Below are positions 1 through 64,000 of a stretch of 64,000 nucleotides of DNA, one piece after another. Every line of letters begins with the position of its first letter. The first letter of the stretch is position 1. Below the pieces are notes generated by a model. It ran no database searches, was not told the DNA's origin, and saw only the letters and a program-made list of their open reading frames with translations. The translations under genes and the position numbers were made by a program. The DNA is from Deltaproteobacteria bacterium (GTDB lineage: Bacteria; Myxococcota_A; Polyangia; DRWM01; JAAZOP01), in NCBI GenBank assembly GCA_016218765.1, contig JACRCZ010000085.1, forward strand, positions 871 through 64,870. Direction: 5' to 3'.

Positions 1-17
1 ACGATGGAGGCGAACTG

Positions 18-353
18 ATGCTCGAGATCGCGGGAGTCGAGAGCGAACTGGCCGCCGCGCGCGCATTCGCCGACAAGGTCGGCCTTCGCGACGACCTCGA
101 GCGGCAGCTGACCTACTTGGACGAGTACGCCGAGCACGGCGACCGCGGGAGGACCTGCTGTCGGCTCTACCGGGATTTCGCGCCCTACAGCTTCGGGTTC
201 GTCATGACCGTCCGCCGCGAGGGCGGCGTCCACAAGACGTGGTTCAACGGCGGCCTCCTGTTCCACGGTCCCCACGATCGAGGCGGCGATGGCAACGAGC
301 CGACCTTCGCCGTCTGCCTCACGCCCACGATGGGCTGGGCGATCCACACGTAG
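18..353 (+). CDS. hypothetical protein (111 aa)
   Basis: ORF with diverse amino-acid composition. It ends just before the GGAGGTG SD of the next gene. I recognise no family by eye. Confidence 0.4.
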   Translation: MLEIAGVESELAAARAFADKVGLRDDLERQLTYLDEYAEHGDRGRTCCRLYRDFAPYSFGFVMTVRREGGVHKTWFNGGLLFHGPHDRGGDGNEPTFAVCLTPTMGWAIHT

Positions 354-364
354 GAGGTGAACCG

Positions 365-1333
365 ATGTTCGAGAAGGCCCGGGCGGTGGAGACCGCCGTC
401 CATGCGATCCACCGCCAGTTCGGGGCCGGTAGCATCCTGTCGCTCGGCGACGGCGGCGCCGTCGAGCCGCTCGCGGCCATTTCCACGGGGTCCATGGGCC
501 TCGACGCCGCCATCGGCGTCGGGGGGCATCCCCGCGGCCGCATCGTGGAGTTGTTCGGGCCGAAGGGAGGCGGCAAGACGACCCTCGGGCTCCACGCCGT
601 TGCGGCGGCCCAGGCCACCGGCGGCATCGCCGCGTTCGTGGACGCCGGTCACACCCTGGACATCCGCTACGCCGCCGCGGTCGGGGTGCAGGTGGACAAG
701 CTCTACCTCTCGCAGCCGGACACCGGCGAGCAGGCCCTCGAGATCGTCGAGATCCTCTGCCGCTCGGGCGGCGTCGATCTCGTCGTCGTCGATTCCGTGG
801 GCGCCCTCGTGCCCCGCGCCCAGATCGAGGGCGAGGCGTTCGGCGAGTACGATGGGCTGCAGGCGCGGCTCCTGAGCCAGGCGCTGCGCAAGCTCACAGC
901 CGTCGCGCACCGCACCGGGACGTGCGTGCTGTTCGTGAGCGAGGTCGAGCGCGGCGCGACCGTCCCCTGCGCCAACGCGCTCAAGTTCTACTCGTCCGTG
1001 CGCATCGAAGTCCGGCACGTCCAGGACGCGAAGGACGGGGAGCGGACGCTGGGGCACGTGACCCGCGTCCGGGTCGTCAAGAACAAGGTCGCCCGTCCGT
1101 TCGGGGAGGCGGAGTTCGTCATTCGGCACGGGACGGGAATCGACCACGTCGCGGAGCTGGCCGAGCAGGCCATCACGCTCGGGGTCTTCGACGGATCGGC
1201 GGACCTGCCGGTTGCCGTCGCGCGCGACTCAGGGAAGCTGGCGACGGCGCTGCGGGAGAACGAGAAGCTGCGCCGCTTCGTGGAGGCGGAAGTGCGCGGG
1301 AGGCTCGGACTCCCGGAAATCGCTCGTTCCTGA
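365..1333 (+). CDS. RecA-family recombinase paralog (divergent)
   Basis: ATG preceded by GGAGGTG. Collinear with E. coli RecA over its full length: Walker A GPKGGGKTT, SQPDTGEQALEI, Walker B LVVVDSVGAL, NALKFYSSVR, VKNKVARPF. It deviates at the catalytic Glu (DAGHTLD vs DAEHALD) and has a shortened L2 loop. Confidence 0.85.
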   Translation: MFEKARAVETAVHAIHRQFGAGSILSLGDGGAVEPLAAISTGSMGLDAAIGVGGHPRGRIVELFGPKGGGKTTLGLHAVAAAQATGGIAAFVDAGHTLDIRYAAAVGVQVDKLYLSQPDTGEQALEIVEILCRSGGVDLVVVDSVGALVPRAQIEGEAFGEYDGLQARLLSQALRKLTAVAHRTGTCVLFVSEVERGATVPCANALKFYSSVRIEVRHVQDAKDGERTLGHVTRVRVVKNKVARPFGEAEFVIRHGTGIDHVAELAEQAITLGVFDGSADLPVAVARDSGKLATALRENEKLRRFVEAEVRGRLGLPEIARS

Positions 1334-1356
1334 CCATCGGCATCGAGGAGGAGAAG

Positions 1357-1557
1357 ATGAAGACCAAGTACACGGCCCGCGGGCCGAAGGGGGCGGTCCG
1401 CCGTCCGCTCGTCTGCCGCACGAGCGACCTCGACTTCGACTTCGGCGCCCCGCTGCTGCCGGACGGCCCCGCGCTGGGCAACCGCTGGCGCGTCGAACAC
1501 GTCGAGGAGGAGCGCGGGATGAGGGCGGACATCTACCGGGCCCTGGGGCTCGCGTAG
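1357..1557 (+). CDS. hypothetical small protein (66 aa)
   Basis: ATG preceded by GAGGAGGAG. It sits tightly between the RecA-like and clamp-like genes. No family recognised. Confidence 0.45.
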   Translation: MKTKYTARGPKGAVRRPLVCRTSDLDFDFGAPLLPDGPALGNRWRVEHVEEERGMRADIYRALGLA

Positions 1558-1566
1558 GAAGGGAGG

Positions 1567-2880
1567 ATGACGTTGACGACCATCGTCGCGGCGAAGCCGC
1601 TCGCGGGCGCCCTGGGCGCCTGCGCCTGGTGCCTGGAGAAGGACCCGCTCCACTTCCACCCGGGGCGCACGCGCATCGCCCGGGTGCCGGACGCGCTGGT
1701 CCTGGCCACGGCGACCAGGACCGAGAAGGTGAAGCTCCGGTTCCGCATCTCGTGCGAGCCCGGCGAAACCTGGATGGCCGTGGTCGATGCCGCCGGCACG
1801 TCCCGCCTGGCCAAGGCGTTGCGCCCCGTCATCGCCGGCAGGAAGAACGGCGGCGCCACGGTCGAGATCGAGCGCACCGAGCGCGCGCTCGTGCTGGCCG
1901 GCGGCGGCCAGCGGATGTCCGTACCGGCCTGCGAGCCGATGCCGGAGGACGCGGAGGCGCCGCGCGCCGGCGAGGCGACCAGCGTCGCGGGGGCGCGCGA
2001 TCTGGCGTCGCGGATCGCCGACGCGATGACGTTCTGCAAGCCCGCGGAGTACCGTGCCATCGCGAAGGGGCCGTTCGTCTACCTGGCGGCCGGCGACGGC
2101 GGCCTCGTCGTCCCGGTGGTCGTCGCCACCGACGGCCACCGGCTGTTCGTGGACGGCGACGCCAGGGACTGCGCGGACGCCAAGTTCGTGTTCCAGGTGC
2201 CCGGGGACGACTGGAAGCCGGCGGCCAGGGCGATGGTCGAGAGCTTCGACTTCGTCCGGCTCGTGCGCACCGTCGTCCCCCAGCCGGCCGAAGAGGACGG
2301 AAAGAAGGCGCAGGAGAAGTCGCTTTGGTGCCTCGTGTTCGAGTCGGCCGACCGGCGGGTCGAGATCGCCGTCGGCGAGCCCGAGACGTCGCTCCCGCAC
2401 TGGGCCGGCTTCGTGCCGCGGGAGACGGCGAATCCCGACCTGTCGGTCGCCTGCGACCGCGACGAGCTGGCGGCCGCGGTCAAGGCGACGGCCGGCGTGA
2501 GCAGCGAGAACGGCGCGGCCTGCATGTTCCGTGCGGACCCCGCGACCGGGCTGCTGCGGATCGCGACGTACACCGACGCCGACGGCGGGACGGCACAGCG
2601 CGAGATCGCGGCCGACATCCGCCATGCCCCGGCGGGCTTCGTGCACCTCTCCGGAAAGTACGTCCTGGACGCGCTCGGGGCGGTCCGAACGGACCGCGTG
2701 CGCATCTGGCAGCACGCCGCACCGCTCGACGCGGTCCGGCTCATCGAGGTCGCCGGCGACGGAGCCACGCTCCGGCCCCGCGCGATGGTCGTCATGCCCA
2801 TCCGCGGCCACGACCCGGTGGAGAGCACGAGTGCCGACGAGTCGGCGCAGGACGCCGCCCCGCAGGCGGCTGCGCTGTAG
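1567..2880 (+). CDS. DnaN-like beta sliding-clamp homolog (437 aa)
   Basis: The VVATDGHRLF motif matches DnaN VATDGHRLA. The C-terminal third is collinear with E. coli DnaN domain III (LSGKYVLDALGAV..., ...AMVVMPIR vs FNVSYVLDVLNAL..., YVVMPMRL). GGGAGG lies directly upstream, so the start could be TTG at 1573. Confidence 0.7.
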   Translation: MTLTTIVAAKPLAGALGACAWCLEKDPLHFHPGRTRIARVPDALVLATATRTEKVKLRFRISCEPGETWMAVVDAAGTSRLAKALRPVIAGRKNGGATVEIERTERALVLAGGGQRMSVPACEPMPEDAEAPRAGEATSVAGARDLASRIADAMTFCKPAEYRAIAKGPFVYLAAGDGGLVVPVVVATDGHRLFVDGDARDCADAKFVFQVPGDDWKPAARAMVESFDFVRLVRTVVPQPAEEDGKKAQEKSLWCLVFESADRRVEIAVGEPETSLPHWAGFVPRETANPDLSVACDRDELAAAVKATAGVSSENGAACMFRADPATGLLRIATYTDADGGTAQREIAADIRHAPAGFVHLSGKYVLDALGAVRTDRVRIWQHAAPLDAVRLIEVAGDGATLRPRAMVVMPIRGHDPVESTSADESAQDAAPQAAAL

Positions 2881-2902
2881 CCGGCAGGAAGGAGACATCG
2901 AC

Positions 2903-3424
2903 ATGAGGATCATCATGATCGCCGTCGTCGTCGCCACGATCGGGACGGGGTGCTCGAAGATGGAGGAGCCCGGCAGCATCCCGGTGACCATCAACGCCGA
3001 TGTCGCCGCGCTGCCCCGGCGGTGCCCGGCGTGCGCCGAGTGCCCCGAGCCGGAGCCGTGCCCCGAGTGCGAGACGGTGGATGCGATCTACTACTCGATG
3101 CTCCACCGCATCGAGCGCGGGAGGCCGGAAGGCTACGTCAGCACGGCCCACGTCCATCGGGGCGGCAGGTGGTACCTGGTCGCCAACGTGTTCCCGGACG
3201 GGATGGAGGGCCCGAGCGGCGCGCCGGTGGCCGACTTCGACGTCGGCAACGCGCTGCTCGCCCACGTTCGCGCGCACCCCACGGACGTCGGCGTCAAGAC
3301 GATCGCCGGCGACGACTACGCCCAGCGCGGCCGCGTGCTGGCGAGTTGGCAGCCGTTCGACCGGATCGAGGACGCGCCCGGCATCCGGGCCTCGCTCGCC
3401 AGCGTGTTCGTGCTTCTGGAGTAA
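2903..3424 (+). CDS. putative lipoprotein with CPxC-rich segment
   Basis: N-terminal MRIIMIAVVVATIGTGC (signal plus lipobox-like Cys). GGAAGGAG SD upstream. Contains a CPACAECPEPEPCPEC motif. Confidence 0.6.
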   Translation: MRIIMIAVVVATIGTGCSKMEEPGSIPVTINADVAALPRRCPACAECPEPEPCPECETVDAIYYSMLHRIERGRPEGYVSTAHVHRGGRWYLVANVFPDGMEGPSGAPVADFDVGNALLAHVRAHPTDVGVKTIAGDDYAQRGRVLASWQPFDRIEDAPGIRASLASVFVLLE

Positions 3425-3432
3425 TCACGGTG

Positions 3433-3472
3433 GGCGGGTCTCCCGGGGGCAAGCTCTCCCGGGGGACCCGCC
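3433..3472 (+). terminator. GC-rich stem-loop between the lipoprotein and radC-like genes
   Basis: GGCGGGTC (3433-3440) pairs with GACCCGCC (3465-3472). Inner duplicated TCCCGGGGG palindromic units could extend the stem. There is no U tract. Confidence 0.3.
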
Positions 3473-3490
3473 GACATCAGGGAGGACAAC

Positions 3491-3934
3491 GTGACCATCT
3501 GCCATTGCCCGCGGTGCGGCGAGCCGGTGCCGGCGGAACAGGCGCCGCCGTCGCTTCGCTGCTCGGCCGAGGTCTACGAGAAGTTGGGGCGTTCCCTCGC
3601 CCGTCGCAGGCAGGAGCGCTTCGTCGTAGTGGCACTCGATGCGCGCAACCGGCCCATCCGCTGCCACGTCGTCGCCGTCGGCTCCGTCGCCGCAGTCGTC
3701 GTGCATCCCAGGGAGGTGTTCGCGCCGCTCATCCGCGACAGGGCGGTCGCCGCGATCGTCCTGCACAACCACCCGTCGGGCGGGCCGGTCGAGCCCAGCG
3801 TCGAGGACGCCGAGATCACGCGTCGCCTCGCCGACGTGGGCCGGCTACTCGGCATTCCGCTGCTCGATCACGTCATCGTGGGGAAGAACGGGTACTGCTC
3901 GATGAGGGATCTGGGCCAAGTCCGCTTCCCGTAG
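3491..3934 (+). CDS. radC: RadC-like JAB/MPN domain protein
   Basis: GTG start with GGGAGG SD. Carries the JAMM-type motif HNHPSG, then EPSVEDAEITRRL and LLDHVIVG, typical of the RadC C-terminal domain. An N-terminal CxxC is present. Confidence 0.85.
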   Translation: MTICHCPRCGEPVPAEQAPPSLRCSAEVYEKLGRSLARRRQERFVVVALDARNRPIRCHVVAVGSVAAVVVHPREVFAPLIRDRAVAAIVLHNHPSGGPVEPSVEDAEITRRLADVGRLLGIPLLDHVIVGKNGYCSMRDLGQVRFP

Positions 3935-4132
3935 CAGCCGCGATGGCGACGTTGATCCCGGACCGGAAGATGGCGTACGACGCATTCGTCCGGGCGCCTG
4001 CCGGTCGAGGACGGCCGCGTCCGCACGGACCACGGAGCCGTGCCGTGACAGGTGTCGGGAGGAAGGCGCCGACATCTTCTTCGACCGCCGACGTGGCGAT
4101 TCCGCTATCGTCGGTGATCGCTCGAAACGGGG

Positions 4133-6151
4133 GTGATGGCAATGCGGAACACTCGGACATCGAACAGGCGGAAGGAGGGGAAACGCTCGCGGGCCGACAT
4201 CGAGAGGGTGGCCGGCTTGCGGAAGCGCTTCGCCACGCTCGCCGCGCAGCTGGAACTGTCGACGACCGAAGGGGTGAAGCAATCCACGCTCGGTTTTGAC
4301 CCGATGCCTCCCGCGAAGTTGGTCGCTTCTTGGCTCGACCGGACGGGGGCCGCTGCGCCCACGGTCGCGACGGCGTGTCGGACCTGCGACGCTCGGGGCC
4401 GTACCTGCCCACGGCCTCTGGAGCGGCCCCGGTACCTGCCCGCCGACTGCATCCCGTGCGTAGAGCAGTGCGAGGCGGCCCTGCGGTGCCTTCCGCCACC
4501 GGTCGACGCCACCGGCATCGCCCGTGGTGAGCCGCGGAACCAGGAGGCTCGGGGCAACGGTCACCCCCTCGAAACGGCGTCGAGCCATGTGGAGCCTGCC
4601 CGTTCGCGGCCGACTGGATCGGCCGATTCGCTACCAGCCGGGCGACGCGATCATCCCCGGGCCGATCGGTGCGTGCGCGGGCTCTCGACAGACCTCGCCT
4701 CCGCGGGCGAGGCGACGTCGGCGACTCGGACAGCGGAACATCTCTCGCGGCAGAGAGATCTGGCGGCTGCGCGCGTCGAGCGAATCGACCGCGCTCTGGC
4801 TGCCCCCTGCATAGCTGGACTGCCCGGAAGTTGCTCCCGGCTCTTCCCGGACGTGGTCAGGCTCGGGGTCGTCCGCTTGCGCGCTCCCCGTCTGCGCCCG
4901 CTGTCGGTTCTGCTCGACTGGGTCGGCTCGCATGGTGCCGTGCCCCAAGAGCCTCGGGCGTTCATCGATGCCCTGGAGGTTGCGTCGGACCTGAGGTGGC
5001 ATCGCTCCCGCTGCGGCGGCTGTCTATCCGCTCAGGCTTGGTCCGGTCATCCCACGGGCGACATCCCGATGGTGCAGTCGACGGCAGCGTCTCTTGAGCA
5101 GGCCGTGCAGGACCTGGAGATTCGGCCAGGTTTCGCTCCCGAGGAACGAGAACGCGTCGCCACGCTGATCGCAGCGTCCGGCGACTTCGAGATCCACATG
5201 GCGAGCAAGGCGCCCCGTCTTGATGATGATGACCTCACCGCGGAAGTCGACCACTTCTACGACTGGTTCAGGGGCGCCTACCACTGGGCGTTCTACGCGC
5301 CTCGCGGCGTCCAGGGCCAGCCTCGCGCCGTCCGGGACTACGTCGCCTACGCGGAGCGAGAGGCGATCCGGAAGGCTCTCCGCGCGGGCGCACGGGTGCT
5401 TCGGACCTCCGACGGCGACTTCGACGAGGTGCTTTCGAAGGCCGAAGATGTCGTCAGAACCGCAATGCGAGGGTTCTACCGGGCGTTCGAGCCGGAGGCC
5501 GTGGCGTTCCTGACCGGGAAGCGAAAGCACGGAGGCTGGACGCTCGACGCGTTGCGGATGCCGGTCGCCTGGAAGCCGGAGGGCCTCTACTGGCCGTATG
5601 CCGCCACCCTCGAAGGCTGGTTCGAAGTTCGCTGCATGCGCTTCATCGGTCCCCTGTTGCTGCTCATGGGTGTCGGACTGCGAGCGATGGTCGAGCAGGA
5701 CGATCGGGTAGAGCGGGATTTCGCCCGCATCTGCGCCGAGCTTGGACACACGGGGAGGGACCCCATAGTGTGGGTCGCGAAGCTGGTCCCATCGATTCGA
5801 TTTGAACTCGTCAGGGCGTGGAGTCGAGCTCGGGCGGGTGCGGACCCCAGGGCGGCGGCGCTGATGGACCTTCTTGAGGGAGTGCCACGACTGAGCAAGG
5901 CGGCGAAGTCCCGCGGCGGCCTGCTCCCAGCCTTCGCCGCGGATGCGCTGGAAGCCATGCTGCGCGGAGTCAGCCTCGATTCCATCCGCAACCTAGCCAC
6001 CAAGCACTCCAAGAGCGCCCGCGAGAAGACCGAGGCCCGGCCGCGACGAAGGGCGAAGAAGCCGAGCACTCGGGCGTGTCGGCGGACCGCCGACCGCACC
6101 GGCGACGCAGTCCCCCGCCACCCGCATTCCGTCACGACACGTCCCGGGTAA
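4133..6151 (+). CDS. large hypothetical protein (up to 672 aa; alternative start ATG 5069)
   Basis: Third-codon-position G/C is strongly enriched along the whole frame, as I read it codon by codon. The C-terminal half (from MVQSTAAS) has ordinary protein composition with a basic tail. No family recognised. Confidence 0.5.
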   Translation: MMAMRNTRTSNRRKEGKRSRADIERVAGLRKRFATLAAQLELSTTEGVKQSTLGFDPMPPAKLVASWLDRTGAAAPTVATACRTCDARGRTCPRPLERPRYLPADCIPCVEQCEAALRCLPPPVDATGIARGEPRNQEARGNGHPLETASSHVEPARSRPTGSADSLPAGRRDHPRADRCVRGLSTDLASAGEATSATRTAEHLSRQRDLAAARVERIDRALAAPCIAGLPGSCSRLFPDVVRLGVVRLRAPRLRPLSVLLDWVGSHGAVPQEPRAFIDALEVASDLRWHRSRCGGCLSAQAWSGHPTGDIPMVQSTAASLEQAVQDLEIRPGFAPEERERVATLIAASGDFEIHMASKAPRLDDDDLTAEVDHFYDWFRGAYHWAFYAPRGVQGQPRAVRDYVAYAEREAIRKALRAGARVLRTSDGDFDEVLSKAEDVVRTAMRGFYRAFEPEAVAFLTGKRKHGGWTLDALRMPVAWKPEGLYWPYAATLEGWFEVRCMRFIGPLLLLMGVGLRAMVEQDDRVERDFARICAELGHTGRDPIVWVAKLVPSIRFELVRAWSRARAGADPRAAALMDLLEGVPRLSKAAKSRGGLLPAFAADALEAMLRGVSLDSIRNLATKHSKSAREKTEARPRRRAKKPSTRACRRTADRTGDAVPRHPHSVTTRPG

Positions 6152-6192
6152 CTGCGACCGCCGCGTACTGGCCCGGGCGGTAGCCTGGGTTC

Positions 6193-6435
6193 ATGCTCGG
6201 ACGCAGGCCATCGCAACTTCGTCTTCGGCGCCTGGCCCTCGGTCTTCGGATCCGCGATGTGGCGAACGCCTGCGGTCTCGCGGACGCCAGGGTCTCCGAG
6301 ATCGAGCGCGGGGACGGCAGAAACCCTGACGCCGTCGAACTGGCGCTGATCGAAGCGACCCTGCGCAAGAACGAAGCTGCTGACGAGTCGACGGCCCCGG
6401 CGCAGAGCCCGCCGGACCGACGGGGGCTGGCATGA
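6193..6435 (+). CDS. XRE-family helix-turn-helix regulator (80 aa)
   Basis: LRRLALGLRIRDVANACGLADARVSEIERG is a classic Cro/C1-type HTH. The stop overlaps the next start (ATGA). Confidence 0.7.
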   Translation: MLGRRPSQLRLRRLALGLRIRDVANACGLADARVSEIERGDGRNPDAVELALIEATLRKNEAADESTAPAQSPPDRRGLA

Positions 6436-7139
6436 CCGACCGAGTCCCCGGCCACCTGACGGCCCAGAGCGGGACGAACGGCACCGCGCCGTCGTCCGAA
6501 GGTGACCGACCGGCGTCGTCGTGGTGGTTCACCGCGGAGCAGGCCGCCAAGTACGTCGGCTACCGCGGTTCCTCCGCCATTCGCATGGCCGTATGCCGCG
6601 GGGCGCTCGTCCCCCGCGGGCGACGCGGCCGCGCGCTGATGTTCCACCGAGCAGATCTCGATTCGTTCCTCCAGCGGGGTGCCCGCATTGGCGGGCACCC
6701 GCTTCCCGATCAGCTGGCAACGGAGGCCGGCAACCATGAGACGGAAGACGAAGTACCCCGGCGTGACGCAGATCGGCCCGGGCAGGTACGAACTCCGCGC
6801 CCAGATCCGGGTGGCGGGCTCGGACAAGTGGACCTGGGTCAGGAAGCGCGTCGAGGCGGCCAACACCGAGGAGGCCGCCGACGCCCAACGCAAGCTCCGG
6901 ACGGACCTAGTGTCCGCGAAGACCGAGGCCCCGTCATCCCCGCAGTACCCGACCCTTACGGACTACGCGCGATCGTGGCTGGCCCGGAGGAAGACGAGGG
7001 GGGCGAAGCCGTCGACGCTCGCGAGAGCGGCGCAGGTCCTGGAGCAGGGGATCCTTCCGGTGCTCGGCGACCGCAGGGCGGACGAGATCCGGAAGAACGA
7101 CATCGAGGAGTGGCTCTCGTGGGCGGCGAAGAGCCGTAG
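6432..7139 (+). CDS. xis: excisionase/MerR-type HTH DNA-binding protein (3' end uncertain)
   Basis: WFTAEQAAKYVGYRGSSAIRMAVCRGALVP...FHRADLDSFL resembles Xis/AlpA winged-helix proteins. The start is translationally coupled to the XRE gene. The frame has no stop until 7139, so about 400 nt overlap the integrase out of frame. Confidence 0.5.
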   Translation: MTDRVPGHLTAQSGTNGTAPSSEGDRPASSWWFTAEQAAKYVGYRGSSAIRMAVCRGALVPRGRRGRALMFHRADLDSFLQRGARIGGHPLPDQLATEAGNHETEDEVPRRDADRPGQVRTPRPDPGGGLGQVDLGQEARRGGQHRGGRRRPTQAPDGPSVREDRGPVIPAVPDPYGLRAIVAGPEEDEGGEAVDARESGAGPGAGDPSGARRPQGGRDPEERHRGVALVGGEEP

Positions 7140-7962
7140 CCAGAAGCGGCGCATCCGGTCGCCCGAGACGATCAACGGGTGGCTGCGCCTCCTGAAGACC
7201 GTGCTCCGCGACGCCGTCGGCGACCTCGATCTTCCTCGCGACCCGACCTTCCGCGTCAAGGGTCTGCCCGCACGTCCCACCCGTATCACCGACGAGCAGC
7301 CGAACTCGCTGACGGACGACGAGCTGCGGCGTTTCCTGGACGCGATGCCCGGGGAGACGGCCGAGATCCGCGCCCTCTGCGTGGTCGGGTTCTTCACCGG
7401 AATGCGCTTCGGCGAGATCTCCGCCCTGACGTGGAACGACGTCCGCGAGGACGCGGGGCTTCTGCTCATCCGCCGATCGCACTGGCGCGGGAAGGTCACG
7501 ACGACGAAGACCGGGAAGAACCGCTCTGCCGCGCTGCATCCGGTCATGCTGGGGGCGCTCCGCGAGCAGCGGAAGGTACTGCTGGAGCGCCACCTCCCGG
7601 CGATCGGCGCGGCCCTCGTGTTCCCGAGCGCGACGGGCGGCTACCACGTCCCGTCGTACCTCGAGAAGCCGTTCCGCCGGATCCTGAAGGCGGCGAAGAT
7701 CGAGAAGCACCTCTCGGCGCACGGGATGCGCCGGACGTTCAACAACCTCATGCGGCAGGCTCGCGTCGATCGTGTCGTGCTTCACGCGACGATCGGGCAC
7801 AGCTCGGAGTCGATGACGGAGCACTATTCGAACGTGCGCCCGGAGGAGAAGCTCGCCGCGGTCAACCAGCTGGTCGAGTCGGCGCGGCTCGATCAGATTT
7901 GGCTATTTCGTTGGCTATCGGGGGTCAACGGCACTTCGACGCCTTCGGGATCGTCGCCCTAA
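6736..7962 (+). CDS. int: tyrosine recombinase / phage-type integrase
   Basis: GGAGG SD 9 nt upstream. Has an N-terminal SAM-like domain and a C-terminal catalytic region (GMRFGEI, HGMRRTF, GHSSESMTEHY; R-H-R-Y pattern). It lies adjacent to a tRNA gene. Confidence 0.9.
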   Translation: MRRKTKYPGVTQIGPGRYELRAQIRVAGSDKWTWVRKRVEAANTEEAADAQRKLRTDLVSAKTEAPSSPQYPTLTDYARSWLARRKTRGAKPSTLARAAQVLEQGILPVLGDRRADEIRKNDIEEWLSWAAKSRSQKRRIRSPETINGWLRLLKTVLRDAVGDLDLPRDPTFRVKGLPARPTRITDEQPNSLTDDELRRFLDAMPGETAEIRALCVVGFFTGMRFGEISALTWNDVREDAGLLLIRRSHWRGKVTTTKTGKNRSAALHPVMLGALREQRKVLLERHLPAIGAALVFPSATGGYHVPSYLEKPFRRILKAAKIEKHLSAHGMRRTFNNLMRQARVDRVVLHATIGHSSESMTEHYSNVRPEEKLAAVNQLVESARLDQIWLFRWLSGVNGTSTPSGSSP

Positions 7963-7990
7963 ACCATCGACGCTGTTGCTGAAATCGGAG

Positions 7991-8062
7991 AGCGGGAGAC
8001 GGGATTTGAACCCGCGACGTCCACCTTGGCAAGGTGGCACTCTACCACTGAGTTACTCCCGC
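7991..8062 (-). tRNA. tRNA-Gly (anticodon GCC), CCA not encoded
   Basis: The reverse complement folds as a cloverleaf: acceptor GCGGGAG/CTCCCGC, anticodon stem CCACC/GGTGG with loop TTGCCAA, T arm GCGGG-TTCAAAT-CCCGT. Length 72 nt. Confidence 0.9.
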
Positions 8063-8085
8063 ACGCGCCACGCGGCGCGAAGGGC

Positions 8086-8115
8086 GCTCTACTCCGCAAG
8101 GTCGCGAGGTGTCAA
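8086..8115 (-). promoter_or_regulatory. candidate sigma70-type promoter for tRNA-Gly
   Basis: Minus strand reads TTGACA (8115-8110), 18-nt spacer, TAGAGC (8091-8086), about 24 nt upstream of the mature tRNA 5' end. The -10 is weak. Confidence 0.3.
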
Positions 8116-8191
8116 GCGGATTTCGAAGCCGCCGCGGACGACGACGGGGCGGACGAAACGGCGACCGGAGCGCCTGGGGCCAACTCGGAAG

Positions 8192-8223
8192 CCACTCCAA
8201 GGCCACTCCAATCGCTACTCCAA
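8192..8223 (+). repeat. three direct repeats C(C/T)ACTCCAA at 11-12 bp spacing
   Basis: CCACTCCAA at 8192-8200 and 8203-8211, and CTACTCCAA at 8215-8223. They lie in the intergenic region between tRNA-Gly and the Cys-rich lipoprotein gene. Confidence 0.6.
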
Positions 8224-8371
8224 GAGCCACCCCGGCACCCGCGACGGTCGACGAATGACGGCACGACCACGCAACGTTTCGCGCCGCCGGCGCGATGAAG
8301 GCCCGCGGCGGAAAAGACGGCGGGCGGCCGAAAAAACCACGTCCGCCACCGACAGCCGCAGGAGGTGGGAA

Positions 8372-9097
8372 ATGCGATGCCGGTGGACCTGGATCGTGAT
8401 GCTCGGATCCGCGGCGGGCGCCTGCGCCGAGCCGTTCGACGTCGACGACGACCGCCCCATGACCCGCCAGGAAACCTGCACCGCAACCACGTGCGAACGA
8501 CAACACCAGGAGTGCCGCGAAAACACCGCGCTCCGCTGCGACACCTGCCTCGCCTCCTGCGAAAACCCGACACGCGTCGAGGACGCCCCGGACTGCTTCC
8601 ACGCCTGCGTCGAATCCTGCGACTCCGGCCCCTGCTACGACGAGCCGTGCAACGACTCCTGCGCCGAACGCTCGTTCGTCTTCCAACCCTCGCCCGACGC
8701 CGACCCCGCCGTCCTCGACGCCTGCCTCCGGGGCCTGGAACGCGACCGCCGCTGCGGCCAGGAGCCCGCACCCGTGGACTGCGAGCGCCTGTCCCACGTC
8801 CTCCGCACCGAGGTCGCCGACGCCTGGAACTGCCGCGCCGCCCTCCCCTGCGACGACAGCACCGCCGCCTGCTACTCGGATCTGCTCCCCGGCAACCTCG
8901 GCGCCGAGACGTGCGCCGTCATCAGCACCACGTGCGCTCTCGAATGCGACCCCGGCCTCCGGGTCGAGCTGGACCGGACCACGAGCTGGTGGCGCGACGA
9001 CGTCGTCGCCGCCCTGCGCACCTGCCTCGCCGAACCCGTCTGCGACGACCTGCTCCGCTGCCTGGAAGCGTGGCACGCGGCGACGTCCGGCGCGTGA
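8372..9097 (+). CDS. cysteine-rich secreted/lipoprotein (241 aa)
   Basis: GGAGGTGG SD. Signal MRCRWTWIVMLGSAAGAC. More than 25 Cys in an acidic mature region. The upstream part of track ORF 7976-9097 overlaps the tRNA and is discarded. Confidence 0.6.
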   Translation: MRCRWTWIVMLGSAAGACAEPFDVDDDRPMTRQETCTATTCERQHQECRENTALRCDTCLASCENPTRVEDAPDCFHACVESCDSGPCYDEPCNDSCAERSFVFQPSPDADPAVLDACLRGLERDRRCGQEPAPVDCERLSHVLRTEVADAWNCRAALPCDDSTAACYSDLLPGNLGAETCAVISTTCALECDPGLRVELDRTTSWWRDDVVAALRTCLAEPVCDDLLRCLEAWHAATSGA

Positions 9098-9162
9098 CTC
9101 GATCTTTCGACGCGAGAGCGCGGTAGGATGCACTCCGGCGCCGCGACGCGCCGGGGAAACGC

Positions 9163-10311
9163 ATGCGCCTCATCCACTTCTCCGACACGCACCTGGGCTT
9201 CGCCGAATCCGCGAAGGTCGACCCCGCCACCGGACTCAACGTGCGCGAACAGGACGTCTACCGCGCGTTCTCGGCCGTGATCGACGCCGCGCTGGAACGC
9301 AAACCCGACCTGGTCGTCCACGCCGGCGACCTGTTCCACTCGGCCCGGCCATCGAACCGCGCCATCGTCACGGCCCTCCTCGGCTTCCAACGGCTCTCGG
9401 CCGCCGGCATCCCGCTGATCGTCGTCGCCGGCAACCACTCCGTGCCGCGCGTCGCCGCAAGCGGCTCGATCTTCGACGCCCTGCGCGTGCTGCCCGGCAT
9501 CCGCTCGGCGCACTCCGGGCGCTGCGAGGTGTTCGAGCTCGGGGACGCCGCCGTGCACTGCATCCCTCACGTCCCGACCGAAGACGGCCTGCGCGCCGCG
9601 CTCGACGCCCTCGCGCCCCGCGCCGACAAGCGCTTCAACGTCCTGGTCATGCACGCCGGCGTCGAAGAAGCCGACGGCCGCTTCTCGCTGGCCGAGTTCA
9701 ACGCGGTGAACCTCCCCTCGGGCGCGATCCAGCGCATGGGCGAGTTCGACTACGTCGCCCTGGGCCACTACCACCGCCCGATGCAGGTCGCCCCCCGCGT
9801 CCGCTACTCGGGCTCGACCGAACGCCTGCACGCCTCCGAGGCCGGCTACGCCAAGGGATTCCTCGAGGTCGACCTGGCCGGCGGGACGACCACCTTCCAC
9901 CGGCTGGCCCCGCGGGAGATCCTGCCCCTGCCGGTCCTGCCCTGCCGCGGGAAGACGCCGGGCGAGGTGCTCGACGCGCTGCGGGCGATCGCCGCATCCG
10001 TACCGTCGGTGGAAGGCGCCATCGTGGTGGTGCGGCTGGAGGAAATCGATCCGGTGGCCTGGATCGAGCTGTGGCGCGAGCGACGGGACTTCGAGCGCGA
10101 GCGGCTGGCGGGAGCGTTCGAGGTGCGCTGGGAGAAGACCTTTGCCGCCGTACGGCGCGGCAGCGGCGGCGGCGGGCCGATCGGCTCCTTGGCGACGGAA
10201 TTCGCGGCGTATATGAAGTCCGCGGCGACCGAGGGGCTCGATCGCGAGCGGCTGCGCGCGCTGGGCGAGCGCCTCATCGCACGGGTCCTGGAAGACGAGG
10301 TGCCGTCGTGA
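9163..10311 (+). CDS. sbcD: exonuclease SbcCD, nuclease subunit D (Mre11 family)
   Basis: Calcineurin-like phosphoesterase motifs FSDTHLG, HAGDLFH, VVAGNHS, MHAG and LGHYH. Confidence 0.9.
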   Translation: MRLIHFSDTHLGFAESAKVDPATGLNVREQDVYRAFSAVIDAALERKPDLVVHAGDLFHSARPSNRAIVTALLGFQRLSAAGIPLIVVAGNHSVPRVAASGSIFDALRVLPGIRSAHSGRCEVFELGDAAVHCIPHVPTEDGLRAALDALAPRADKRFNVLVMHAGVEEADGRFSLAEFNAVNLPSGAIQRMGEFDYVALGHYHRPMQVAPRVRYSGSTERLHASEAGYAKGFLEVDLAGGTTTFHRLAPREILPLPVLPCRGKTPGEVLDALRAIAASVPSVEGAIVVVRLEEIDPVAWIELWRERRDFERERLAGAFEVRWEKTFAAVRRGSGGGGPIGSLATEFAAYMKSAATEGLDRERLRALGERLIARVLEDEVPS

Positions 10312-12710
10312 TCCTGCGCCGGCTCTCGCTCCGCAATTTTCGCAAGTACCGCTCGTGCGAGCTGGAGTTCCCGCAGGGCCTGATCGGCGTGGTCGGCCGC
10401 AACGGCATGGGCAAGACCACGCTCCTGGAAGCCGTGGCCTTCGCGCTCTACGGCGCGAACGCGTCGCGCACGCGGGCCAAGGGCGTCCGCCGGGACGGGT
10501 GCGAAGCGGACGCGGCCTGCGAGGTGGAGCTGGAGTTCGAGCTGGAGGGAAGACCTTGCCGCGTGCTCCGCCGCGCGCGTGGCTCGGGCGAGATGTGGCA
10601 GGCCGAGCTGTGGGACGGCGGGGGCGCGGACCCGGCGGCCACCGGCCCGCGGGACGTGGACGCCGCCGTCCAGCAACGCCTCGCGATGGACTACACCACG
10701 TTCACCCGCTCGGTCTTCTCCAAACAGAAGGAGGTCGCCGCCCTCTCCGACGCCCAGCCCGAGGAACGACGCGCCGCGATCCGGCGCATGGTCGGCATCG
10801 AGACGATCAGCAAGGCGCGCGCGCTCGCCGCCGGGGAGCTGCGCGACAAGGAGAAGGAGCTGGAGGGCGCACGGCGGAACATCGAGGCGCTCCCGGAGCG
10901 TGCGGCCGAAGCCGAACGCGTGCGCGCCGAGATCCGTCTGGCCGCATCCGCCGCCCGGAAGGCCGTGGGTGAGGCCCGTGCGGCCGCGCGGCGCCTCAAG
11001 GCCGCGACGTCCACCCTGGCCGTTCTCGAGCGGAAACAGCGCGCCGACGCCGACCTCGACAAGCGCTTCTCTCGGACCGACGCCGAGCTGGTCGCAGCGC
11101 GGAACAACGCGGAGCGGCTCGAAGGCGAGCTGGCGGCGCTTGGCACGAAGAAGGCGGAGTCCGCCGCTCTCGCGGGCGAGGCGAAGGCGTTCGGCGCGGT
11201 GCGCAAGGAGAAGGAACGGCTGGATCGCGCGTCCGGCCGGCACGAGGAGCGCGTCGCGCTCGAGCGGGACCTCGAGCGGGCCAAGCGGCAAGCGGACGAG
11301 ACGGCGCGGCAGTGCGAGAGCCTGGCCGGCGCCCCAGGCGGTACCCGGCAGGCCGCGCGACGGCAGAAGGCGGCCGGCGCGGAGCAGCGCGCGGCGGCGG
11401 AAGACGCCCGGCGGCTGCACCGGACGCTCGCCGATGCCCGCGAGCGGCGCGGCAGCGCGGTTTCAGCGCGGGAACGCCTCGACCGGGCCATCGCCGACAT
11501 CCGCGCGCAGGGCGCCTCCGGCACCTGCCCGACCTGCCACCGCGAACTGGGCGGCACGTACGAGGAGATCCTCGAGCACCTCGCGCGCGAGCGGAACGGC
11601 CTGCACGAGGCCTGCTCCACGGCCGACGCCGAGGTCGGGCGGATCGAGGAGTTGCTGCGGCGGGCCGCCGAGCGCTCGGCCCGAGCGGATCGTTCCGTGG
11701 CCGACGCGGCGGAAGAGGTCCGGCGCGCGGCGGAGCAGACGAGCAGGATGGCCGGGGCGCGGGAGAAGGGCACCGCCGCCCGCGGGGAACTGCGCCGGCT
11801 CGGGAAACGGCTCGCAGCGCTGCGGCGCGTGGACTACGACGCCGTCCGGCACGAGACGGCGCGGCGGGAGAGCGAGCGCCTCGAAAAGGTGCACCGCAAG
11901 GTCGAGCTGCTGCGCAAGGAGGTCGCGAGGGAACCCGGCCTGCGCCGCGAGCTGCACGCCTGCCGCAAGAAGGAAGAGGCGCTCGCACGCGCGGCGGCCG
12001 CCACCGAGCGCAGGCGGCGGGCGCTCGGCTTCGACCGCGAGGCCTTCCAGGCGGCGCGAGCGGCCGCGGAACAGGCCCGGCTGGCGGACAAGAGCGCGGC
12101 GCTCGAGTCGGGGAGGGCCGAAGCCGCGACGGCGAGACTGCGCGAGCGCCTGGCGCAGGTGCTGGACGACGTCGAGCGGCTGGAGATGCTCCGCGTGCGG
12201 ATCGCGGAGGACGAGGAGCAGGTCCGGTACCTGCGGCGCGCCGGAGCGCTGCTCGACGGCTTCCGCGGCGAGCTGATCGGTCGCGTGAGACCGCAGATCG
12301 AGGAGCACGCGTCGTACCTGCTCGACCAGGTCACGGCCGGGCGCTATCCGCGCGTGGTGCTGGACGACGACTACAACATCGCGCTGGACGACGGGGAAGG
12401 GGTCTTCCCGCTCAAGCGCTTCTCCGGGGGCGAGGAGGATCTGGCGAACCTCTGCCTGCGCATCGCGATCGCGCAGGTCGTGGCGCAGCGCGCCGGCGGC
12501 CAGTCGCCGTCGGTCGTGGTCCTGGACGAGGTCTTCGCCGCGCAGGATTCCGACCGAAGGGAGAAGCTGCTCCAGGCGCTCGGACGGCTGCAGGAGATCT
12601 TCCGGCAGATCATCCTCATCACCCACATGGAGGACATCCACGACCGGGTGCCGCACGTGCTCCGCATCACGGAGAACGCGGCACGGGAGGCGGAGGCGGC
12701 GTGGATGTGA
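10308..12710 (+). CDS. sbcC: exonuclease SbcCD, ATPase subunit C (Rad50/SMC family)
   Basis: GTG start overlaps the sbcD stop (GTGA). Walker A GRNGMGKTT, long coiled coil with zinc hook CPTCHREL, signature FSGGEEDL, Walker B VVVLDEVF. Confidence 0.9.
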   Translation: MILRRLSLRNFRKYRSCELEFPQGLIGVVGRNGMGKTTLLEAVAFALYGANASRTRAKGVRRDGCEADAACEVELEFELEGRPCRVLRRARGSGEMWQAELWDGGGADPAATGPRDVDAAVQQRLAMDYTTFTRSVFSKQKEVAALSDAQPEERRAAIRRMVGIETISKARALAAGELRDKEKELEGARRNIEALPERAAEAERVRAEIRLAASAARKAVGEARAAARRLKAATSTLAVLERKQRADADLDKRFSRTDAELVAARNNAERLEGELAALGTKKAESAALAGEAKAFGAVRKEKERLDRASGRHEERVALERDLERAKRQADETARQCESLAGAPGGTRQAARRQKAAGAEQRAAAEDARRLHRTLADARERRGSAVSARERLDRAIADIRAQGASGTCPTCHRELGGTYEEILEHLARERNGLHEACSTADAEVGRIEELLRRAAERSARADRSVADAAEEVRRAAEQTSRMAGAREKGTAARGELRRLGKRLAALRRVDYDAVRHETARRESERLEKVHRKVELLRKEVAREPGLRRELHACRKKEEALARAAAATERRRRALGFDREAFQAARAAAEQARLADKSAALESGRAEAATARLRERLAQVLDDVERLEMLRVRIAEDEEQVRYLRRAGALLDGFRGELIGRVRPQIEEHASYLLDQVTAGRYPRVVLDDDYNIALDDGEGVFPLKRFSGGEEDLANLCLRIAIAQVVAQRAGGQSPSVVVLDEVFAAQDSDRREKLLQALGRLQEIFRQIILITHMEDIHDRVPHVLRITENAAREAEAAWM

Positions 12711-12716
12711 CGGGAG

Positions 12717-15700
12717 CTACCCGACGACCTCGACCATGGCTCCGGAGGCGGTGAACAGCAGGTACGCGCGCAGCGGCACGCCGGCGGCGCGCGCCACGGG
12801 GGCCAGGAGCGCGGCGTACGTCCGAAGCTGGGCGACGTAGGCGGGGTAGACGGCCGACAGGGGCCCCGCCGGGGGCGGGTCGGTCTTGAAGTCGACCAGG
12901 ATCAGGCCGGCGGGGGTCGTCGCGAGAAGATCCGCGTAGCCTGAGAGGAGCGTGCCGCCGGGTCCGGGACCGGCGACCGGATGCTCCAGGCGCACCTGCA
13001 CGCCGGAGCGTGCGAGAAGCCCGGCCGAGGCCAGCGCGTCCATCGCGCGCGAGACGTCCGCCTCCGCTTCGGCCAGGCGGTCGGCCAGGCCCGTACGCAC
13101 GGTCGCCCGTCGCACGGCCTCGCGCGCCGCGATCCCGCCGACGGCCAGGCCGATCGCGAGGTGGACGGTGTCGCCGAACACCGGACCGAATCGCCCGGGG
13201 CGCGCCGGGCGGGTCTCGGTCGCGGCGGTGGCGACGGAGGATGCGGTGTCGTCCTCCGCCACGGGCGGCGGCTCGTGCGCGGCCGCGGCGACGCCCCGCG
13301 GGCGGAATTTCGGCAGCGCCGCTTCGCGGGCGGCGCTCGCCCATTGTTCGTCCCGGCGCGCTTCCGCGCCCGGATCGGCGAAGGCCGGGGACGGCGCGGC
13401 GGGCGGCGGGGTCCGAGCCCAGGACGCCCCGCCGTCCTGGCGGAACGCCTCCAGCACCTGCGTCGTTCCAGCGGGGGCGCCGGCCACCAACGCCCCGGTC
13501 ACGGTGCGAGGATTCGCGCCGGCCGGGTCCCGGTCGCCGTCGGTCGAGATCGGCAGCACGAGCAGGTCGCGGGCGCGGGTCGCGGCCACGTACACCACGC
13601 GCAGGCGCTCGGCGCTGCGGTAGCTCTTCTCGCGCTCCAGGAACCCCTCGCCGGAGTCCCACTCGACGCGGTCGAGCGACAGCATCCAGTGCTTGCGGTC
13701 GCGCGAGACGGCCCACGCGGGCACGACCGTCGCCCGCTGGCCCAGCTCGGCGCGGCAGTCCCACAGCGCGACGACGGGGAATTCGAGGCCCTTGGCCTGG
13801 TGCACGGTCATGACCTGCACGGCCTCGACGCCGACCGGAGCGGGCGGATCGAGCTGCGCCGGGTCGTCGACCCACCCGCGCAGGCGCGCGCTGACGCCGT
13901 CGAAGTCGAGGCCCTCGCCGGCGGCAAGCCGCTCGACCTGCGAGCACAGCTCGCGCAGCCGGGCCAGGCGCTGCTCGCCGTTGGCCGCCAGCGCGACCGC
14001 GCGGCCCAGCCCGCTCCGCTCCAGCAGGTCGCGGGCCGTCGCGCCCGGCGAGCGCTCGAAGCGCCGCCGGCGCAGCTCGACGACCAGCCTGCGCGCCGCG
14101 TCCACGCGGCGCGCTGCTTCCGTCGGCGCGTCGCGCCGGCGGCCCCGCCACTCCAGGTGCTCGGCCGGGTCGAGCGCGAAGAACGGGGGCCGCAGGAGGG
14201 CCGCCTCGGCGGGACCGTCGCCGGCGTCCGTCAGCGACCGCAGCGCCAGGAGAAACCGGCGGTGGATCGGGTCCTCGAGGAACAGCTTCCCGCCCCGCGA
14301 GGTCCACGGGATCCGCGCCTCGTCCAGCTCGGCGAAAAGCAGCGGCAACGTCGCCGTGGAGATCGCCAGGACGGCGCAGTCGCCGTACCGCACCGCACGC
14401 TCGGCCCGCGTGGCCGCGTCGGTCACCGTCACGCCGCTCCGCGCCGGCTCGACGAGCCAGGCGAGGTAGCAGGCCAGCGCCCGGGCCTCGAGCCGCCGCC
14501 AGTCGGCCGCCTTGGGCTTGTGCTCGGACGGCGCCAGGGGCAGCACGTGGACGCGCGGCCCGTCTGCGGGCTGTGCGCGGCCCGGGTCGAGGTCCTGGTG
14601 GAAGACGGTTCCGGCGGTGGAGTCGAAGAGGGCGCCGCCGGGCGCCTCGCCGAGGATTTTCCGGAAGCGGTCGTTCAGGAACTCGATGAGCGCCGGGCGG
14701 CTGCGGAAGTTGGCGGTGAGGGGAGCGACGAGGGGCTCCCCGTCCAGGACGTGCCTCCGGACCTCGTCGTACATCGCCACGTCGGCGCGCCGGAAGCGGT
14801 AGATCGACTGCTTCGGATCCCCGACGATCGTCAGCTTGCCGGGGACCAGGCGCGTCTCCTCCCACGATTTCGCGCGCGACCCGTCCTCGCACAGGAACGC
14901 GGCGATCTCCGCCTGCAAGGGATCCGTGTCCTGGAATTCATCGATCAGCACGTGGTCGAAGAGCCGCTGGTACCGCGCGCGGACGGCGCCGGGGTCGTCG
15001 CGCAGGAGGTCGCGCAGCCGGGCCAGGAGGTCGAGCTGGTCGAGCACCCGGCGTCGCGCCTTCACCCGCTCGTACAGCGCCACGAGCACGGGGAAGGTCC
15101 GCACCAGGCCGACGGCCAGCCACTCGCGGAAGGGGGCGAGGATTCCGTCGCGCAGGGCAGGCTCCCCCGCATGCTCGCCGGTCTGCTTGCCGGCGTAGAC
15201 CTTCCACGCGTCCCAGGCGGCCGGGTTGCCGGCGAACTCCACGCTCTTGCGCGGGCCGTTCCGGTTGGGTGCGTTGCTCAGCTGCCCGTACAGCTCGCGA
15301 TATGCCTGCACGGGATCGGCCTCGTCGCGATAGGTCCGCAGGAGCGCGGCCGTCTCGCGCAGCCAGACGACGCCCTCGGGGCGCGGCTCGTCCGGGACCG
15401 CGCGTACCAGTCGGAGCAGGTCGTCCACCTTGCCGCGAAAGGCCGGGGCGTCGAACCGCGCCGGACCGGGCTCGACCGGCGGGACGTCGCGGTGGCTCGC
15501 GAACTCCCCCAGCAGCTCGCGCAGCCCCGACACGGTGCGGTAGCGCAGGTCACGGCCGCCCGCAGGGACGCCGGCAGCGAGGGCGGCGCGCACGGACTCG
15601 AGGGCCTCGCCGGCGCGGGCCTCCGCGGCCGTCCCGCGCAGCAGCTCCGCGAGGGTCCCGGTCTGCACGCCGTGCAGCAGGTCGCGAAAGGCCTCGTCGA

Positions 15701-16139
15701 CCAGCTCCCCCGCCTCCTCGGCGATCTCGTACGTCGGGCTGAGTCCCGCCTCGACCGGATGCAGCCGCAGCAGGCGGTCGGCAAACGAGTGGATCGTCCC
15801 CACGTACGCCAAGTCGAGGCCGGCGAGCGCTCGGCGCAAGTCGGTCGCGCGCCCTTCGCCCAGGCCGTCTCTCGTCAGCTCCGCGAGCAGCCGTTCGCGC
15901 AGCCGGAGGCGCAGCTCGCCGGCGGCGCGGCGGGTGAACGTGACCGCGGCGACGCGGTGCACGTCCATCGGCCGCGCGCCGTCCTCGGGCGCGAGCAGCC
16001 GGACGAGGCGCTCGATGAGGATCGTCGTCTTGCCGGTGCCCGCGCCGGCGTCGAGCAGCACGTTGCGCGCGCGTTCGGCGACGGCCCGGTCGCGGTGCTC
16101 CTGATCGGGCGCGGCGCGCAGGTCCTTCCTCGCCGTCAT
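12717..16139 (-). CDS. addA: AddA-type helicase-nuclease (UvrD/Rep helicase plus RecB-family nuclease)
   Basis: Start MTARKDL. Walker A DAGAGTGKTT, UvrD motifs (DEFQDT, VGDPKQSIYRFR, VMTVHQAKGLEF). C-terminal PD-(D/E)XK motif (GYADLL...LVDFKTD...QLRTY). ATGA overlap with addB. Confidence 0.85.
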   Translation of the reverse strand: MTARKDLRAAPDQEHRDRAVAERARNVLLDAGAGTGKTTILIERLVRLLAPEDGARPMDVHRVAAVTFTRRAAGELRLRLRERLLAELTRDGLGEGRATDLRRALAGLDLAYVGTIHSFADRLLRLHPVEAGLSPTYEIAEEAGELVDEAFRDLLHGVQTGTLAELLRGTAAEARAGEALESVRAALAAGVPAGGRDLRYRTVSGLRELLGEFASHRDVPPVEPGPARFDAPAFRGKVDDLLRLVRAVPDEPRPEGVVWLRETAALLRTYRDEADPVQAYRELYGQLSNAPNRNGPRKSVEFAGNPAAWDAWKVYAGKQTGEHAGEPALRDGILAPFREWLAVGLVRTFPVLVALYERVKARRRVLDQLDLLARLRDLLRDDPGAVRARYQRLFDHVLIDEFQDTDPLQAEIAAFLCEDGSRAKSWEETRLVPGKLTIVGDPKQSIYRFRRADVAMYDEVRRHVLDGEPLVAPLTANFRSRPALIEFLNDRFRKILGEAPGGALFDSTAGTVFHQDLDPGRAQPADGPRVHVLPLAPSEHKPKAADWRRLEARALACYLAWLVEPARSGVTVTDAATRAERAVRYGDCAVLAISTATLPLLFAELDEARIPWTSRGGKLFLEDPIHRRFLLALRSLTDAGDGPAEAALLRPPFFALDPAEHLEWRGRRRDAPTEAARRVDAARRLVVELRRRRFERSPGATARDLLERSGLGRAVALAANGEQRLARLRELCSQVERLAAGEGLDFDGVSARLRGWVDDPAQLDPPAPVGVEAVQVMTVHQAKGLEFPVVALWDCRAELGQRATVVPAWAVSRDRKHWMLSLDRVEWDSGEGFLEREKSYRSAERLRVVYVAATRARDLLVLPISTDGDRDPAGANPRTVTGALVAGAPAGTTQVLEAFRQDGGASWARTPPPAAPSPAFADPGAEARRDEQWASAAREAALPKFRPRGVAAAAHEPPPVAEDDTASSVATAATETRPARPGRFGPVFGDTVHLAIGLAVGGIAAREAVRRATVRTGLADRLAEAEADVSRAMDALASAGLLARSGVQVRLEHPVAGPGPGGTLLSGYADLLATTPAGLILVDFKTDPPPAGPLSAVYPAYVAQLRTYAALLAPVARAAGVPLRAYLLFTASGAMVEVVG

Positions 16140-19100
16140 GACCCGGGCGCCTCCTCGGCGCGCAGCGCGTGGAAGTCGGCCGCGGCGCCCGCGGCGGGCG
16201 GCCCGGGCGCGAACCGGCGACCGGGCGCCGCCTCGCCGCAGACCGCGACGAACGGGCAGTAGTCGCAGTCCGCCGCCGCCGGCGTCCGTGGGAACGAACG
16301 CTCGACGAGCAGTCGCACGGCGACGTCGAGCCAGCGCAGCGACGCCTCGCGCAACAGCTCCCAGTCGCCGCGGAAGGCGCGCTCCAGGGCCGGGCGGCGC
16401 TCGACGTAGGCGTAGGCAGTTTCGATCCGCGCCGGCGTGCCCCACTCCCCCGCGAGCCGCTCGGCCGCCAGGCCGTAGAGCGCGAGCTGCACGTCGAGCC
16501 GGGGCTCCGGGTCGGCCTCCCGGCCCGCGCGCAGGTGGACCCGACCCGTCTTCAGGTCGCGCACGACGGTGCGTTCATCCTCGACGTCGATGCGGTCGAT
16601 CCGCCCGTGGAGGTACAACGTGTTGTCGCCCAGCCGCAGCTCGAACGGCTCCGGCTCGCCAAAAGCGTGCTCGCAGGCGAACAGTCTCCGCGGGCGGCCG
16701 CCGTTCCAGTCGTAGTCGACGAACACCGCGACGGCGGCGAGCAGCCGCTCGAGCTGCTGGCGGCGGACGTCGGGGCCGGCCAGCGGCACCTCGCGCGCCA
16801 GCTCGTCGAACGCCGGCCGCGCGAGCGCCGCGGCGGTCGCCTTCCACTCGTCCGGCCCGCGTGATCGCGCGCCGAACTCCGTCCCGTGCTCGCGCGCGAA
16901 CATTTCGGCGACGCGGTGGAACAGCGAGCCGAACGAGAGGGGATCGAGGTCGAGCCCCGTCGGGGCGGAGACGGGCTCCTGCCACCCGAGAAGGGACGAG
17001 AGCAGGAAACGGTACGGGCACTGGAGCAGCGTGCGCACGGCGGTCGGCGAAAGCGGTCTCTCGCGAGCCAGGCCGGGAATCGCCGGCAGGACCGACGCGG
17101 AGGCGACGAACCCTCCCATCGGACCCTCATTGCCCCGCGTTTCCCGCTCGAGCAGCCGCGCCAGGTCCAGCTCCCCGGCGCCCGCCCATGCGCCCGGGAC
17201 GACGACCAGGCCCGCTCCGCCGTCGGGGACCCCGGGGCTCGTCGCCTTCGCCGTCGCCGCGGCGGCGGCGTCATGGCTCGCCGTCGGACCGAGCGGCCGT
17301 TCCAGTCGCCACGCCCGCCGCCGCGCCCGGGCCGGTTCGAACCAAAGGCGGGCGATGTCCGCAAGGCCGGGGACCGAGACGTCCGCACGACCCGGCCCGC
17401 GATCGTCCGGGGCGATGGCGCTCGCGACGTCGAGCAGCAGGGCGGACGGCTCGCGCTCGGTGCCGTTGACGTCCGAGGCGGGCACGGAGAGCACGACGCG
17501 CGCGGACGTGTTGCGGACGAGCCGGTCGAACGCGTGGAGCTGCGACAGCGTCCGATCGGTCGGCCCGGCGGCGCCGCGGCGTCCGTCCGCGGGCAGAACG
17601 GGGTCGACCCGCTCGGACGCCGGAAAGTGCCCCTCGGCCAGGCCGATGACCCGCACGGCGCGGAAGGGGAGGGTCGCGGTTCCGGCGATCGTGCCGACGT
17701 AGACGGCTGGCTCCCCGAATCGGCCGCCGCGGACGCGGAGGCCGGCGAGCGTCGACTCGACGAAGCGCAGCGCCTCCGTCCCGCGCAGCTCGGCGACGAC
17801 CTGCGAAACACAGCCTGCCTCGACCGCGCCGAGCAGCAGCGCCGGCACCGCCTCGTCTCCCGCCGCCGGGAGACGCACGTGGCGCTCGACGAACTCGATC
17901 AGACGCGCGTGGATCTCGGGGAGCGACTCACCGGCCAGGATGCCTTCCGCGAGATCGACCAGCGCCGCGAATGACGCGCGCACGGCACGCAGGTTGCGCA
18001 GGAGGCGCTCGCGCCGGCGACGGACCTCGCGGTGCTCGGGAGGGGAGTCGAGAGTCGACAGTCGAGAGTCGACAGTTCGTTGCCGTTCCTCGGCGCGCTC
18101 GGCCAGTCGCGCCTTCCATTCGAGCGCACCGCGCGGGTTGGACGGCGTGCCGCCGACGGTGCCGAGCGCGAACGCCAGTTCGACGGCCTCGCCGGTCGAG
18201 AGGTGTCCGTCGTCGCCTTCGAGACGGAGCCAGGGAAGGACGGCGGCGACGCGCGAGGCGGGGAGCGCGTCGCCGAGGGCCCTCAGAAGGCCGAGGATCC
18301 GGGCGCCGGCCGCGGTTGCGGACGCGGGCAGTCCGCCCTGGATGCAGACAGGCAGCGGGCCGCCGGGCCACGGCAGGCGCTCGATGCGGTCGACGAGCAT
18401 CCCCGCCAAGGGGTCGAGATTCGGGAGCAGGACGGCGAGCTCCTCGAGCGGCGTGCGGTGCTCGAGGACCTCGTGCGCGATCCAGTCCGCAGCGGCCTCC
18501 AGCTCATCCTCGATGCCGGCGCAGAGCTCGAGGTCCACGCTGCCGTCGGGCGACCTCCCGGCCGGCGCGCGCGGTGAGCGCTCGGGGGGCTCGAAGAGGT
18601 GGGCGGCGAGCCGGTCGCGGTCGGTGGCGCCGCCGATGGGAGGGCGAGCGTCACGCAGCGCCTCCGTACACGCGCGACCGAACAGCCGTTCCAGCCGCTC
18701 CAGGTGTTCCTCCCGCACGGGGCGGGCAGCGAGGACCGCGAGACTGTGCCGAGGCAGCGCGCGCAGGAACGCGGCGTGCGCGACCGTCTCATGGCCGGTG
18801 ACGGCGATGAGGATCGGTCCGTGGAGCGGACAGGCGGCGGGCAGTCGTTCCGCCGCCTCGCGCAGGATGCGGGCCGCCGTCCAGGACGTGCCCGCCTCGG
18901 CGTCCAGCTCGGTCCAGACCGCCGCGAGGTCGGCCTCGCGGGCCTGGGCGGCGCGCAGCAGCTCGGAAGAGGAGAGCCCGGCGCCCTCCAGCTCGGTGAT
19001 CGTGCGAGCAAACGCGTCGTCCCATCCCGGCCGCGACCGGAGCTGGATCGAATCGAAGTAGCGCATCGGGCGCTCGCGTCGGAGGAGGCGGCGGACGCGG

Positions 19101-19402
19101 AGGGGGCGAAGCGCCTCCTCGCCGGCGGTGAACGTCACGCCGGCGGCCAGAAGCGTCTCGCGAGCCGCCGTGAAGGGGGACACGAAGCGGATGCCCGGCA
19201 GGCGATCGGCGAGTCCGAGGCGGCACAGCTCGCGCCGCAGCGCATGCGCCGTGCGCTCGTTGGGGACGAGGACGGATGCCTCGGGGAGCGGATGTTTGCG
19301 GGGCAGCTCGGCGACGGCGCGGGCCCAGTCGGCGGTGGACCAGAGGACGCGGGCGGCGGTCCGCGTGTCCCTCGCCTCTGCCGCTTTCGTCCGTCTCGCC
19401 AT
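16136..19402 (-). CDS. addB: AddB-type nuclease subunit with Fe-S cysteines
   Basis: Start MARRTKAAE. C-terminal RecB-like nuclease (RIDRIDV...VRDLKTG...QLALY). The Cys set (LLQCPYRF ... CDYCPFVAVC) is typical of the AddB 4Fe-4S cluster. Operonic with addA. Confidence 0.8.
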   Translation of the reverse strand: MARRTKAAEARDTRTAARVLWSTADWARAVAELPRKHPLPEASVLVPNERTAHALRRELCRLGLADRLPGIRFVSPFTAARETLLAAGVTFTAGEEALRPLRVRRLLRRERPMRYFDSIQLRSRPGWDDAFARTITELEGAGLSSSELLRAAQAREADLAAVWTELDAEAGTSWTAARILREAAERLPAACPLHGPILIAVTGHETVAHAAFLRALPRHSLAVLAARPVREEHLERLERLFGRACTEALRDARPPIGGATDRDRLAAHLFEPPERSPRAPAGRSPDGSVDLELCAGIEDELEAAADWIAHEVLEHRTPLEELAVLLPNLDPLAGMLVDRIERLPWPGGPLPVCIQGGLPASATAAGARILGLLRALGDALPASRVAAVLPWLRLEGDDGHLSTGEAVELAFALGTVGGTPSNPRGALEWKARLAERAEERQRTVDSRLSTLDSPPEHREVRRRRERLLRNLRAVRASFAALVDLAEGILAGESLPEIHARLIEFVERHVRLPAAGDEAVPALLLGAVEAGCVSQVVAELRGTEALRFVESTLAGLRVRGGRFGEPAVYVGTIAGTATLPFRAVRVIGLAEGHFPASERVDPVLPADGRRGAAGPTDRTLSQLHAFDRLVRNTSARVVLSVPASDVNGTEREPSALLLDVASAIAPDDRGPGRADVSVPGLADIARLWFEPARARRRAWRLERPLGPTASHDAAAAATAKATSPGVPDGGAGLVVVPGAWAGAGELDLARLLERETRGNEGPMGGFVASASVLPAIPGLARERPLSPTAVRTLLQCPYRFLLSSLLGWQEPVSAPTGLDLDPLSFGSLFHRVAEMFAREHGTEFGARSRGPDEWKATAAALARPAFDELAREVPLAGPDVRRQQLERLLAAVAVFVDYDWNGGRPRRLFACEHAFGEPEPFELRLGDNTLYLHGRIDRIDVEDERTVVRDLKTGRVHLRAGREADPEPRLDVQLALYGLAAERLAGEWGTPARIETAYAYVERRPALERAFRGDWELLREASLRWLDVAVRLLVERSFPRTPAAADCDYCPFVAVCGEAAPGRRFAPGPPAAGAAADFHALRAEEAPGS
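18046..18080 (+). repeat. heptamer tandem array AGTCGAG/AGTCGAC x5 inside the addB coding sequence
   Basis: The units are AGTCGAG, AGTCGAC, AGTCGAG, AGTCGAC and AGTTCGT, read directly. On the minus strand they encode TVDSRLSTLDSP of AddB. The same array type recurs at 34394-34442. Confidence 0.85.
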
Positions 19403-19404
19403 CC

Positions 19405-19548
19405 GGAGGAAGGAAACCACAGATGGACACAGATGAACACAGATGGGACGGGAGGGAAGCAAGGAACCACCGATGGACACCGATGGGACAGGGAAGGAAG
19501 GAAGGAACCACCGATGAACACCGATGGACACCGATGGGACAGGGAGGG
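19405..19548 (+). repeat. composite decamer arrays (CAC[A/C]GATG[G/A]A)n-GGGAC separated by purine-rich GGAAGGAA tracts, 3 units
   Basis: Unit 1 is 19405-19449, unit 2 is 19450-19489 and unit 3 is 19490-19540. Each is GGAAGGAA(A/C)C followed by 2-3 phased 10-mers ACMGATGRAC and GGGAC. The array fills the divergent intergenic region between addB and the next lipoprotein gene. Confidence 0.85.
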
Positions 19549-19601
19549 GTCACGGCCGTCGACCGGCGACCGGCGCCGTCGTTTCGGCCCCGGTCGCTTC
19601 C

Positions 19602-19630
19602 TTGACATCCCGAGGCCTGCGACGTCTGAT
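19602..19630 (+). promoter_or_regulatory. candidate sigma70-type promoter giving a near-leaderless transcript
   Basis: TTGACA (19602-19607), 17-nt spacer, TCTGAT (19625-19630). The ATG at 19637 is only 6 nt downstream and no SD is present. Confidence 0.35.
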
Positions 19631-19636
19631 TCCCGC

Positions 19637-20575
19637 ATGCGACGCGCTGTTTTCTTGACCCTGTCGGTGGTCGCCTTCTGCGGTTGCGGGGAGTCCGGTG
19701 CCGGAGGTGGCTGGGATGCGGTGTCGGGAGGTCCCCCGGCGTCCACCTTCCTCGACGTCTGGGCCTTCTCGGCTGACGACGTCTGGTTCGTGGACGGCGG
19801 CCCCAACGTGCATCGCTACGACGGCACGAGCTTCTCCACCCTGGCGACCCCCGCCGCCGGCGGCCTGAGCTGCATCTTCGCCCTTTCCGCGAGCGACGTC
19901 TGGCTCTGCGCGGGCGCCGAGGCGCTGCACTACGACGGCTCCGCGTTCACCGCGGTGGACGTCGCGGGACCGACCGGCCTCGACGGCCTGACCGACATCT
20001 GGGCCTCCTCCGCGTCCGACGTTTGGGTGGTCGGCGACGATGCGATCATCGCCCACTACGATGGGGCCGCGTGGAGCCGCACGATCGCCGGTTCGCCGTT
20101 CAAGACCGCGATCTGGGGCTCCGGTCCGACGGACATCTACGCGCTCGACACCTTCGACCTCGTGCACTACGACGGCACGGAGTGGAGCGAGGTCTCGTTC
20201 GCCGGAGGGGGCGGGGAGGGACAGGTCTGGGGGACGAGCGCCGGTGACGTATGGCTCATGACCGGCAGCTCGACGTTGGGCCACTTCGACGGCACGACCT
20301 GGACCGAGGTGGAGACGGGCGATCTCGTCGGCGACCTCACGGCGGTATGGGGGTCTGCGCCCGACGATCTCTGGGCCGCCGGCAGCGCGGGCGCGATCGC
20401 GCACTTCGACGGCGCCTCGTGGACGCAGGTCGCGCACCAGCAGATCGGCGCCCCGTACCTGCGCATGTTTACCGCCGTGCACGGCACGGCAGCGGGGGAC
20501 GTCTGGGCGGTCGGGTATCAGCTGGGCGAGGGCGGGAGCACCGGAATCCTCTACCACCGCGCGCCGCAGCCATAG
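19637..20575 (+). CDS. beta-propeller-like repeat lipoprotein
   Basis: Signal/lipobox MRRAVFLTLSVVAFCGC. About 7 repeats of the pattern DVWxxG....HYDG..W, consistent with propeller blades. Confidence 0.7.
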   Translation: MRRAVFLTLSVVAFCGCGESGAGGGWDAVSGGPPASTFLDVWAFSADDVWFVDGGPNVHRYDGTSFSTLATPAAGGLSCIFALSASDVWLCAGAEALHYDGSAFTAVDVAGPTGLDGLTDIWASSASDVWVVGDDAIIAHYDGAAWSRTIAGSPFKTAIWGSGPTDIYALDTFDLVHYDGTEWSEVSFAGGGGEGQVWGTSAGDVWLMTGSSTLGHFDGTTWTEVETGDLVGDLTAVWGSAPDDLWAAGSAGAIAHFDGASWTQVAHQQIGAPYLRMFTAVHGTAAGDVWAVGYQLGEGGSTGILYHRAPQP

Positions 20576-20667
20576 CCCGTCCCGCGGCTGCCGCCGTCGC
20601 CCCGGCCCGCTGTTCCGGCCCGCGGTTCCGCTTGTTCCACCGCCCTCTGCGGCGTACCCTCCCGCGC

Positions 20668-21297
20668 ATGACGTTTTCCGCACGACGCTGGATGGTGGCG
20701 CTGGTGATTGCCGGTCTCGCGCTCCGCTGCCGAATCGATGGGGAGGATGGGAGTCGCGAATCGGTCGCCGATCCGACGGCGGCGAACACTCCCCCGGCAC
20801 CGGCAATGGCCACGCGCGGCACCGCGACCGCGCCGCCGACGGCGGCGGCAATGGCGCGCGGCACGACGACCGGCCCGGGAACCGCCACACACCCCACGAC
20901 CGCCACGCCGTCGGCCTCAGGGACCGTCGCGCCCGCGACGCCGGGCACGCCGGCCGGGATCACGACCTTGCCTCCACCGGCCGTCACCATCCTGGGCCTC
21001 GACGTACACCCCATCGACGCAACGGGGGGCGAAGACGGGCGCGGGAATCGCGTGCCCGCGGTGCGCCCGGTCGCACTGGACGTGCGGGCCGAAGCGTGGG
21101 GCGGACGCGCGCTCGACCCCGTGCTGGAGGTCGGAGACCTGCGCTTCCACCACTACTCGCACCCCGAGATTGGGGTTTTGCGCTACGTCGCGGCGGACTT
21201 GGAGGCATTGCCCGCGGGCGCGCCGGTCTCGGTGCGCTGGCGGGGCGACGGGCGCGATCGGATTCCGGTTGTGCAGGCGCTGCAGGTGGCGCCGTGA
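20668..21297 (+). CDS. hypothetical secreted protein (Thr/Pro/Ala-rich linker)
   Basis: N-terminal hydrophobic segment MTFSARRWMVALVIAGLAL. The stop overlaps a possible GTG start of the next gene. Confidence 0.5.
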   Translation: MTFSARRWMVALVIAGLALRCRIDGEDGSRESVADPTAANTPPAPAMATRGTATAPPTAAAMARGTTTGPGTATHPTTATPSASGTVAPATPGTPAGITTLPPPAVTILGLDVHPIDATGGEDGRGNRVPAVRPVALDVRAEAWGGRALDPVLEVGDLRFHHYSHPEIGVLRYVAADLEALPAGAPVSVRWRGDGRDRIPVVQALQVAP

Positions 21298-21305
21298 GCC
21301 GCGCG

Positions 21306-23981
21306 ATGCTTCGGGGCGGATGCGCGGCGCGATGGGCCGCAGCACTGCTGGCCGCAGCTTTCGCCGCGACCGCCTGCGGCGACAGCACCAACAGCCCGTC
21401 GGATGCGGCGGACGACGGAGCGGGCGACGGCTCGACCGACGCGCGCCCGGACGGCATGCCCGACGCGGATTGCACCGACGGCTCCGCGGGACTCGTGATC
21501 CAGTGCCCGGAAGATATCGACCTGGGCTGCGTGCCCGCGGCGGGCGCGCCCGCCGAGTTCGCGGCGGCCGCCTCCTCCTGCGGGGACCCCTCGCCGGACG
21601 TCGTCTGCACGCCGGCGGCGGGAGCGTCCTTTGCGCCCGGCGACACGACGGTGGAGTGCGTGGCGACGGCGTCCTCGGGCGAATCGGCGAGCTGCGAGTT
21701 CACCGTGCACGCGGTGCGCGACGGGGGGTTCGACCTCGTCTGCACGCCGGGCGTCACGACCGCGTGCGCCGGCCCCGCGACGGCGGTGGACGTTCCGGCA
21801 CCGACCATCGATGAGCGGTGCGGCACGGCAGTGGGCGCGGTGATGAGCGACGCACCCGCGGGGGGAGTCCCCGGCGGGACCACGACGGTGACGTTCTCGG
21901 CGAGCGGCGAGGCGGGATTCTCGACGACGTGCACGACGATGGTGACGGTGACGGACGGGGCGCCCCCGGTCCTGACTTGCCCGCCGTCGGTGATCGCGGT
22001 GCGCACCGACCCGGCGGCCGACGCCCCGGCGCCGGTGCTCGAGGCGGCCGATGCCTGCCAGGGCGTGGTGCCGGCGACGGCGAGCCCGGCGACCCTGCCG
22101 CGCGGTACGTACCCGGTGGAGTACACGGCGACGGATGCCTCGGGGAACGACGCGACGTGCACGACGACGGCGACCGTGCTGGACGCCTTCGCACCGGGCT
22201 GGCCGCGCGTGGCCAGCGCGCGCCTCGGCTCGGACGGCACGACATCGATCGTCGTGGCCTGGGAGCCGTCGACCGGGGCCGACGTGCAAGGCTACCGGGT
22301 CGATCGGGCTGCGGCGCCGGACGGGCCGTGGACGGCGCTGGGGCTCGTGGACGGCGCGACCCTGGTCTTCACCGATCCGGCCCTGCCGGGGACCGTGGCG
22401 TGGTACCGCGTGGTCGCCCTGGCCGGCGATTTGGACGGAGGCGCGACGACGCCCGTGCGCGCCCTGTCCATCGCGGCGGCGCAGTACGACCTGCGCGGCC
22501 AGTCCGTGCCGACCGTGCCGTTCTCGACGACGCTCTACGGCGTGGTGCGCCACCCCGTGGACTGGGGTCTCGGGCCGTACCCGCCGGTGATCCTGCTGCA
22601 CGGCAACCACGGCAACTGCCGGCCGACGCGCACGATCGGGGACGACGATTGCGCGGAGACGACCGACCACGACTGCCACCGCGCCGGCTACACGACGACG
22701 CCGAACGCGGAGGGCATGGCGTACCTGGCGGAGACGCTGGCGGCGCACGGGTACGTGGCGACGACGATCAGCGCCAACGCGCTCAACTGCCGCGACGACT
22801 ACATCCCGGAGCGGGTCGAGCTCATCCTGGAGCACCTGCGGCGCTGGCGCGACTGGTCGAGCGTCGGCGGGGCGCCGTTCGGCGCGACGTTCGTCGGCCA
22901 CGTCGACATGGAGCACGTCGGGCTGGTGGGTCATTCCCGAGGGGGCGAGGCGGTGGCGCTGGCGCCGGCGCGGCTGGCGGCGACGCCGATCGCGGGGGTG
23001 GCGATCGGCTCGGTGTGGTCCACGGCGCCGACGGACTACCATGGCGGCTCGCCGTCGGCGGTGCCGTACGCGGTGCTGGTACCGGGCTGCGACGGCGACG
23101 TGCCGCTGGGCCACGGCATTGCGATCTACGATCGCTCCCTCCTGCCGGCGGGGCAGCCGCACAGCCAGGTGTTCTTCGTGGCGGCGAACCACAACTACTT
23201 CAGCACGGAGTGGCGGTACGACGACAACCTGCTGTCGCTGACGTGCTGGAGCTGGGACGAGATCGGGGCGCGGGCTCAGCGCGGGATGCTGGAGGCGACG
23301 CTGGCCGCGTGGTTCGACGGGACGCTGGCGCCGGGCGGGGAGCTGGAGCCGTTCCTGCGGGCGGACGGGGAGACGCCGCTGGGGATCGAGGCGTGGGCGA
23401 ACAGCGACCTCGACCTGCGCTGGTCGCACGCGGCGTCCGTGCGGACGGCGATCGACGACTTCTCGGGCGCGGGCGCGCCGGCGGTGAACCTGCTGGGCCG
23501 GCCCAACACGTTCTCGGGCTACTCGACGAGCCGGTCGTGCTCGCAGAACGGGTGCGACACGAGCTTCGATCATCCGCATGATGCGATGTTCCTGTCGTGG
23601 GACGGCGGGACGCCGGTGGCGTCCTGGGATCTGGGCGGCCTGGACGCGACCGGGGCGGCGGGCTTCTCGTTCCGGATGGTTTCGCGGCGCAGCACGCTCA
23701 ACGACGGGATCGTGGAGCAGCTCTTCCTGGTCCGGCTGGTGGACGGGGACGGGACGACGGTGGAGTTTCCGCTCACGGACGTGCGGCGCGTGCCGCACCT
23801 GTACACGAGCAACGACGTCAAGGAGATGCTGCAGACGGTGCGCGTGCCGTTGCCGGCGCTGGCGGCGTTCACGCCGGGCTTCGACCTGGGCGGGCTGGGG
23901 CGTTTCGAGCTGGAGATGACGGCGGCGGGACACACGCGCGGCTCGGTGCTGGTGACGGACCTCGAGCTGGCGGGGAATTGA
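21306..23981 (+). CDS. large lipoprotein: HYR-like Cys-containing Ig repeats, FN3-like domain and alpha/beta-hydrolase domain
   Basis: Lipobox AAFAATAC. Repeated GxTxVxxxAxDxxGNxAxCxxxVTV-type modules (GDTTVECVATASSGESASCEFTVHAV, GTYPVEYTATDASGNDATCTTTATV). VGHSRGGEA nucleophile elbow (GxSxG). Alternative GTG start at 21294. Confidence 0.7.
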   Translation: MLRGGCAARWAAALLAAAFAATACGDSTNSPSDAADDGAGDGSTDARPDGMPDADCTDGSAGLVIQCPEDIDLGCVPAAGAPAEFAAAASSCGDPSPDVVCTPAAGASFAPGDTTVECVATASSGESASCEFTVHAVRDGGFDLVCTPGVTTACAGPATAVDVPAPTIDERCGTAVGAVMSDAPAGGVPGGTTTVTFSASGEAGFSTTCTTMVTVTDGAPPVLTCPPSVIAVRTDPAADAPAPVLEAADACQGVVPATASPATLPRGTYPVEYTATDASGNDATCTTTATVLDAFAPGWPRVASARLGSDGTTSIVVAWEPSTGADVQGYRVDRAAAPDGPWTALGLVDGATLVFTDPALPGTVAWYRVVALAGDLDGGATTPVRALSIAAAQYDLRGQSVPTVPFSTTLYGVVRHPVDWGLGPYPPVILLHGNHGNCRPTRTIGDDDCAETTDHDCHRAGYTTTPNAEGMAYLAETLAAHGYVATTISANALNCRDDYIPERVELILEHLRRWRDWSSVGGAPFGATFVGHVDMEHVGLVGHSRGGEAVALAPARLAATPIAGVAIGSVWSTAPTDYHGGSPSAVPYAVLVPGCDGDVPLGHGIAIYDRSLLPAGQPHSQVFFVAANHNYFSTEWRYDDNLLSLTCWSWDEIGARAQRGMLEATLAAWFDGTLAPGGELEPFLRADGETPLGIEAWANSDLDLRWSHAASVRTAIDDFSGAGAPAVNLLGRPNTFSGYSTSRSCSQNGCDTSFDHPHDAMFLSWDGGTPVASWDLGGLDATGAAGFSFRMVSRRSTLNDGIVEQLFLVRLVDGDGTTVEFPLTDVRRVPHLYTSNDVKEMLQTVRVPLPALAAFTPGFDLGGLGRFELEMTAAGHTRGSVLVTDLELAGN

Positions 23982-24075
23982 CGCTCCGGGTGGATTTCCC
24001 CTATTCTGCACGGACCGTTGCGGCCCCGGGGGCGTCGCCGCGCGGGCGGCACCCGTGCCGGGGAATGACCGATCG

Positions 24076-25101
24076 ATGGCAAGAGCGCTGAAGCTCAGGT
24101 TCGTGGCCGGGAAGTACGAGGGCGGCGAGTTCCGCCTCCCGGCCGAGGGCGAGGTGCTGATCGGGCGCGGGGCGGAGCTGCCGGTGGTGCTGGCCGAGGA
24201 CATGGTCTCGCGCAAGCACGCGCGGCTGACGATCAAGGGCGAGCAGATCCGCATCGAGGATCTCGGCTCGACGAACGGGACGTTCGTCAACGGCGAGCGC
24301 GTGAAGGCGGCGGACGTGAAGGTCGGGGACCGCATCCTGATCGGCACGTCGATCATGAAGGTGCTGGCGACGGAGGTGCCGGACGCGCGGCCCCCGCGCG
24401 GGTCGGGAGGAGGCATCCCGACGGCGCGTTCGATGCCGACGCGGCCGTCGGTCGGGGCGAGCGGGCCGCCGCCGGTGACGACGCACATGACGGCACCGCC
24501 GCTGGAGGGCGCCGAGCCGCGGGAGCTGCGGCAATCGACCGGAAGCGTGAAGACGGTCGCGGGCTCGATCGAGGAGATCCCGCTGCCCGACATCCTGCAG
24601 CTCTTCGCGGCCAGCCGGAAGACGGGTCTCCTGGTCGTCAAGTCCGGTGCGGCGCGGCGGGCGAACCTGTACATCGAGAACGGGCAGGTGGTTCACGCCC
24701 GGCTGGAGGGCAGCGCCGAAAGCCGCTCGCGCAAGACGCTGCTGCGCGTCCTGCGCTGGAAGAGCGGCACGTTCGAGCTGCGGCCGTCGAAGTCGGTGCC
24801 GGAGGGCGATCGGCTGGACGAGCCGATGGAGCACCTGCTCATGGACGGGCTCCGGGAGCTGGACGAGATCGAGCGCCTGCGTCCCGATCTGCCGGACGAC
24901 GAGGCCAACCTGACCATCGTCCGACCGCTGGCGCCGAAGCTGCGCGACCTCCTGCCCAGCACCCTCGATCTGCTCCAGGCCGTCCACAACGAGGGCCAGC
25001 TCGCCCGGGTGATGGACGCCTTCCCGGACATGACCGATCTGGACGTCGCGATGGAAATCGTGCTCCTGATCCAGAAGGGCTACATCAGCGTTTCGAAGTG
25101 A
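24076..25101 (+). CDS. FHA domain protein with C-terminal DUF4388/PATAN-like domain
   Basis: FHA core: IGRG...VSRKHARL...IEDLGSTNGTFVNGERV. C-terminal GSIEEIPLPDILQLFAASRKTGLLVV...LYIENGQVVHA is typical of DUF4388. Confidence 0.8.
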   Translation: MARALKLRFVAGKYEGGEFRLPAEGEVLIGRGAELPVVLAEDMVSRKHARLTIKGEQIRIEDLGSTNGTFVNGERVKAADVKVGDRILIGTSIMKVLATEVPDARPPRGSGGGIPTARSMPTRPSVGASGPPPVTTHMTAPPLEGAEPRELRQSTGSVKTVAGSIEEIPLPDILQLFAASRKTGLLVVKSGAARRANLYIENGQVVHARLEGSAESRSRKTLLRVLRWKSGTFELRPSKSVPEGDRLDEPMEHLLMDGLRELDEIERLRPDLPDDEANLTIVRPLAPKLRDLLPSTLDLLQAVHNEGQLARVMDAFPDMTDLDVAMEIVLLIQKGYISVSK

Positions 25102-25160
25102 TCCGGCGGACTTGCCCTTCGACTCGCTGCGCCCCTCGACAAGCTCGGGGCGGGCTTCGC

Positions 25161-25541
25161 TCAGGGCCGCGCCGCGCCGGCGCGGCGGGCGAGCCAGTCG
25201 AGCGCCTTGTCGCGGGCCTCGGTCAGCCGGCGTGTCAGCTCGGTGGCGGCGCGCTCCCGGTCTGGATCGGTCGCGTGGCGGTCGGGGTGGTAGCGGGACA
25301 GGAGGGTGCGCCAGGCACGGCGGACGTCGTCGGCGCCGGCGGTGAGGGGGAGCTCGAGCGCGGCGAAGGCGCGACGGATGTCGTCGGAGGGTGCGGCGAC
25401 GTCGCCGGCGGGGGTCGCGGGCGGAGGCGGGACGGGCGGGTCGTAGCGTTCGCCGGGGGGCGATGGGCGGAGCCGAGCGGCGATGGACTTGCGGGCGTGT
25501 GCGACCTCGGCCCGCAGGAGGCGGGAGACCCGCTTCCACAT
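25161..25541 (-). CDS. J-domain (DnaJ-like) protein, 126 aa
   Basis: DDVRRAWRTLLSRYHPDRH contains the HPD tripeptide in a J-domain helix II/III context. Confidence 0.6.
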   Translation of the reverse strand: MWKRVSRLLRAEVAHARKSIAARLRPSPPGERYDPPVPPPPATPAGDVAAPSDDIRRAFAALELPLTAGADDVRRAWRTLLSRYHPDRHATDPDRERAATELTRRLTEARDKALDWLARRAGAARP

Positions 25542-25546
25542 GGCGG

Positions 25547-25864
25547 TCAGCGAGGCCTGCGGGTGAGGAGTTTCTCGAGCAGGCCGGCCGAGTAGGAGGT
25601 GAGGGAGGTGAAGACGACGCCCATGCCGGGCGGATCGTCCTGGACGCGTACGACCTCGCCTTCGCCTTCCACGGTCTCGATCTCGGTCATGATGACGGAG
25701 AAGCGCAGGCGCACGCGGGTGCCGACGGGCAGCGGGGTCTTGGAGCGGATGAAAACGCCGGTGCGGGAGATGTTCGTGACGTACTCCTCGACGAACGTCT
25801 CGAAGTTCTCGAACTCGCGGTTGATCACGACGCGTTCCGCGCGCCTCTTGTCGTCGTCGTTCAT
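25547..25864 (-). CDS. PilZ domain protein
   Basis: RRAERV...(RxxxR-like) and NISRTGVFI (D/NxSxxG) motifs of c-di-GMP-binding PilZ domains. Small single-domain protein. Confidence 0.8.
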   Translation of the reverse strand: MNDDDKRRAERVVINREFENFETFVEEYVTNISRTGVFIRSKTPLPVGTRVRLRFSVIMTEIETVEGEGEVVRVQDDPPGMGVVFTSLTSYSAGLLEKLLTRRPR

Positions 25865-25870
25865 GGCCGA

Positions 25871-27364
25871 TCACCCCTTGCGAATCGTGAACGCCTCGAT
25901 GTGATACTCGGGAACCGCCTCGATGCGCAAGTTGAGCCCGAGGGCCCCGGTGGTGCGTTCGAGGTACGCCTTCTCGGGGCCGAGGAGGGCGTCGCGGACG
26001 GCAGGGTGGACGAGCAGGACCCAGGAGCCGCCCTTGCGGCCGCCGGCCTCGCGCCGCACCTCGCGCAGGATCTCGTAGCACACGGTGCGTTTGGAGCGCA
26101 CGGCGCCGGTCCCGTCGCAGTACCAGCACGGCTCGTGGAGGGTGCGGCCGAGCGACTCGCGGGTGCGCTTGCGGGTCATCTCGACCAGCCCCAGCTCGGA
26201 GATGCGGATGACGCTGGTGCGTGCCTTGTCGTGACGCAGGGCCTCGAGGAGGGCGCGGTAGACCTGGTCGCGGTTCTGGGTCGACTCCATGTCGATGAAG
26301 TCGATGATGATGAGGCCGCCGATGTTGCGGAAGCGGAGCTGGTAGGCCGCCTCGGCGACGGCCTCCAGGTTGTTGCGCAGGATCGTCTCCTCGAAGTTGC
26401 GCTTGCCGGTGAACTTGCCGGTGTTGACGTCGATCGCCGTCAGCGCCTCGGCCTGATCGATGACGAGCGAGCCGCCGGAGGGGAGCGGGACGCGCCGCTG
26501 CAGGGCGCGCTTGAGCTCTTCCTCGATGCCGTAGGCGTCGAAGATCGGCTCGTCGCCCTGGTACCGGTCGATGGCCGAGGCGGCCTCGGGCATGTAGCGC
26601 TGGGCGTATTCGGACAGCCGGCGCCAGGCGTCCTCGTCATCGATCACGACGCGGTCGACGGCGCCGGAGAACAGGTCGCGGAAGGCGCGGATGACGAGGT
26701 CGTGGTCCTGGCGCAGGAGGAGGGGGGCGGCGCCGGAGCCGCGGGCCTTCTGGATGGCGGCCCATTCCGAGCGCAGGGCGTCCATCTCGGACTCGATGGC
26801 CTCGCGGGGGCGGCCGGCGGAGGCGGTGCGGCAGATGAACCCGCCTTCGTCGCCGTCGCGGTGGCCCTGGACGATGGCGCGGAGCCGCTGGCGCTCGGCC
26901 TGGTCCTCGATGCGCCGCGAGATGCCGATGTGGCTGACCTGGGGCAGGTAGACGAGGGTGCGGCCGGGGAGCGCGATGTTGGGCGTGACGCGGGCGCCCT
27001 TGGTGCTGATCGGGGCCTTGCTGACCTGGACCAGGACTTCCTGGCCCTCGCGGAGGATGTCGCGGATGGAGCGGCGGGCGCGGGCCTTGCTTCCCTCGTC
27101 GCCGCCCGTCTCCGCGATCATCTCGTCGAGGAACTTCATCGCGTCGCCGAGCTGGAGGAAGGCGGCGCGATCGAGGCCGATGTCGATGAAGCAGGCCTGC
27201 ATGCCGGGAAGGACGCGCTGGACCTTTCCGGCATAGACGGCGTTCTCGATCGAGCGTTCGGCCGAACGTTCGATGTGGAACTCGGTCACCTTGCCCTCTT
27301 CGGACAGCGCGACACGGGTCTCGAAGGGGTCGACGTTCACGAACAGGCGGCTAGGACGCGCCAT
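25871..27364 (-). CDS. rng: ribonuclease G / RNase E-G family
   Basis: Has an N-terminal S1 domain (YAGKVQRVLPGMQACFIDIG). The catalytic core carries AEALTAIDVNTGKF and IGGLIIIDFIDM. The length is typical of Rng/CafA. Confidence 0.9.
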   Translation of the reverse strand: MARPSRLFVNVDPFETRVALSEEGKVTEFHIERSAERSIENAVYAGKVQRVLPGMQACFIDIGLDRAAFLQLGDAMKFLDEMIAETGGDEGSKARARRSIRDILREGQEVLVQVSKAPISTKGARVTPNIALPGRTLVYLPQVSHIGISRRIEDQAERQRLRAIVQGHRDGDEGGFICRTASAGRPREAIESEMDALRSEWAAIQKARGSGAAPLLLRQDHDLVIRAFRDLFSGAVDRVVIDDEDAWRRLSEYAQRYMPEAASAIDRYQGDEPIFDAYGIEEELKRALQRRVPLPSGGSLVIDQAEALTAIDVNTGKFTGKRNFEETILRNNLEAVAEAAYQLRFRNIGGLIIIDFIDMESTQNRDQVYRALLEALRHDKARTSVIRISELGLVEMTRKRTRESLGRTLHEPCWYCDGTGAVRSKRTVCYEILREVRREAGGRKGGSWVLLVHPAVRDALLGPEKAYLERTTGALGLNLRIEAVPEYHIEAFTIRKG

Positions 27365-27460
27365 GACAGTCGCTCACCTCATCCCGGGGCCCGGGGGCGG
27401 GCACAGATGCCCACGGGATGGCGGATACCATCCGGCGGGCGCAGCGTCAACCAACGACGG

Positions 27461-29044
27461 TCAGGCCGAGTAGAACAGCAGGGTGAAACACGACCCCGCG
27501 CCGACCTCGGAGTCGACGCGGATCTCGCCCTGGTGCTTGTCGACGATGTTGCGGACGATGCTCAGGCCGAGCCCCGTTCCCTCGCCTTCGCGCTTGGTGG
27601 TGAAGAAGGGCTCGAAGATCTGCTCGCGGATCTCCGGCGGGATCCCGCTGCCGGTGTCGCGCACCTCGGCCCGCACGCGGCCGTCGCCGTTGTCGGCGAC
27701 GGTGAGCGTCAGTTTCCGGTCGCGATCGACGCCGGCCATAGCATGGCAGGCGTTGGTGATGAGGTTGATGAACACCTGCTGGAGCTGGCCGCGGATGCCG
27801 TAGACGCGGGGTGCGACGGCGAAGCGGCGTTCCATGGTCACGCCGGCGCCGGCGATGACGTGCTCGCAGAAGGCGGCGGACTGGTCGAGCACGGCACCCA
27901 GGTCGATCTGCTCGGGCTCGTCGCCGGCAGGGCGGGCGAAGCTCATCAGGTCCTGGGTGAAGCGCAGGATCCGCGCGACGGCCTCGCGAATGCGGTTGAT
28001 GAAGCTCACTTCCTGCTGCGCGCGGTGCTCGCGTTCCATGAGGCGCGCGAGGTAGTCGGCGTGGATGGAGACGGAGGTGAGGGGGTTGTTGATCTCGTGG
28101 ACGACGCCGGCGGCGAGCTGGCCGATGGTGGCGAGTTTCTCGGTGTGGATCATCTGCCGCTGCAGGCGGTGGATTTCGGTCATGTCCTGTCCCACCGCGA
28201 CGACCTCGTCGACGCCCTCGCCCTCGACGCCCCCGACGGGGGCGAGGTTGAAGGCGAGGCTGACGAAGCCGGTGCCGCCGGCGCGCGGCAGCCGCAGCTC
28301 GAAGCTGGAGGCCGGCCGGCCGCGGAGGGCGGCGGCGAAGACGGACTTGAACCGCGCCTGCTCGTCCTTCGGCAGGAGCTCGACGAAGTCGCGGCCCGCG
28401 GCCTCGGCGCGCGTGCGCCCGACGAGCCGGGCCAGGCAGCGGTTGATGAGGCGCACGCGGCGCTGGGGGTCGAGGACGAAGATCGGGGCGTCGGCGTGGT
28501 CGAGCAGCTTGTCGACGCGACCGCGGAGGTGGACGACCTCGGCGCACAGCCGGGTACCGCCGAGGACGGCGGCGAGGTGGCCGGCCAGGGCGCGGAGAGC
28601 ATCGCGCACGGCCGGCGACGGGCCGGCGGGGTCGGTCCATTCCACGTTGAGCAGTCCGAGCACGGTGCGGCCGTCGAGCAGGGGGAGGGCGAGGCCCCCG
28701 AGGCCGTCGGCGAAGACGGGGACGTAGGGTTCGGCCCGTTCGAGGCGGGCGGCGGCGAACGCCGTCGCATCGGCCTCGCCGGCCGGGGGCGCCTCCGACC
28801 ACAGCAGGCGCTCCCGCATTTCGGGGCGGAGCCGTCCCGTGGCGTAGACCAGGGAGAGGCGGTGGGCGGCGTCGAGGAGGCGGATCGAGACGAGCAATCC
28901 CGGGAAGGCCTCGCGCAGGACCTCGGCGAAAGCCTGGAGGATCGCGTCTTCGCGCACGTCGTCGTCCCCGCGTCGCGCCAGCCGGCGACAGGCCTCGACG
29001 AGGACGGTCATGGAGGGGTCGCCGGCGGGAGGGGCCTCGTTCAT
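27461..29044 (-). CDS. GAF-PAS sensor histidine kinase (complete HisKA plus HATPase_c)
   Basis: H-box VHEINNPLTSV. N box FINLITNACHAM. G boxes DTGSGIP and GTGLGLSIV. The start overlaps the upstream stop (ATGA). The rest of the 1842-aa track ORF is an artefact. Confidence 0.85.
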   Translation of the reverse strand: MNEAPPAGDPSMTVLVEACRRLARRGDDDVREDAILQAFAEVLREAFPGLLVSIRLLDAAHRLSLVYATGRLRPEMRERLLWSEAPPAGEADATAFAAARLERAEPYVPVFADGLGGLALPLLDGRTVLGLLNVEWTDPAGPSPAVRDALRALAGHLAAVLGGTRLCAEVVHLRGRVDKLLDHADAPIFVLDPQRRVRLINRCLARLVGRTRAEAAGRDFVELLPKDEQARFKSVFAAALRGRPASSFELRLPRAGGTGFVSLAFNLAPVGGVEGEGVDEVVAVGQDMTEIHRLQRQMIHTEKLATIGQLAAGVVHEINNPLTSVSIHADYLARLMEREHRAQQEVSFINRIREAVARILRFTQDLMSFARPAGDEPEQIDLGAVLDQSAAFCEHVIAGAGVTMERRFAVAPRVYGIRGQLQQVFINLITNACHAMAGVDRDRKLTLTVADNGDGRVRAEVRDTGSGIPPEIREQIFEPFFTTKREGEGTGLGLSIVRNIVDKHQGEIRVDSEVGAGSCFTLLFYSA

Positions 29045-31080
29045 TTGCCGTTCCGTTCCTGTCCGCCGGCGGAGCGGTCCAGGTCGAGGATCTGGGCGCC
29101 GCCGACGTAGCGTTTGGTCTCGTAGCGCGAGAGGCTGCCGATCTTCTTCACGAGCTCCGCCATGCGCTCGGTCTCCTGCAGGATGGTTTCGGCGTAGCCG
29201 CGCGCGCGGCCGTCCTCGCCGACGGTCTTGCGCAGCAGCTCGGCGTAGCCCATGACGGAGGTGAGCGGCTGGTTCAGCTCGTGGGCCATCGCGCCGGAGA
29301 TCTCCGAGACGATCGCCTGCTTCTCGCTGAGCAGCAGCTTCTCCTGGACCTGCGCCAGGCGCTCCTCGATGCGCATGCGCTCGCGCAGGTCCGTGAAGAT
29401 CCCGCAGGTCGCCACCTCGCGCTCGCCGTCGTAGATGATGGAGGCCGACACGGCGACCGGGATGTCCTCGCCGTCGCGGCCGCGGAGGCGGACGCGGCTC
29501 TGGATGAGGCGGCCGACACCGCCGTGGTCCGGGCTGCGCAGCCGGGCCATGATGGAGCGGGCGTCCTCGTGCGAGCCGTAGAGGGTGCCGATGTGCATCC
29601 GGCCCACGACCTCGGGCGCCCGCCACCCGGTGATGCGCTCGGCGCCGCGGTTGAACAGGATGATGGTCCCGCGCATGTCGGCGGCGGTGATGCCATCGAC
29701 GGAGGAGTCGACGACGCGCTCGAGGAAGGTCTTGATGCGCTGCAGCTCGGCGGCCATCGCCCGCTCCTCGGTCACGTCGCGGACGGAGAGCAGCGTGGCG
29801 CCGCCGCCGTGCTGCACGGGGCTGGTCGAGACCTGGACGACGCGGGGCGCGGCGCCGGGGCGGGGGAGCGCGAGGTCGAGCTTGGGAAAGCGGTCGGCGG
29901 CGAAGTCCTCGAGCAGCCCGGCGAGGGCCGCGCGGCCGGCATCGTCGAGGGCGTCGGCGAGGCTGCGCGGCGCGCCGGATTCGCCGTGGAGCAGCGCCGC
30001 CGCGCTGGGGTTGGCATAGAGCACGGTGCCGTCGCGGTCGATGACGATCAGTCCGTCCGCCGCGCTCTCGAAGAACTGGGCGTACTTCGACAGCGCGTGG
30101 ACCTCGCGCTCGGCCCGGAGCCGTTCCTCGGCGCTGCCGCGCGCCTGCCGGTCCAGGAGGCGGATGGCGCGGGCGCTGTGGAGCGCGGGGGCACAGGCGG
30201 TGGCGACGGCCTGGCAGCCGGCGACCTGCTCGTCGTCGAGCCGTTCCTGGGCGGCGGTCTTGAGCAGCAGCATGCCGAAGGCCTCGCCGCGCTCGTTGGC
30301 CACTGGGAAGAGATAGTTCGCGGTGGCGCGGGGCGTGCCGAAGAGCCGCCGCGCCAGGGCGAGCCGCGGGTCGGTGGAGACGTCGGCGATGTAGACGGGG
30401 GCGCATCCGAGAAGCGCCTCGCGCACCTCCGGGTAGCGATCCAGGTCGAGCTTGAGGTCGTGGATCGCGGGGTCGTCGCTGGTGGCGACGACCCGGATCT
30501 CGCCGGCGGCCTCGTCGGCCAGCAGGATCGAGGCGCGGGCGACGCGCACGACGTCGGCCAAACGCCGTGCCGCGGTGAAGAGGATGTCGCCGAAGTCGTG
30601 GCGTTCGGCAAGCTCGCGGGTGAGGGCGAGCGTGGAGGCGAGCGCCTCGGCGCGGCGGCGGGCGTCGCCCACGCCGTGGAGGGCTGCGGCCAGGAAGCGC
30701 AGCGACGAGGCGAGGAGCGCGGCCGACGGTCGCGCGGGCAGGAGCAGGCAGCTCGCGTCGGCGACGACGGGGGAGCCGCCGAGCTGGAGCACGTCGCGGG
30801 CGCCCGGCGCGGCCGCGCCGGACGGGTGGTCCGGCGCGCCGGGAGCCGTCGCGGCCGCGGGCAGGCAGAGCCAGCGCTCCAGGCTCGCGCGGGTCGTGCG
30901 GTCCAGCGCGGCGCCGCGCACGAGCGCGACGCCGGCGTCCAGGCGGGCGAGGCCGTTGCGGAAGGCCGACTCCCGCGCCGGGTGTTCGACGTCGGCCCCG
31001 GTCCGGGCGGCGCATCGCGCCAGGCGGCGCTCCAACTCGGCGTCCCGGAGCCAGGCGAGGATCCGCAATCGCACCTCCAC
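29041..31080 (-). CDS. GAF/PAS signalling protein ending in a DHp (HisKA) domain without a catalytic ATPase domain
   Basis: PAS-like segments (ADGLIVIDRDGTVLYAN; VDGITAADMRGTIILFN). H-box AHELNQPLTSVMGYAELL. The protein stops about 60 aa later with no N/G boxes. Confidence 0.8.
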   Translation of the reverse strand: MEVRLRILAWLRDAELERRLARCAARTGADVEHPARESAFRNGLARLDAGVALVRGAALDRTTRASLERWLCLPAAATAPGAPDHPSGAAAPGARDVLQLGGSPVVADASCLLLPARPSAALLASSLRFLAAALHGVGDARRRAEALASTLALTRELAERHDFGDILFTAARRLADVVRVARASILLADEAAGEIRVVATSDDPAIHDLKLDLDRYPEVREALLGCAPVYIADVSTDPRLALARRLFGTPRATANYLFPVANERGEAFGMLLLKTAAQERLDDEQVAGCQAVATACAPALHSARAIRLLDRQARGSAEERLRAEREVHALSKYAQFFESAADGLIVIDRDGTVLYANPSAAALLHGESGAPRSLADALDDAGRAALAGLLEDFAADRFPKLDLALPRPGAAPRVVQVSTSPVQHGGGATLLSVRDVTEERAMAAELQRIKTFLERVVDSSVDGITAADMRGTIILFNRGAERITGWRAPEVVGRMHIGTLYGSHEDARSIMARLRSPDHGGVGRLIQSRVRLRGRDGEDIPVAVSASIIYDGEREVATCGIFTDLRERMRIEERLAQVQEKLLLSEKQAIVSEISGAMAHELNQPLTSVMGYAELLRKTVGEDGRARGYAETILQETERMAELVKKIGSLSRYETKRYVGGAQILDLDRSAGGQERNGK

Positions 31081-31219
31081 CCCCAGCGGCTACGCCGGAC
31101 CGTACCACCGTCCCCCGGGGTCGACAATGGGCGGCTACCAGGCCCGAACTTGACTCGCGCGGATGCAACCAACAACACTGCGGGGGCTCGCGGGGCGGGG
31201 GGCGGAAGGAAGGCGGCGC

Positions 31220-33058
31220 ATGTGCGGTATCGTCGCGTACGTGGGGCCCAAGGAGGCGGCTCCGCTGATCCTGGAGGGTCTGCGGCGGCTGGAGTACCGC
31301 GGGTACGACTCGGCGGGCATCGCGGTGCGCTCGGACGCCGGCGGCGGCACGCTCGCGGTGGTCCGGTGCGAGGGGAAGCTGGCGCGGCTGGAGGAGGCGG
31401 TGCGGCGCGCGCCGCCGTCGGGAACGCGGGGCGTGGGCCACACGCGGTGGGCGACGCACGGCCGGCCGTCGGAGCGCAACGCGCATCCGCCCCAGGTCGG
31501 TCGGGTCGCCGTGGTGCACAACGGCATCATCGAGAACCACCTCGAGGTCCGGAGGCGGCTGGAAGGCCAGGGGCGCACGTTCGCGTCGGAGACGGACACG
31601 GAGATCGCGGCGCACCTGCTGGACGAGGCGCTGGCGGCGGGGGCGTCGCTGGTGGAGGCGATGCGCCGGGCGGTGCGGCAGATCGAGGGTTCCTACGCGC
31701 TGGCCGCGGTGGACGCGCGGACGGGGGACCGGCTGGTGGTGGCCAAGAACGCCTCGCCGCTGATCCTCGGCATCGGGGACGGCGAGATGTTCGCGGCCAG
31801 CGACATTCCCGCGATCCTGCCGTACACCAACCGCGTGATCCCGCTGGAGGAAGGGGAGCTGGCGGAGCTGACGCGGGACGGCGTGCGGATCGAGGACGCG
31901 GCGGGGAGGCCGGTGTCGCGCGCGGTGCGACGGATCGACTGGTCGCCGCTGCAGGCGGAGAAGGGCGGCTTCAAGCACTTCATGCTCAAGGAGATCCACG
32001 AGCAGCCGCGCGCCGTGGAGGACACGCTGCGCGGGCGGATCGTGGCGGACCGCACGGGGGTGTTCCTGGAGGGTGCGGAGCTGGACGACGAGACGGCGCG
32101 CTCGCTCCACCGCGTCGTCCTCGTCGCGTGCGGCACGTCGTTCCACGCCGCGATGTCGGGCCAGCGCTGGCTGGAAGGACTGGCCGGGGTCCCCGCGGTG
32201 GCGGAGCTGGCGAGCGAGTTCCGGGGGCGCGAGCCGATCGTCGGCGAGCACGACCTCGTCGTCGCCGTCTCGCAGTCGGGCGAGACGATCGATACGCTGG
32301 CCGCGGCCAAGCTGGCGCGCGAGCGCGGGGCCCGCATCCTGGCGGTCGCCAACGTGCTGGACTCCGCGATCCCGCGCGCCGCGCACGGCTCGCTGTACAC
32401 CCACGCCGGACCGGAGATCGGCGTGGCGTCCACGAAGTGCTTCGTGGCCCAGCTCGCCGCCCTCGCCCTGCTCGCCCTGCGCCTGGGCAGCGCCCGCGGC
32501 CGTCTCGACGCAGGCGGCCTGGCCGAGCTGACCGCGGCCCTGCTGCGCATCCCCGGCCGCATGCGCGAGGCGATCGCCCGCAATTCGGGCGTGGAAACAC
32601 TCGGCCGCGCCCTCGCCTCCGCCCCCAACTGGCTGTACCTGGGTCGCGGCCGGTCGTACCCCATCGCCCTGGAAGGCGCGCTCAAGCTGAAGGAGATCTC
32701 CTACATCCACGCCGAAGGCTACGCCGCCGGGGAGATGAAACACGGACCCATCGCGCTCATCGATCGCAACGTGCCCGTCGTCGCCGTGGTTCCCCACGAC
32801 GAGCAGTTCGAAAAGATGATGGGGAACGTGCACGAGGTCCACGCCCGGGAAGCCCGGGTCGTCGCGGTCACCGATCGGGAGGATCCCGAGCTGCGCACGC
32901 TCTCCGAGGAGGTGCTGACGGTCGGCGAAACGCTCCCGGCATTCAGCCCGTTCCTCACGGTCCTGCCGCTGCAGCTCCTGGCCTACCACATCGCCGACTT
33001 CAAAGGCACCGACGTCGATCAGCCGCGCAACCTGGCCAAGACGGTCACGGTGGAATAG
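31220..33058 (+). CDS. glmS: glutamine--fructose-6-phosphate aminotransferase
   Basis: N-terminal MCGIVAYVG (Ntn Cys), GHTRWATHG, two SIS domains (VACGTSFHA, ISQSGETIDT), C-terminal RNLAKTVTVE. Confidence 0.95.
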   Translation: MCGIVAYVGPKEAAPLILEGLRRLEYRGYDSAGIAVRSDAGGGTLAVVRCEGKLARLEEAVRRAPPSGTRGVGHTRWATHGRPSERNAHPPQVGRVAVVHNGIIENHLEVRRRLEGQGRTFASETDTEIAAHLLDEALAAGASLVEAMRRAVRQIEGSYALAAVDARTGDRLVVAKNASPLILGIGDGEMFAASDIPAILPYTNRVIPLEEGELAELTRDGVRIEDAAGRPVSRAVRRIDWSPLQAEKGGFKHFMLKEIHEQPRAVEDTLRGRIVADRTGVFLEGAELDDETARSLHRVVLVACGTSFHAAMSGQRWLEGLAGVPAVAELASEFRGREPIVGEHDLVVAVSQSGETIDTLAAAKLARERGARILAVANVLDSAIPRAAHGSLYTHAGPEIGVASTKCFVAQLAALALLALRLGSARGRLDAGGLAELTAALLRIPGRMREAIARNSGVETLGRALASAPNWLYLGRGRSYPIALEGALKLKEISYIHAEGYAAGEMKHGPIALIDRNVPVVAVVPHDEQFEKMMGNVHEVHAREARVVAVTDREDPELRTLSEEVLTVGETLPAFSPFLTVLPLQLLAYHIADFKGTDVDQPRNLAKTVTVE

Positions 33059-33091
33059 CGACAGGCCCGCGTACCGGGCTGCGTGGCGCCC

Positions 33092-33484
33092 CTACGTGCG
33101 GCCGACACAGGTGTCGGGCAGGGGCGGAGGACCTCGACGTGGGAGCGGGGGAGGCACGCCGCGCAGCCGCTCGCGGATGCGGATCCGCTCCCAGGGATCG
33201 GTCCCGATGAACCGGACACCCATCCCCCGCTCCTGCGGATCGGTACGGCGGCGCCAGGACGATACGCGAGAGACCTCGCCGAAGATGGTCCACTCGTCCG
33301 CACCATCGCCGATGCGGAAGGACACGACGACCGGCGTGCCCTGCTCCACCAGGACCCGCGCCGGCAGGAAGCAGCCACGCGGACTCAGGTCCGCCGTTTC
33401 CAGCCTGACCGGCTCGTCCCAGTCCGCGCACACCAGCTCGACGGGAACCCGCACCGCCCTCCGAACCTCGTGCCGTACGTACAT
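33092..33484 (-). CDS. PilZ domain protein
   Basis: Carries RHEVRRAVR and DLSPRGCF PilZ-type motifs. I prefer the start at MYVRHE because an AGGAGG SD lies 8 nt upstream of it. The track start at 33502 would translate that SD. Confidence 0.7.
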   Translation of the reverse strand: MYVRHEVRRAVRVPVELVCADWDEPVRLETADLSPRGCFLPARVLVEQGTPVVVSFRIGDGADEWTIFGEVSRVSSWRRRTDPQERGMGVRFIGTDPWERIRIRERLRGVPPPLPRRGPPPLPDTCVGRT

Positions 33485-33510
33485 CCCGTGGCCCTCCTTC
33501 ATAAGAGCAT

Positions 33511-33540
33511 ATTGTACTACATCTGACTACCACAGGCCAA
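33511..33540 (-). promoter_or_regulatory. candidate promoter of the PilZ gene in an AT-rich spacer
   Basis: Minus strand reads TTGGCC (33540-33535), 18-nt spacer, TACAAT (33516-33511). Local GC is far below the window average. Confidence 0.35.
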
Positions 33541-33564
33541 GAACGTAGTTCGTCGTCTTTAGAC

Positions 33565-33590
33565 ACACGGAACCATTGCTGATTCCGTGT
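33565..33590 (-). terminator. stem-loop downstream of the PTEPAA lipoprotein gene
   Basis: ACACGGAA (33565-33572) and TTCCGTGT (33583-33590) form an 8-bp stem with a 10-nt loop. There is no clear U tract. Confidence 0.25.
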
Positions 33591-33642
33591 CAGGTTGGCG
33601 TTTGTTCGGTTCGGAAAGGGCAGATCGGACTGGGGAGTGGAA

Positions 33643-34191
33643 CTACGGGACGGCAGCGCCGGCGGCGGCCATCGCGGCAGCCGTGAGCGCCTCGGTGATC
33701 TTCGTGCTGAAGCACATCGCCCAGTCGGCTCCACCGGCGCCGCAGGGGGTGTCCTTGCAGGCGTCCATGGCCTTGGTCATGGCGTCGCCGCCGAAGCCCG
33801 GCATGTCCTTCCAGGCGTCGCACGTCATCTTGAAGCCTTCCTTCATGGGGCCGATCATCGCCTCAACCGCCTCGGGCGGAACGCCTTCGCTGGCGCAGGC
33901 GATCATCTTGTCCATGTAGGCCTGGCAGGCGTCGCCGCCGCCGGCCGCGGGCTCGGTCGGAGCAGCCGGCTCGGTCGGAGCAGCCGGCTCGGTCGGGGCC
34001 GCGGGCTCGGTCGGGGCCGCGGGCTCGGTCGGAGCGGCCGGCTCGGTCGGCGTGGTCGCCGGCTCGGTCGGGGCCGCGGGCTCGGTCGGGGTCGCAGGCG
34101 CCGCCGGGGCTTCCTCGGTCTTCTTCTTCTTGCAGGCCGAGATTGCCAACAGTGCCGCCAACGCGATGACCAACAGATGCTTCCAGTTCAT
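33643..34191 (-). CDS. lipoprotein with PTEPAA tandem repeats and Cys-rich C-terminal domain
   Basis: Signal/lipobox MNWKHLLVIALAALLAISAC. About 8 copies of (A)PTEPA(A). The C-terminal domain has 7 Cys. Confidence 0.7.
   Translation of the reverse strand: MNWKHLLVIALAALLAISACKKKKTEEAPAAPATPTEPAAPTEPATTPTEPAAPTEPAAPTEPAAPTEPAAPTEPAAPTEPAAGGGDACQAYMDKMIACASEGVPPEAVEAMIGPMKEGFKMTCDAWKDMPGFGGDAMTKAMDACKDTPCGAGGADWAMCFSTKITEALTAAAMAAAGAAVP
33943..34095. repeat. 18-bp tandem repeat (about 8 units) encoding PTEPAA
   Basis: GGCTCGGTCGGRGCNGCS units read directly, in frame within CDS 33643-34191. Confidence 0.85.
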
Positions 34192-34393
34192 GACCTTTCC
34201 TCCTCCATTCCTTTCCTTGGGGTTCGCACCCCACCCTCGTTCGCGTCTCCGGAACTTGGTCCCACTGCCGGCAAACGCTGGGCGGCATCTAAGCGCGAAG
34301 CGGACCCGTTGTCAACAGGTCCCGGGAGCATCGATGGTGTCTCTGGACACCGGGGGGTCAGGCGAAGAGCGCGGCGGGTGGCCGCTTGGCGGG

Positions 34394-34442
34394 AGTCGGC
34401 AGTCCAGAGTCGACAGTCGAGAGTCCAGAGTCGAGAGTTCAG
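34394..34442 (+). repeat. heptamer tandem array AGTCSAS x7 overlapping the stop codon of the TCY-repeat gene
   Basis: The units are AGTCGGC, AGTCCAG, AGTCGAC, AGTCGAG, AGTCCAG, AGTCGAG and AGTTCAG. It has the same unit and orientation as the array at 18046-18080. Confidence 0.85.
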
Positions 34443-35197
34443 TCGCCGAGCAGACGACCGATCTCCTCGATCGTTTCTTGTGCGCGGCGTCGCAGCGCCG
34501 TCGCCTCGATGGCGGCCGCGACGGGTTTCTCCGACTCGTCGTCCGGTGCGACGCCACGGTAGCAAGTCGGGGGAGGAGGGGGCTCGACGGCGTCGTAGCA
34601 CGTCGGCGCCGGCATCTCGTAGCAGGTGGGAGGAGGAGGAGGAGGGGGAGGAGGGGGCGGGGGTGGGCCCACCGCGTAGCAGGTCGGCGGAGGAGGAGGG
34701 GGCGGCGGAGGAGGGGGCGGTTCGGGCGGCGGCTCGTCGCCGCTGTCGGGATCGGTCCCCTGGATCTCGACCTTGGCGGCGTTCCCGGCGGAGGTGGACA
34801 GCCCGAAGGCGCGGACGAGGCGTGTCCGGTCCTCGCGCAGGGTCTCGCGCGCCCGCTCGGCGACGACGGGCGGGGCTTCGGTCGCCAGGTGTCGCCACGC
34901 CTCGACTCGTGCGGCGGCCCGTTCCAGGAGGCGGCGGGCGCCGTCCAGCCGGTCGGCCTCGGCCTTGGTGGCGGCGGCGTCCGGAGCGGCGGTCCGTGCC
35001 TGGGCCGCGGCCGGAGCGCCGGTTCCGGCGAGCAAACCGACGGTCAGCCAGAAGGCGGCGCGGACCCGTCCCGGCGGCGTGCCCGCGACGGGCGCGGGCG
35101 AGGGTCCGCGGAGGCGGCGTCCGAGTCCCAGGGCGAGCAGGGCCGCAGCGGCGACGATGGCGAGCGCGATCAGGATCCGTTCGACGATGCCGGGCAT
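34439..35197 (-). CDS. hypothetical envelope protein with poly-Pro tracts and four TCY motifs
   Basis: N-terminal TM (ILIALAIVAAAALLALGLG) followed by a signal-peptide-like segment ending AAAQA. The C-terminal region is P12-TCY-AVG-P13-TCY-EMPAP-TCY-DAVE-P5-TCY (Cys173, 192, 200, 212). Confidence 0.6.
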   Translation of the reverse strand: MPGIVERILIALAIVAAAALLALGLGRRLRGPSPAPVAGTPPGRVRAAFWLTVGLLAGTGAPAAAQARTAAPDAAATKAEADRLDGARRLLERAAARVEAWRHLATEAPPVVAERARETLREDRTRLVRAFGLSTSAGNAAKVEIQGTDPDSGDEPPPEPPPPPPPPPPPPTCYAVGPPPPPPPPPPPPPTCYEMPAPTCYDAVEPPPPPTCYRGVAPDDESEKPVAAAIEATALRRRAQETIEEIGRLLGD

Positions 35198-35261
35198 CGT
35201 TGCACCTCTCCCGCGACCGGCATCCTACGGATGGGGTCGGACTTCCGGTCTGGCACGAGGT

Positions 35262-36320
35262 TCACCGCCAGGGGAACCGGCCGTGGGCCGCGGCGAGCGG
35301 CTCGAGGCGTGCGACGTCGGCGAAGCAGGCTTCGGAGGCGGCGCGGCAGCCGGAGCGGCAGGTCGTGCGGTGGGGGCAGTCGCGGCACTCGACCGGCAGG
35401 GCGGCGCAGAAGGCGCGATAGGGACGGCTGCGGAGCATGCGGCGCAGGGTCGTTCGGCGGAGGTCGCCCAGGACGGTTGGCGAATGGTTGCACGGGCGGA
35501 CCTCGCCCCGCGGGGACAGCGCCAGGTAGGTGCGGTCGCTGCCGGCGCCGCAGAAGCCGACGCCCAGCCCCTCGGTCTCGGCGGGGTCCACCACGCAGGG
35601 CGGAATCGGCACGGAGACCGAGACGGGGAGTCCGCCGCACCGCCGCTGCTCGCGAAGCACCCGCAGCGCGGCGACGAGCTGCGGCGGGTCGGGCAGCAGC
35701 TCCGCCGCGGTCGCGTGCGCGACCCCGCCGGGATTGAAGCGCAGGAACATGAGGCCGTCGGCGCCCAGCGCGAGCGCCAGCCGCGCGACGTCCTCGGCCC
35801 GCCCGATGTTGCGCCGCATGGCGACGAACGCGGCGACGACGTGGGCTCCGGCCTTCTTGGCCGCGCCGATCGCCCGCACCGCCCCCTCGAAGGCCCCGGC
35901 CGCCCCGGCCAGCGCGTCGTGCTCGTCCGCCGACGGAGCCAGGAGCGGGATCTCGAACAGCCGGCATCCGGCGGCGACGAGCGAGCGGGCACGATCCGCG
36001 TCGAGGCGCCGGCCGTTGGTGATGAGGTTCGTCGCCAGGCCGGCGCCGGTGACGGCGGAGACCAGCGTCTCCAGATCGTCCCGCAGCAGAGGCTCGCCGC
36101 CGGTGAAGCTGATCTGCCGCGGCCGGTACCGGCCGCGCTCCGCCAGCACGCGGCGCAGCAGATCGAGCGCCTCCGCGGTCGGCAGGTCGGCCGGGGAAAT
36201 CCCTCCGTCGCACTTCCACACGTTGTAGCAGTAGACGCAGCGGTTGTTGCAGCGCGCCGTGACCTCGAACAGGACCACGGTCACGCGCAGCGGGTCGGGT
36301 CGGAGAAGGCGTTCGAGCAT
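35262..36320 (-). CDS. radical SAM enzyme with SPASM domain (anSME/peptide-maturase-like architecture)
   Basis: CNNRCVYC (CxxxCxxC) at residues 24-31. GGEPLL. C-terminal SPASM pattern FCGAG...PC and CRDCPHRTTCRSGC (Cx2Cx5Cx3C) plus a distal Cys. Confidence 0.85.
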   Translation of the reverse strand: MLERLLRPDPLRVTVVLFEVTARCNNRCVYCYNVWKCDGGISPADLPTAEALDLLRRVLAERGRYRPRQISFTGGEPLLRDDLETLVSAVTGAGLATNLITNGRRLDADRARSLVAAGCRLFEIPLLAPSADEHDALAGAAGAFEGAVRAIGAAKKAGAHVVAAFVAMRRNIGRAEDVARLALALGADGLMFLRFNPGGVAHATAAELLPDPPQLVAALRVLREQRRCGGLPVSVSVPIPPCVVDPAETEGLGVGFCGAGSDRTYLALSPRGEVRPCNHSPTVLGDLRRTTLRRMLRSRPYRAFCAALPVECRDCPHRTTCRSGCRAASEACFADVARLEPLAAAHGRFPWR

Positions 36321-36330
36321 CGTCTTGCAC

Positions 36331-37305
36331 TCAGCCGAAGTGCCGGAACCCGGTGCGCGGCAGGGCGTGTTCGGACCCGTCGCGTTCGACGCCGAGCACC
36401 GTGCCGGGTGGATGGTGGGAGACGACTTCGCCGACGCGGTAGAGGCCGATACCGGCCTCGGCGGCGAGGCGCGAGAGGAGGGGGAGGTTTGCGGGCGGGA
36501 CGGTCGCGGCCAGCTCGTAGTCCTCGCCGCCTCCGAGGGCGAGCGCGCGGCCTGCGCCGTCGGGGTCGCGGGGGTGTCCGAAGGCGACGGGCAGTCGGTG
36601 GAGGTCGAGGGCGACGGCGACGCCGGAGGCGTCGGCGAGGTGGCCGAGGTCCTGGGCGAGGCCGTCGGAGATGTCGATGGCGGCGGATGCGGTGCGGGCG
36701 AGGACGGCGGCGGCGTCGAGGCGGAAGGGCGGGTGGAGGTAGCGGGCGCGGAGGCTGCGAGCTTCGTGGGCCTGGGCGGGTCCGGTTCCGGCGGCGGTGC
36801 GTCCGGCGGCGGATGCGCCGACGGGGCCGGTGAGGAAGATGAGGTCGCCGGCGCGGGCGCCGGAGCGGCGGAGCGGGGCGGCCTGCGTCTCGCCGGCGAC
36901 GGTGAGGGAGAGGACGAGGTCGCGGCCGCAGGCCAGGTTGCCGCCCACGACGACGGCACCGGCTTCGGCCGCGGCGTCCGCGAACCCCTTGTGGAGGGTC
37001 TCGACCCATGCGGCATCGGTCCCGGGAGGCAGGACGAGGGAGAGCAGGACCCAGCGCGGGCGGCCGCCCATGGCGGCGATGTCGGAGACGTTGGCGGCGA
37101 CGGCGCGGCGCGCGACGTCGGCGGGCGGTTCGGTGACCGGGTCGAAGTGCACGCCGGCGACGAGCGCGTCGGTGGTGAGGAGCAGGCGCCGTCCGCCGCC
37201 CAGGTGGATCGCGGCGGCGTCGTCGCCGATGCCGATCTCGACGGCGGCGTCGGCGCGGGCAACGGCGAGCCGGATGCGCTCGAGCAGTTCGAACTCGTCG
37301 ATCAC
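36331..37305 (-). CDS. thiL: thiamine-monophosphate kinase
   Basis: EFELLERI, IGIGDDAAAI and TTDALVAGVHF are typical ThiL/AIR-synthase-related N-terminal motifs. Length 324 aa. 4-nt overlap with the upstream kinase gene. Confidence 0.85.
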   Translation of the reverse strand: MIDEFELLERIRLAVARADAAVEIGIGDDAAAIHLGGGRRLLLTTDALVAGVHFDPVTEPPADVARRAVAANVSDIAAMGGRPRWVLLSLVLPPGTDAAWVETLHKGFADAAAEAGAVVVGGNLACGRDLVLSLTVAGETQAAPLRRSGARAGDLIFLTGPVGASAAGRTAAGTGPAQAHEARSLRARYLHPPFRLDAAAVLARTASAAIDISDGLAQDLGHLADASGVAVALDLHRLPVAFGHPRDPDGAGRALALGGGEDYELAATVPPANLPLLSRLAAEAGIGLYRVGEVVSHHPPGTVLGVERDGSEHALPRTGFRHFG

Positions 37306-38702
37306 GGCGGCGCTCCGGTCGGGATCACGGCGGAGGGGGGGACGGGCAGGAGCAGGTGGAAGGCCGAGCCCTTCCCCGGCTCGCTCTCGACCTCGACGCT
37401 GCCGCCGTGCGCTTCGGCGAACTGGCGGACGAGGGCGAGGCCCAGGCCCAGGCCGCCGTGGGAGCGGGTGGCCGAGCCGTCCTCCTGGAAGAAGGCGTCG
37501 AAGATGCGGTCCAGGCTGTTCTGGGGGATGCCCGGTCCGGCGTCGCGGACGGTGACGCGGAGGAAGCGCCGCAGGGGCGCGAGCAGGACGAAGCCGATCG
37601 AGGCCTCGCCGTCGGCGCGCGGCTCCGTCAGGCCCAGCTCGATGGCGACGGCGCCGCCCGGGGGCGAGAACTTGAGCGCGTTATCGACGAGGTGCAGGAG
37701 GGCCTTCTCGATGAGGTCGGGGTCGACGGGGACGAGGGGCAGCGCCGGGGCGGGGCGCATGTCGAGCCGCACGTCGCGCCGGCCCGACTGGGCGACGGCC
37801 TTCTCGACGGCGCGGGCGCAGAGCCCGGCGACGTCGGTGGGCTCGCGGCGGAGCTCCAGGCGCCGGGCGTCGAGGGTGGAGATGTCGAGCACGGCGGAGA
37901 TCAGGCGCAGGAGGTGCTCGCCCTTCTCCAGGATGGTGCCGATGAACTTGCGTTGCTCCTCGGCGAGGGGCCCGGCGAGGCCCTGGGCGAGCATCTCGCT
38001 GTAGCCGATGATCGAGGTGAGCGGGGTGCGGAGCTCGTGGCTGACGGTGGCGAGGAAGTTGGACTTGAGCCGATCCAGCTCCTTGAGCCGGTCGGCGGTT
38101 TCCTGGAGCCGTTTGTTCTTGACGGCGATCTCGCGATAGGACTCCTCGATGGTTGCCAGGTGGGTTTCGGAGGTGAGGGTGGCGCGCTGCCCGCTGTGCA
38201 GGATGAGGTCGAGCACGCGTTGGAAGGCGTGGACGATGCGGTCGAGGGTGTCGTGGCGGACGCGGCGCAGCGAGGCGGATCGTTCGGAGATCGTCGCGGG
38301 GTCGATCTCGGTGTCGAGGCGCATGAGGGTCGAGGGGAGGCGCGTGGCGTCGGCGGGGAGGTAGGGTCCGTAGACGACCTTCCCCATGGCGTCGCCCTCG
38401 AAGAGCACGGGGGCGGCGAGGTAGGCGCAGCCGGCGAAGCAGCGTACGGCGAGCGGCTCCGGGCCCTGGGCGGTGAAGCGGGCGAGCTGGGCGCGGAACT
38501 GGTTGCACTGCCGGCGTCCTTCGCCGAACTCCCGCACGTAGGTGCAGAACGCCTCCTCCTCGACCGACTCGGCGAGCAGCGATCCGTCCGCGGCGAAGAC
38601 GCGCAATCCGATGCCGAACAGCTCGCGGAAGGCGGTGCAGACGTCGTGGAGTGCCGAGGGTTCGACGAGGTCGGCGAGGCCGAGGGTGCGTTCGAGCTGC
38701 AC
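37302..38702 (-). CDS. sensor histidine kinase with N-terminal PocR-like sensory domain
   Basis: The N-terminal region has conserved Cys pattern (FCTYVR...RRQC...RCFAGCAYLAAP) as in PocR domains. H-box SHELRTPLTSIIGYSE. HATPase GLGLGLALV. Confidence 0.85.
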   Translation of the reverse strand: MQLERTLGLADLVEPSALHDVCTAFRELFGIGLRVFAADGSLLAESVEEEAFCTYVREFGEGRRQCNQFRAQLARFTAQGPEPLAVRCFAGCAYLAAPVLFEGDAMGKVVYGPYLPADATRLPSTLMRLDTEIDPATISERSASLRRVRHDTLDRIVHAFQRVLDLILHSGQRATLTSETHLATIEESYREIAVKNKRLQETADRLKELDRLKSNFLATVSHELRTPLTSIIGYSEMLAQGLAGPLAEEQRKFIGTILEKGEHLLRLISAVLDISTLDARRLELRREPTDVAGLCARAVEKAVAQSGRRDVRLDMRPAPALPLVPVDPDLIEKALLHLVDNALKFSPPGGAVAIELGLTEPRADGEASIGFVLLAPLRRFLRVTVRDAGPGIPQNSLDRIFDAFFQEDGSATRSHGGLGLGLALVRQFAEAHGGSVEVESEPGKGSAFHLLLPVPPSAVIPTGAPP

Positions 38703-38705
38703 GAG

Positions 38706-39482
38706 CTACTTCTCTCCGTCGGGCGGCGGCGGCCAGAGGCGTTCGCCGTCGCGGCCCGTGGCGAGGTGTTTGGGCAGGCCGAGCTGGCTGGCGAGCTTGA
38801 GGAGGAGCTGTCGCGAATCGACGCCGAAGCGTTCCTCGAACTTGTGCTCGGCCTGCAGGTGGGCCCAGGTCAGCCGGAGCAGGCCGAGGAAGGTCTCGAT
38901 GACGCCCTTGCCCTCGGTGGCAACGGCCTTGAAGACGGGCTCGCGTCCGGCGCGGGCCATGCTGTCGAGCTCCTGGTCGGAGCGGATGTCCGGCAGGTCG
39001 CGCTTGTTGAACTGTATGACGAGCGAGATGGTGCGTGCGTCGAGGCCGTTGGCGCGGAGGTTCTCGGCGAGGTTGCGGAACGACTCGGCGTTGGATTCGA
39101 TCTCGGAGATCCTGCTGTCGGCGATGAAGGCGACGCCGTCGGCGGCCTGGAGGACGAGCCGCCGGGTGGCGTCGTGGATCACCTGGCCCGGCACGGTGTA
39201 GAGCTTGAGCTTGATCTTGAGCCCGCTCCCGACCTCGACGCGCAGCGGCAGGAGATCGAAGAACAGGGTCCGGTCGTCGCGCGTTTCGAGCGACAGGAGG
39301 CGGCCGGCGGTGCCTTCGGGCATGACGCGGTGCAGGGCCTGCAGGTTCGTCGTCTTTCCGGAGAGCGCGGGTCCGTAGTAGACGAACTTGAGTCCGATCT
39401 CCCGATGCGCGATGTCGACCTGCACGGGTCGGAACTCCTTCGGAGCGGGCCTCCGCGCCCCCCGGCGCGGGCCACTCAGCAT
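38706..39482 (-). CDS. MglA-family small Ras-like GTPase with N- and C-terminal extensions
   Basis: Collinear with M. xanthus MglA: KFVYYGPALSGKTTNLQ, DRTLFFD, LYTVPGQV, GVAFIADS, QFNKRDL. The longer track ORF (to 41090) runs across the island boundary and is rejected. Confidence 0.85.
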   Translation of the reverse strand: MLSGPRRGARRPAPKEFRPVQVDIAHREIGLKFVYYGPALSGKTTNLQALHRVMPEGTAGRLLSLETRDDRTLFFDLLPLRVEVGSGLKIKLKLYTVPGQVIHDATRRLVLQAADGVAFIADSRISEIESNAESFRNLAENLRANGLDARTISLVIQFNKRDLPDIRSDQELDSMARAGREPVFKAVATEGKGVIETFLGLLRLTWAHLQAEHKFEERFGVDSRQLLLKLASQLGLPKHLATGRDGERLWPPPPDGEK

Positions 39483-39571
39483 GGACTCGGCCGGCCGGCA
39501 GGTCAAGGCGTGTGGTGCGCGGAAAACGAAAACGCGAACCCGGCTTCTCGGCCAAGTTCGCGTCTTCCTTC

Positions 39572-39614
39572 GTAGCGGGGCCTGGATTTGAACCAGGGAC
39601 CTTCGGGTTATGAG
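39572..39614. repeat. left 43-bp direct repeat (orphan 3' half of tRNA-Met), att site of island 2
   Basis: GTAGCGGGGCCTGGATTTGAACCAGGGACCTTCGGGTTATGAG is identical to 49026-49068. Flanks diverge immediately on both sides. Confidence 0.9.
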
Positions 39615-39740
39615 ATGGTCCGCCAGCCCTTGCCCCGTTCGCTGCTCCTTCCCCCCCTTGCAGTTTCGCAGCCTACGCGGTGCGCTGCGCTTGTCAACCT
39701 TGCGTGCCTTGCGGGTTCCTGCCAACCTGTGGCCCCAGAA

Positions 39741-40460
39741 ATGGCCCCGCGACCCAAACGCCGCAAGCACATGACGACCTCGCCGACGCGGGCTGCGGCA
39801 CTCCGGTTGGATCCGCCTGTAGTCCGCGTTGCACTGCTGCACCTGATCGACCTCGCGGCGTGCCATGACAGGTGGATGTCGTCGGGCCGGACGGGCACGG
39901 ATGCAGATGCCCTGGCGGTCCTCGGCAAGGTCCTGGAGGTTGTGGAGGCGCATCGACGACGACGGGCCTTGCGTGCTCATCGCGGCCAGCTTCGCACCAT
40001 CGTCGAAGCAGTCGCCTGCACGTACGACGAGGTCCGGGCGGGGAGAGTCGGCCGGGAGCAGGCGAGACGGGCGATAGGTCAGGTCTTGGAAGCCAACGGA
40101 TTGCGTCTGCCGGATGAGAATCTCCGGAGGCTGGTGCCGACGCGAGCAGCCATGCAACGACACGGAGGGCCACTCCAGACCGCGCGCCGACGACTCGCAC
40201 CCGTGTTGCATCGCTGCGAGAAGACGTTGTTCAACGTGCGCAACACCGACCCTCTCGTGGATACAGCATTCGGTGTGCGCATGGGACGCGGTGGCCTTGC
40301 TTCGTTCATCGAACGCCTCATCAACGGTTCGGTCGCTCCGGCTGCCCCGCCAAACAACCACACGGTCGGCGGACATGCTGACGCGGGGCAGGGAACACCC
40401 GAGGAACGCGATCCGAAACGTTCCGAAACTGTCCCTCCGGATTCCCGATCGCCGCCTTGA
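39741..40460 (+). CDS. hypothetical protein (start uncertain, alternative ATG 39771)
   Basis: ORF downstream of the left repeat. The first 50 codons of the track ORF are translated tRNA-repeat sequence and are discarded. No family recognised. Confidence 0.4.
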   Translation: MAPRPKRRKHMTTSPTRAAALRLDPPVVRVALLHLIDLAACHDRWMSSGRTGTDADALAVLGKVLEVVEAHRRRRALRAHRGQLRTIVEAVACTYDEVRAGRVGREQARRAIGQVLEANGLRLPDENLRRLVPTRAAMQRHGGPLQTARRRLAPVLHRCEKTLFNVRNTDPLVDTAFGVRMGRGGLASFIERLINGSVAPAAPPNNHTVGGHADAGQGTPEERDPKRSETVPPDSRSPP

Positions 40461-40483
40461 CCTTCCGGTCCTGACCCCTCCAA

Positions 40484-41869
40484 TCAGCCGTCCCAGGGCC
40501 AGGAGGACCAGCGGTCGGGAAGACCGTCCGGGCCGACCGCCAGCGTCTTCGCCCCCCTCGACGAGGTGAGAAACGGGAGCAAACCCGCATCGGCGAAGGT
40601 CCGGGCCTGGGGAGGCCCCTGCACCCCCCGGAGGGCAAGGGCCAGGGCGGTTGTCAGGTCGTCGTGGATCCGGCCGCCGACCGGCGCACCGTATTCGATC
40701 CGGCCCGACGGCTTGGCCCGTGCCTCGTAGAAACGCAACTCGTCGAGTAGGTCCCGGTTCGGCGGCAGGATGATCCCGCCGTTCTCGATCGCCACGGCAA
40801 GCGCCGTGACGATCTCCGCCTTCGTCGCCGTGGTGAAGGTGACCCCCTCGACCCAGCACCCTTGGCGGCGGAGCAACTCGACCAGCACCGCTCCCTGGCC
40901 GGTCCCATCGACGACCACCTTTGCGCCTCCGTGGAGCCGCGCAAGTTCGGCAACGCGCTGGACCTGTTCCACGAAGTCGCGTCCCCGGATGTCTTCGACG
41001 TGAACGCATCGCAGCGGCTTGCCCGTCGCATCGATGATCGCTACGCCGGAACGATCGCGCTTCAACGCGGGGTCCCAGCCGATCACGCAACGGCGATGCG
41101 CCCCGGCTTCAACTTGTTCGCCACCCGTGCAACGGACCACGTGGTCCCATCGGAAGACGGCATCGGTCTGATCGAGGAATTCGCCGCCGTACTCGACTCG
41201 GAATTGCCGGTCGGTGATTTCTGCGCGCTGGCCTTCCACGTATCCGCGATCGATGTAGGGGTTGTCCGCGCTTCGGATGATGAAGCTGGAAACCCTCGCA
41301 TCGGTCCCGCTCCGGCCCCGCTCGAACATGCGGTGGAACAGCGATCCCTTCGTGCTGGGAGTCGATGCGAGCACGAGTTCGCCGCCCACGTCGGCGAGTA
41401 GCGGCATGATGGCTTCCTCGATCACGGTGTCCGGAACGTACGCGGCTTCATCGACGACCACGCGATCGGCGGCGTGACCTCGAAGATGCTTCCCGCCCTC
41501 GTGCGCGGCCCGGACGAAGATCAGCACGCCGCCCGCGAGCCGCAGTTCGGGGAAGGGCGACGAAAACTCCGCTTCGATCAACCCGCCGAGGGGAGATTGC
41601 CGGATGAGGCGGGCCACCGCGGCGATCAGCAACTTCGCCTGATCGATGCCGGGGGCGACGAGAAGCTGCCGGAACGGTCGATGCGCATGCACGGCCTTCG
41701 CGGCATGGAACGCGATTTCGATCGCGAGCGAGATCGTTTTCCCCGATCGACGACCCCCGACGAGAGTTTTCGTCGGGTGCCGATCGAGGAGATACCGGGC
41801 CTGTCCGGCGTGCGGGACGATCCCGAGCACGGTCTCTGCGAAGACGGCGGCGTTATCGAGTCGGTCCAT
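40484..41869 (-). CDS. terL: phage terminase large subunit
   Basis: Walker A-like GGRRSGKT. Walker B VVVDEAAY. ASTP coupling motif. C-terminal RNase-H-like nuclease region (VIGWDPA...SGVAIID...HDDLTTALALA). Length 461 aa. Confidence 0.85.
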   Translation of the reverse strand: MDRLDNAAVFAETVLGIVPHAGQARYLLDRHPTKTLVGGRRSGKTISLAIEIAFHAAKAVHAHRPFRQLLVAPGIDQAKLLIAAVARLIRQSPLGGLIEAEFSSPFPELRLAGGVLIFVRAAHEGGKHLRGHAADRVVVDEAAYVPDTVIEEAIMPLLADVGGELVLASTPSTKGSLFHRMFERGRSGTDARVSSFIIRSADNPYIDRGYVEGQRAEITDRQFRVEYGGEFLDQTDAVFRWDHVVRCTGGEQVEAGAHRRCVIGWDPALKRDRSGVAIIDATGKPLRCVHVEDIRGRDFVEQVQRVAELARLHGGAKVVVDGTGQGAVLVELLRRQGCWVEGVTFTTATKAEIVTALAVAIENGGIILPPNRDLLDELRFYEARAKPSGRIEYGAPVGGRIHDDLTTALALALRGVQGPPQARTFADAGLLPFLTSSRGAKTLAVGPDGLPDRWSSWPWDG

Positions 41870-42476
41870 CGGGTCGAACCTCTTCGAGCGCCGATCGCAG
41901 CGTGGGCGACAGGCTGGCCCGATCGACCGGCCCTGACAACAGCGCCTCGACCCGCGTCAAGTAGATGTTCGTCGTCGGCGGAGCGACCTGGCCGAGCAAC
42001 TCGCCGAGCAGTCGCCAGAGCCGTTCTGCCGTTCGGTGGCCTGCGAAGATCGCCCCGGCTGTGGCGGGGGTCGTCGGCTGCTTCCGCAGATCGGCGATCA
42101 CCTCGCGCACGTCGTCGGCTGCCGCGGCGATCCGGTCGAGCAGGTCGAAATGGTCCAGCGCCACCTTCCGCCGGGTCTCCGCCGTCGCACCCTGCGCGGC
42201 CTGCACCTCGATCGGCATCGATCTGAGGTAGTAGGCGAGGGTCGTCCGGCTGACGCCAACCCGCCGGGCGAGTTCGGACTTGCTCACCCCCGGATCCGCC
42301 GCGAGCACCTCCCGGATCCGCTTCGTGGTCTCCGGGTTCGGGTTCCGTACGCCACGGGCGTACCGTCCGGCCCGGCCGATCCCTGCGGTCCCGTCCGCTC
42401 CGTTGCCTACCGTCTGCCTACCGCCGGGGGTCCCAGAGCCGGGGGCATTCGCGCTACCTATGGAACACGTTTCCAT
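41853..42476 (-). CDS. HTH protein, probable terminase small subunit
   Basis: HTH SKSELARRVGVSRTTLAYYL. It sits immediately upstream of terL and overlaps it by 17 nt, the usual TerS position. The true start may be internal. Confidence 0.5.
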   Translation of the reverse strand: METCSIGSANAPGSGTPGGRQTVGNGADGTAGIGRAGRYARGVRNPNPETTKRIREVLAADPGVSKSELARRVGVSRTTLAYYLRSMPIEVQAAQGATAETRRKVALDHFDLLDRIAAAADDVREVIADLRKQPTTPATAGAIFAGHRTAERLWRLLGELLGQVAPPTTNIYLTRVEALLSGPVDRASLSPTLRSALEEVRPDGPTR

Positions 42477-42821
42477 CGATCAACGCCTACGGCACGACGA
42501 ACCGCGCGTCAAGAAGCGCGGCGATCGTTCAGGCTTCGGCCCGACTTGACGGCAACTCACCCGCGAGCGGAGAATCCCGTCTGGAGCCTGACTCCGCCTG
42601 TTCGTCGGCCCCGGTTCCGGGGCTTGGGCGTCCAGTCAACGCCGACGACGAACGGGAGGAACGAGGGCTCCGGACAAGCTGCGCAGGCTTCCGCCGCTGG
42701 TACAGCGGGGGGTGACTCCCTCGCATCGGCCAGAAGGGGCGGGCGGATGGTTGCCTGCGCAGCGTTCGTCGCGCCCCTTTCTTCTTGGGGCGAGGCGGGG
42801 GAGGGTTCCATGGAGGGTTCC

Positions 42822-44135
42822 ATGCGCGTCGCGACGATCCTCGCGATCACGATGTGGTCGGCGGGTTGTAGTCTATCCGACTGGGCGAGGGCTAACTTCG
42901 CTCGCGACTTCCAGTGCCCTGTCGAACAGGTGGCCAGCAGGGACCAGGACTACCCAAGGAGCGCCGTCTACTTCGCCGAAGGTTGCGACCAGACGGCGGC
43001 ATACGTCTGCACCCGCCAGTCGGGCACGGTGATCTGTGAATTGGACGTCGGCAGCGGCGGCGGATCGTTGTCCCCAGTTGCCGGGGTCCGCGATGCCTTC
43101 CGTCGGGACTTCGGCTGTCAGGACGTCTCGGTCGAACACCTCGGTTCCTACCGCTTCGCAGTCCAGGGGTGCAGCCACGCAGCCGTCTACCGATGCACCG
43201 GGCGGTACGCCACGCAGGGCGACTGTAGGCGGGAACCCGAATCGCCATCGACCGGAGGCGAACAAGCGACGGGGCCATCTTCCGCGAGCGCGGCTCCCCC
43301 TCCGCAGGCGTCCGCTGCTGCGTCGGTGATCACGCCGACCGACTCGGACCCGCAACCGACCGCGATGACCGTGCCCACGATCTCCGGCTTCTCGCCCAGC
43401 GCCGGCCCGCCAGGAACGGACGTGGTGATCGACGGCAGCGGCTTTTCGTTGCGCCTCTACGAGGATCGCGTGAGCATCAACGGGATCACCGTGCCCGTCC
43501 GCAGGGCCTCGATCGACCAGTTGGTCGTGACAGTACCGGAGGGTGCGTCCGACGGGCGGTTGGTCGTCGAGGTGACCGGTGGCGGCAGGGGGGAGAGTTC
43601 GGGCAGGGCGGAGAGCCCTGACACCTTCACGGTGCTCGCGTCTGAAAGTTCTGGCGCAACGCAGGGCACGAGTGCAGCAACCCAGCCTGTCGACGGCACC
43701 GCTGGAGGATCCACGCAGATGCAAAGCACGCCAAGCCTTGCCGTCGAGGACGTGGAGGTGGAGTGGACCGATTTCGAGGACGGTTGGACGGCTGAGATTA
43801 CCTTCACGGCGGTCGCTGGCTCGTCTGTTCCGGGTTGCGGTGCCGCGTTCTTCACCGACTGGAACTGTCGGGTGACCGGCCGCGACTTCGTCGAACACCG
43901 AAAATTGGCCGCGAGGCCCGACATCGTCGATGCGAACCAAGCCATTGCCGCAAGAGCGTTGGCGTTCGTGACAACACCCCTTCGGAGGATGCCGAGCAGG
44001 TGCGAGGTCCAAGTCACCTTCTCGTGGTATCCATTAGGAGTGCGGGGAGGCGGGTGTTTCATCCCCCCAGCCCAGCAGGCCACCGTGGCAACGTACTGCT
44101 GGACGCCCGAAGCGGTCTCGACTGGTCCCTGTTGA
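42822..44135 (+). CDS. lipoprotein with IPT/TIG-like domain (island cargo)
   Basis: Signal MRVATILAITMWSAGC. PTISGFSPSAGPPGTDVVIDGSGF...VSINGITVPV...LVVTVPEGASDGRLVV matches the IPT/TIG pattern. Confidence 0.65.
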   Translation: MRVATILAITMWSAGCSLSDWARANFARDFQCPVEQVASRDQDYPRSAVYFAEGCDQTAAYVCTRQSGTVICELDVGSGGGSLSPVAGVRDAFRRDFGCQDVSVEHLGSYRFAVQGCSHAAVYRCTGRYATQGDCRREPESPSTGGEQATGPSSASAAPPPQASAAASVITPTDSDPQPTAMTVPTISGFSPSAGPPGTDVVIDGSGFSLRLYEDRVSINGITVPVRRASIDQLVVTVPEGASDGRLVVEVTGGGRGESSGRAESPDTFTVLASESSGATQGTSAATQPVDGTAGGSTQMQSTPSLAVEDVEVEWTDFEDGWTAEITFTAVAGSSVPGCGAAFFTDWNCRVTGRDFVEHRKLAARPDIVDANQAIAARALAFVTTPLRRMPSRCEVQVTFSWYPLGVRGGGCFIPPAQQATVATYCWTPEAVSTGPC

Positions 44136-44175
44136 CGGAGCCAGAATCAACAGGTTGCGGATCGGTCCGGACGGG

Positions 44176-44835
44176 TTAGGCGGCCTTCGTGATCTCGGAG
44201 GGTTCGGAGGCGGGTTGCGCGGGGGTTTCCGGAACACCCCCGTCGGCGGCCTGGAGCGCACGGTGCAAGGTCGCCGCGCCGATCCCCAGGACGCGGGCGA
44301 CCTCGCGGAGGGACTTGCCGGACGCGCGCAAGGCGAGGGCGCGGGGAAGGTCAACCTGGACGGGGGGCCGTCCGATCCGAGCCCCACGACGGCGGGCGGC
44401 GGCCAGACCCGACCGGACCCGCTCCCGGATCAAGTCGCGTTCGAGTTCGGCGACCGCAGCGACGATCACGAACACGGTCCGTCCCAGAGGGGTTGACGTG
44501 TCGATCTGCTCGCGCAGGCTCACGAAGTTGACCCCCAGCGCCGAGAACTCGTCCAGGGCCGCGAGAAGGTGCCGGGTCGAACGCGCGAACCTGTCGAACG
44601 AGGCGACCACGACCGTATCGATCTCCCTGCGACGGGCGGCGGCCATGAGGCGATCCAGGGCGGGGCGCTTTTCCCGAGCACCCGAGACGTGGTCCACGAA
44701 CGAATCCGTCAACGTCCACGCCCGCCGCAGGACGAATTCCCTGGTGTCGTCTTCCTGGCGATCGGTCCGCTGATCGGTCGTCGAAACCCGGAGGTACCGC
44801 GCGCACCGGATCGTCTTGGCCTGGTTCTGGTTCAT
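44176..44835 (-). CDS. serine recombinase (resolvase/invertase family)
   Basis: YLRVSTTDQ (catalytic Ser), VVVASFDRFARS, GVNFVSLREQIDTSTPLGR and a C-terminal HTH (GKSLREVARVLGIGAATLHR). AAGGAAGG SD before ATG 44835. Confidence 0.9.
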   Translation of the reverse strand: MNQNQAKTIRCARYLRVSTTDQRTDRQEDDTREFVLRRAWTLTDSFVDHVSGAREKRPALDRLMAAARRREIDTVVVASFDRFARSTRHLLAALDEFSALGVNFVSLREQIDTSTPLGRTVFVIVAAVAELERDLIRERVRSGLAAARRRGARIGRPPVQVDLPRALALRASGKSLREVARVLGIGAATLHRALQAADGGVPETPAQPASEPSEITKAA

Positions 44836-44866
44836 TGCTTCACCTTCCTTCCGCCTATCTATGGAC

Positions 44867-44918
44867 ATTCTAATAGAGTAACTATTTGCTTGTCAATAGA
44901 AAACGACTCGGGTAGGAT
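44867..44918. promoter_or_regulatory. divergent promoter pair with overlapping -35 boxes
   Basis: Plus strand: TTGTCA 44890-44895, N17, TAGGAT 44913-44918. Minus strand: TTGACA 44896-44891, N18, TAGAAT 44872-44867. An inverted repeat AATAG-N5-CTATT lies at 44872-44886. This is the most AT-rich 90 bp of the island. Confidence 0.45.
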
Positions 44919-44925
44919 CGGGGGC

Positions 44926-45186
44926 ATGAAGGCGCAGGAATTGGTTTCGATGTTGAAAGAACAGGCTCCGGGGGCCAGGGCGACGGTCTCGTACTACATG
45001 GCGGAGAAGGTCGCGCTGGAGGTGAAGGCGGTCGCGGCGGCCCGTGGGATCACGGCCAGCGAAGCGGCGGAGTGGCTGCTACGCGCCGGGCTGGCCTTCT
45101 ACCAGGAGTCCGGGGAGGAGAAGGGCGCGGCCGAGAAGGCGAGGGGCGGGGCGCCCCAGCGTCGTCGGCGGCACCCTCGGTCATGA
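44926..45186 (+). CDS. small ribbon-helix-helix-like protein (86 aa)
   Basis: ATVSYYMAEKVALEVKAVAAARGITASEAAEWLLRAGL fits a beta-strand/helix/helix (CopG/Arc) layout. The ATG is 7 nt after the predicted -10. Confidence 0.5.
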   Translation: MKAQELVSMLKEQAPGARATVSYYMAEKVALEVKAVAAARGITASEAAEWLLRAGLAFYQESGEEKGAAEKARGGAPQRRRRHPRS

Positions 45187-45207
45187 CCTTCCGGTGGAGT
45201 CCGTCCG

Positions 45208-45768
45208 TTACAGGTCCGCGCCCGTCGGCACGGGACACCCCTTCGGGCTGGTCCTGGCCGTCTTGCGTTCCCCGACCCCCAGCCGGACGCACAGGTCCCC
45301 GAACCGGTTCAAGACATCCGGCGACAGCTTGTCAGGTCCAGGGTACCGCATGCCGATTCCGCGGGATCGGGCCAGCACGTCTAGGAGCATCGCGAGGTTC
45401 TCGACCCCGTGGTGAATGAAGTGCCCCGTCTCGGAGACGACGATCAACTTGCTGCCCGTTCGCCGTTCGAGACCCTCGAACTCCTGGATCACCGCGGCTT
45501 GATCGTCTGCTGCGCCGCTCGCCCTTCGGAACAGGTCGGCGCTTCCCCGCATCTTGCGGCGCCCCCGTGGGGTCAACTTGCGTCTCGTCGTCCACGTCTT
45601 GTCCGTCTTCGTGTTCCTTTTCACCGTCGCACCTTTCTTCCGCCGGGACGTACCCGGCTGCGCTGCGGTCCGATCAGGCAAGGCCGATTCATTTCGGTAT
45701 CGCCCGATCGTGAACCGTGTAACGCCGTCCGCATCCCCCCCGTTCTTGATCGCCGCGGGACCCGGCAA
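45208..45768 (-). CDS. hypothetical protein, basic N-terminus, paralog of the next gene
   Basis: The start is 1 nt after the upstream stop. The C-terminal segment DDQAAVIQEFEGLERRTGSKLIVVSETGHFIHHGVENLAMLLDVLARS aligns with the neighbour. Confidence 0.5.
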   Translation of the reverse strand: MPGPAAIKNGGDADGVTRFTIGRYRNESALPDRTAAQPGTSRRKKGATVKRNTKTDKTWTTRRKLTPRGRRKMRGSADLFRRASGAADDQAAVIQEFEGLERRTGSKLIVVSETGHFIHHGVENLAMLLDVLARSRGIGMRYPGPDKLSPDVLNRFGDLCVRLGVGERKTARTSPKGCPVPTGADL

Positions 45769-45769
45769 T

Positions 45770-46387
45770 CTACCGTTCCCCGTCGACCGTCGTGTCGGTC
45801 GAGGTCCCCTCCGTCTTCCCCGCGGTCTCCGTGGCGCCGCGGGCCAGCAAATCGATCACCTCCGCCAGCACCTCGATCCCGTAGACGGGGACGAAACTTG
45901 TTCCATGGACGATGATCAGCCGCACCCCCGTCCGACGCTCCAGGAGTCGGAATACCTCGGTTGCGTCGTCGTCGCTGAGTTCCGCTGGATTCGGCCTTGC
46001 GAGAAGGTACCGGCCGCAGATCCGGGCGAGTAGCGCACCGCGATCTTTCGTGTCGATCTCTCCCTCGGTTCGGGCCAACGCCTTCTCGACGATCTTGAAA
46101 TCGCTGAGGGGGTCGTCGTCCGCATCTACGAGGGCGAAGGGGACGATGCGAACGACTTGTGCAGAGCCGCTGTTCAAGTTGATCGACGGCTTCGTCGGTG
46201 CGCTCGATCCCGTAGGCGACCCGCTCGATTCTGCATCGGGGCGATCTCGGTCTGCGGGGCTTGAATCGTCGGGGATGCAGTCTCCGGCTTCCTCCGCACG
46301 GGGCGTGCGCGTGCCCCCGGAACCGTCGAACGAAATCGAGGGCTGATCCATCGCCTGCCCTCCGTCGGCTTGCTTGGGGCGCTTCAT
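45770..46387 (-). CDS. hypothetical protein, acidic, paralog of the previous gene
   Basis: GGAG SD before ATG 46387. The C-terminal segment DDDATEVFRLLERRTGVRLIIVHGTSFVPVYGIEVLAEVIDLLARG is shared with 45208-45768. Confidence 0.5.
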   Translation of the reverse strand: MKRPKQADGGQAMDQPSISFDGSGGTRTPRAEEAGDCIPDDSSPADRDRPDAESSGSPTGSSAPTKPSINLNSGSAQVVRIVPFALVDADDDPLSDFKIVEKALARTEGEIDTKDRGALLARICGRYLLARPNPAELSDDDATEVFRLLERRTGVRLIIVHGTSFVPVYGIEVLAEVIDLLARGATETAGKTEGTSTDTTVDGER

Positions 46388-46586
46388 TCCGCATTCTCCC
46401 CTTCGTGGACCATCCGGTCCGCCGCATGCGTCGGCCGAATTCGTTCCGGGCGAGGTGCAGACCGTTTCGTTTGCGCGGGGTGGCGACGTTCTTGACCGCG
46501 CGTTCGGGAGGGACCACGCGGTCCACCATCGTCCGGTCGCCGAAGTTGTCGATCGACTCCGCCACGATCGAAGCGGGCCGAGCGTT

Positions 46587-47255
46587 TCATCGCGTGCCCC
46601 ACGATGCGAAGAGGCGCCGCCCACGAAGCGCGGCGACCATGACCTGCAACTGGTCGCGATCGAGCGCCCCAGGATCGGGCGCAGAATCGTCTCGCTTCGA
46701 GAGGTATCCGCAAAAAGCGTCGGGGTCGTAGATCCAATGCCTCCCTTTTTCGATCGCAACCGTTCCCTCCCCGCCGGTTGCTGTGCGCCAGAGATGATCG
46801 ACGTCGTCGAGGTCTACAGCGCCCTCTTCGATGATCAGGTGGGCGTGCGCATCCCATCGCAACCCGTCGGGCGTTCGACACGCCTCGACGACCGCCACCA
46901 TCGGATTCGCCGTGCGAAACGGTGCACGTCGCCGAAGTTCCGTGAGCCCTGCGCGAACTCGATCGAGCGCCCATCCCAGATCCGTCGGTAGCCGAGAGAT
47001 CACCTTCACGACGAACGTGATCGGATCGTTCATCGCGTCGATCAACCCGCGCAAACGCGCGTTGATCTCGGCGGCCTTCTTTCGAGCGCACGCAGGGCAG
47101 AACCGATCTTTGCACGCCCAGGGACCACGCGGTCCGGCGAAGGCGCCACAGCGACGGATCCGGTTCGCACGCCTGACAAGCCCGATCCGCTCGAATTCCG
47201 CCGCCCGTTGATCTTGAAGCTGCTGTAGCTGCTGCCGATACGTCTTCCGGCTCAT
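46587..47255 (-). CDS. rep: HUH-type rolling-circle replication initiator (Rep)
   Basis: Cys cluster CGAF...CKDRFCPACARKK as in RCR plasmid/phage Rep proteins. HUH motif WDAHAHLIIE. Candidate catalytic Tyr in FCGYLSK. Confidence 0.7.
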   Translation of the reverse strand: MSRKTYRQQLQQLQDQRAAEFERIGLVRRANRIRRCGAFAGPRGPWACKDRFCPACARKKAAEINARLRGLIDAMNDPITFVVKVISRLPTDLGWALDRVRAGLTELRRRAPFRTANPMVAVVEACRTPDGLRWDAHAHLIIEEGAVDLDDVDHLWRTATGGEGTVAIEKGRHWIYDPDAFCGYLSKRDDSAPDPGALDRDQLQVMVAALRGRRLFASWGTR

Positions 47256-47281
47256 GGGTTCACCTGCCCTAGCTCTCCGTC

Positions 47282-47575
47282 CTACTGATCTCGGTGTGAC
47301 GGCGTTTCTGATTCGAGGACGCCCGAGACCTCGTTCGTGTCGGAGCCAGCGGGATGCGCTTGGTGATCCCGAGATCGATCCTTGCCGGGAGAAACGCCGA
47401 CAACTTCGACCCGGTGTTGGGCCACCCAGGCGATCAGGTCCGCGCGGGAGAAGCGGACGATCCGCGCGCCCAGACGGTGGTGGGGGAGTTGCCTTCGTGC
47501 CGTCATGCTGTACAGCGTCCCCACCTTGACGTGCAGGAATTCCGCCGCCTCGGCGTAGGTCATGAAGTCGTTCAT
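47282..47575 (-). CDS. xis: AlpA/excisionase-type HTH protein
   Basis: MTYAEAAEFLHVKVGTLYSMTARRQLPHHRLGARIVRFSRADLIAWV is a canonical Xis/AlpA winged helix. It lies between int and rep. Confidence 0.8.
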   Translation of the reverse strand: MNDFMTYAEAAEFLHVKVGTLYSMTARRQLPHHRLGARIVRFSRADLIAWVAQHRVEVVGVSPGKDRSRDHQAHPAGSDTNEVSGVLESETPSHRDQ

Positions 47576-47757
47576 CGCAGCCTCCTAGCGCGAGCCGGCT
47601 CCCGGCCCGTCGCGAACAGTTGTACGCCGCGCGCGGGTAGCCGGTCTCCTGCAAGGCGAGGGCCGGGCGTTGCAGGAACCGGCGGCAGGCGTGGACGGCC
47701 GCGAACCGGCACGACGCAAGCCGCGCATGGCAGGGGACGAGTGCGGCAGGGAGTTCG

Positions 47758-48912
47758 CTACTCGGACTTCCCGGCGTTCAAGGACACGACCTCGCCAGAC
47801 CGAAGGGTCCCGGTCCCGCCAAGCCGCCCGTAGTCGGCGGCGAAGGCGGACGGAGCGAGGTGCGCGTAGCGCATGGTCATCTGGATCGACTGGTGCCCCA
47901 GGATCTTCTGGAGACGGAACAGATCGCCGCCCTTGCGCATGTACGCGGACGCGAAGGTGTGGCGCATGTCGTGAAAACGGATGTACCGGACCACGCGGTC
48001 CCCGATCATCGTCGTCGGGAATCCGGCGGCATCTAGAACACGGTGCAGCACCTCTTGGAAAACGCGCGCCGACGGGCCGTGCATCTCGTGCGCCTCGTTC
48101 GGGAAGACCAGGGGGCCAGGGCAGCGCAGCCGCCACGCGCGGAGAACCGGCAGGAGAGGATCGAGGATCGGAACGTGGCGCACGCGGTCGCTCTTCGTCG
48201 GCCCGTCGAAACTGCGCTGCACCGTGATCAGCCGACCGTCCAGATCAACATCCTCCCAGAGCAGCGCCGCAAGTTCGCCCGCCCGCATCCCCGTGTAGAT
48301 CGCCGCGGCGTACAGCACGAACACGTTCTCGCCCTCCGCGCGGGCCGCCGTCAGGAAGCGGATGATCTCGTCGTCGGTGCGAAGGTACCGGTAGTCCCGG
48401 CGGAAGATCGGAACGCGGGGCTTGCGGATGCGGGGCAGGATCGCCAGCCATCCGAGATCGCGCGCCGCCCTCAGCATCGAAATCAACAGCGTCAAGATGT
48501 TCGCGACGGTCTTCCGATCGAGCCGCTCCCGCTCCGCAACGAAGCGATCGACGTGCTGCACGCCGAGCACCCGAAGACGCGACGGACCGAACGCAGGGCG
48601 GAGGTGGCGACGGATGATGCTCTCGTCGTCCTTGCGGCTGCGCTTCCCGGCCGCTCGGTTCGCGATCCAGTAGTCGGCGAGTTCGTCGAACGTCTTCTCG
48701 GGCGGGGTCGGCGCACGCAGCCCGCGGCGGATCTCCTCGACCTCGGCCTGGTGCTGGTGCAGCTTGAACGTGGCGTCACGGCGATCGTCGTAGACCTCGC
48801 TGCGGCGCTCGCCGTTCTCGTCGAGCCACCGGATCCGCCATTTCCCGCGATGCTGGATCGGCTTCGCCACGGCCTTGCTCCTACAGCGAGCAAGGACCGG
48901 CGGCACCTGCAA
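47758..48912 (-). CDS. int: tyrosine recombinase / phage-type integrase
   Basis: YTGMRAGEL, HDMRHTFAS and LGHQSIQMTMRYAHL (R-H-R-Y catalytic pattern). Lies adjacent to the intact tRNA-Met. Confidence 0.9.
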   Translation of the reverse strand: MQVPPVLARCRSKAVAKPIQHRGKWRIRWLDENGERRSEVYDDRRDATFKLHQHQAEVEEIRRGLRAPTPPEKTFDELADYWIANRAAGKRSRKDDESIIRRHLRPAFGPSRLRVLGVQHVDRFVAERERLDRKTVANILTLLISMLRAARDLGWLAILPRIRKPRVPIFRRDYRYLRTDDEIIRFLTAARAEGENVFVLYAAAIYTGMRAGELAALLWEDVDLDGRLITVQRSFDGPTKSDRVRHVPILDPLLPVLRAWRLRCPGPLVFPNEAHEMHGPSARVFQEVLHRVLDAAGFPTTMIGDRVVRYIRFHDMRHTFASAYMRKGGDLFRLQKILGHQSIQMTMRYAHLAPSAFAADYGRLGGTGTLRSGEVVSLNAGKSE

Positions 48913-49025
48913 CGACCCGCCTGCCGGTTGCAGGAACCGGTCAGGTCGGCTCTCCCGTGGCCCCAGGCAGGCCCCAGAAAGAAAAACGAGGAGCCGACCT
49001 TGCGGACAACTCCTCGTCTTCTCTA

Positions 49026-49100
<75 letters not shown>

Positions 49101-49302
49101 CCGGCCGGCGTCCTTCCCCATCCGCGCGGCGGAGGGGGACTATTCCACCCGCTCCATCGACTGTCAAGCACTGCTCGCGTACCGCCGACGCGCGCGGAGC
49201 CGCGGAGCGCGTGCGTCTTCCCCTTGACATGCCGCGCGGCGCAGATGGAGACTACGAGCTTGCGCCGCGCTCGGGTGGCGCGGCCGGAGACGGGGGTTCA
49301 CG

Positions 49303-49899
49303 ATGGCCACCAAGAGGGGCAACAGCAGGAAAATGAGCAGCGCAAGGAAGCGACCAACCACCGCGAAGAGCTCGACCCTCCCGGCATCCACACGCAAGAC
49401 GGCGAAGTCCGCGCGACCGGCCGCGCGACCGCAGGCCAAGGCCAAGGCACGCCCCGCGGCGCCGCCCGCCCGGCGGTCCTCGCCGGTCCGGATGCTCGAC
49501 GCGAACGCCGGACCGTCGGCCAACGGGCCGCGACGGCTCAACCGGGCCGAGCTGAAGGAGATGCGGAAGATCCTGGAGGACCGCCGCCAGGAGGTGATGC
49601 GCAACGCCCAGAAGACCCTCGGCGAAGGCATCCGGCTCGACGCCGCCGAGCTTCCGGACGACATGGACCTGGCCTCCAGCGAGTACCTGCAGTACTTCAA
49701 CCTGCGCCTGCGCGGCCGCGAGAAGACGTACCTGGAGAAGATCGAGCGCGCGATCCAGCGCATCGATTCCGGCTCGTTCGGCCAGTGCGACGAGTGCGGC
49801 GAGCCGATCGGGCTGGAGCGCCTGCGCGTGCGGCCCGAGGCCACGCTGTGCATCCGCTGCAAGGAAGCGCAGGAGCGCGAAGAGCAGCAGTTCGGCTAG
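49303..49899 (+). CDS. dksA: DksA/TraR-family C4 zinc-finger regulator with basic N-terminal extension
   Basis: Coiled-coil tip motif PDDMDLASSE (DxxDxA). Zinc finger CDECGEPIGLERLRVRPEATLCIRC. About 80 aa of Lys/Ala/Pro/Arg-rich N-terminus. Confidence 0.85.
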   Translation: MATKRGNSRKMSSARKRPTTAKSSTLPASTRKTAKSARPAARPQAKAKARPAAPPARRSSPVRMLDANAGPSANGPRRLNRAELKEMRKILEDRRQEVMRNAQKTLGEGIRLDAAELPDDMDLASSEYLQYFNLRLRGREKTYLEKIERAIQRIDSGSFGQCDECGEPIGLERLRVRPEATLCIRCKEAQEREEQQFG

Positions 49900-49905
49900 G
49901 ACGTT

Positions 49906-50115
49906 CTACGCCACGGCGTCCAGCAGCGCTTCGCGCGACGTGACGCCCCGTCCGGTACGGCGGTAGCTGCGCCGTCCGTCGCTCAGGCGCACGTCGGCCT
50001 CGATCACGCCGCGGCGGCGAAGGAACCGTACGCGCACGACCGCCTCCAGCGGCATGTCCTCCGGGAGAGCCTTCGCCCGTTCTCCGACCGCTTCCAGCAC
50101 ATCGATGATTTGCAT
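49906..50115 (-). CDS. hypothetical small protein (69 aa)
   Basis: ATG preceded by GGAGG (7-nt spacer). Ordinary composition. The remainder of track ORF 49906-50643 is Arg/Pro-rich junk. Confidence 0.5.
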   Translation of the reverse strand: MQIIDVLEAVGERAKALPEDMPLEAVVRVRFLRRRGVIEADVRLSDGRRSYRRTGRGVTSREALLDAVA

Positions 50116-50353
50116 GTCACGACCTCCGCGGTCGTGCCGTTTGCGGGTCGCGTGCCAGCGGGCGCGAGGCGCGGCGCGCGACGCAACACCCCGATTTCGC
50201 GCGGCGGGCGGCGCGCGCGGACGGACGCCGCTGACGACCTGGCAACGTCGGCGCCCCATGCCCGTCCGCGACGATGCCAACCTGGCAACCGGAACGCAGC
50301 GGCCTCCGGATCCGAAGACGGAAAGCCGGGAACGCCAGACGGGTGAGCGATCG

Positions 50354-51559
50354 CTACGCGATCGGACTGCCGCAGCCGCCGCAGAACTTCGCGCCGGACG
50401 CGGCCTCGACGCCGCACTTCTGGCAGAACTTCTTGGCCGGCGCCAGCGGTCCGCCGCACTCGGAGCAGAACTTGCCGGGGAGGACGATCTTGCCGCACTT
50501 CGGGCAGGTGACGCCCGCGCCGGCGGCGGCGCCGGGGGCGGCGCCCGGGGGCGGCGCGGCGGGGGTGCCTTGCGGGTAGCCGGGCTGCGGGTAGCCTGCG
50601 GGAGGGGGTGCGCCCTGCGGGTAGCCGGCCTGCGGGAAGCCACCCTGCTGCATCGCCTGCTGCTGCGCCATCATCTGCTGCTGCGCCATCATCCCGGCCA
50701 TGCCCATGCCCATGCCCATCCCGGCGCCGGCCATCGCCATGCCGCCGCCCTCGCCGCCCTTGGCCATCCCCTCGCCGGCGCCCATGACGGCCTTGCCCAT
50801 GGCGAGCTGCTGGTACCCGCCCAGGCCGCCGGCCATGCGGATGTAGGCGGCGTCCTTGAGCAGCTTCTTCAGCTCCTTCGCGTCGTCCTCGTTGATGGAG
50901 ACGACGAAGTTGCCGATGCGGATGATCTGGATGCCGTAGCTGTCGGTGTGCTTGCCGACGGACTTGATGACCTCCTCTTCGATCTCCTCGGTGTAGGCGC
51001 CGGAGGTGACGTCGAGCAGCGGCCACTTCTGCTTCACGAGCAGCTCGGCGACGCGGTCGCGGATGGTCTTCAAGAACAGGTCGCGGAACCAGCCGACGAA
51101 CGACTCGTTCTCCACCTTGGCCATGCCGGCGAGCCCGACGATGAGGCGTTCGGGCTGCACGACACGGAACGAGAAGTCGCCGTGGACCATGGTCTCGACG
51201 GCCATGCCGGTCTTGGGGTCTTCCTGGCTGCCGATCCGCCCGCCGAACTTGACGCTGGGGATCTCGCGGATGGAGACGAAGAACACCTCGGCCTTGAACA
51301 CGTTGCCGCCGGTGAACTTGTCGATGAGGTTGCCCAGGAAGGGGATGTTGGACGAGTCCAGCGTATGGCGGCCGGCGCGCAGCGTGCCGACGACCTGGCC
51401 GTCGCGGAAGAACACGCCGACCTCGTCGGCGTCCACGGTGAGCTGCGAGTACATCGGCACGGTCTCGTCGGGGTGCTTCCAGATGATCGACTGCTTCGCC
51501 TCGTCGGGGCGGGCGATCATCATCTCCTTGACGCCGCGCTTGATGAATCCGAGTACCAT
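50354..51559 (-). CDS. SPFH/Band-7-like domain protein with low-complexity linker and C-terminal double zinc ribbon
   Basis: The N-terminal 260 aa resemble the YdjI/virion-core-like SPFH fold family. A Gly/Met/Gln-rich linker with GYPQ repeats follows. Ends with CPKCG...CSECG and CQKCG...CGGCG. Confidence 0.75.
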   Translation of the reverse strand: MVLGFIKRGVKEMMIARPDEAKQSIIWKHPDETVPMYSQLTVDADEVGVFFRDGQVVGTLRAGRHTLDSSNIPFLGNLIDKFTGGNVFKAEVFFVSIREIPSVKFGGRIGSQEDPKTGMAVETMVHGDFSFRVVQPERLIVGLAGMAKVENESFVGWFRDLFLKTIRDRVAELLVKQKWPLLDVTSGAYTEEIEEEVIKSVGKHTDSYGIQIIRIGNFVVSINEDDAKELKKLLKDAAYIRMAGGLGGYQQLAMGKAVMGAGEGMAKGGEGGGMAMAGAGMGMGMGMAGMMAQQQMMAQQQAMQQGGFPQAGYPQGAPPPAGYPQPGYPQGTPAAPPPGAAPGAAAGAGVTCPKCGKIVLPGKFCSECGGPLAPAKKFCQKCGVEAASGAKFCGGCGSPIA

Positions 51560-51693
51560 CTTCTTCTCCTTCCCCCCGGGCAGGTCGGCCGGAGGCGCAA
51601 GGCCGCAGCATACGGGGCATGTTTGCGGGCGTCAACGGGCGACCCGTACCTCGTATTTCGCTCTTCGTCCTTCGTTCCGGAGCGGGGTCGGGG

Positions 51694-52872
51694 CTAGCGG
51701 TGCGCGCTCATTCTGGGGTCGACGGCGTCGCGGATGCCTTCGCCGACGAGGTTGTAGGCGGTGACGGTGACGAAGATCATGAGTCCGGGGAACGCGGTGA
51801 GCCACCACTTGCCCTCGTGGGCGAAGGCCTGGGTCAGAAGCTCGCCCCAGCTCGGAGTGGGCGGCGGGGTGCCGAAGCCGAGGAACGACAGCGCGCTTTC
51901 CAGCAGGACGGCGCCGGCGATGCCGAAGGTGGCGGACACGAAGACCGGCCCCATGGCGTTGGGCAGGACGTGGCGCACGAGGATCCGGCGGGGCGGAAGG
52001 CCCAGCGCCTGCGCGGCCATGACGAACTCCGCGGAGCGCAGGCGCAGCACCTCGCCCCGCACCAGCCGTGCCACCTCGGTCCAGCGCGTGAGGCCGATCA
52101 CCACCATGATCTGCAGGATCGACGCCGCGGGCAGCAGGCCCTGGATGATCAGCACGAAGAAGAACGCCGGGAACGCCATCAGCGCCTCGATCAGCCGCGT
52201 GACCCCGGCGTCGAGCCACCCGCCGTAGAAACCGGCGATCGCGCCGAGGAACACGCCGATGAAGACGTAGAGGGCGACGGCGACGAGCCCCACGCTGAGC
52301 GAGACGCGCGTGCCGTGGACCAGCCGGGCCAGCACGTCCCGGCCCCGATCGTCGGTCCCCAGCCAGTGGCTCGCGGAAGGCGCCTCCAGCGGCGCGATCC
52401 GGCCGTCGGCCTTCGATTGCAGCGGCCCCCACGGCACGAGCGGCAGGACCGCCCAGTCCTCGCCCTCGACCATCATCCTCCGCAGCGCGTCGTTGGTCAG
52501 CGGACGCAGCTCCGGGTAGTCGATGACGTTGGGGAACGCGTAGTGCCGCCCGTCGAGCTTGAGCCAGATCGGCTTGTCGGAGGCGAGGAAGTCGGCGCCG
52601 AGCGCGACGAGGGCGAGCAGGGCGACGACGATGGCGCCGGCGCGGTTCCACGGCGAGCGCCAGAACGTGCGGAAGGCGGAATGGCGACGCGGCCGCGCGG
52701 CGCCGCGTTCCTGGTTCCTGGTTCCCGGTTCCTGGCCCGAACCGGCGCCGCGGCGACGCCAGGGGCCGGGGAGGCGGCGGGCCAGCCCGGCGACGGCCGA
52801 GCCGGCGCGCCGCGTCGCCGCGCCTGCCGTCGCCGCCCACGTCCGCAGCCGGAGCCCTACGCCCATCGCCAC
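51694..52872 (-). CDS. ABC transporter permease (OppC/DppC type)
   Basis: HWLGTDDRGRDVLARLVHG and the EAA-loop region EFVMAAQALGLPPRRILVRHVLPNA are typical of the peptide/nickel permease family. Confidence 0.85.
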   Translation of the reverse strand: MAMGVGLRLRTWAATAGAATRRAGSAVAGLARRLPGPWRRRGAGSGQEPGTRNQERGAARPRRHSAFRTFWRSPWNRAGAIVVALLALVALGADFLASDKPIWLKLDGRHYAFPNVIDYPELRPLTNDALRRMMVEGEDWAVLPLVPWGPLQSKADGRIAPLEAPSASHWLGTDDRGRDVLARLVHGTRVSLSVGLVAVALYVFIGVFLGAIAGFYGGWLDAGVTRLIEALMAFPAFFFVLIIQGLLPAASILQIMVVIGLTRWTEVARLVRGEVLRLRSAEFVMAAQALGLPPRRILVRHVLPNAMGPVFVSATFGIAGAVLLESALSFLGFGTPPPTPSWGELLTQAFAHEGKWWLTAFPGLMIFVTVTAYNLVGEGIRDAVDPRMSAHR

Positions 52873-52939
52873 CCCTGCGCCGCGGGGTCCGGGGCGCCCA
52901 TCCGGAACGAGAAGCGAACGACGAAAGACGGAAGACGCC

Positions 52940-54571
52940 TCATCCCCCTCCTCCTCCCTCCATCCCCTTCCCCTCCACTCCCTGCCGCATGCGCGGGTCG
53001 ACGACGGCGTAGAGGATGTCCGAGAGGAGGAGGCCGAGCATGGTCAGGACGGCGGAGATCACGGAGACGGCGAGGATCCAGTTGTAGTCGCGCTGCCGGA
53101 TGGCCTCGAAGGTCTCCAGCCCCATCCCCTCGATGTTGAAGATGCGCTCGATCACGACGGAGCCTCCGATGAGATAGGGGATCTGGAGGCCGAGGAGCGT
53201 GACGATCGGGATGAGCGCGTTGCGCAGCGCGTGGCTCCAGATCACGCGCGACCGTGAGAGTCCCTTGGCGCGCGCGGTGCGGACGTAGTCCTGGCGGACG
53301 ACGTCGAGCATGGCGACGCGCTGGTAGCGCGAGAGTGCGGCGAGGGAGCCGTAGGTGAGGCAGAGGACGGGGAGCACCATGTGGTGTGCGGTGTCGGCGA
53401 TCTGCTTCCACCACGGCCAGAGCTGCCAGCCCTCGCTGTGCAGGCCGCGCAGCGGGAACCAGTCCAGGTGGCCCAGGCCGCAGAACCAGCGGATGGCGAG
53501 CATGGCGACCCAGAACGAGGGGAGGGAGTAGAGGACGAAGAGGCCGAGGCTGACGACGCGGTCGGAGCGGCGGCCGGCGCGCAGCGCGGAGAAGACGCCG
53601 AGCGGGACGGCGAGCAGGTAGGCCAGGACGGTGGCGGTGAGGGAGAGCAGCAGGGTCACGGGCAGCTTGCTCTTGATCTTCTCCAGCACGGGCCGGCCGT
53701 CGCGCGACGAGTCGCCGAAGTCGAGGGTGGCGAGGCGGGCGAGCCACTTGGCGAACTGCGTCTCCGTGACGGCGCCGACCAGGTGTTCCTCGTTGGAGAG
53801 CTGGGTGTACTCGAGGCGGTGGAGCCACCACCATTCCTGCCAGTCCTCCAGCACGCGGGCGCGGTCCTGGAGCTTCTGGGCGGGGTCGTAGACGACGTCG
53901 CGGCCGGTGGCCTCGGCCACGCGCTGGACGAGGCGCAGCGTATCGGCGTCCGGCGGCAGCTCTTCGAACATCGGGATGAGCTGACCCAGGGCGAAGGTGT
54001 CGAGACGTCGCAGCTCGGCCGCGGCGTGGGGGTTGTCGCGGTCGAGGAGGCCGAGAGCGAGGCGGCGGGCGCGTCCGGGCTTGAAGTCGAGGTGGTAGGC
54101 TTCCCAGAAATCGCGCCAGGCCTCGAGGGGCGGGCCGCCGCGGGCGAGATCCTCGGCGATGCCCATGCGTCGGGCGACGAGGTCGAGGCCTTCGAGGGCG
54201 ACGTCGCGGGCCGCGGGGGCGAGCGTCTCCAGGCGCGGCACGAGGAAGGGGAGTCCGGCGCCGCCGGCGCGCTCGATGGCGCGCACGTTGGCGGCGCGCC
54301 GGTCGGGGTCGGCCAGGGTGCCGAGCAGCGCCTGCATGCGCCGCGGCAGGTCGTTGATCTCGGTGTTGAGGAACATCGGCAGGTCGAGGAAGTACGAGCG
54401 GCGGAACGACTCGACGGCCTCGTCGGACAGCTCGCCGCGCGAGGTCTCGCCGGACATCTCGGCCTGGACGGGGTCCCCGGGGGCCAGGTGGACGAGGGCG
54501 AAGGTGACCAGGGCGATGCCCAGCAGGGCGGGGATCATGCGCCACAGGCGGCGCAGGACGAAACGGATCAC
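52940..54571 (-). CDS. ABC transporter permease (OppB/DppB type) with a large loop insertion
   Basis: GTG start overlaps the SBP stop (GTGA). N-terminal VIRFVLRRLWRMIPALLGIALVTFALVHLAPGDP. EAA region DYVRTARAKGLSRSRVIWSHALRNA. It is about 230 aa longer than typical OppB. Confidence 0.85.
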   Translation of the reverse strand: MIRFVLRRLWRMIPALLGIALVTFALVHLAPGDPVQAEMSGETSRGELSDEAVESFRRSYFLDLPMFLNTEINDLPRRMQALLGTLADPDRRAANVRAIERAGGAGLPFLVPRLETLAPAARDVALEGLDLVARRMGIAEDLARGGPPLEAWRDFWEAYHLDFKPGRARRLALGLLDRDNPHAAAELRRLDTFALGQLIPMFEELPPDADTLRLVQRVAEATGRDVVYDPAQKLQDRARVLEDWQEWWWLHRLEYTQLSNEEHLVGAVTETQFAKWLARLATLDFGDSSRDGRPVLEKIKSKLPVTLLLSLTATVLAYLLAVPLGVFSALRAGRRSDRVVSLGLFVLYSLPSFWVAMLAIRWFCGLGHLDWFPLRGLHSEGWQLWPWWKQIADTAHHMVLPVLCLTYGSLAALSRYQRVAMLDVVRQDYVRTARAKGLSRSRVIWSHALRNALIPIVTLLGLQIPYLIGGSVVIERIFNIEGMGLETFEAIRQRDYNWILAVSVISAVLTMLGLLLSDILYAVVDPRMRQGVEGKGMEGGGGG

Positions 54572-56301
54572 GGGCGGGCCTCCGTGCCGCCCGGCGCGGG
54601 GGGTGTCGTGGCGGCGTGCCAGCCCAGGGCGGGGAGGCGGAACCACTCGAGGGAGGGGCGGGCGCCGACGAGGCGGCGATCGACGAGGGAGACGAGGCGT
54701 GGGGAGAAGGTGAAGACGTAGGGCTGTTCGCGGGCGATTTCCCGCGCCAGCTCGCGGAACCGTGCGTTGCGCTCGTCCGGATCGAGCACGGCGCGGGCGT
54801 CCTGGAGGATGCGGTCCGCGAGGGGATTGGACCACCGGCCGTAGTTCTGGGCGCCCTCGGTGGCGAACAGGCCGTAGAAATCGTTCTCCCAGCGCAGGCT
54901 CCACATGCCCGCGGCGACGTCGAACTCGTGCTTGCGACAGCGCTCGGAGAAGACGGACCAGTCCAGGAGGGCGATGTCCATCTCGATGCCGGCCATGGCC
55001 AGGTCCTGCTGGACGATCGTGGCCATCTGCTGGATGGTCTTGGACTGCACGGCGACCAGGAGGGTGAAGCGGAAGGGCATGCCGCCGCGGTCGAGCAGGC
55101 CGTCGTCGTCGTGGTCGACCCAGCCGGCTTCGGCGAGGAGGGCGAGGGCGGCGCCGGGATCGTAGGGCAGGGGCTCGATCGACGGGTCGTGGGCCGGGTG
55201 GCCGTCGGGCCACGGCTGGGCGACGATGTGCGAGAGGCAGCGTTCGAGCGAGCAGAGGACGGCACCGCGGTCGACGAGCATGGTGGTGGCGCGGCGGACG
55301 CGCGGGTCGGTGAACGGGGCGCGCCGGGTGTTGTAGCCCAGGTAGGCGAAGTCGGGGGTGTCGAGAGTGACGGGGGCGAAGCGTGCGACCATGGTCGGGT
55401 CGGCGAGGTACTCCTCGACCTGATCCGGCGTGATCCGCGGCAGGAGGTCGATGTCTCCACGCCGGGCCATCTGGTATCCGATGGTGCGGTCGCGGACGAC
55501 GCGGAAGACGATCTCGTCGAGATGGGGGCGTCCGCCCCACCAGCGCTCGTGGCGCCGCAGCACGATCCGTTCCCCGGTGTCCCACCGCTCGAAACGGAAC
55601 GGTCCGCTGCCGACGGGGGCGCGGTTGGCCGGGTGCCGGTTGAGATCGCCCGTAGCGTAGACGTGCCGCGGGAGGATGGGGACGAAGCCGAGCGTCTCGA
55701 ACAGCAGGAAGTACGGGCGTTCGACGATCAGCTCGACCTCATGGTCCGCGGTGGCCTTGAGGGAGCGTACGACCTTGAGGTCCTCGCGCAGCGATTCGGC
55801 GGTGACGGACGGGTCGAAGAGGCGATCGAAGGTGAACTCCACGTCGTGGGCGGTGAGGGGGGTCCCGTCGTGGAAGAATACGTCGCGGCGCAGGTGGAAG
55901 ACGGTGCGCAGGCCGTCGGGCGAGGTCTCCCAGCTCGCGGCCAGCTCGGGGACGACCTCCAGGGTGCGCGGATCGGTGCGGACGAGGCTCTCGAAGATCT
56001 CGTGGCCGGTGATGCGGCGGATCCAGGCGTCGGAGCGGACGAGGGGCATGAGGTGGGGTGGTTCGGCTTCGAGGTGCACGACGAGCCGGCCGCCGTCCCG
56101 GGCGGGGCCGTCGTCCGCGACGCGGGCTTCGCGGGCCAGCGTATCCAGCTTTCCGGCCAGGGGGTGGCCGGAGCAGTCGCAGGGGCGTCCTTGCGGAATC
56201 CCGCCGCGCGTCCGCGCCTCGCCGCCGACGCAGCGGCAGCCCATGGCCGCGAGTGCGGCGGCGCAGCCGAGGGCGCCCAGGGCGATGGCCGACGCGCGCA
56301 T
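54568..56301 (-). CDS. ABC transporter substrate-binding protein, family 5 (peptide/nickel type)
   Basis: Signal MRASAIALGALGCAAALAAMGC. Conserved family-5 stretches (GHEIFESLV, FHDGTPLTAHDV, VGSGPFRFERW). Track ORF start trimmed. Confidence 0.85.
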   Translation of the reverse strand: MRASAIALGALGCAAALAAMGCRCVGGEARTRGGIPQGRPCDCSGHPLAGKLDTLAREARVADDGPARDGGRLVVHLEAEPPHLMPLVRSDAWIRRITGHEIFESLVRTDPRTLEVVPELAASWETSPDGLRTVFHLRRDVFFHDGTPLTAHDVEFTFDRLFDPSVTAESLREDLKVVRSLKATADHEVELIVERPYFLLFETLGFVPILPRHVYATGDLNRHPANRAPVGSGPFRFERWDTGERIVLRRHERWWGGRPHLDEIVFRVVRDRTIGYQMARRGDIDLLPRITPDQVEEYLADPTMVARFAPVTLDTPDFAYLGYNTRRAPFTDPRVRRATTMLVDRGAVLCSLERCLSHIVAQPWPDGHPAHDPSIEPLPYDPGAALALLAEAGWVDHDDDGLLDRGGMPFRFTLLVAVQSKTIQQMATIVQQDLAMAGIEMDIALLDWSVFSERCRKHEFDVAAGMWSLRWENDFYGLFATEGAQNYGRWSNPLADRILQDARAVLDPDERNARFRELAREIAREQPYVFTFSPRLVSLVDRRLVGARPSLEWFRLPALGWHAATTPPAPGGTEARP

Positions 56302-56458
56302 CGGCCGCACGCTACCGCGTCCCCCCCTGCCCTTCAACTTCGGGACGGCGGGTCGTCGGGGCGGTGGATGCCGTATTGCGTTCCGGCCTGCCTGTTTTGC
56401 ATCTTTCATTGCCCTCGGCGCCCGTGGTAGCCTCCCGCCGCACTGGGAGGAGCGGACG

Positions 56459-57853
56459 ATGCCAAAGGTCTTGGTGCTTGGAGTGCTGGCTGCCGGTTTG
56501 TGGGCCTGCAAGGGTTCGGACGGAACGGCCAAGATCGTGAAGACGACGTTCAACCCGCAGCTCGGCGCGGTGCCCGGGGATCTCCCGGACAAGCCGCCGC
56601 CGGAGAAGCTGGGCGACCAGTGGACGATCTACGGGTTGTGGGTGGTGACGCAGAGTCCCGACCGGCAGGCGGAGATCAAGGACGCGGAGATCACGGTCAA
56701 GGGTCACGTGGTCAACGTGACGAAGCCGGCGTCGGACGAGTTCGGCCAGAGCATGACGCCGCACGTCTGGATTGCCGACCAGGCGTCGCGCAAGGGCCTG
56801 TTCTTCCCGCTCACCGGGTACGCGGACAACTACGTGGCGCTGGAGGAAGCGGCGGCGTACGACCGCTGCATCGAGTCGTGCACGAAGTCGAAGGGCGACC
56901 CGCGGGCGGAGGCGGACCGCACGCCGGGGCGCTACAGCCGGATCTTCGGCGACTGCGTGGTCGACGTGCCGGAGTGCCGGGCGCTGTACGAGGAGAACCC
57001 GTCGGCGAACTTCTTCAAGCTCATGGGCCCCGTGCTCAAGTGGTACGTGCGCGACCAGGTGTTCGGCTCGCCCAAGCGGGTGGCGATCGAGGAGGAGCTG
57101 CGCGGCCAGGGCAACATCGTGTGCGAGGCGGGTCCGGCCCAGCGGCGGCTGCTCCTGACGGCGATCGCCGCCGTCACGCTCGGGCTCGATCTCGAGCAGT
57201 TCAAGAAGGACGTGGAGCAGGAGATCGAGGACAAGTATCCGCACCAGCGGGTCGACGATCTCGATCCGGAGATCGTGAAGGACATCACCAACGCGCACCT
57301 CAAGATCTTCGACGACCCGCAGAACGTGAAGAAGGCGATCGACCTGGTGCGGGCGTTGCGGGCGGGCACGGATACGGGCGAGGCGCTGCTGGGGGACCGC
57401 AAGATCGGGCCGGAGCTCAAGGCCGCGATCTCCAAGGGCGAGGGCTCGGACATCAAGAAGGTCGCGGACGAGATGCTGATGGACCTGCTCATCCGCTGGT
57501 TCTGGTCGAAGGCGGACGCCAAGAAGGACGCGAACATGGCGTGCGTGTTCGACGACCTGATCAACTTCACGTCGTCCTACAACCTGGCGCCGATGGACCT
57601 GCTCACGCGGCGGCGCGCGATGCTGGGACCCGCGGCGGGAGTGACCTGGGAGCAGGCGATGGAGAGCCAGCAGGCCTACGAGTTCCGGATCAAGTTCGTG
57701 TCGCAGAGCCGCACCGGATTCCTCGGCTGGACCATGGACCTGACGCCGAGCATGGTCTGCGAGATCAAGGAGAACTGCCCGGACTACCTCAACCCGGTCT
57801 TCGGCACGGTCTACGACTTCGGCTTCGCCGAGGCCGAGGGCTCCACACCCTGA
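56459..57853 (+). CDS. hypothetical lipoprotein (464 aa)
   Basis: GGGAGGAG SD. Lipobox VLAAGLWAC. Normal composition with Lys/Asp-rich helical regions. No family recognised. Confidence 0.65.
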   Translation: MPKVLVLGVLAAGLWACKGSDGTAKIVKTTFNPQLGAVPGDLPDKPPPEKLGDQWTIYGLWVVTQSPDRQAEIKDAEITVKGHVVNVTKPASDEFGQSMTPHVWIADQASRKGLFFPLTGYADNYVALEEAAAYDRCIESCTKSKGDPRAEADRTPGRYSRIFGDCVVDVPECRALYEENPSANFFKLMGPVLKWYVRDQVFGSPKRVAIEEELRGQGNIVCEAGPAQRRLLLTAIAAVTLGLDLEQFKKDVEQEIEDKYPHQRVDDLDPEIVKDITNAHLKIFDDPQNVKKAIDLVRALRAGTDTGEALLGDRKIGPELKAAISKGEGSDIKKVADEMLMDLLIRWFWSKADAKKDANMACVFDDLINFTSSYNLAPMDLLTRRRAMLGPAAGVTWEQAMESQQAYEFRIKFVSQSRTGFLGWTMDLTPSMVCEIKENCPDYLNPVFGTVYDFGFAEAEGSTP

Positions 57854-58011
57854 CCGTGGGGGCACCGCGCCGCGCCGCCCCGTCCCGCAAGCCCCGCACG
57901 CCCCGTTCGCGCCTGGGCCAGAACGTCGCGCTCGCCCCGCTGGACCCGCCGCCCCCCGCGCCGGTGGTCCGTGCCGCGCCGTCGCCGCCCTTCCCGCGCC
58001 GGGGGGGCGCG

Positions 58012-58866
58012 GTGGGCCGCGTGGCGCTGGAGCTGGCGCAACGCCTGCGGGCGGCGATCGACTCCGAGTTCGGGCGGCAGTACGAGCGCATCCTGACGGA
58101 GCTGGGGCCGGGCGACTTCGATCCCTTCGGTTTCGACCTGGGGTACGCCCGCTACGCCGTGCACTTCGCCGCGGCGCTCTATCGCCGCTGGTTCCGCTGC
58201 AAGGTCCGCGGGCTGGAGAACATCCCGCCCGGCCGCGCCCTCCTGGTCTCCAACCACTCCGGCCAGATCCCGATCGACGGGATGATGATCGCCACCGCGC
58301 TCATCCTCGACCACGAGCCCCCGCGCCTGGTCCGCTCGATGATCGAGAAATGGGCCGCGACGCTGCCGGTCGTGTCCACGTTCTTCGCCCGCTGCGGCCA
58401 GGTCGTCGGCATCCCGGAGAACTGCCGCATCCTGCTGGAGCGGGAGGAGCTGATCCTGGTCTTCCCCGAGGGCGCGCGCGGGATCTCCAAGACGATCGAC
58501 CGCGCGTACCAGCTCGAGGAGTTCGGCTCGGGATTCGTCCGCCTGGCGCTGGAGAACCGGGCGCCGATCGTCCCCGTGGCGGTCGTCGGCGCCGAGGAGC
58601 AGTACCCCTCGGTGCTCAACCTCCGGGCGCTGGCCGACGTCATCGGCGCGCCCGCGGTGCCCGTCAGCCCCCTGGTCCTCCTCGGCCCGCTGGGTCTCCT
58701 CCCGCTTCCGACGCGCTACCACATCGCCTTCGGGCGGCCGATCGTGCTGGGGGGCGAGGGCGACGAGGACGACGAGCAGGTGGCGGAGCACGTGCGCGTG
58801 GTGCGGGCGGCGATCCAGGACCTCCTCCGCCGCACTCTGGACGAGCGCAAGAGCATCTTCGGGTGA
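58012..58866 (+). CDS. lysophospholipid/glycerol-phosphate acyltransferase family protein (start uncertain)
   Basis: Carries LVSNHSGQIPIDG (NHx..D acyltransferase block I) and VFPEGARG (block III). No in-frame ATG is present. GTG candidates are 58012 and 57964. Confidence 0.7.
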   Translation: MGRVALELAQRLRAAIDSEFGRQYERILTELGPGDFDPFGFDLGYARYAVHFAAALYRRWFRCKVRGLENIPPGRALLVSNHSGQIPIDGMMIATALILDHEPPRLVRSMIEKWAATLPVVSTFFARCGQVVGIPENCRILLEREELILVFPEGARGISKTIDRAYQLEEFGSGFVRLALENRAPIVPVAVVGAEEQYPSVLNLRALADVIGAPAVPVSPLVLLGPLGLLPLPTRYHIAFGRPIVLGGEGDEDDEQVAEHVRVVRAAIQDLLRRTLDERKSIFG

Positions 58867-59025
58867 GTTGCCTCTCCCACGGCTGGGGCCGACGCGTCAG
58901 GTTCTTCCCGACCGGACAGGGGGAGTGGGGGAGGTCGGCGGGAGAGGTGGGGAGGGACAGGGGGCAGCGGGCACGGCGCGCGAGGTGGACGCGGCGCGGT
59001 TCTCCGTCGTAGTCTCGGGCCTGCC

Positions 59026-60009
59026 ATGGCGACGGGGGCCAGCATCAGGACCAGGACCACGAAGAGCGGAGCGCGGGCGGCCGAGCGTTCCGTCATCCTG
59101 ACGGGGGTCTGCGGCCGGCTGGGCCGGCTGCTCTTGCGGCAGCTCCACCGCGAGGGGCGGGTGGTGGGCATCGACCGGCGCGACTTCCCCGACGCTCCGC
59201 CCGACCTCATGCACTACCGCCTCGACATCCGTCGCAAGGCGTGTCGCGACGTGTTCCGGCGCGAGCCGGCGCAGGCGGTGGTGCACCTGGGGGTGATGCA
59301 CGACCCGCGGATCTCGGCGGAGACGCGGCACACGTGGAACGTGGAGGGCTTCGGACGGGTCCTGGAGTACGTCGCGGCGATGCGGATCCCGAAGCTGGTG
59401 CTGTTGTCGAGCGCGGCGGTGTACGGGGCGCGGCCGGACAACGCGCAGTTCCTGCTGGAGGACGCGCCGCTGCTGGCTTCGGGGCGCGTCTCCGACATCC
59501 GGGACCTGGTCGAGCTGGACATGCTGGCGCAGACGTTCTTCTGGCGGGTGCCGGAGTGCGAGACCGTGATCCTGCGGCCGTCGTTCATCGTGGGCGAGGT
59601 GCACAACGAGATCTACAGCTACTTCCGGCTGCCGATCACGCCGCGGCTCCTGGGCTTCGATCCGATGATGCAGTTCGTGCACGAGGCGGACGTGGTGCAG
59701 GCGTTGCGGCAGGCGCTGCGGCCCGGGGTGCGCGGGATCTACAACATCGGCGGGCCGGGGGTGCTGCCGCTGTCGCAGGTCATCGCGCGCGTGGGCCGTC
59801 CGGCGGCTCCCGTGCCGCACGTCCTGGCGCGCGGGCTGCTGGACCGCCTGTGGCGTCTGGGCTTCACGGACTTCCCGGGTCGCGAGATCGACTACCTGCG
59901 CTACGTCTGCATGGTCGATGACCGCCGAGCACGCCGCGAGCTGGGCTACGCGCCCCGGAAGTCGCTCGACGAGACCGTGGCGTCGATCCGCGAGGCGTTC
60001 GGGGAGTAG
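59026..60009 (+). CDS. NAD-dependent epimerase/dehydratase (SDR family)
   Basis: Rossmann motif LTGVCGRLGRLL. SSAAVYG. Typical extended-SDR length. Confidence 0.8.
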   Translation: MATGASIRTRTTKSGARAAERSVILTGVCGRLGRLLLRQLHREGRVVGIDRRDFPDAPPDLMHYRLDIRRKACRDVFRREPAQAVVHLGVMHDPRISAETRHTWNVEGFGRVLEYVAAMRIPKLVLLSSAAVYGARPDNAQFLLEDAPLLASGRVSDIRDLVELDMLAQTFFWRVPECETVILRPSFIVGEVHNEIYSYFRLPITPRLLGFDPMMQFVHEADVVQALRQALRPGVRGIYNIGGPGVLPLSQVIARVGRPAAPVPHVLARGLLDRLWRLGFTDFPGREIDYLRYVCMVDDRRARRELGYAPRKSLDETVASIREAFGE

Positions 60010-60095
60010 GGGAGGGTTCGCCGCCGCGCGGCGAATCCTCCCGGCATACCGTCGTGACCGACGGCGGGCGGAGTCGCGCCGAGGCGACCCCGCCC

Positions 60096-61163
60096 CTACC
60101 CGGACAGCGCGAGCTTCCCCGCCAGCATGCCGCAGGCGGCATCGATGTCGGCGCCGCCCGAGAGGCGGCGGGTGAACGGCATGCCCACGCGGCGGAAGGC
60201 CTCGATGAACACGTCGGACTCCGCCTTGGTCGGCGGGCGGAACGGGTGGTGCGGGCCGGGCGCGACATCGATCAGGCTGAGGCGGTAGGGCACGTCCGTC
60301 AGCCACCGCGCCAGGGCCCGGACCTCGTCCTCGCCCGTGTTGTAGCCGCCCAGCATCGTCATCGCGATCATCTGCCGTTCGCCCTGCGCGGCGTGCACGG
60401 CCCGCACGGCATCCGCCAGCTCGGGCAACGGCCAGAGGCGGGAGACGGGCATGAGGTGCGCGCGCCGCTCGGGATCCGCCGAGCCCAGGCTCACGGCCAG
60501 CCGGAACCGGCGCCGTTCGCCGGCGAAGCGACGCATGGCCGGAACGACCCCCACGGTGCCGATGGTGATGGCCTTGGCCTGGGCGGCGCCGACGGCAGGG
60601 TGGCTGGCGATTTCCGCCGCCGCCATCACCTCGTCGTAGTTGTCCAAGGGCTCGCCCATCCCCAGGAAGACGACCGCGCGCACGGGACCCGGCGCCACGG
60701 CCACGCCCTGCACGATCTGGTCGACGATCTCCCAGGCCGAGAGGTCCCGCGGACGCGGCATCCGCGCCGTGGCACAGACCAGGCACCCGCGGCGACACCC
60801 GACCTGCGAGGAGACGCAGACGGAGAACCGGCCCTGCGTGACCGGGATGAGCACGCTCTCCAGGATCCGGCCGTCGCCGGTCTCGTACGCCAGCTTGTGG
60901 AAGGGGTAGACGCTCGACACCCGCTTCTCGACCAGGCGCAGCCGCGGCAACGGCCAGGGCACGGCGTCCACGACTCGTCGGGGCATGCGCGCCAGTCCGT
61001 CCGGCGTGACGCGGCCGAGCTTGACGACGTGGGCCAGGAGCCGCGCGGCGTGCTCCGCCCGTCCTCCCAGGCGCTCCACCTCCCGCTCCAGGGCCGACGG
61101 GGACAGGGAGCGCGGGTCGAGGCCCTCCGGGCTTCGCCCCGTTCCCTCGTCATCGGTGTCCAT
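60096..61163 (-). CDS. rlmN: RlmN/Cfr-family radical SAM rRNA/tRNA methyltransferase
   Basis: SVCVSSQVGCRRGCLVC (Cys plus CxxxCxxC), GMGEPL and the C-terminal GGADIDAACGML mechanistic Cys. The start codon lies inside a decamer repeat. Confidence 0.85.
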   Translation of the reverse strand: MDTDDEGTGRSPEGLDPRSLSPSALEREVERLGGRAEHAARLLAHVVKLGRVTPDGLARMPRRVVDAVPWPLPRLRLVEKRVSSVYPFHKLAYETGDGRILESVLIPVTQGRFSVCVSSQVGCRRGCLVCATARMPRPRDLSAWEIVDQIVQGVAVAPGPVRAVVFLGMGEPLDNYDEVMAAAEIASHPAVGAAQAKAITIGTVGVVPAMRRFAGERRRFRLAVSLGSADPERRAHLMPVSRLWPLPELADAVRAVHAAQGERQMIAMTMLGGYNTGEDEVRALARWLTDVPYRLSLIDVAPGPHHPFRPPTKAESDVFIEAFRRVGMPFTRRLSGGADIDAACGMLAGKLALSG

Positions 61164-61190
61164 CGGTGTCCATCGGTGGTTTCCTCTTCC
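61151..61190 (-). repeat. inverted copy of the decamer repeat element (ACCGATGGAC x2-3 plus GGAAGAGGAAAC)
   Basis: Minus strand reads GGAAGAGGAAACCACCGATGGACACCGATGGACACCGATG, the same element as 19405-19548. It lies at a divergent gene junction. Confidence 0.8.
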
Positions 61191-61288
61191 GGCTCGCGGC
61201 CGCCGTCGCGCGGCCCGCGGCGGAGGATAGCCGCTTTGACGCCTTTGGCGAAAGCGGGCAGACTCGCGGGTCCGGGAGGGACGCGGCG

Positions 61289-61933
61289 GTGAGCCGGATC
61301 GTACAGCGCGTGATCGTCCTCGGGCTCGCGGCGCTCGGCGCCGGGTGTCCTCCGGCGCCCGTCGTGCCGGACGGCGGGTCCGCCGTGCCTGTCCCGGCCG
61401 GCGGCGGGGGACCGGGGCTCGGGGAGGAGGCGGACGCCGTCTGGGAGGAGATCGAGGCGCTGTGGGAGGAGACGGGGGGGTACCGTGCCTTCGAGGTGCC
61501 GGAGGGGACGTTGGCGCGGACGCGCGGGCGGATCACTGGGCTGCTGGTGCGATTCGGGACGATCGACCGCGTGGCCGGCGAGGCGCCGGCGCTGGTGGAG
61601 CTGGTGAGCATCGAGTTCGACGAGCGGCTGGAGCTGCCGCCGGAGGGGGCGGTCTGCGTCACGGAGGACGGGGCGCGGACGGCGGCGGGCCGGGCGTACG
61701 AGCGGCTGGCGGAGCGGGTGGAGACGGTGGAGGCGCTGGCGCGGGCGGGGTACGAGAATCCATGGCTGCGGGAGCACGTCCTGTCGCGGATGGCCGAGGA
61801 CGTGCGGGCGGTGCGGGCGGCGATGGCGTCGGGGGACGGCTGGCGGTTGGAGGACGAGGCGGTGCGGGCGGTGGCGCCTGCGGTGGTGGAGGCGGTGCTG
61901 GCGCGGGTGGAGGCGGTGCTGGCGGGGCGGTAG
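61289..61933 (+). CDS. hypothetical lipoprotein
   Basis: GTG start with GGGAGGG SD 8 nt upstream. Lipobox LGLAALGAGC. Acidic helical mature part. Confidence 0.55.
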   Translation: MSRIVQRVIVLGLAALGAGCPPAPVVPDGGSAVPVPAGGGGPGLGEEADAVWEEIEALWEETGGYRAFEVPEGTLARTRGRITGLLVRFGTIDRVAGEAPALVELVSIEFDERLELPPEGAVCVTEDGARTAAGRAYERLAERVETVEALARAGYENPWLREHVLSRMAEDVRAVRAAMASGDGWRLEDEAVRAVAPAVVEAVLARVEAVLAGR

Positions 61934-61983
61934 GCGTGGGCAGCGCGGGCGGGCGGGATCCGCCGGCGTCGAGGTCATGGGGC

Positions 61984-63357
61984 GTGGCACGAATCCTGGT
62001 TGTCGACGACGAGCCCAACGTACGCAAGATGTTGCGCGCGCTGCTCACGTCGCACGGTTTCGAGCTGGACGAGGCGGCGGACGGGGAGGCGGCGCTGGCG
62101 CGGGTGCGGGAGGAGCCGCCGGACTTCGTGCTGGCGGACGTGCGCATGCCGAAGATGGACGGCATCACGTTGTCGCGGGAGATCGCGGCGCTCGACCTGC
62201 CCACGACGGTGATCGTGATGAGCGCGTACGGCACGGTGGAAACGGCGATCGAGGCGATGCGGGCGGGGGCGTACGACTACATCATGAAGCCGTTCCGGAC
62301 CGACGAGGTGCTGCTGACGCTGCGCAAGGCGGAGGAGCGGGAGCAGCTGCGGCGGGAGAACCGCGAGCTGCGGCGGCGGGTGTCGTCGCAGGCGGTCGAG
62401 CCGCCGATCGAGTTCTCGGGCCTGTTGGCGCGCTCGGCGGCGATGCAGCGGGTCTTCAAGACCGTCGCCAAGCTGGCCGACGTGAAGACCACGGTGCTCC
62501 TGAGCGGGGAGAGCGGCACGGGCAAGGAGCTGGTGGCGCGGGCTCTGCACGAGCGTTCGCTGCGGGCGGCGCGGCCGTTCGTGGCGGTGAACTGCGGCGC
62601 CATTCCGGAGACGCTGCTGGAGAGCGAGCTGTTCGGGTACCGCCGCGGCGCGTTCACGGGGGCCGATCGCGACAAGCGCGGATTGATCGAGGAGGCCGAC
62701 CAGGGGACGCTGTTCCTGGACGAGGTGGCGGAGATCCCGGCGTCGCTGCAGGTCAAGCTGCTGCGCGTGCTGCAGGAGGAGACGATCCGGCCGCTGGGCG
62801 ACACGGCCGACCGCAAGGTCGACGTGCGCTTCCTGGCCGCGACCGGGCGGGACCTCGCGGAGGACGTCGCCGCGGGCCGGTTCCGCGAGGATCTCTACTA
62901 CCGGCTGAACGTGCTGGCCGTCGAGCTGCCCCCGTTGCGGGCGCGCAAGGAGGATGTGTTGATCCTGGCCGAGCACTTCCTCGACCGGGAGTGCGCGAAC
63001 CTGGGCAAGCGCCGCATCGACCTCGCGCCCGACGCGCGCCGCGCGCTCCTGGACTACCCGTGGCCCGGCAACGTCCGCGAGCTGGAGAACGCGATCGAGC
63101 GGGCGGTGGTGCTGGCGGAGGGCGAGCGCATCGGGGCGAGCGACCTGCCGGGGCGGATCCTGGCGGGCCGCGACCCGATCCGCGCGTTCCTGGCGTCGGG
63201 CGAGCTGTCGGTGAAGAAGACGGAGCGTTTCGTCGAGGAGACGTTGATCCGGCGGGCGCTGGAGGAGACGGGGGGCAACCGCACGGCGGCGGCGAGGCTG
63301 CTGGAGATCAGCCACCGGGCCTTGTTGTACAAGATGAAGGAGTACGGGATCCGCTGA
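61984..63357 (+). CDS. sigma54-dependent response regulator (NtrC family)
   Basis: Receiver (ILVVDDE, LADVRMPKMDG, MSAY). AAA+ domain (GESGTGKE, GAFTGA sigma54 contact, LFLDEV, RVLQE, FREDLYYRLNV). C-terminal Fis-type HTH (NRTAAARLLEISHRALLYKM). GTG start. Confidence 0.9.
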   Translation: MARILVVDDEPNVRKMLRALLTSHGFELDEAADGEAALARVREEPPDFVLADVRMPKMDGITLSREIAALDLPTTVIVMSAYGTVETAIEAMRAGAYDYIMKPFRTDEVLLTLRKAEEREQLRRENRELRRRVSSQAVEPPIEFSGLLARSAAMQRVFKTVAKLADVKTTVLLSGESGTGKELVARALHERSLRAARPFVAVNCGAIPETLLESELFGYRRGAFTGADRDKRGLIEEADQGTLFLDEVAEIPASLQVKLLRVLQEETIRPLGDTADRKVDVRFLAATGRDLAEDVAAGRFREDLYYRLNVLAVELPPLRARKEDVLILAEHFLDRECANLGKRRIDLAPDARRALLDYPWPGNVRELENAIERAVVLAEGERIGASDLPGRILAGRDPIRAFLASGELSVKKTERFVEETLIRRALEETGGNRTAAARLLEISHRALLYKMKEYGIR

Positions 63358-63446
63358 GTGCGCGGGGCGGCGGGTGCCGGGAACAAATCGCCTCCCGGAC
63401 CGGTTCATGCTATAAGCTCGCCGGCCGCGGGCCGCTTGGAGGTTGG

Positions 63447-63920
63447 ATGGTTCGTTCTGCCGCAATCGTCCCGGTGCTCCTCGTCCTGGCGGGCTGCGCC
63501 AAGGATCTGATCCCGAACACCGAGGTCGAGAACACGCCGGACAACCGGGCCGTGATCGACTTCTGCGAGGAATACCGCATCGCGCTGGAGGCCAAGGACT
63601 TCGCGAAGATCGTGGCCTTGACGGCCGACGACTACTACGAGGACGGCGCCTCGCCGCCCGGCACGGACGACTACGATCGCGCCGGCCTGCAGGCGCGGCT
63701 GGCGGGCCGCTTCACGCGGGTCGAGGAAGTGCGCTACGACATCCGCTACCGGCGGGTGGTCTACTTCCCGGATCGGGTCGAGGTCTACTACTCGTTCTAC
63801 GGTCGTTTCCAGGTCGCCGGCGACGCGGGCGACGAGTCGCGCTGGTTCAGCGAGGTCGGCGACAACCGCCTCGTCTTGCGGCGCACGCCCGACGGCTACA
63901 AGATCCTGAGCGGTCTGTGA
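63447..63920 (+). CDS. small lipoprotein (possibly SnoaL/NTF2-like fold)
   Basis: Lipobox VLLVLAGC. GGAGG upstream. 157 aa. Confidence 0.6.
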   Translation: MVRSAAIVPVLLVLAGCAKDLIPNTEVENTPDNRAVIDFCEEYRIALEAKDFAKIVALTADDYYEDGASPPGTDDYDRAGLQARLAGRFTRVEEVRYDIRYRRVVYFPDRVEVYYSFYGRFQVAGDAGDESRWFSEVGDNRLVLRRTPDGYKILSGL

Positions 63921-64000
63921 CGAGCTTCTTTCGCCGTCTGGAGCCGGCCCACTGGATCGCGCTGGGTGCCGCCCTGCTGCTCCTGCCGCGACTCGGTCAG
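63917..64000 (+). CDS. 5' end of a membrane protein gene (truncated by the window)
   Basis: GTG overlaps the previous stop (GTGA). VTSFFRRLEPAHWIALGAALLLLPRLGQ is hydrophobic. Confidence 0.25.
   Translation, partial: MTSFFRRLEPAHWIALGAALLLLPRLGQ

Follow-up and report, generated by a model that had tools for sequence, protein, structure and literature searches.

Two neighbouring genes on the minus strand of the DNA stretch analysed here (64,000 nucleotides of a myxococcotal contig, hereafter the window) probably form an enzyme-substrate module, in which a radical SAM/SPASM enzyme would modify the cysteines of an exported partner protein. The pairing of this enzyme with a Thr-Cys-Tyr (TCY) motif recurs in several uncultured bacterial phyla and points to an undescribed protein-modification system, the modification itself being inferred from sequence. 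The anatomy of both genes, their adjacency throughout the enzyme's clade, the conservation of the motif and the export signals of the partners were observed directly; adjacency cannot prove substrate status, and there is no biochemical evidence. No account of the system turned up in literature searches, and no curated family, solved structure or paper was found for either the enzyme clade or the partner.

Anatomy of the gene pair

The proposed maturase, an enzyme of 352 amino acids, is encoded at 35262–36320 (minus strand) and was identified by its translation, Pfam domains, AF2 model and homologues. The codons of its radical SAM [4Fe-4S] cluster motif, C24-x3-C28-x2-C31, are located at 36228–36251 (minus strand) and correspond to invariant columns of alignment A1, as does the sequence Y32-N33-x-W35 that follows directly. 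The SPASM region (residues 242–332; 35325–35597, minus strand) was read from the sequence as C257-x14-G-x4-C277 ... C312-x2-C315-x5-C321-x3-C325 ... C332 and, together with CxxxCxxC, fulfils the definition of the radical SAM/SPASM superfamily (seven Cys in the order CX9-15GX4C...CX2CX5CX3C...C). Translation therefore bears out the original observation of CxxxCxxC at residues 24–31 and of a full seven-Cys SPASM signature. The additional conserved C242 raises the number of conserved C-terminal cysteines to eight, and the cluster and SPASM cysteines including C242 are invariant or nearly so in the 22 homologues of A1. Pfam assigned Radical_SAM (PF04055, 74.7 bits) to residues 19–180 and SPASM (PF13186, 31.2 bits) to residues 263–316, both above the cut-offs. 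Since the first barrel strand of the AF2 model (pLDDT 92.5) begins at residue 13, there is no room for an N-terminal RRE, which had been proposed to be absent.

The TCY-motif partner gene (34439–35197, minus strand), recognized by its translation and orthologues, encodes the proposed substrate of 252 amino acids. It follows the enzyme gene after a spacer of exactly 64 nt (35198–35261, minus strand), in which a Shine-Dalgarno sequence, GGGAGAGG, is found at 35205–35212, 7 nt 5' of the partner ATG; no terminator-like site was seen on the minus strand of this spacer. According to hydropathy, residues 1–67 (34997–35197, minus strand) constitute an N-terminal anchor or signal, in which a strong TM-like segment (residues 8–25) is followed by a loop rich in Arg and then by another, less pronounced hydrophobic stretch with AAAQA at its end. 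This arrangement of two segments recurs in planctomycete-type partners (MPYR..TM..GPxWKRR..TM). A conserved helical segment (residues 108–135, ERARETLREDRTRLVRAFG; 34793–34876, minus strand), defined by invariant columns in alignment A3, precedes the proline-rich motif region (residues 156–214; 34556–34732, minus strand), which reads P3-E-P12-TCY-AVG-P13-TCY-EMPAP-TCY-DAVE-P5-TCY-R. The four Cys (173, 192, 200 and 212) and four Tyr of the protein are all part of TCY, and none of 200,000 shuffled partner sequences contained four TCY. The earlier description of this protein, with its 64-nt distance from the enzyme gene, its TM- or signal-like N-terminus with AAAQA, its proline runs of 12, 13 and 5 residues around the motifs and its cysteines confined to TCY, thus agrees in each point with spacing, hydropathy, translation and residue counts. 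The window motif fits the cross-phylum consensus P-x-x-T-C-Y-[EADK]-P. As representative synthetic TCY peptides for the enzyme, PPPPTCYAVGPPP and SNAPITCYEPMIV can be named.

Orthologues that keep all four TCY were identified in L001 (75% amino acid identity) and L002 (54%), and a truncated one in L137. Substitutions in the partner gene concentrate at third codon positions (100 compared with 39 and 35 at the other positions), which, together with the conserved orthologues, demonstrates a real gene and rules out a spurious high-GC ORF. Of the two genes, that of the enzyme is the more strongly constrained, with 82 synonymous and 27 non-synonymous codon changes versus 74 and 63 in that of the partner. 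A search for [ST]CY motifs did not reveal another Pro-flanked TCY-type gene in the whole window; beyond the partner gene, it matched only one SCY, in an ORF of 770 aa (61608–63917).

Placement of the enzyme in an unnamed clade

Homology searches yielded 254 enzyme homologues at E<=1e-20. The enzyme belongs to a large, unnamed clade that was found only in MAGs, with members from Chloroflexota, Planctomycetota, Armatimonadota, Myxococcota and others, and that comprises at least 254 sequence clusters of the enzyme and at least 389 of the partner family. Members matching the enzyme with 260–310 bits (40–50% identity, 93–97% of the length covered) carry the names Armatimonadota, Verrucomicrobia, Pontiellaceae, Myxococcales and Polyangia; Planctomycetota and Chloroflexota are also represented in the clade. 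The window enzyme shares its sequence hallmarks, namely full-length similarity across phyla, the invariant CxxxCxxCYNxW and eight SPASM Cys. When metagenomes were scanned with the enzyme sequence alone, L005 was the only further close relative to emerge.

The enzyme reached the cut-off of no curated NCBIfam model. Its best match was PqqE (TIGR02109) with 118.9 bits against a cut-off of 381, and the heme and heme d1 models AhbD (100 bits), NirJ2 (98), AhbC (67), NirJ1 (59) and NirJ (55) have cut-offs of 500–650. The mycofactocin and sactipeptide maturase models were likewise far from being satisfied, so that the enzyme is not part of a clade with a known, unrelated role. Foldseek retrieved generic SPASM/Twitch neighbours (PqqE at the top, BlsE, SkfB, SuiB and anSME; TMq 0.59–0.72), and these modelled similarities do not discriminate between chemistries.

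Recurrence of the pair across phyla

At 68 loci encoding an enzyme at least 36% identical to that of the window, an adjacent same-strand ORF contains Cys-Tyr in 59 cases and [ST]CY in 49, whereas the same selection at 2,438 random positions of these loci returned CY in 3.0% and [ST]CY in 0.5%. The gap between enzyme and partner gene is usually 6–45 nt in this set; the partner is located upstream of the enzyme in most other phyla and downstream in the window. For enzymes below 36% identity, an adjacent ORF with CY was present at 6 of 15 loci and with [ST]CY at 4 of 15, several of them chance or self matches. No other conserved gene was detected around the enzyme at 84 loci, be it for a PqqD/RRE protein, a protease or a transporter. 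Because of the excess of adjacent CY genes over the control, the motif consensus and the lack of any other conserved neighbour, we consider the enzyme-substrate reading to be well supported.

The original prediction of an enzyme-substrate pair conserved in other genomes therefore holds for the clade as a whole, but only in part for the sub-clade of the window (enzyme at least 70% identical), in which the TCY gene adjoins the enzyme in 4 of 10 relatives. The other six (L003/L004, L005, L058, L139, L140 and L141) keep an intact enzyme without a TCY gene, an absence that refers to the enzyme locus only and not to whole genomes. This indicates that the enzyme does not need a partner encoded alongside. 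In relatives without the TCY gene, a repeat-rich lipoprotein gene comes next after the enzyme or stands behind an inserted gene; its counterpart in the window, an ORF of 182 codons downstream of the pair (33643–34191, minus strand), is given for context only.

Also part of the context is the upstream operon neighbour thiL, encoding thiamine-phosphate kinase (36331–37305, minus strand; TIGR01379, 278 bits against a cut-off of 184), which is separated from the enzyme start by 10 nt. It lies directly upstream of the enzyme, with a spacing of 0–40 nt or a 4-nt overlap, in every close relative for which the upstream flank is available (9 of 10; L002 is truncated there by the contig end). Given that thiL is more constant here than the TCY gene (9 versus 4 of 10), the enzyme of the window lineage might serve the thiL operon in a thiamine or other cofactor pathway, with the TCY gene as an incidental insertion. 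We regard this as highly improbable: thiL was not seen beside the enzyme at any of approximately 70 more distant family loci, most of which have a TCY partner, and none of the radical SAM families of NCBIfam that relate to thiamine was matched by the enzyme. The linkage to thiL was hence dismissed as a functional clue and considered lineage-specific.

The partner proteins

With 5.8 CY per 1000 aa, the partners far exceed background ORFs (0.38), and Thr-Cys is followed by Tyr in 78 of their 82 Thr-Cys dipeptides. The consensus of 99 sites is P-x-[VIAM]-T-C-Y-[EADK]-[PM]. In alignments of 22 and 36 Anaerolineae-type partners, Cys and Tyr of the motif never vary and Thr hardly does; invariant His, Trp, Arg and Asp occur in addition, of which the His is not conserved in planctomycete or window types. 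T-C-Y is the only feature common to the otherwise diverse partners. A profile comparison (hhalign) of Anaerolineae- and planctomycete-type partners revealed a shared domain with aligned TCY (probability 98.6%, E 6e-16), and the helical segment and first TCY of the window type matched the planctomycete-type domain with a probability of 92.4% (E 5e-7, Neff 1.4). The putative link of the window type to the main partner family thus rests only on a profile-profile match of few sequences and on the motif.

Direct homology search with the 252-aa protein was unproductive, as its 8000 word-sharing candidates were swamped by polyproline. Exhaustive phmmer returned 14 weak matches, including two true relatives that are both fragments (P0122, C-terminal with two TCY, and P0124, an N-terminal anchor); the remaining matches were discarded as proline-rich noise. 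No significant Pfam or NCBIfam family was obtained for the window partner and eight partners from other phyla, nor did Foldseek match a partner model to the PDB at E <= 0.001. In particular, no sulfatase domain was present, which together with the motif T-C-Y-[EADK]-P confirms that the repeat does not fit the sulfatase pattern CxPxR.

Most partners are about 150–800 aa long, with short, RiPP-like exceptions of 75–126 aa in L113 and L116. A Tat-like RRxFL signal was recognized in 27 of 59 partners and an N-terminal hydrophobic anchor in 46 of 59. About half contain a single TCY; in others the motif is repeated, often 2–4 times and with variable spacing, and it also occurs in tandem paralogues. 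According to the AF2 model of one partner, TCY is placed in a loop of low confidence (residues 128–139) between two long helices, and the first TCY of this protein falls within a disordered linker.

It can be asked whether these proteins are substrates at all. Large helical proteins rather than short peptides, and an enzyme that persists without an adjoining TCY gene in 6 of 10 close relatives, would also be compatible with a membrane-anchored accessory that serves as scaffold, regulator or redox partner and uses its Cys-Tyr to bind a metal or the enzyme, the real substrate being a different molecule. The partners are, however, predicted to be extracytoplasmic, whereas a radical SAM enzyme must be cytoplasmic. 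Moreover, their sole universal feature is a five-residue linear motif in loops or linkers, and its repetition within proteins and in tandem paralogues is a pattern typical of modification sites; the short partners of L113 and L116 are also at odds with an accessory function. We therefore judge such a role to be distinctly improbable.

Proposed mechanism and significance

In the enzyme-substrate module that we favour, the role of the partner as substrate, the time of its modification and all chemistry are inferred. A cytoplasmic radical SAM/SPASM enzyme lacking an RRE, in which two auxiliary Fe-S clusters accompany the SAM-cleaving one, would bind Thr-Cys-Tyr-x-Pro of its partner at a stage when the motif remains exposed in a loop or linker. 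The 5'-deoxyadenosyl radical would then take a hydrogen atom within or beside the Thr-Cys-Tyr triad, and the invariant Cys would be modified before export or membrane insertion of the partner. The window protein would offer four such sites on a polyproline scaffold. Since approximately half of the partners have one TCY and the spacing otherwise varies, the modification is expected not to reach beyond the motif.

As a best single guess, which we put forward tentatively and with less than even confidence, the product could be a short-range thioether between the Cys sulfur and a carbon atom in one of the flanking residues, Thr or Tyr, or in another residue nearby. We rank an anSME-like oxidation of Cys second and Tyr-centred chemistry third. 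In thioether synthases an iron site is left open for the substrate Cys; in anSME both auxiliary clusters are fully protein-ligated. Judged by conservation alone, the eight SPASM Cys of the window enzyme would allow full protein ligation of both auxiliary clusters, which would fit thioether synthases less well.

New peptide and protein chemistries are being discovered mainly among radical SAM/SPASM enzymes, and to our knowledge nearly all known cases involve short RiPP precursors, sulfatases or cofactor peptides. Here, a new five-residue motif in large exported proteins is the consistent proposed target across several phyla. If our interpretation is correct, cell-envelope proteins of lineages that have hardly any cultured members carry a new type of post-translational modification, and the module provides a compact recognition tag, P-x-x-T-C-Y-x-P, with a leader-independent enzyme that is possibly useful for protein engineering.

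Comparison with known systems

PqqE is the closest characterised homologue of the enzyme by sequence and structure, with a match over the full length including SPASM (119 bits; PDB 6c8v, E 1e-28) and the top Foldseek rank, and Tyr is essential in the PqqA target. A Tyr-centred chemistry as in PqqE or MftC might accordingly be envisaged, in which Cys-Tyr or Thr-Cys-Tyr gives rise to a cross-link or a protein-derived cofactor and many partners are exported folded by Tat as redox proteins. Tyr is no less invariant than Cys, Tat signals are typical of cofactor-carrying proteins, and the invariant His, Trp, Arg and Asp of Anaerolineae-type partners would suit a cofactor site. This possibility nevertheless appears rather unlikely to us. 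The PqqE score remains far below 381, and the conserved C242 has no Cys counterpart in PqqE according to the alignment. No PqqB, PqqC, PqqD/RRE or other pqq or mft gene is located nearby, the window neighbours being thiL, the TCY gene and the lipoprotein gene. PqqA is a peptide of approximately 23 aa with Glu-x3-Tyr, in contrast to exported proteins of 180–800 aa with Cys-Tyr. The extra His is not conserved in planctomycete and window types, and the window motifs are embedded in polyproline instead of a folded pocket.

With the anSMEs (AtsB, anSMEcpe), the window system shares a radical SAM/SPASM enzyme of approximately 350–370 aa without RRE, the proposed action, before folding or export, on a Cys that belongs to a short linear motif within a large export-bound protein, and a number of conserved Cys that suffices to ligate both auxiliary clusters fully. 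The anSMEs abstract a C-beta hydrogen from the motif Cys, which proceeds via a thioaldehyde to formylglycine (PMC10114670). A divergent reaction of this type would oxidise the TCY cysteines to formylglycine (-18 Da) and place aldehydes on an exported non-sulfatase protein. The similar logic, with the target Cys in an unstructured stretch close to Pro, and the position of anSMEcpe among the top structural matches (TMq 0.69–0.70) make this an alternative that we consider unlikely but cannot discard. The motif, though, is T-C-Y-x-P and not C/S-x-P/A-x-R, it is carried by helical or proline-rich partners without a sulfatase fold, and the invariant Thr and Tyr would be reduced to mere recognition elements. 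Furthermore, the anSME model was absent from the best 25 NCBIfam matches of the enzyme, the weakest of which scored 46.7 bits, and the similarity to the PDB sequence of anSMEcpe is restricted to the radical SAM core (residues 16–171, 56.5 bits).

The sacti- and ranthipeptide synthases (AlbA, SkfB, CteB, PapB, StsB) are likewise Cys-directed maturases with SPASM or Twitch domains, some substrates of which, such as PapA with CX3D, contain repeated short Cys motifs; StsB and SkfB were among the weak matches of the enzyme. They differ from the module proposed here in having or requiring an RRE and in modifying short peptides that contain a leader. The window enzyme has no N-terminal RRE or PqqD-like domain and no conserved small neighbour gene, and its partners, except those of L113 and L116, are large proteins with Tat signals or membrane anchors. 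A cross-link acceptor, if there is one, would be situated within or beside the triad.

QhpD, also a radical SAM/SPASM enzyme, modifies cysteines in the gamma subunit of quinohemoprotein amine dehydrogenase, QhpC, in the cytoplasm prior to export, and in general terms this system resembles ours in having a protein and not an antibiotic peptide as substrate. Neither the window ORFs nor the Pfam results for the vicinity of the pair include qhp genes, QhpD did not rank with the top family matches, and the pairing of Cys with Asp or Glu and the Trp cofactor site known from QhpC have no apparent equivalent here. It is conceivable, although we would not call it the probable outcome, that the enzyme and its partner represent the first recognized member of a two-gene system, spread over several phyla and so far known only from MAGs, in which a leaderless RRE-less enzyme introduces a chemically new modification into Thr-Cys-Tyr of Tat- or Sec-exported and membrane-anchored proteins. 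Such a modification, candidates for which are a cross-link of neighbouring residues and a cofactor derived from Cys/Tyr, would be distinct from formylglycine, from sactionine and ranthionine, and from PQQ-type cross-links.

Gene order and enzyme anatomy

In the GC-rich window (about 72%), the reverse strand carries in succession the genes for a PocR-domain histidine kinase (37302-38702), thiL (36331-37305; TIGR01379, 278 bits), the radical SAM/SPASM enzyme (35262-36320), the 252-aa TCY protein (34439-35197), a repeat-rich lipoprotein (33643-34191) and a PilZ protein (33092-33502), followed by glmS on the forward strand. All sequence features of the original prediction were recovered: the CxxxCxxC motif (C24, C28, C31), the complete SPASM signature (C257-x14-G-x4-C277, C312-x2-C315-x5-C321-x3-C325, C332), the 64-nt enzyme-TCY gene spacer, which holds the ribosome-binding site GGGAGAGG, four TCY motifs and the proline runs. 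C242 is a further conserved cysteine beyond the signature. Since the barrel of the AF2 model (pLDDT 92.5) starts at residue 13, the enzyme lacks an N-terminal RRE, as had been proposed.

HMM classification, which might have placed the enzyme in a clade of known unrelated function, yielded no curated NCBIfam model above its cut-off: PqqE reached 119 bits (cut-off 381), AhbD 100 (500), NirJ2 98 (500), GeoRSP 85 (400), StsB 81 (625) and the mycofactocin maturase 71 (265). The nearest solved structure by both sequence profile and fold is PqqE (6c8v), followed by SkfB, BlsE, SuiB and anSME, a resemblance that is generic to SPASM proteins and no pointer to function. Homologues form at least 254 clusters in the protein database (E <= 1e-20). 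A few, 70-92% identical, stem from MAGs of Myxococcota or "Deltaproteobacteria"; many others, at 40-47%, carry source names including Armatimonadota, Verrucomicrobia, Pontiellaceae, Myxococcales and Polyangia.

Several further elements were noted around these genes. The 247 nt that separate the TCY gene from the lipoprotein gene begin, directly after the stop codon, with a 14-nt tandem repeat, GAGTCGACAGTCCA (34393-34438, about 3.3 copies), equally readable with a 7- or 21-nt period, and contain beyond it a promoter-like TTGACA-N17-TTAGAT (about 34301-34329, reverse strand), seen by eye and not reported by the scanner. The lipoprotein-like product starts MNWKHLL...SAC-KKKK, has a (PTEPAA)n stretch encoded by an 18/54-nt tandem DNA repeat and six cysteines in its C-terminal domain; most of the close relatives keep its gene on the downstream side of the enzyme, with or without the TCY gene. 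The PocR kinase gene overlaps thiL in close relatives, upstream of the radical SAM gene. Upstream of the kinase, a conserved protein (about 200 aa; 38706-39308, reverse strand) with the P-loop YYGPALSGKTTNL is syntenic in three relatives' loci, L003, L005 and L057 (the last on the same contig as L001) and had no Pfam match at E <= 0.001. A terminase large-subunit ORF (40484-41869, reverse strand; Pfam Terminase_6N and Terminase_6C) coincides with a dip in GC, from about 0.74 to 0.65-0.68, between positions of about 38 and 48 kb, suggesting a phage remnant or prophage there. The genes for tRNA-Met and tRNA-Gly lie at 49026-49100 and 7990-8062, respectively.

Conservation of the gene pair

Because its polyproline defeated direct searches, the partner was sought through genomic context. 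A scan of species-representative genomes gave 80 loci, and the count was restricted to the 68 with an enzyme identity of at least 36%. A directly adjacent same-strand ORF contained Cys-Tyr in 59 of these 68 loci and [ST]CY in 49, compared with 3.0% and 0.5% when the selection was repeated identically at 2,438 positions drawn at random from the same loci. The partner gene lies mostly upstream of the enzyme at a gap of 6-45 nt, many loci hold two or more tandem paralogues, and several seeming exceptions turn out to have partners: L063 has two, both downstream, and in L130 one lies next to an enzyme with a frameshift. CY density in the partners is 15-fold over background, 78 of their 82 Thr-Cys dipeptides continue with Tyr, and 99 sites give the consensus P-x-[VIAM]-T-C-Y-[EADK]-[PM], to which all four window sites conform. 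No other conserved neighbour of the enzyme was found in the clade loci. In different phyla, a radical SAM/SPASM enzyme with three clusters and no RRE is genetically coupled with proteins that are exported or anchored. All that these proteins universally share is a linear T-C-Y-x-P motif, located in exposed loops or linkers.

Below 36% identity the signal is much rarer (adjacent CY ORF in 6/15 loci, [ST]CY in 4/15), and several of these cases look like chance or self matches. A distant subgroup, mostly below this identity (L065, L101, L109, L122, L124, L131, L132, L134), mostly lacks a TCY partner; in eight loci its place is taken by a conserved neighbouring gene for a protein of about 460 aa, mostly downstream (3 upstream, 8 downstream), and this is probably a different system.

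The expected joint conservation of the pair holds clade-wide but is patchy among the window's closest relatives (enzyme identity 70% or more). There, the TCY gene occurs in the window, L001 (enzyme 92%), L137/L138 (80%; running off the contig end at ...PPPPTCYVV) and L002 (71%), and is absent from L003/L004, L005, L058, L139, L140 and L141. Within 3-8 kb flanks of the loci without it, an [ST]CY search returned nothing except a chance match in a 789-aa ORF of L058. This patchiness is the main caveat on the enzyme-substrate reading. That the partner is an accessory protein and no substrate cannot be excluded, but we consider it quite unlikely.

The block of PocR kinase, thiL, enzyme, lipoprotein, PilZ and glmS is kept in this sub-clade wherever the contig extends, except in L139 and L140, where an opposite-strand HEAT-repeat gene interrupts it. 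This gene, for a 430-aa lipoprotein (L139 4161-5447(-), L140 1667-2959(-)), has the enzyme gene on one side and the repeat-rich lipoprotein gene on the other, and the TCY gene is missing. In all close relatives with an upstream flank, thiL and the radical SAM gene are 0-40 nt apart or overlap by 4 nt (L003 6001-6004, L004); the window junction is at 36320-36331. So absolute a link could mean that the enzyme serves the thiL operon, yet it was seen in no other phylum and nowhere outside the sub-clade, and we give this explanation very little credence.

The partner proteins

The cysteines and tyrosines of the window partner number exactly four each, and every one lies within TCY, in agreement with the prediction that it has no other cysteines; proline runs of 12, 13 and 5 flank the motifs. 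Four TCY were regained in none of 200,000 shuffles. The ORF is a real gene: the L001 and L002 orthologues retain all four motifs, with substitutions clustering at third codon positions.

One similarity cluster groups 45 partners. Anaerolineae-type partners (about 230 aa) have a twin-arginine signal (TRRDFMK...C), a first TCY often in a Pro/Thr linker and an invariant TCY within HVWRSNAPITCYEP; an AF2 model of one partner of this type is all-helical, places TCY in a low-confidence inter-helix loop and matched no fold in the PDB. Planctomycete-type partners carry one to five helical modules with one TCY each, behind two hydrophobic segments (MPYR..TM..GPxWKRR..TM), an N-terminus shared with the window type. 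Alignment with hhalign shows the Anaerolineae and planctomycete types to be homologous and brings their TCY motifs into register (probability 98.6%, E 6e-16); it also aligns the helix and first TCY of the window type to the planctomycete domain (92.4%, E 5e-7). A Tat-like motif occurs in 27/59 partners and an N-terminal hydrophobic anchor in 46/59. The family comprises at least 389 clusters. Apart from a single stray PaaX label, their names read "hypothetical" or "twin-arginine translocation signal domain-containing", and they have no domain or family matches in Pfam and NCBIfam.

Anaerolineales/Anaerolineae MAGs also encode short, RiPP-like partners of 75-126 aa immediately upstream of the enzyme gene (L116 7170-7883, two in tandem; L113 7659-7883). 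Their Pro/Thr-rich core holds 2-3 xCY motifs, and their C-terminal helix, EARxLLxEKLLxxGRFP, is conserved.

Possible chemistry and relation to known systems

We infer that the enzyme would modify the T-C-Y-x-P motif in the cytoplasm, ahead of partner export. About half of the partners have a single motif and spacing otherwise varies, which would confine the modification to the TCY triad or its immediate surroundings. A thioether has the highest base rate among Cys-directed SPASM enzymes. The candidate that we place first, though only tentatively, is a short-range thioether from the Cys sulfur; acceptor roles for the flanking Thr and Tyr would then explain why both are invariant. More doubtful is an anSME-like C-beta oxidation to formylglycine (for AnSME background see PMC10114670), to which the shared enzyme-substrate logic points, as do the eight SPASM cysteines, suggestive of fully ligated auxiliary clusters. 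Tyr-centred, PqqE/MftC-like chemistry or cofactor formation appears unlikely, even with PqqE as the nearest relative and the Tat export of partners in its favour; what probability remains falls to something else.

A full-text literature search found no description of the enzyme-TCY partner system, and the enzyme clade and the partner are both without a model in Pfam and NCBIfam release 20. Related sequences stem from MAGs without exception, the probable reason why the system has gone unnoticed. Support for the enzyme-substrate interpretation comes from comparative genomics alone, without experimental data. New here are the target motif and the substrate class, with no data on the chemistry; the arrangement itself is best filed under a known type, a radical SAM/SPASM maturase whose substrate is encoded next to it, and the logic inferred for the enzyme and its TCY partner resembles that of anSME with sulfatases and of QhpD with QhpC.
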